This document shows positions 1-13,756 of a stretch of 13,756 bases of DNA, piece by piece. Below the pieces are notes generated by a model, which did not search any database, was not told the DNA's origin, and worked only from the letters and a program-made list of their open reading frames with translations. How positions within the stretch are numbered: the first letter of the stretch is position 1; each line of letters begins with the position of its first letter. The position numbers were made by a program, and so were the translations under genes. The DNA is from Vulcanimicrobiota bacterium (lineage in GTDB: Bacteria > Vulcanimicrobiota > Vulcanimicrobiia > Vulcanimicrobiales > Vulcanimicrobiaceae): assembly GCA_003133025.1 (NCBI GenBank), contig PKZK01000179.1, positions 1-13,756 on the forward strand. The letters are read 5' to 3'.

Positions 1-283
1 CGTCGGGCTATCCGCGGGGCGCTGCAGTGCGAAGCGATAGCGGCGTGCGTCGCAGCTCGGGGCGATAATTTTAGCGAAGGCTGCTCGCTGAAGCCCGACT
101 CGCCGTCGCCCGGCGTATCGTAGGGATTCCCCCCATACTCGTGAGGGCCGCTGGGCGGTAAGGTCGAGTCGACCCCTTCCGATACGGGACGCGCTCGCTG
201 CTGTCGAGAGCATCGGCCATGGCGCAGTTTCCGATAGGCCGGCTGGTTCACCACTGCTTTCAACAGTTCGGAAAGGACCCGAC

Positions 284-1267
284 ATGGGACGTTCCAAGAA
301 GATTTTGCGCGTATTCTTGCCCGGCGTCGCACTGCTCAGTTTTGCCGCTTGTTCGGGCAACCCGGGCCAAAGCGCTTCGTCAAACGCCGGAGCGGCCGCT
401 CCCGGGCTCGTTCCCGCGGCCAACTTTCTCGACGGCGTTTCTCACGCAAAGAAGAAGACGCTCAAGGGACTCTACGTTGCGTCGAACGCCGGCAACGACG
501 TCGATATCTACTCTGAGGCGAAAGCCGGAGGCCTCATCGGCTCGCTCAGCGGTCCGTTTAGCGCTCCGCAGGGCATCTACATCAATCCCAGCGGGACGGT
601 GTACATCGGCGACACCAATAACGATCGGATCCTGGTCTACGCGAACGGCTCGACGACCCCGACCCAAACCTTGAGCGACGAGGGCCTTCCGCGGGAGATC
701 ACGGGCGATAGCAACGGCACCATCTATGCGGGCAACGTGACCCAAGGTAACGTCGCCGTCTACACGGCCGGGGCTACCTCGCCGACGTCGTATCTGACGG
801 TGCCGAACGCCGTGACCGTTCTGGGCGTCGCCGTCGATGCGAGCAACGACCTTTTCGTATCGTTCGACACCGAGGCCGGCGGGAACGGAAGCGGTCAGGT
901 CGTGGAGTTTCCGGCCGGATCGTCGACGCCGACCAACCTCGGCATTACCCTGGTGTCGGCGTCGGGTCTCGCAGTGGATAAGAAGCAGAATCTCATCGTT
1001 GCCGACAGCGCCGACAGCGATCCGAGTCAGGCCGCCGTCTACGTCTTCCCGCCGGGAAGCAACAAGCCGTCGCAGACGCTGAGTTTGCCCAACACCTACC
1101 CGATCGGGGTCGCGCTGAGTCCGAACGATAAAACGTTGTTCGTCGGTGACGCCGACACCGACCGAGTCCTGGACTTCACCTATCCCAAACTAAAACTGCA
1201 CGAGACGATCGCAACGAGCGGCGGGTCTCCCAACAGCATCGCCGTCTACCCCGCCGCCGTTCCGTAG
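284..1267 (+). CDS. Lipoprotein with NHL-type six-bladed beta-propeller, 327 aa
   Basis: AAGGA RBS at 273-277. Signal peptide ends in lipobox FAA-C, followed by a Ser/Ala-rich linker. Repeated blades: PQGIYINPSGTVYIGD, PREITGDSNGTIYAGN, VLGVAVDASNDLFVS, ASGLAVDKKQNLIVAD, PIGVALSPNDKTLFVGD. The terminal PNSIAVYP strand could close with the N-terminal GLYVASN...VDIY. Confidence 0.85.
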   Translation: MGRSKKILRVFLPGVALLSFAACSGNPGQSASSNAGAAAPGLVPAANFLDGVSHAKKKTLKGLYVASNAGNDVDIYSEAKAGGLIGSLSGPFSAPQGIYINPSGTVYIGDTNNDRILVYANGSTTPTQTLSDEGLPREITGDSNGTIYAGNVTQGNVAVYTAGATSPTSYLTVPNAVTVLGVAVDASNDLFVSFDTEAGGNGSGQVVEFPAGSSTPTNLGITLVSASGLAVDKKQNLIVADSADSDPSQAAVYVFPPGSNKPSQTLSLPNTYPIGVALSPNDKTLFVGDADTDRVLDFTYPKLKLHETIATSGGSPNSIAVYPAAVP

Positions 1268-1273
1268 CCGGCA

Positions 1274-1651
1274 CTAGAAGTTCCCGCAGGGCGTGCGGTC
1301 TGCGGGCCATCCCGAGCACAGCTTCTTTGCGGTCGCCGCAGGGATGCCGTGTTGCACGAGAATGCTCACCCCGGTCACGCCGCCGTCGGCGTACACGTTG
1401 GTCCATTTCCCGCCCGAGGCGCGCTTGAACGCGCGCGGCCCGGAGCCTTCCGGATTGCCGTACCACTGCAGCAGTGCGTAATCGCCGACGACGTGCACGT
1501 CGCCGATGCTATCCTTGGGAAACTTCTGGTGCTCCGCCGCCTTGACCGCAGCGACGTCGGCCTTCGGGCCGACGTCGGCGGCGGAAGCCGCGAGCAGCGA
1601 ACACACCATCGCCACGCCGGCCGCGAGCGAACCTGCGAGAACATTGCGCAT
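1274..1651 (-). CDS. Small secreted hypothetical protein, 125 aa
   Basis: Strong AGGAGGT RBS just upstream on the minus strand. Sec-type signal ends ASA-AD. C-terminal Cys pair (LCSGWPADRTPC). Convergent with the gene at 284-1267, stops 6 bp apart. Confidence 0.8.
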   Translation of the reverse strand: MRNVLAGSLAAGVAMVCSLLAASAADVGPKADVAAVKAAEHQKFPKDSIGDVHVVGDYALLQWYGNPEGSGPRAFKRASGGKWTNVYADGGVTGVSILVQHGIPAATAKKLCSGWPADRTPCGNF

Positions 1652-1697
1652 GGGACGACCTCCTGAGTTTGGCGTGGAGCGGTGCCGGTTGGTTCGG

Positions 1698-1859
1698 CTA
1701 CACGATGCGCGAACCCCGGTTGAAGAAGACGTACCAGAGCACGACGATCGCCAGCAGCGTGCCGACGCCGTAGCCGAAGATGTTTTGCATCGCCGGCACG
1801 AACAGCGCGAACGCGATGTAGAGGACGATCAACAGGAGGAGCAGGTAGCGTGCGTTCAT
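1698..1859 (-). CDS. Small membrane protein with two TM helices, 53 aa (MNARYLLLLL...FNRGSRIV)
   Basis: GAGGGG RBS precedes the ATG at 1859, which I prefer over 1922. Two hydrophobic stretches with a short linker and basic residues at both ends. Confidence 0.7.
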   Translation of the reverse strand: MNARYLLLLLIVLYIAFALFVPAMQNIFGYGVGTLLAIVVLWYVFFNRGSRIV

Positions 1860-1890
1860 GCTTCCCCTCTTCCCGTTTCGAGCGAGACCT

Positions 1891-1914
1891 AACGCGGATG
1901 ATACGCCGCTGTTC
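1891..1914 (-). promoter_or_regulatory. Putative ECF-sigma promoter GAAC-N16-CGTT
   Basis: Minus strand reads tGAAC-agcggcgtatcatccg-CGTTa, about 30 nt before the 1859 ATG. Matches the generic ECF AAC/CGT pattern. Confidence 0.4.
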
Positions 1915-1942
1915 AAGCCCATGGTCGTTCTGAGCCAACCGC

Positions 1943-2032
1943 CTAGTGCAGCGCGATGCCCGTTGGCCCGTCGACGACCTTCGCGAGCGTCGGCTTAACG
2001 GCTTTGCCTTTGTTGGAGTAGCTCGTCACGTT
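1943..2032 (-). pseudogene. Orphan C-terminal remnant of an NHL/beta-propeller gene (NVTSYSNKGKAVKPTLAKVVDGPTGIALH*)
   Basis: Manual translation of the minus strand. The V-x-x-Y...T-L...G-P-x-G-I-A-L-x-stop pattern parallels the end of the 284-1267 protein (VLDFTYPKLKLHETIATSGGSPNSIAVY). No convincing RBS. Confidence 0.55.
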
Positions 2033-2074
2033 CCGCGCGAGTGTACCCGCTTGCGCGCCGCCATGGCGGGAACC

Positions 2075-3217
2075 CTACGGCTCGCGCATCGCGGAAGGCG
2101 TGACCAGGTACTTCTCGCCCGTCGCCCGTTTGGCGTACGCTCGGACGACGTCGGGCGACAGCATCTCGACGAGCGAGATCTCCGCCGTATAGGTGCTGGC
2201 GAACGTCGTGGTCAGTTCGGCTGCAACGCGATCGCGCAGGCGCGCGGCGTCTTGCGGCCCGATCTTGGCCAGGAACCACGTGACCAGCCAACCGCCGATG
2301 CCCCAGGCCATGCCGAAGCTGCGGTCGAGCACGGTCGGCGACGGGTCGAGGCCGCCATAGATGTAGACCTGCTTATTGACGGCCGACCCGTAGCGGTCGA
2401 ATGCTGCGCCTCGGCTCAACACCGTCTCGATGCTCTTGAGTATCGTTGCGGCAAGCGTGCCGCCGCCGATCGCATCGAAGGCCAGGGTCGCGCCCGTCGC
2501 GCTTATCGCCTCCACGAGGTCGTCGACGAAGCGCGGTTGCGAGCTGTCGACGACGTGCGCGGCTCCAGCCTGGCGCAGCAGCTCGGCCTGCGATTCGTTG
2601 CGCACGACGTTTACGAGCGCAATGCCGTCCGCCAAACACAGCCGGTTGAGCATCTGGCCGAGATTCGATGCCGCGGCCGTGTGGATGAGCGCCGAGTGTC
2701 CCTCGCGCCGCATGGTCTCGACCATGCCGAGCGCCGTCAGCGGGTTGATGAACGCGGATGCGCCGTCTTTCGCCGTCACGCCGTCGGGCAACGCCAGACA
2801 CTCCGCCGCCTTGGCGACGCGATAGTGCGCGTACATCCCGCCGGCGCGCGTCGCGACGATTCGCCCGAGCAGCGCCGTCGCTTCCGCGCCCGCCGCGACC
2901 ACGTGCCCCGCCCCTTCGTTTCCGACGGGCAGCGGCGTGTCGATTCGCCCCGCGACCGACGCCAGGCGTGCCTCGGGAATCGTCGCGGTCAACGTTGGGC
3001 GTTCGGGCGTGCCGCCCGCACGCAAGGTGGACAGATCCGCGGGCCCGAGGAGCAGTCCCTGGTCCGATGGGTTGATCGGCGTTGCTTCGACGCGCACGAG
3101 CACTTCGTCGGCAGCGAGTTCGCGTGCCGGCGCCTCCTCGAGCCACAGGCGCAGTTCGCCTTCGGGCGTGATCAGCGAGCGCAACTCGAGTCCCGAAAAT
3201 TCCGTGCGGTCGTTCAT
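2075..3217 (-). CDS. Zn-independent medium-chain dehydrogenase/reductase (enoyl-thioester/quinone reductase-like), 380 aa
   Basis: Motifs EVLVRVEATPINPSD and VGNEGAGHVV (N replaces the H of the Zn-binding GHE), FINPLTALGM, and nucleotide-binding HTAAASNLGQM. The ATG at 3217 overlaps the upstream TGA (ATGA). Confidence 0.88.
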   Translation of the reverse strand: MNDRTEFSGLELRSLITPEGELRLWLEEAPARELAADEVLVRVEATPINPSDQGLLLGPADLSTLRAGGTPERPTLTATIPEARLASVAGRIDTPLPVGNEGAGHVVAAGAEATALLGRIVATRAGGMYAHYRVAKAAECLALPDGVTAKDGASAFINPLTALGMVETMRREGHSALIHTAAASNLGQMLNRLCLADGIALVNVVRNESQAELLRQAGAAHVVDSSQPRFVDDLVEAISATGATLAFDAIGGGTLAATILKSIETVLSRGAAFDRYGSAVNKQVYIYGGLDPSPTVLDRSFGMAWGIGGWLVTWFLAKIGPQDAARLRDRVAAELTTTFASTYTAEISLVEMLSPDVVRAYAKRATGEKYLVTPSAMREP

Positions 3218-4023
3218 GCAGGCCACCACGCGCGGAGCGCCGCCGCGAAGCGCTCGCGCTCTTGCGCTCGGAAGGCGATGTCGGCGTCGCCCCACACGAT
3301 GAGCGCAGGTTTTTCGCGCAGCGCCTCGAGCGCCGTCGCGCACGTTGCCAAGAACGCGCGCGAGTGCAAGATGCTACGCGGAAAGATGTAGGTCGGCATG
3401 CGTCGCTCGGGTGTCGGCAGCGGACGCCGATAAGCTTCCATGATCGCGGGCGTCACCCGCTCGCGCTTGATGCCCGCCGGGATCAGAAGATTGACGAACG
3501 CGTTCCAGCGCCTGATCGCGATCTTGCCCACCGGGCCTCCCATCGTTCGCGAGAACATCTCAAAGTGAAAGTCACCGTTCACCGGCCAGCAGAAGGTGTT
3601 GCCCACCACGAGCCGCTCGACACGCGCCGGGTCGAGCCCCGCCACGTACAAACCGATCGGGCCGCCCCAATCTTGCACGACCGGCGTGAACGACGCCAAG
3701 CCCAGCGCTTCGACGAATGCGGACAGCACCCGTGCGTGTTCCTCGGGCAGAAAGCCGTAGCCCGGCGGCGCGGTGGAGAGCCCGAATCCCGGCAGGTCGG
3801 GTGCGATGCAGCGGAAGCTATCGCGCAGCTGCGGGACGAGCCGGCGAAAGAGATAGCTCCACGTCGGATTGCCGTGGATCATCAAGAGAACGGGCCCCGT
3901 CCCCTCATCGAGGTAGTGCACGCGCGCCCCGGCGACGTCGGCGAAGCGGCTCGCGAACGGGAAACTGCCCGGAGCGAGACCCAGTGCGGTCTCCGCGTGG
4001 GACGACTCTGCGCTGACGTGCAT
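3214..4023 (-). CDS. Haloalkane dehalogenase subfamily III (DmbC/OleB-like) alpha/beta hydrolase lacking the catalytic His segment, probably inactive, about 269 aa
   Basis: Motifs HYLDEG, HGNPTWSY, APDLPGFGLS, nucleophile QDWGG, GNTFCW and acid WGDAD are present. The protein then ends ERFAAALRAWWPA with no GH-x-x-QED. Start taken at ATG 4023 (GGAG upstream). Confidence 0.85.
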   Translation of the reverse strand: MHVSAESSHAETALGLAPGSFPFASRFADVAGARVHYLDEGTGPVLLMIHGNPTWSYLFRRLVPQLRDSFRCIAPDLPGFGLSTAPPGYGFLPEEHARVLSAFVEALGLASFTPVVQDWGGPIGLYVAGLDPARVERLVVGNTFCWPVNGDFHFEMFSRTMGGPVGKIAIRRWNAFVNLLIPAGIKRERVTPAIMEAYRRPLPTPERRMPTYIFPRSILHSRAFLATCATALEALREKPALIVWGDADIAFRAQERERFAAALRAWWPA

Positions 4024-4215
4024 CGAGCGGCGGTACTCCCTACGACCTTGGCAACCCCTCCGGCGCACGATGGGGACTTCGCTCGCTTTGTCAGCACGCC
4101 GGCGAGGTCCGTCAGCGCCATGTCAGTGCGCGGTGATTTGATAGGGCCGAAGCACGGAGCACCTCCGTGCAGAGCCTACCACCACCACTCACTCACACTG
4201 CTAGGAGATCCCCCA

Positions 4216-5220
4216 ATGCGTCACATCCAGCGCGCCCTCGCGCCCCTTTCCGCTCTCGCCCTGCTCCCGCTGCTCGCGGCCTGCAGCGGCGCCGGTTCCT
4301 CGGCCCTCTCGCCCGCCGCCCTGCCCGCACAGTCGTCGTCCAAGCTCGCGTCCAAGTCGGTCGACGCGCTGGTCCCGGCCGCCGGCAGCTACACCTTCAC
4401 GACCCTGACCAATAGCGGCGACCCGACCTTCAACCAGTTGCTCGGCATCAACGACAGCGGCCTCATCGCCGGGTACTTCGGCGTCGGCACGAAGCAAAGC
4501 CCCAACAAGGGCTACACCTTGGCCTCGCCCTACGGTCCGAGCGATTACACGAACGAGAACTTCCCCGGCTCGGTGATGACGCAGGTCACCGGCATCAACA
4601 ACGCCGGCTCGACCTCCGGCTTCTGGGTCGACAAGCACGGCAACAACTACGGCTTCACGTACGTCAACGGCGCCTTCACGAGCTATTCGGATCAAGCCAA
4701 CGGCGGCGGCAACTTCAACCAACTGCTCGGCATCAACGACCACGGGTACGCAGTCGGCTTTTACACCGATAGCAACGGCATGAACCACGGCTACCGGCTC
4801 ACGCTCGCCGGACAAGTCTTCACCGAGATCGTTCCGCCCAGCGGCGGCTCGAACCTCAGCGCCACCGGCATCGACGACCAAGACGACGTCACCGGATTCT
4901 ACACGAACTCCTCGGGCACGGTTGTCGGATTCATCCTCAAGATGAAGACCTTCACGACCCTCTCGTATCCCGGTTCGATGTCGACCACGCCGTTCGGCAT
5001 CAACGAGAAGGACGAGATCGTCGGCTCGTACGTCGACGGCTCGGGCACGCAACACGGTTTCACCCTGACCAACGCGCTCAAGAAGCCGGTCTGGACCACC
5101 GTCGACAACCCGAACGGTGTCGGCAGCACCACGATCAACGGCGTGAACACGAAGGGCGAACTGGTCGGCTTCTATCAGCCCACCCCGACGACGTCCTACG
5201 CCTTCATCGCGACCAAGTAA
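4216..5220 (+). CDS. Lipoprotein with six GINxxG-x-x-x-G-F/Y (HAF-like extracellular) repeats, probable beta-propeller, 334 aa
   Basis: AGGAG RBS at 4203-4207 and ATG at 4216. Lipobox LAA-C. Repeats: LGINDSGLIAGYF, TGINNAGSTSGFW, LGINDHGYAVGFY, TGIDDQDDVTGFY, FGINEKDEIVGSY, NGVNTKGELVGFY. Confidence 0.85.
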   Translation: MRHIQRALAPLSALALLPLLAACSGAGSSALSPAALPAQSSSKLASKSVDALVPAAGSYTFTTLTNSGDPTFNQLLGINDSGLIAGYFGVGTKQSPNKGYTLASPYGPSDYTNENFPGSVMTQVTGINNAGSTSGFWVDKHGNNYGFTYVNGAFTSYSDQANGGGNFNQLLGINDHGYAVGFYTDSNGMNHGYRLTLAGQVFTEIVPPSGGSNLSATGIDDQDDVTGFYTNSSGTVVGFILKMKTFTTLSYPGSMSTTPFGINEKDEIVGSYVDGSGTQHGFTLTNALKKPVWTTVDNPNGVGSTTINGVNTKGELVGFYQPTPTTSYAFIATK

Positions 5221-5247
5221 CGCGCAGCAGGTTAACGTCCCCAAAAC

Positions 5248-5287
5248 GGCCCGGGTGCGAGCGCTTCGCCCCCGGGCCCTTTCCTTT
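5248..5287 (+). terminator. Rho-independent terminator
   Basis: Hairpin GGCCCGGG-t-GCGA-gcgct-TCGC-c-CCCGGGCC followed by CTTTCCTTT, 27 nt after the stop at 5220. Confidence 0.75.
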
Positions 5288-5329
5288 GCCGGACGCTCGA
5301 GCGCGGAGAAATGAGAATTCGGAGAGAAC

Positions 5330-5354
5330 GAACTAGTAACGGACGCAAGACGTT
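5330..5354 (+). promoter_or_regulatory. Putative ECF-sigma promoter GAAC-N17-CGTT
   Basis: GAAC-tagtaacggacgcaaga-CGTT lies between the terminator and the RBS of the YXWGXW gene. Confidence 0.45.
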
Positions 5355-5408
5355 TCCCCCGCAGATGATCTTGCAATCCTCCATCCTTTCCGAACCAGGA
5401 GCATGCTA

Positions 5409-6407
5409 ATGCGCCTTCTCAGCGTCTTGCCGCGCATCGGGATCCTCGCGATCCTGTTCGCGGTCGCGGTTCCGCCTGCACCGGCGCCCGCACAAGTTTC
5501 GATCGGCGTCGGCGTCGCGATCAACATCGGGCCGCCGCCGATTCCCGTCTACGTTCCGCCCCCGGTTCCGCAGCCGAATCTGATCTGGACTCCGGGCTAT
5601 TGGCAGTACGGCCCCTACGGTTACTTCTGGGTTCCCGGCGCATGGGTGCCGGCGCCCTATCCCGGTTACCTCTGGACCCCCGGTTATTGGGGTTACGGGG
5701 GCGGCCGCTACGCCTGGCACGCCGGCTATTGGGGCCCGCACGTGGGCTTCTACGGCGGCGTGAATTACGGCGCCGGCTACTTCGGCGTCGGCTTCGTGGG
5801 CGGCCAGTGGGCCGGCGGCGCGTTCCGCTACAACACCGCCGTGTACAACAACATCAACACGACGATCATTCACAACACGTACATCAACAAGACCGTCATC
5901 AACAACAACTACTACACCAGATCGCGTACCAGCTACTACGGCGGCCCGGGCGGCTTGACTCGTCCGCCGTTGCCCAACGAGACGGCGTACTCGCACGAGA
6001 CGCACGTCCCGGCGACGCCCATCCAGCGTCAGCACGTGCAAAACGCCCGCCTCGATCGCAACAACCTGGCCAGCGTCAACAAAGGTAGCCCGCTGACGCC
6101 CGCCGTTGCGCGCCCGTTGACGAAGGAAAACCGGCCGACGACGTTTGCGCCGGTCAAGGAATCCGACAAGATGGGAGGCGCAAACGGAGACTATCGCGCC
6201 AACCATCCGCAGTACGACGAGAACCATCCCGTGAAGCCGGCGGGTCAGAATCCGCCGCACCACAACAGCATGCAGGGCGAACAGAATCAAACGCATCATG
6301 CGCAGGGCAACGGTGGCGGACACAAGGTCCAGAACCCGCCGTCGGAAGCCAAGCAACACCCGCAGAACGAAGAGCACCCGAAGGAAGAGCACAAGCCGCC
6401 GCGTTAG
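5409..6407 (+). CDS. Secreted YXWGXW (WXXGXW) repeat protein with Asn-rich segment and disordered His/Gln/Glu tail, 332 aa
   Basis: AGGAG at 5397-5401 has better spacing to ATG 5409 than to 5403. Signal peptide ends APA-QVSIG, then a Pro-rich stretch. Repeats: IWTPGYW, FWVPGAW, LWTPGYW, AWHAGYW. Confidence 0.88.
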   Translation: MRLLSVLPRIGILAILFAVAVPPAPAPAQVSIGVGVAINIGPPPIPVYVPPPVPQPNLIWTPGYWQYGPYGYFWVPGAWVPAPYPGYLWTPGYWGYGGGRYAWHAGYWGPHVGFYGGVNYGAGYFGVGFVGGQWAGGAFRYNTAVYNNINTTIIHNTYINKTVINNNYYTRSRTSYYGGPGGLTRPPLPNETAYSHETHVPATPIQRQHVQNARLDRNNLASVNKGSPLTPAVARPLTKENRPTTFAPVKESDKMGGANGDYRANHPQYDENHPVKPAGQNPPHHNSMQGEQNQTHHAQGNGGGHKVQNPPSEAKQHPQNEEHPKEEHKPPR

Positions 6408-6427
6408 GCTCGACGTTCACCCGCACG

Positions 6428-6468
6428 AGAAGGCGTACCGCAAAACGGTGCGCCTTCTTTCTTTATTT
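6428..6468 (+). terminator. Rho-independent terminator
   Basis: 13-bp stem AGAAGGCGTACCG / CGGTGCGCCTTCT (one U-G pair), loop CAAAA, followed by TTCTTTATTT. Confidence 0.88.
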
Positions 6469-6525
6469 CAGGAGAGCGTCGGAGGCACACGAGGCGCGGC
6501 GCATCGCGGGCCGAATCTGCGCCCG

Positions 6526-7080
6526 ATGCGAGAGAAGCTCCTGGCCGAGTTGGCGCTCTACGAACCCGCCGGCACGCGCGAACGGGAGATGCTCGAGCGA
6601 CTGCGCGCATTCGTTGCGGCGAATCCGGACTGTTTCGAGCGGACGTTGGCGATCGGTCACGTGACCGGCTCGGCCTGGGTCGTCGACCGCGACCGTGAAG
6701 CGGTCCTACTGACGCACCACCGGAAGCTCGACCGCTGGCTTCAACTCGGCGGCCACGCCGACGGTGATGGCGACATCCGGCGCGTGGCGCTCCGCGAAGC
6801 CGTCGAGGAGTCGGGGCTGGAGGATATCGTCCTCGCGCAGGACGGCATCTACGACATCGACGTGCACGAGATCCCCGCGCGCGGCAGCGAACCCGCGCAC
6901 CTCCATTATGACGTGCGCTTTGCATTCTACGCCGACCGCGGGACCGCGCCCGTTGTCTCCGGAGAATCGCACGAAGTCGCATGGGTGCCGCTCGCCGACC
7001 TGCCCGCATTTGGGGTAGACGAGTCGGTCCTCCGTTTGGCGAAAAAGACGACGGCTCTTCCGGCCATTTGTCGGCCGTAA
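6526..7080 (+). CDS. Nudix hydrolase, 184 aa
   Basis: Nudix box GGHADGDGDIRRVALREAVEESGL plus GHVTGSAWVV and HLHYDVRF motifs. ATG 6526 chosen because the longer ORF start would span the terminator. Confidence 0.88.
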   Translation: MREKLLAELALYEPAGTREREMLERLRAFVAANPDCFERTLAIGHVTGSAWVVDRDREAVLLTHHRKLDRWLQLGGHADGDGDIRRVALREAVEESGLEDIVLAQDGIYDIDVHEIPARGSEPAHLHYDVRFAFYADRGTAPVVSGESHEVAWVPLADLPAFGVDESVLRLAKKTTALPAICRP

Positions 7081-7099
7081 TGTAAAGAAATGCCCGCTG

Positions 7100-7233
7100 A
7101 ACCGGATATCACCGAATAGGTCGGCCTCGCAGGCGGCTATCGAGTGCCGTGGAGCGGAGATTATCCGGAAAAACTTTTCGCCCGGCTCGTTCGATATGCA
7201 GGGACACCGTTACCGGTTAATCAAGTTTAGCAT
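7100..7233 (+). promoter_or_regulatory. Promoter region with three WWCCGGWW boxes and a possible -10 (TAGCAT)
   Basis: AACCGGAT at 7100-7107, ATCCGGAA at 7163-7170, TACCGGTT at 7211-7218, and TAGCAT at 7228-7233. Confidence 0.3.
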
Positions 7234-7287
7234 CTAGCGCTCCAGTGCCCAGGCACGGAGGGTACACCATTGTTGGAGGCTTTGCGC

Positions 7288-8262
7288 ATGCACCGCTCCT
7301 TGTTTTCCCGTGTTGCGGCACTCGGGTTTGCTGCCGCGGGGTTCGCCATAGCCGCGTCGCCGGCGCTGGCCGACGATTTCCTACAGCGAATCACGCTCGA
7401 TATCGCGCCGAACTACCAGGCTGCCGTCACCGGCGACGCCGCAGCTGCGAATCCCAAGGGATTCACGAATCTCGGCTATACGAACGACCATCAGGTCCCG
7501 GCGACGACTCAGCTCGACTACGGCTTGAATTTCCGCATCGACCGCCGCACGAATCTGTACTATTCGCACTCGAACCTCGACTTCGCCATCGGCCGCGTCC
7601 TGACGCTAGGCCCGAATACGGCGCTCGTCTCGGGCTTGATCGCGGACCGTACCGATACGGTCGGTTTCAGCCACGATTTCGCCGGCGGCCTCATCGGCCG
7701 CGCCTACTACTACAATCACGCCCGTATGGACGTCAGCGGTCTGTGCCTCAATCAGCAGGACTGCCCCAACCCGACGACCGGGCAGCAGACCGGTAACCCG
7801 TCATCGATCGCCGAGCACGGCTACGGCGTCGGCGCGACCTACAACTTCGGTCCGAAGACGCGCATCGGTCAGTTGCTCAGCGTGGGCCTCGATGCGAAGT
7901 ACGTCCCGCGCTCGAGCACGCCCCCGACGACCGCTCCGAATCTGGGCGGTCTCGGCAAATACGTCGGCAGCCAGTGGCTCGTGCCGTACTCGATCACCGC
8001 GAAGATCCCGGTTCTGCCCGTCAGCACGACGATTCCCTACATCGGATACGAGCGCGCCTCGGTGCTCTTCCGCGATGAGGCGACGCCGGAAGTCTACAAC
8101 GTGTCCGTTCTGGGCATCACCCAGGTCATCACCAAGCAGGTCTCGATCGGCATCCAGAGCCTGAACTTCTCGGGTTGCCGCTGCTCGGACACCGTTCCGC
8201 CTCCGGACAACATCCGATTCGCCCAGGTGCTGCTGCGTCTGGACTACAGGATCACGCCGTAA
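7288..8262 (+). CDS. Exported hypothetical protein, probable outer-membrane beta-barrel, 324 aa
   Basis: GGAGG at 7275-7279 and ATG at 7288. Signal peptide ends ALA-DD. Alternating amphipathic strands: LDYGLNFRI, LYYSHS, VGFSHDF, YGVGATYNF, LSVGLDAKYV, IPYIGYERA, VSIGIQSLNF and terminal VLLRLDYRI. The fold is inferred. Confidence 0.75.
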   Translation: MHRSLFSRVAALGFAAAGFAIAASPALADDFLQRITLDIAPNYQAAVTGDAAAANPKGFTNLGYTNDHQVPATTQLDYGLNFRIDRRTNLYYSHSNLDFAIGRVLTLGPNTALVSGLIADRTDTVGFSHDFAGGLIGRAYYYNHARMDVSGLCLNQQDCPNPTTGQQTGNPSSIAEHGYGVGATYNFGPKTRIGQLLSVGLDAKYVPRSSTPPTTAPNLGGLGKYVGSQWLVPYSITAKIPVLPVSTTIPYIGYERASVLFRDEATPEVYNVSVLGITQVITKQVSIGIQSLNFSGCRCSDTVPPPDNIRFAQVLLRLDYRITP

Positions 8263-8311
8263 CCCTCGACCAACGAACACCCACCGCATAACCGAATAGA
8301 AGAAGGACAGC

Positions 8312-9502
8312 ATGCGAAAGCGTTCAGTGTCCGCGCGAGTTCTCGCGGCACCGCTTGCGGTCGCGCTCGCCACGGCCGGAGGCATCGTGCCTCCGGCCGT
8401 CGGCGCTGCCGACGCCAAAGCCCCGGTCAACGTCGGGCTGATCTACTCGAAGACCGGGCTGCTCGGCGGCTACGGCGCCGAATACGCCGACGGTTTTGCA
8501 GCGGGGCTCGACTACGCCACCCACGGCACGGGCATGGCCGGCGGCCACAAGATCGTCGTGACCGAACGCGACGACGCGGGCGACCCCACCAAAGCCGTCG
8601 CCGCCGCCAAAGACTTGATCGGCCAGGGCTACAAGATTCTGGCGGGCTCCACGTCGTCGGGCGTCGCCTTGCAGATGGGCCCGCTCGCCGCCGACAACCA
8701 GGTGCTGTTCATCTCCGGTCCGGCCGCGGTCGACGCGATCACCGGCCTCAACAAGTACACCTTCCGTTCGGGACGTCAGACCTATCAGGACGTCGCGACC
8801 TCGGAGGCCGTCGTGGGCAACGTGCGCGGGAAGAAGATCCTCGTGCTCGCTCAGGATTCGGCCTTCGGACAAGCCAACTTCAAGACGGTCGAAGCGATTC
8901 TCGGCGCGGAGCGCGGCGCGGAGGTTTCGAACCTCTACGTGCCTCTGTCGGCCAACGACTTCGCGCCGTTCGCGCAGAAGATCAAAGACGCGAAGCCCGA
9001 TCTGCTATACGTCGCCTGGGCCGGCGCCACGGGCGCCGCGCTCTTCAAAACGCTCGACGATCAAGGCGTCTTCAACGTGACCAAGGTCGTCACGGGACTC
9101 GCCGATCGCGCCTCGTATCCGGCCTTCCAGCCGGTCGAGTCGAAGCTGACGTTCATCTCGTATTACTTCTATCAGGCGCCCAAGACCAAGGCCAATCAGT
9201 TCTTGATCGACGCGCTGAAGAAGCAGGGCAAAGTGCCCGACCTGTTCGATCCCGACGGCTTCGTAGCCGCCCAGATGATCGTTCGCGCGATCGAGAAATC
9301 CGACGGCACCGACGTAAACAAGATGATCGAGAGCCTCGACGGCTGGAGCTTCGATGCGCCCAAGGGCCGCGAGACGATTCGCGCCGCCGATCACGCCGTG
9401 CTCCAACCCATGTACGTCGCGAAACTCAGCGGCGCCGAGCCGCAGTTGATCCGTCAACTCGACGAAGCGGCGGTCGCGCCGCCGGTTCGACCTTTCAAAT
9501 AA
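8312..9502 (+). CDS. ABC transporter substrate-binding protein, type 1 periplasmic fold (LivK/HAAT family), 396 aa
   Basis: AAGGA RBS. Signal peptide without a lipobox. Motifs VGLIYSKTG, RDDAGDP, LAGSTSSGVAL, YTFR and QDSAFG. Confidence 0.92.
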   Translation: MRKRSVSARVLAAPLAVALATAGGIVPPAVGAADAKAPVNVGLIYSKTGLLGGYGAEYADGFAAGLDYATHGTGMAGGHKIVVTERDDAGDPTKAVAAAKDLIGQGYKILAGSTSSGVALQMGPLAADNQVLFISGPAAVDAITGLNKYTFRSGRQTYQDVATSEAVVGNVRGKKILVLAQDSAFGQANFKTVEAILGAERGAEVSNLYVPLSANDFAPFAQKIKDAKPDLLYVAWAGATGAALFKTLDDQGVFNVTKVVTGLADRASYPAFQPVESKLTFISYYFYQAPKTKANQFLIDALKKQGKVPDLFDPDGFVAAQMIVRAIEKSDGTDVNKMIESLDGWSFDAPKGRETIRAADHAVLQPMYVAKLSGAEPQLIRQLDEAAVAPPVRPFK

Positions 9503-9510
9503 CCGGCTAA

Positions 9511-10275
9511 ATGGAGTCCGGGCGCCCGCCGGCGCTTGAGGTCGAAGGCTTAGGCTTACGCATCGGCGGCGTCACGATCGTCGAAGACGTCTCGCTGCAG
9601 GTTCGCCGGGGCGAGTTCCTCGTGATCATCGGGCCCAACGGCGCCGGCAAGACGACGCTCTTCAACCTGATCTCGGGCTTTACGCGGCCCACCGCGGGGC
9701 GCATCACCTTCGGCGCGCACGATGTGACGCACGCTGCGCCGTACGAACGCGCGCGCTTGGGCTTGGGCCGTACGTTTCAAACCTCCACCGTGTTCGCCGG
9801 GCTTTCGACGTTCGAAAACGTGCGCTTAGCCGCGAGCGCGGCGTTGGGCACGAGCACCCGCATGTGGGATCGTGCCGACGGCGAGGCCGCTCCGCTCGCT
9901 CGCGCGCGCGCGGCGCTCGAGGAGGTCGGCCTCGGCGCGCGCGCCCAAACCATCGCCGCCCAACTCTCGCACGGTGAAAAGCGTAAGCTGGATCTGGCGA
10001 TCCTGCTTTGCTCGGAGCCGTCGGTCGTGCTCTTGGACGAGCCGACGGCCGGCATGGCCGTTGAAGAGGTCGGCGATATGGTCGACCTAATCCGGCGCAT
10101 CCATCGCGAACAGGCCAAGACCGTCATGATGGTCGAGCATCGCATGGATCTGGTGCTCAGCCTGGCCGATCGCATGGCCGTCATGCATCACGGCCGGCTG
10201 CTCGCGCTCGATACGCCCGAGCGCATCATCGCCAACGAAACCGTGCAGTCCGCGTATCTCGGCGATCCGCTATGA
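9511..10275 (+). CDS. livG: HAAT ABC transporter ATPase (LivG-like)
   Basis: Walker A GPNGAGKTT, RTFQ, signature LSHGE, Walker B VLLDEPTAG, H-loop VEHR, C-terminal AYLG. Confidence 0.93.
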   Translation: MESGRPPALEVEGLGLRIGGVTIVEDVSLQVRRGEFLVIIGPNGAGKTTLFNLISGFTRPTAGRITFGAHDVTHAAPYERARLGLGRTFQTSTVFAGLSTFENVRLAASAALGTSTRMWDRADGEAAPLARARAALEEVGLGARAQTIAAQLSHGEKRKLDLAILLCSEPSVVLLDEPTAGMAVEEVGDMVDLIRRIHREQAKTVMMVEHRMDLVLSLADRMAVMHHGRLLALDTPERIIANETVQSAYLGDPL

Positions 10276-10994
10276 ACGCAGGCGCCGAGGTCTTGCTTCG
10301 CGTCGAGAATCTGCGCGTCTCGATCGGCGAGTCGCAGATACTCGGCGGCGTGTCGTTCGGCGTGCGGCAGGGCGGCATCACGGGTTTGCTCGGCCGCAAC
10401 GGCGTGGGCAAGACCACGACCCTGCGCGGCATTTTGGGGCTCTTGCCCCGCACCGGAACGGTCACGCTCGCGGGCGAATCGCTCACCGCGTTGCCGGTGC
10501 ACGAGATCGTGCGGCGCGGCGTGGGTTACGTGCCCGAGGATCGCGACGTATTCGCGGGGTTGACGATCGAGGAAAACTTGCGCCTGACCGAACGCGCGGG
10601 CTCCGAGCATCGCTATCCGCTCGTCTACGAACTCTTCCCCGAGCTGCGCGATCGCGCCGCGCAACTCGCGGGCACGCTCTCCGGCGGACAACAGCAGATG
10701 CTCTCGCTCGCGCGCGCGCTGCTCAACGCATCGAACCGCATTTTGCTGATCGACGAACCGACCAAGGGACTCTCGCCCGTCGTCGTCAAGCGCGTCGCCG
10801 AGGCCTTGCAACGCGCCGCGGAGGTCACCACGATCCTTTTGGTCGAGCAGAACCTGGCCGTGGCGCGCCATCTCGTACGCGACGTCGTCGTGCTCGATCA
10901 GGGCCTGGTCACCTTTGCCGGAGACATCGCCGAACTCATCGACGATCCCGCGCTCGCGCGACGCCATCTCGGCCTGAGCGCGGCGGGGCACTGA
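10272..10994 (+). CDS. livF: HAAT ABC transporter ATPase (LivF-like)
   Basis: GRNGVGKTT, GYVPEDR, LSGGQQQM, LLIDEPTKG and VEQN. ATGA overlap with the preceding gene. Confidence 0.93.
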   Translation: MNAGAEVLLRVENLRVSIGESQILGGVSFGVRQGGITGLLGRNGVGKTTTLRGILGLLPRTGTVTLAGESLTALPVHEIVRRGVGYVPEDRDVFAGLTIEENLRLTERAGSEHRYPLVYELFPELRDRAAQLAGTLSGGQQQMLSLARALLNASNRILLIDEPTKGLSPVVVKRVAEALQRAAEVTTILLVEQNLAVARHLVRDVVVLDQGLVTFAGDIAELIDDPALARRHLGLSAAGH

Positions 10995-10998
10995 GACC

Positions 10999-11883
10999 AT
11001 GAGCACGATCGTTCTCTTGATCGTCACCGGGCTCGGCTTGGGCGCGCTCTATTTCCTCGTCGCGGCGGGCTTGTCGCTCATTTGGGGTTTGATGCGCGTG
11101 CTGAATTTTGCGCACGGCGCGTTTTTCACGGTGGCCGCCTACACGGGATTCTTCGCCGCCGCAGCGCTGGCCGGGACGTCGCCTTGGGTCGGCTGGTTTG
11201 CGAGCCTGGTCGCGGGCACGTTCGTCGGCGCCGTCTTCGCCACGTTGACGGAGATCGCGTTGATCCGGCCACTGTACCGCAGACCGGTGGGGCAAGTGCT
11301 CGTGACCGTCGGGCTTGCGCTCGCGACGCTCGCGCTCGTCGAGGGCGCTTTCGGCGCCGACCCGCGTCAGGTCACCGTGCCGCCCTGGATGGCCGCGACT
11401 ACGTCGATGCTCGGCGCGGCGATTCCCAATACGCGTTTCGTGGTCATCGTGCTCGCGGCGCTCGTGCTCTTCGGTTTGCTCTTTTTCTTACGTCGAACGC
11501 GCTACGGCTTGATCGTGCGTGCCGGCGTAGAGAATCGCGACATGGTTTCGGCGCTCGGCATCGACGTCCAGCGTGCGTTCACGCTGGTCTTCGCGATCGG
11601 CGGAGCCGCTGCGGGTCTCGCCGGCGTGTTGGCCGCGACCTACTACGGCACGATCGATCCGGGTCGGGGAACGGCGATGCTGATCTCCGCCTTCATCGTG
11701 GTGGTGATCGGCGGACTGGGCTCCATCGCGGGGTCCGCGCTGGCCGCGGTGCTGGTCGGGCTGCTGCAGCAATTCTTGAACTTCTACGCGGCCGCAGGCG
11801 TGGGCGACTTCGCGGTCGTGCTCTTGCTCGCGGTCGTGCTCTTGGTGCGGCCCGGCGGGTTGCTCGGCGGCAAGAGCGCGTGA
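10999..11883 (+). CDS. livH: HAAT ABC transporter permease (LivH-like)
   Basis: GLSLIWGLMRVLNFAHG, RTRYGLIVRA, AFIVVVIGGLGS, LLVRPGGLLG and multiple TM helices. Confidence 0.93.
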   Translation: MSTIVLLIVTGLGLGALYFLVAAGLSLIWGLMRVLNFAHGAFFTVAAYTGFFAAAALAGTSPWVGWFASLVAGTFVGAVFATLTEIALIRPLYRRPVGQVLVTVGLALATLALVEGAFGADPRQVTVPPWMAATTSMLGAAIPNTRFVVIVLAALVLFGLLFFLRRTRYGLIVRAGVENRDMVSALGIDVQRAFTLVFAIGGAAAGLAGVLAATYYGTIDPGRGTAMLISAFIVVVIGGLGSIAGSALAAVLVGLLQQFLNFYAAAGVGDFAVVLLLAVVLLVRPGGLLGGKSA

Positions 11884-12908
11884 GCAGAAACGTGCGCTTC
11901 GCGCTGCTCGCGGCATTAGCGTTGCTCGTGCTGCTTTTCCCCTTCATCCACGTGACGGTGCCGGGACTTTTCGAGGGGCCGCTCGACAGCGCCGGAACGC
12001 TCAATCTGCTCGGCCTCTGCTTCGTCTTCGGCGCGCTCGCGCTGACCTACGATATCGTTTTCGGCTACACGGGATTGCTCTCGTTCGGGCACGCGCTCTA
12101 CTTTGCCGTGGGCGTGTACGTGACCGCGATCGCGCTCGCGCGCTGGCATTGGTCGCTGCCCGCCGCACTGGTCTTGACGGCGGTCGTCGCCGTGCTGTTG
12201 CCGCTCGCGCTCGGCGCGATCTGTTTGCGCGTGCGCGACATTCCATTCGCCATGGTGACGCTCGCGTTTGCCGAAGCCGGCTCGATTCTGGTGTTGCAGA
12301 ATCCGTTCGGCTTGACCGGCGGCGAAGAGGGCTTGGCGCTGGGCGGGGGCGTGTTGCCCGCGGCGCTGGTGGGTGTGTCTAATACCGCGCACCTCTATTG
12401 GATCGCGGCCGGATTGCTTGCGGCCACATCGCTGATCGGCTGGTGGGCCGTGGGCTCGCCGCTGGGCCGCGTGTGGCAGGCGATCCGCGAAAACGAGCGG
12501 CGCGTGACCGCACTCGGGCTCAATCCCTATCTTTACAAGCTGGCGTCGTTCGTGCTCTCCGGCTTTCTGGCCGCGTGCGCGGGCGTGGCCTATCTGCTCT
12601 TGCAAGGCGGCGCGAATCCACAGGTGACGACCTCGAGCTTTACGTTGGTGCTGCTGGTGATGGTCGTCCTCGGCGGGGTCGGGACGCTGTGGGGCGCGGT
12701 GCTCGGCGGGATCGTCTACGAGTATCTCGATTTTCGGCTCGTCGAATTCTCCAACGTTCCCGCGCTGCAGGCCCTGCCGGGAGTGCTTCGCGTGCCGCTG
12801 TCGGAACCGCTGTTCATACTTGGTGTGCTCTTTATCGTGCTCGTCCTGTTTCTGCCTCAAGGGCTCGGCGGGCTCGTGCGCAGCGCCGGCGCGCGCTCGG
12901 AGCGGTAG
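11880..12908 (+). CDS. livM: HAAT ABC transporter permease (LivM-like), 342 aa
   Basis: GTG start at 11880 overlaps the livH stop (GTGA). Motifs GYTGLLSFGHA, FAMVTLAF, TGGEEG, AIRENE, MVVLGGVG and FLPQG. Confidence 0.92.
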   Translation: MSRNVRFALLAALALLVLLFPFIHVTVPGLFEGPLDSAGTLNLLGLCFVFGALALTYDIVFGYTGLLSFGHALYFAVGVYVTAIALARWHWSLPAALVLTAVVAVLLPLALGAICLRVRDIPFAMVTLAFAEAGSILVLQNPFGLTGGEEGLALGGGVLPAALVGVSNTAHLYWIAAGLLAATSLIGWWAVGSPLGRVWQAIRENERRVTALGLNPYLYKLASFVLSGFLAACAGVAYLLLQGGANPQVTTSSFTLVLLVMVVLGGVGTLWGAVLGGIVYEYLDFRLVEFSNVPALQALPGVLRVPLSEPLFILGVLFIVLVLFLPQGLGGLVRSAGARSER

Positions 12909-12959
12909 CCCGACGAGCGTCCGGCCTCGCGCGTCGCGCGATATGCTACTTTCGTATAC

Positions 12960-12988
12960 TTGGGCATGCTCGGGCCCGAACGTACGAT
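12960..12988 (+). promoter_or_regulatory. Putative sigma70 promoter for the aldehyde dehydrogenase
   Basis: TTGGGC (12960-12965), 17-nt spacer, TACGAT (12983-12988). Confidence 0.45.
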
Positions 12989-13052
12989 AGGTAGTGACGC
13001 AGACTGGGCGCATTGCCCGCAGCGTTTCGCTCCCTGAGAAAGACGAGGATTT

Positions 13053-13756
13053 ATGACCACAGCCGTGCTCGATACCCAGACGCTGTACGACCTGTCGAGT
13101 TTGGGGATCGAAAACCCGTACAAACGCCGCTACGATAATTTCATCGGCGGAAAGTTCGTACCACCCGCCAACGGCGAGTACTTCCTGAACATCTCGCCGG
13201 TCGTCGGCGAGCCCTTCACGGAAATCGCCCGTTCGACCAGCGAAGACGTCGAGCGCGCCCTCGATGCGGCGCATGCCGCCAAGGACGCCTGGGGCCGCAC
13301 CTCGGTCGCCGAGCGTTCGGCCATCCTCAACAAGATCGCCGATCGCATGGAAGCCAATCTGCCGCGCCTGGCGCTGGCCGAGACGCTCGACAACGGCAAA
13401 CCGATCCGCGAAACGACGTTGGCCGACATCCCGCTCGCGATCGATCACTTCCGCTATTTCGCCGGAGCGATCCGCGCGCAGGAAGGCGGCATCAGCCAGA
13501 TCGACAACGAGACGGTCGCCTATCACTTCCACGAGCCGCTCGGCGTCGTCGGCCAGATCATTCCGTGGAATTTCCCGATCCTGATGGCCGTGTGGAAGCT
13601 CGCGCCGGCGCTCGCCGCGGGAAATTGCGTCGTGCTCAAACCGGCCGAACAGACGCCGGCCTCGATCATGATCTTGATCGAACTGATCGCGGATCTCTTG
13701 CCGCCGGGCGTGCTCAACGTCGTCGAAGGCTTCGGCCTGGAAGCCGGCAAGCCGCT
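13053..13756 (+). CDS. aldB: NAD-dependent aldehyde dehydrogenase, AldB/AcoD/ExaC (acetaldehyde dehydrogenase) type, 3'-truncated by the window edge
   Basis: GAGGA RBS and ATG at 13053. Manual translation: MTTAVLD...YDNFIGG...[36 protein letters not shown]...[16 protein letters not shown]...[22 protein letters not shown]. Absent from the ORF track, presumably because it has no stop in the window. Confidence 0.93.

Follow-up and report, generated by a model that had tools for sequence, protein, structure and literature searches.

A specific outer-membrane channel is co-encoded with an ABC importer in the case of LamB with MalEFGK, and FmdC is a larger porin of the OprP/OprO-like type. Among the closest described systems to the locus considered here is the fmdCABDEF cluster of Methylophilus methylotrophus, in which FmdC is coupled to a binding-protein-dependent amide/urea importer (PMC10781810). 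Our locus lies in a window (the whole stretch of DNA analysed, 13,756 nucleotides) from a Vulcanimicrobiota genome, G000, and resembles fmdCABDEF in that the gene of a porin, here a predicted one, is clustered with a binding-protein-dependent importer. Furthermore, a distant member of the window's barrel family is found elsewhere (L174) in the order fmdA-fmdB-barrel-urea ABC, a likeness of position only. The two systems differ in that the solute-binding protein (SBP) of the window falls far below the urea-SBP cut-offs and the barrel has no Pfam porin match. A sequence-only reading of the window had proposed a two-membrane uptake system, and this interpretation is supported, but its design is not new given the fmdCABDEF precedent (PMC10781810). 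In other words, the architecture of a porin with a HAAT importer is already known, while the family to which the channel belongs has not been described and is confined to one lineage. The features of the locus are as follows.

7240..7287, + strand: probable 5' leader on the barrel mRNA; GGAGG ribosome-binding site at 7275-7279, small CTCC..GGAG hairpin at 7240-7260
7288..8262, + strand: barrel gene of an unnamed, lineage-restricted family, 324 aa; predicted 12-stranded outer-membrane beta-barrel
7288..7371, + strand: predicted Sec/SPI signal peptide of the barrel (from the translation), residues 1-28, ending in SPALA; helix 3-32 in the model
8263..8311, + strand: spacer between barrel and SBP, 49 bp, with the ribosome-binding site AAGAAGGA at 8300-8307
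8312..9502, + strand: HAAT-family periplasmic SBP, lipobox-free; Pfam PF13458 (Peripla_BP_6), E 7.9e-58
9511..10275, + strand: LivG-type ABC ATPase, livG; Pfam ABC_tran
10272..10994, + strand: LivF-type ABC ATPase, livF; Pfam ABC_tran
10999..11883, + strand: LivH-type permease, livH; PF02653 (BPD_transp_2), E 4.7e-39
11880..12908, + strand: LivM-type permease, livM; PF02653 (BPD_transp_2), E 7.4e-36

The 49-bp gap between barrel and SBP, the 324-aa reading frame and the gene spacings given in the sequence-only reading are reproduced base for base. The SBP gene is separated from livG by 8 bp and livF from livH by 4 bp, with overlaps of 4 bp at livG/livF and at livH/livM, and the five-component HAAT importer that had been proposed is indeed complete, intact and tightly coupled, with Pfam matches to one Peripla_BP_6, two ABC_tran and two BPD_transp_2 domains. 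Likewise, the claim that no terminator separates barrel and SBP agrees with a terminator scan, which gives no site in 8262-8312; the RNA of the spacer folds as its shuffles do (-5.6 kcal/mol, z -0.27), without a terminator-like hairpin. The SBP, which had been described as having no lipobox, contains no cysteine at all, and in both reading frames at 284 and 4216 residue 23 is the Cys of a lipobox.

That the amphipathic strands seen in the translation are real is borne out by AlphaFold2, which gives 12 long strands joined by short periplasmic turns and long loops (pLDDT 84.6, pTM 0.78); together with the structural matches, this places the protein among membrane-type 12-stranded barrels and not among soluble or helical folds. 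A signal peptide, an even number of amphipathic antiparallel strands and the turn/loop pattern of an outer-membrane barrel are thus all predicted. The putative cleavage site, SPALA/DD, lies between A28 and D29, neither of which varies among 30 close homologues (alignment A3). Across 46 homologues the alternation of polar and apolar residues is evident in most strands and weak in strands 3, 4, 10 and 11; the last strand alternates well (..LRLDYRITP), and at its final position, where a C-terminal beta-signal would have an aromatic residue, 32 of the 46 have Leu, 7 have Phe and 3 have Pro. A set of conserved polar residues (R146, D120, H94, D202, K204, K239 and N271) is predicted to point into the lumen, and R146 is the only invariant residue in a wide alignment of 57 diverse members. 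The predicted outer loops hold Cys153/Cys159 and Cys297/Cys299, all four of which are found in 36 of the 46 sequences. The presence of Omp85 in the host genome indicates a diderm, and an outer membrane is reported for the phylum in two studies (PMC6664022, PMC9758169); an outer-membrane location of the modelled barrel would be in keeping with both.

The top structural matches are all 12-stranded outer-membrane barrels, namely PcoB (Z 14.6), VhGalP (14.2), KdgM (14.1, with an rmsd of 3.0 over 167 residues), NanC (13.8), FapF (13.7) and COG4313 (12.8), at identities of 5-11% for KdgM, NanC, PcoB and COG4313, and the nearest ESM Atlas clusters are porins (score 0.95). A Foldseek search of the PDB returned generic porin and FadL matches only (TM about 0.35-0.42, rmsd 12-14) and no close relative. 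With the acidic-sugar channels KdgM/NanC and VhGalP the barrel shares its 12 strands, a lumen face predicted to carry conserved basic residues and, as predicted from the model, the lack of an occluding N-terminal segment. It differs from these channels in its 5-10% identity, in having no Pfam KdgM match, in phylum and gene context, and in size, since its approximately 296 mature residues compare with 171-210 in the solved chains; long Pro/Gly-rich outer loops, which carry the Cys pairs, account for the difference. The COG4313/Phenol_MetA_deg proteins (Pput2725, SphA, TcpY) are similar in strand number, in size (the match extends over 230 residues) and in their linkage to catabolic clusters. 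Pput2725, however, folds about 14 N-terminal residues into its lumen, according to PMC4493636, whereas in the barrel, modelled with its signal peptide included, about 6 residues lie between predicted cleavage and strand 1, and a long N-terminal plug may be lacking. LamB is more remote, being an 18-stranded trimer according to PMC4849052, with a Z of only 7.9 against the barrel.

As the sequence-only reading anticipated, no described porin family is matched by sequence in Pfam, NCBIfam, a PDB profile search or hhalign. The barrel itself has no match in Pfam or NCBIfam; 57 family members compared with Pfam at E 0.1 give nothing but PF13505 OMP_b-brl, weakly and in 4 of the 57 (best E 4e-4). The PDB profile search finds weak FrpB matches only (E 0.007) and no KdgM/NanC chain at E 10, and against COG4313 there is no PF13557 match, with an hhalign probability of 0.4% to the COG4313 protein of a neighbouring locus. 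The word ‘orphan’, which that reading used, holds in the sense of unnamed but not otherwise, because the family has more than 100 sequences. Its named relatives are from Vulcanimicrobiota/Eremiobacterota, and within the phylum sample homologues were found only in the window's own taxonomic family (49 of 401 genomes). One candidate member, G039:C70 (L169), was discarded as a false match, being a 629-aa protein with weak N-terminal similarity. In the host genome, which is 80% complete, no second member was found, nor does a member stand beside any of the 11 further Peripla_BP_6 loci inspected (this domain has 13 matches there in all).

The homologues are strongly linked to the same SBP-livGFHM module. 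An orthologous SBP lies directly downstream of the barrel in 20 of 28 metagenome loci (in distinct proteins, 13 linked against 5 unlinked, with 2 loci cut off), and in the genomes the same Liv module is near the barrel at 21 of 45 loci, observed at 18 and deduced across contig breaks at 3. These Liv-linked barrels come from 5 of 12 genera, in four gene arrangements, and are spread over the tree. To call the channel ‘dedicated’, as had been done, is too strong, since the SBP is without an adjoining barrel in 29 of 52 carrier genomes, several of these loci ending at contig ends. The other 24 genome loci lack the linkage, and among them is a clade of 12 members whose neighbours are ribosomal, PQQ-dehydrogenase or unrelated genes. 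Relatives of the SBP of the 3N0X/3NND type in other phyla share the SBP-ATPase-ATPase-permease-permease order and differ in that no outer-membrane channel is listed with them, the four annotated loci naming no porin. It follows from both observations that the importer can work without this channel in cis; the pairing is not obligate.

Distant paralogues stand beside importers of other kinds. One lies directly before a urea/amide ABC importer and beside a formamidase (L174, order FmdA-FmdB-barrel-urea ABC), its barrel fold being presumed from a profile match (E 1.5e-48; single-sequence model pLDDT 30), and others adjoin sugar ABCs (L163, L168), an aromatic-acid MFS (L153) and an SSF transporter (L155). 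In a pre-stated test of 39 distant members an importer gene was at most 2 genes away in 8 (11 by a looser rule), against a background of 6% in the host genome, an enrichment that is modest because several of the members are kin.

Taken with the fold, the conserved linkage and the importers beside the paralogues point to a channel that is quite probably coupled in function to the adjoining HAAT importer. In such a mechanism the barrel is likely to be a passive, moderately selective outer-membrane channel, through which the solute would cross the outer membrane; in the periplasm the free SBP would then bind it and LivHMGF would pump it inward. The alternative that survives best, albeit an unlikely one, is a fairly general small-solute porin in a well-expressed scavenging operon, co-regulated with the importer and having no particular selectivity for its ligand. 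The chemically unrelated importers beside the family (urea/amide, sugars, aromatic acids, SSF), its unlinked sites, for example in ribosomal-protein operons, the occurrence of an identical barrel both linked (L121) and elsewhere (L120), and an importer that often has no barrel would all suit such a porin, and a modelled pore without a long plug would fit an open, NanC-like one. Set against this are the patchy distribution of the family (73 of 401 genomes with the wide profile), unlike that of a housekeeping porin, the deep divergence of paralogues at different importers (17-30% identity), as expected of specialisation, and the retention by the core clade of one orthologous importer through four rearrangements.

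Much less probable still, the barrel could be an enzyme or a processing factor of the outer membrane, such as an esterase that frees an acid for the importer. It is true that two 12-stranded enzymes, LpxR and OMPLA, also match it in structure (Z 12.2 and 11.2, respectively), that the core clade conserves His, Asp, Glu and Arg together with two Cys pairs, and that hydrolases are frequent neighbours. Channels nevertheless rank above enzymes in structure, in the wide alignment R146 alone is invariant and no His or Ser is nearly so, the most conserved polar residues lie on the predicted lumen face of the strands, and a single activity hardly suits urea, sugar and aromatic loci alike.

If the barrel is a channel coupled to the importer, its cargo can be considered from the gene neighbourhoods. 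A 3-hydroxybutyrate dehydrogenase is encoded immediately upstream in L141 and in 14 loci that all belong to one genus, the latter judged from one scanned representative, which exceeds three NCBIfam cut-offs; L138 has PhaZ (PHA depolymerase) over cut-off and a PhaC-like gene (PHA synthase). Acyl-CoA ligase, ECH, MaoC and tannase-like hydrolase genes are nearby in family loci, and SBP relatives in other phyla have AMP-binding, ECH, MaoC or CoA-transferase genes. The window itself contains no 3-hydroxybutyrate gene. The SBP scores below the UrtA-type cut-offs (TIGR03407, 72.4 against 492.75; TIGR03669, 54.2 against 494.8), and among solved structures it comes nearest to 3N0X/3NND (E 2e-51 over residues 39-373), which we take to be a HAAT binding protein of the R. 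palustris type. The SBP is a member of a widespread HAAT subfamily for which a structure has been solved (3N0X) and the literature searched gave no ligand; the presumed locus tag is not mentioned in PMC3223731. The 3-hydroxybutyrate dehydrogenase, PHA depolymerase/synthase and acyl-CoA ligase neighbours argue for carboxylic acids rather than branched-chain amino acids, and a small to medium carboxylic acid that feeds acyl-CoA metabolism is a candidate cargo class with roughly even prospects. Within it 3-hydroxybutyrate itself is a more tentative candidate; it or related 3-hydroxyacids and short oligomers, rather than Leu/Ile/Val, are the most likely lead candidates. A Leu/Ile/Val channel serving a true Liv system is highly improbable even though Pfam places each of the five importer genes in a Liv-type family, given an SBP that reaches 67.7 bits (cut-off 477) in the LivK/LivJ model NF011933 and so falls short of the branched-chain amino acid family, its 3N0X/3NND kinship, the hydroxyacid, PHA and acyl-CoA neighbours, the aromatic, fatty or dicarboxylic acids bound by most R. 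palustris ‘branched-chain’ SBPs (PMC3223731) and the many LivKHGMF of V. alpinus (PMC9758169), whose growth was nevertheless not supported by branched-chain amino acids.

A hydroxyacid cargo, if true, would put right what is probably a misannotation as ‘branched-chain amino acid’. Nutrient-poor soils and peat are rich in Eremiobacterota, for which the literature searched gave one cultured representative and nothing on porins. A channel family with a confidently predicted fold offers a handle on their uptake of dilute solutes. The adjacency of its paralogues to very different importers makes the family a natural series for the selectivity of 12-stranded barrels. More speculatively, and on balance doubtfully, the barrel may be the founding member of lineage-specific, substrate-selective 12-stranded channels that replace the FmdC/OprB/Occ/COG4313 proteins of Proteobacteria in Vulcanimicrobiaceae-type Eremiobacterota, each importer having a diverged paralogue of its own; the clade of the window would then be the first outer-membrane channel and ABC importer dedicated to scavenging, from oligotrophic soils and peat, 3-hydroxybutyrate or other products of PHA breakdown.

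As regards expression, a promoter scan gives no sigma-70 consensus promoter in the window, and the barrel ATG is preceded at 8 nt by its GGAGG site. The leader hairpin is no better than its shuffles (z -0.30), and no consensus structure is obtained for it. Contigs assembled from RNA runs, which are unstranded, may include DNA carry-over and come from three datasets of which X3 and X4 resemble one, start at 7245, 7248 and 7252, 36-43 nt before the barrel ATG. The permease genes and a NUDIX gene have nil or almost nil cover by such contigs, which is not counted as evidence. Both the barrel and the SBP gene are covered, and a single metatranscriptome contig, 7974-8359, bridges the gap between them, while another joins the SBP to livG. 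A contig over two genes is no proof of a single transcript; co-transcription of barrel and importer is nonetheless likely. The gene that follows the importer in the window encodes an ExaC-like aldehyde dehydrogenase.

The genes concerned are arranged within the window as follows.

7288-8262: barrel ORF, 324 aa, with no Pfam and no NCBIfam assignment
8312-9502: SBP gene, assigned by Pfam
9511-10275: livG, assigned by Pfam
10272-10994: livF, assigned by Pfam
10999-11883: livH, assigned by Pfam
11880-12908: livM, assigned by Pfam

Re-reading of the DNA bears out this layout as it was described in the sequence-only reading. The 324-aa ORF lies 49 bp upstream of the SBP gene, the spacer claimed to be free of terminators gives zero terminator-like sites when scanned, and the importer genes are tightly coupled, with gaps of 8 and 4 bp and two 4-bp overlaps. 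The importer is a complete one, all five genes being assigned by Pfam, and its SBP, said to have no lipobox, contains zero cysteines. A lipobox Cys23 is present in two exported lipoproteins encoded elsewhere in the window (284-1267 and 4216-5220), of which one has NHL/beta-propeller repeats and one ‘GIND’ repeats, the latter giving no significant Pfam match.

In the AlphaFold2 model, based on 46 sequences (mean pLDDT 84.6, pTM 0.78), the product of the first gene is a signal helix followed by twelve long strands (predicted at residues 35-46, 72-83, 88-99, 118-132, 135-149 and 176-191 for strands 1-6, and 194-206, 229-239, 248-259, 268-280, 285-296 and 310-322 for strands 7-12), in which long loops alternate with turns of 2-8 residues. 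The beta-barrel that had been supposed is therefore also the predicted fold, and comparison with 48,161 solved chains places it nearest to 12-stranded outer-membrane barrels, at 5-12% identity throughout the list. The top five matches are tied, namely PcoB (Z 14.6), VhGalP (14.2), KdgM (14.1), NanC (13.8) and FapF (13.7); a COG4313 barrel is at Z 12.8, and autotransporter barrels, LpxR, Tsx and OMPLA come next. Foldseek returned generic porin matches only, and porin clusters rank first in the ESM Atlas (score 0.95, 144-155 features in common). Conserved polar residues predicted to face inwards are R146, D120, H94, D202, K204, K239 and N271, the inward face being assigned by column alternation in the alignment, without model coordinates. 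All four cysteines, predicted to lie in outer loops, are present in 36 of the 46 sequences.

At the level of sequence no tie to any described family was found by Pfam, hhalign or PDB profile searches, and the family is undescribed in Pfam and NCBIfam, in keeping with the earlier remark that it was not one recognised. None of the 46 family proteins of the 90% collection (E <= 0.001) carries a precomputed Pfam domain; among 57 members, OMP_b-brl alone is matched, weakly, in four; the hhalign probability against a COG4313 protein is 0.4%; and a profile search of the PDB with the family gave no significant match. The family is nonetheless a real one, with 41 members also among 1.84 billion 50% representatives, and full-text searches of open-access articles on Eremiobacterota porins, outer membranes or beta-barrels gave no description of it.

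The window is contig C196 of a genome (G000) that is 80% complete and encodes an Omp85 protein; passages of PMC6664022 and PMC9758169 report the phylum as diderm. Records with homologues are titled Vulcanimicrobiota or Ca. Eremiobacteraeota; the named proteins belong mostly to Ca. Baltobacteraceae or Ca. Aquilonibacter, with one labelled Ca. Acidoferrum. Within a phylum sample of 401 genomes, the family occurs in 49 by the narrower alignment A1 and in 73 by the wider A8 (a tally that, like that of the 52 SBP genomes below, includes G359, a genome flagged unpublished, on which nothing else here depends). All belong to the window's own family (48/296 by A1, 72/296 by A8), and 20 other families of the phylum gave none in 104 genomes searched. 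Most likely, the barrel would be exported by Sec and presumably inserted by the BAM machinery, after which a small carboxylic acid would pass through it by diffusion and, once in the periplasm, be handed by the soluble SBP to LivHMGF; no claim is made that barrel and SBP touch. The design of porin plus importer is already known, and the part that appears new is the channel family.

The expectation that homologues would lie beside the same importer held in part. Genes in the loci were called by a simple hexamer model and labelled by BLAST and Pfam. Among 28 loci on metagenome contigs, the barrel immediately precedes the orthologous SBP gene in 20, is cut off in two and has other neighbours in six, or 13 linked versus five unlinked once loci with identical proteins are merged; three further loci, one a duplicate of a counted locus and two ending at or near the barrel, were left uncounted. 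Of 45 genome loci (the window and 44 other A1 matches at E <= 1e-20), 21 show the link to this orthologous module (18 directly, three as inferred across contig breaks), with SBPs 52-84% identical, but 24 are not. Four arrangements are found in the linked genome loci: barrel directly upstream of the module (the window, L031); directly after livM (L035, L037); upstream, with a reversed GAF-kinase/LuxR pair between (14 loci of one genus, L058); and convergent, downstream (L067, L068). Linked barrels occur in five of 12 genera, scattered over the tree, which requires at least seven gains or losses of linkage (55 rows, a quick tree with long-branch warnings). The simplest reading is an ancestral link lost several times, the root of the tree not being fixed. 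Linkage kept through four rearrangements beside a single-copy module is far above chance, though the kin are not independent.

Three side observations belong to these loci. In L031, a COG4313/Phenol_MetA_deg barrel (10834-11751), unrelated to the family barrel by profile, lies two genes upstream of it on the opposite strand. Directly upstream of the barrel in L032 (9192-10487) and L033 are proteins with a copper-amine-oxidase N-terminal domain, whose beta-signal-like C-terminus (..GIGIKF) hints that they may be another type of outer-membrane barrel. One barrel protein occurs in two settings, before the usual SBP (L121) and divergent from a second Liv-type system (L120), pointing to a recent duplication or move of the gene, or else to a fault of assembly.

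Conversely, the orthologous SBP is found in 52 of the 401 genomes, the barrel adjoining it in 17, as inferred in three and not found in 29, three being left out of the check; about one-third of the 29 negative loci are shortened by contig ends, and all 29 stay negative with a 95-sequence profile. No porin is listed at four annotated SBP loci of the same type (Rhodococcus, Hoeflea, Nitratireductor, Chloroflexota), a fifth such locus carrying no annotation. Neighbours of one unlinked 12-member clade are ribosomal, PQQ-dehydrogenase or unrelated genes, and an unlinked five-member paralogue group has the order BKACE, barrel, MFS, acyl-CoA ligase. Given these 29 genomes and the 24 unlinked barrels, the barrel is an accessory and not an obligate part; in other words, of the dedicated channel first proposed, the association kept through four arrangements stands, but its exclusiveness does not.

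Distant paralogues (17-30% identity; no Pfam match in any of 12 searched) also lie beside other importers. Among 16 weaker matches and L153, seven have an adjoining importer: an aromatic-acid-type MFS (L153), SSF permeases (L155, L157), a sugar SBP and permease (L163), MFS (L165, L166) and a XylF-like SBP (L168). Importer adjacency was then predicted beforehand for 40 further loci, the barrel being callable in 39; with 77 of 141 neighbours scanned, picked by eye, an importer gene of defined classes lies within two genes of the barrel in eight (six by Pfam, two through resemblance to an orthologue that was scanned), or in 11 when ATPases and other SBP classes are included. Against a background of 187/3120 genes (6%) in G000 the enrichment is modest, since three of the eight are L168 kin and the genome used for the background is a different one. 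L174 (2-6895) is the clearest example, with formamidase FmdA, an FmdB-like zinc ribbon, the barrel, a urea ABC SBP 4 bp further on and four more transporter genes, FmdA and the urea SBP both being over cut-off. This order mirrors the Methylophilus fmdCABDEF cluster, where, according to a passage of PMC10781810, a binding-protein-dependent importer of amides and urea has FmdC as its porin (10.1101/138586 and PMC5877670 also mention it); the family barrel is placed directly before the importer, as FmdC is in its own cluster. Many of the remaining barrels have aromatic or acyl-CoA catabolic genes clustered around them (LigXa-type Rieske, LigB, CHMI, FAA hydrolase, PQQ dehydrogenases). A distant paralogue group in one genus (L156, L159, L161, L164) has no importer alongside, its neighbours being a type III polyketide synthase and an ICMT-like methyltransferase.

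As for cargo, the window's SBP is far under the NCBIfam cut-offs for LivK/J and UrtA and is closest to the solved structures 3N0X/3NND. Passages of PMC3223731, and one in PMC9758169 reporting no growth of V. alpinus on branched-chain amino acids, fit the view that such ‘Liv’ systems often carry acids. In one genus, 14 loci have a 3-hydroxybutyrate dehydrogenase gene immediately before the barrel gene (one representative scanned, over three cut-offs), and L141 has one shortly after the end of the operon. In L138, the second and third genes from the barrel are a PHA depolymerase gene (over cut-off) and a PHA-synthase-like gene. Recurrent neighbours are acyl-CoA ligases, enoyl-CoA hydratase, MaoC, acyl-CoA dehydrogenase and a tannase-like hydrolase, with similar acyl-CoA genes at the other-phylum SBP loci. 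In G000, one gene resembles that for 3-hydroxybutyrate dehydrogenase and passes one of three cut-offs, and a PhaC-like gene adjoins a tannase-like one; neither the dehydrogenase-like nor the PhaC-like gene is within the window. From such neighbours we infer the cargo, much of the 3-hydroxybutyrate signal coming from one genus. The tannase-like family, seen beside the Liv module (L035, 6074-7348) and beside the PhaC-like gene (G000 C61, 29320-32828), may be a 3-hydroxybutyrate-oligomer or PHA hydrolase.

Part of the window is contained in 17 RNA runs, and contigs from four were placed on it, two of which (X3, X4) appear to be one dataset. Near-identical contigs start at 7248, 7245 and 7252, just 5' of the barrel ATG; one (7974-8359) runs from the barrel gene across the spacer and 48 bases into the SBP gene, and another (9419-9677) spans the SBP-livG junction. 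Since such contigs are assembled, carry no strand and may include DNA carry-over, an operon starting at the barrel is consistent with the data but not proven. Elsewhere, contigs of two runs stop at 6423-6424, immediately before a strong terminator-like hairpin (6427-6459), in the region (5403-6459) of an exported protein that has WXXGXW repeats and a long tail rich in Pro, His and Gln. Others begin at 13004-13006, apart from the Liv genes, at an ExaC-like acetaldehyde dehydrogenase gene (13053-13756) truncated by the window end; genes for ExaC and PQQ alcohol dehydrogenases are likewise found next to barrel homologues, in L048, L049 and L062-L064.

A histidine kinase of the GAF-HisKA_3 type, often together with a LuxR-type regulator, accompanies barrel and SBP across genera in either orientation (L036, L039-L058, L080-L082, L087, L095, L121-L141, L151), no close orthologue being found in G000. 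The upstream alignment A6 shows a conserved ~20-bp motif at 60-80 bp before the barrel ATG (L121, L123, L125-L127, L130, L141), in most loci with the kinase gene and some without; it is possibly a regulator site, and a different conserved sequence takes its place in the window's subclade.
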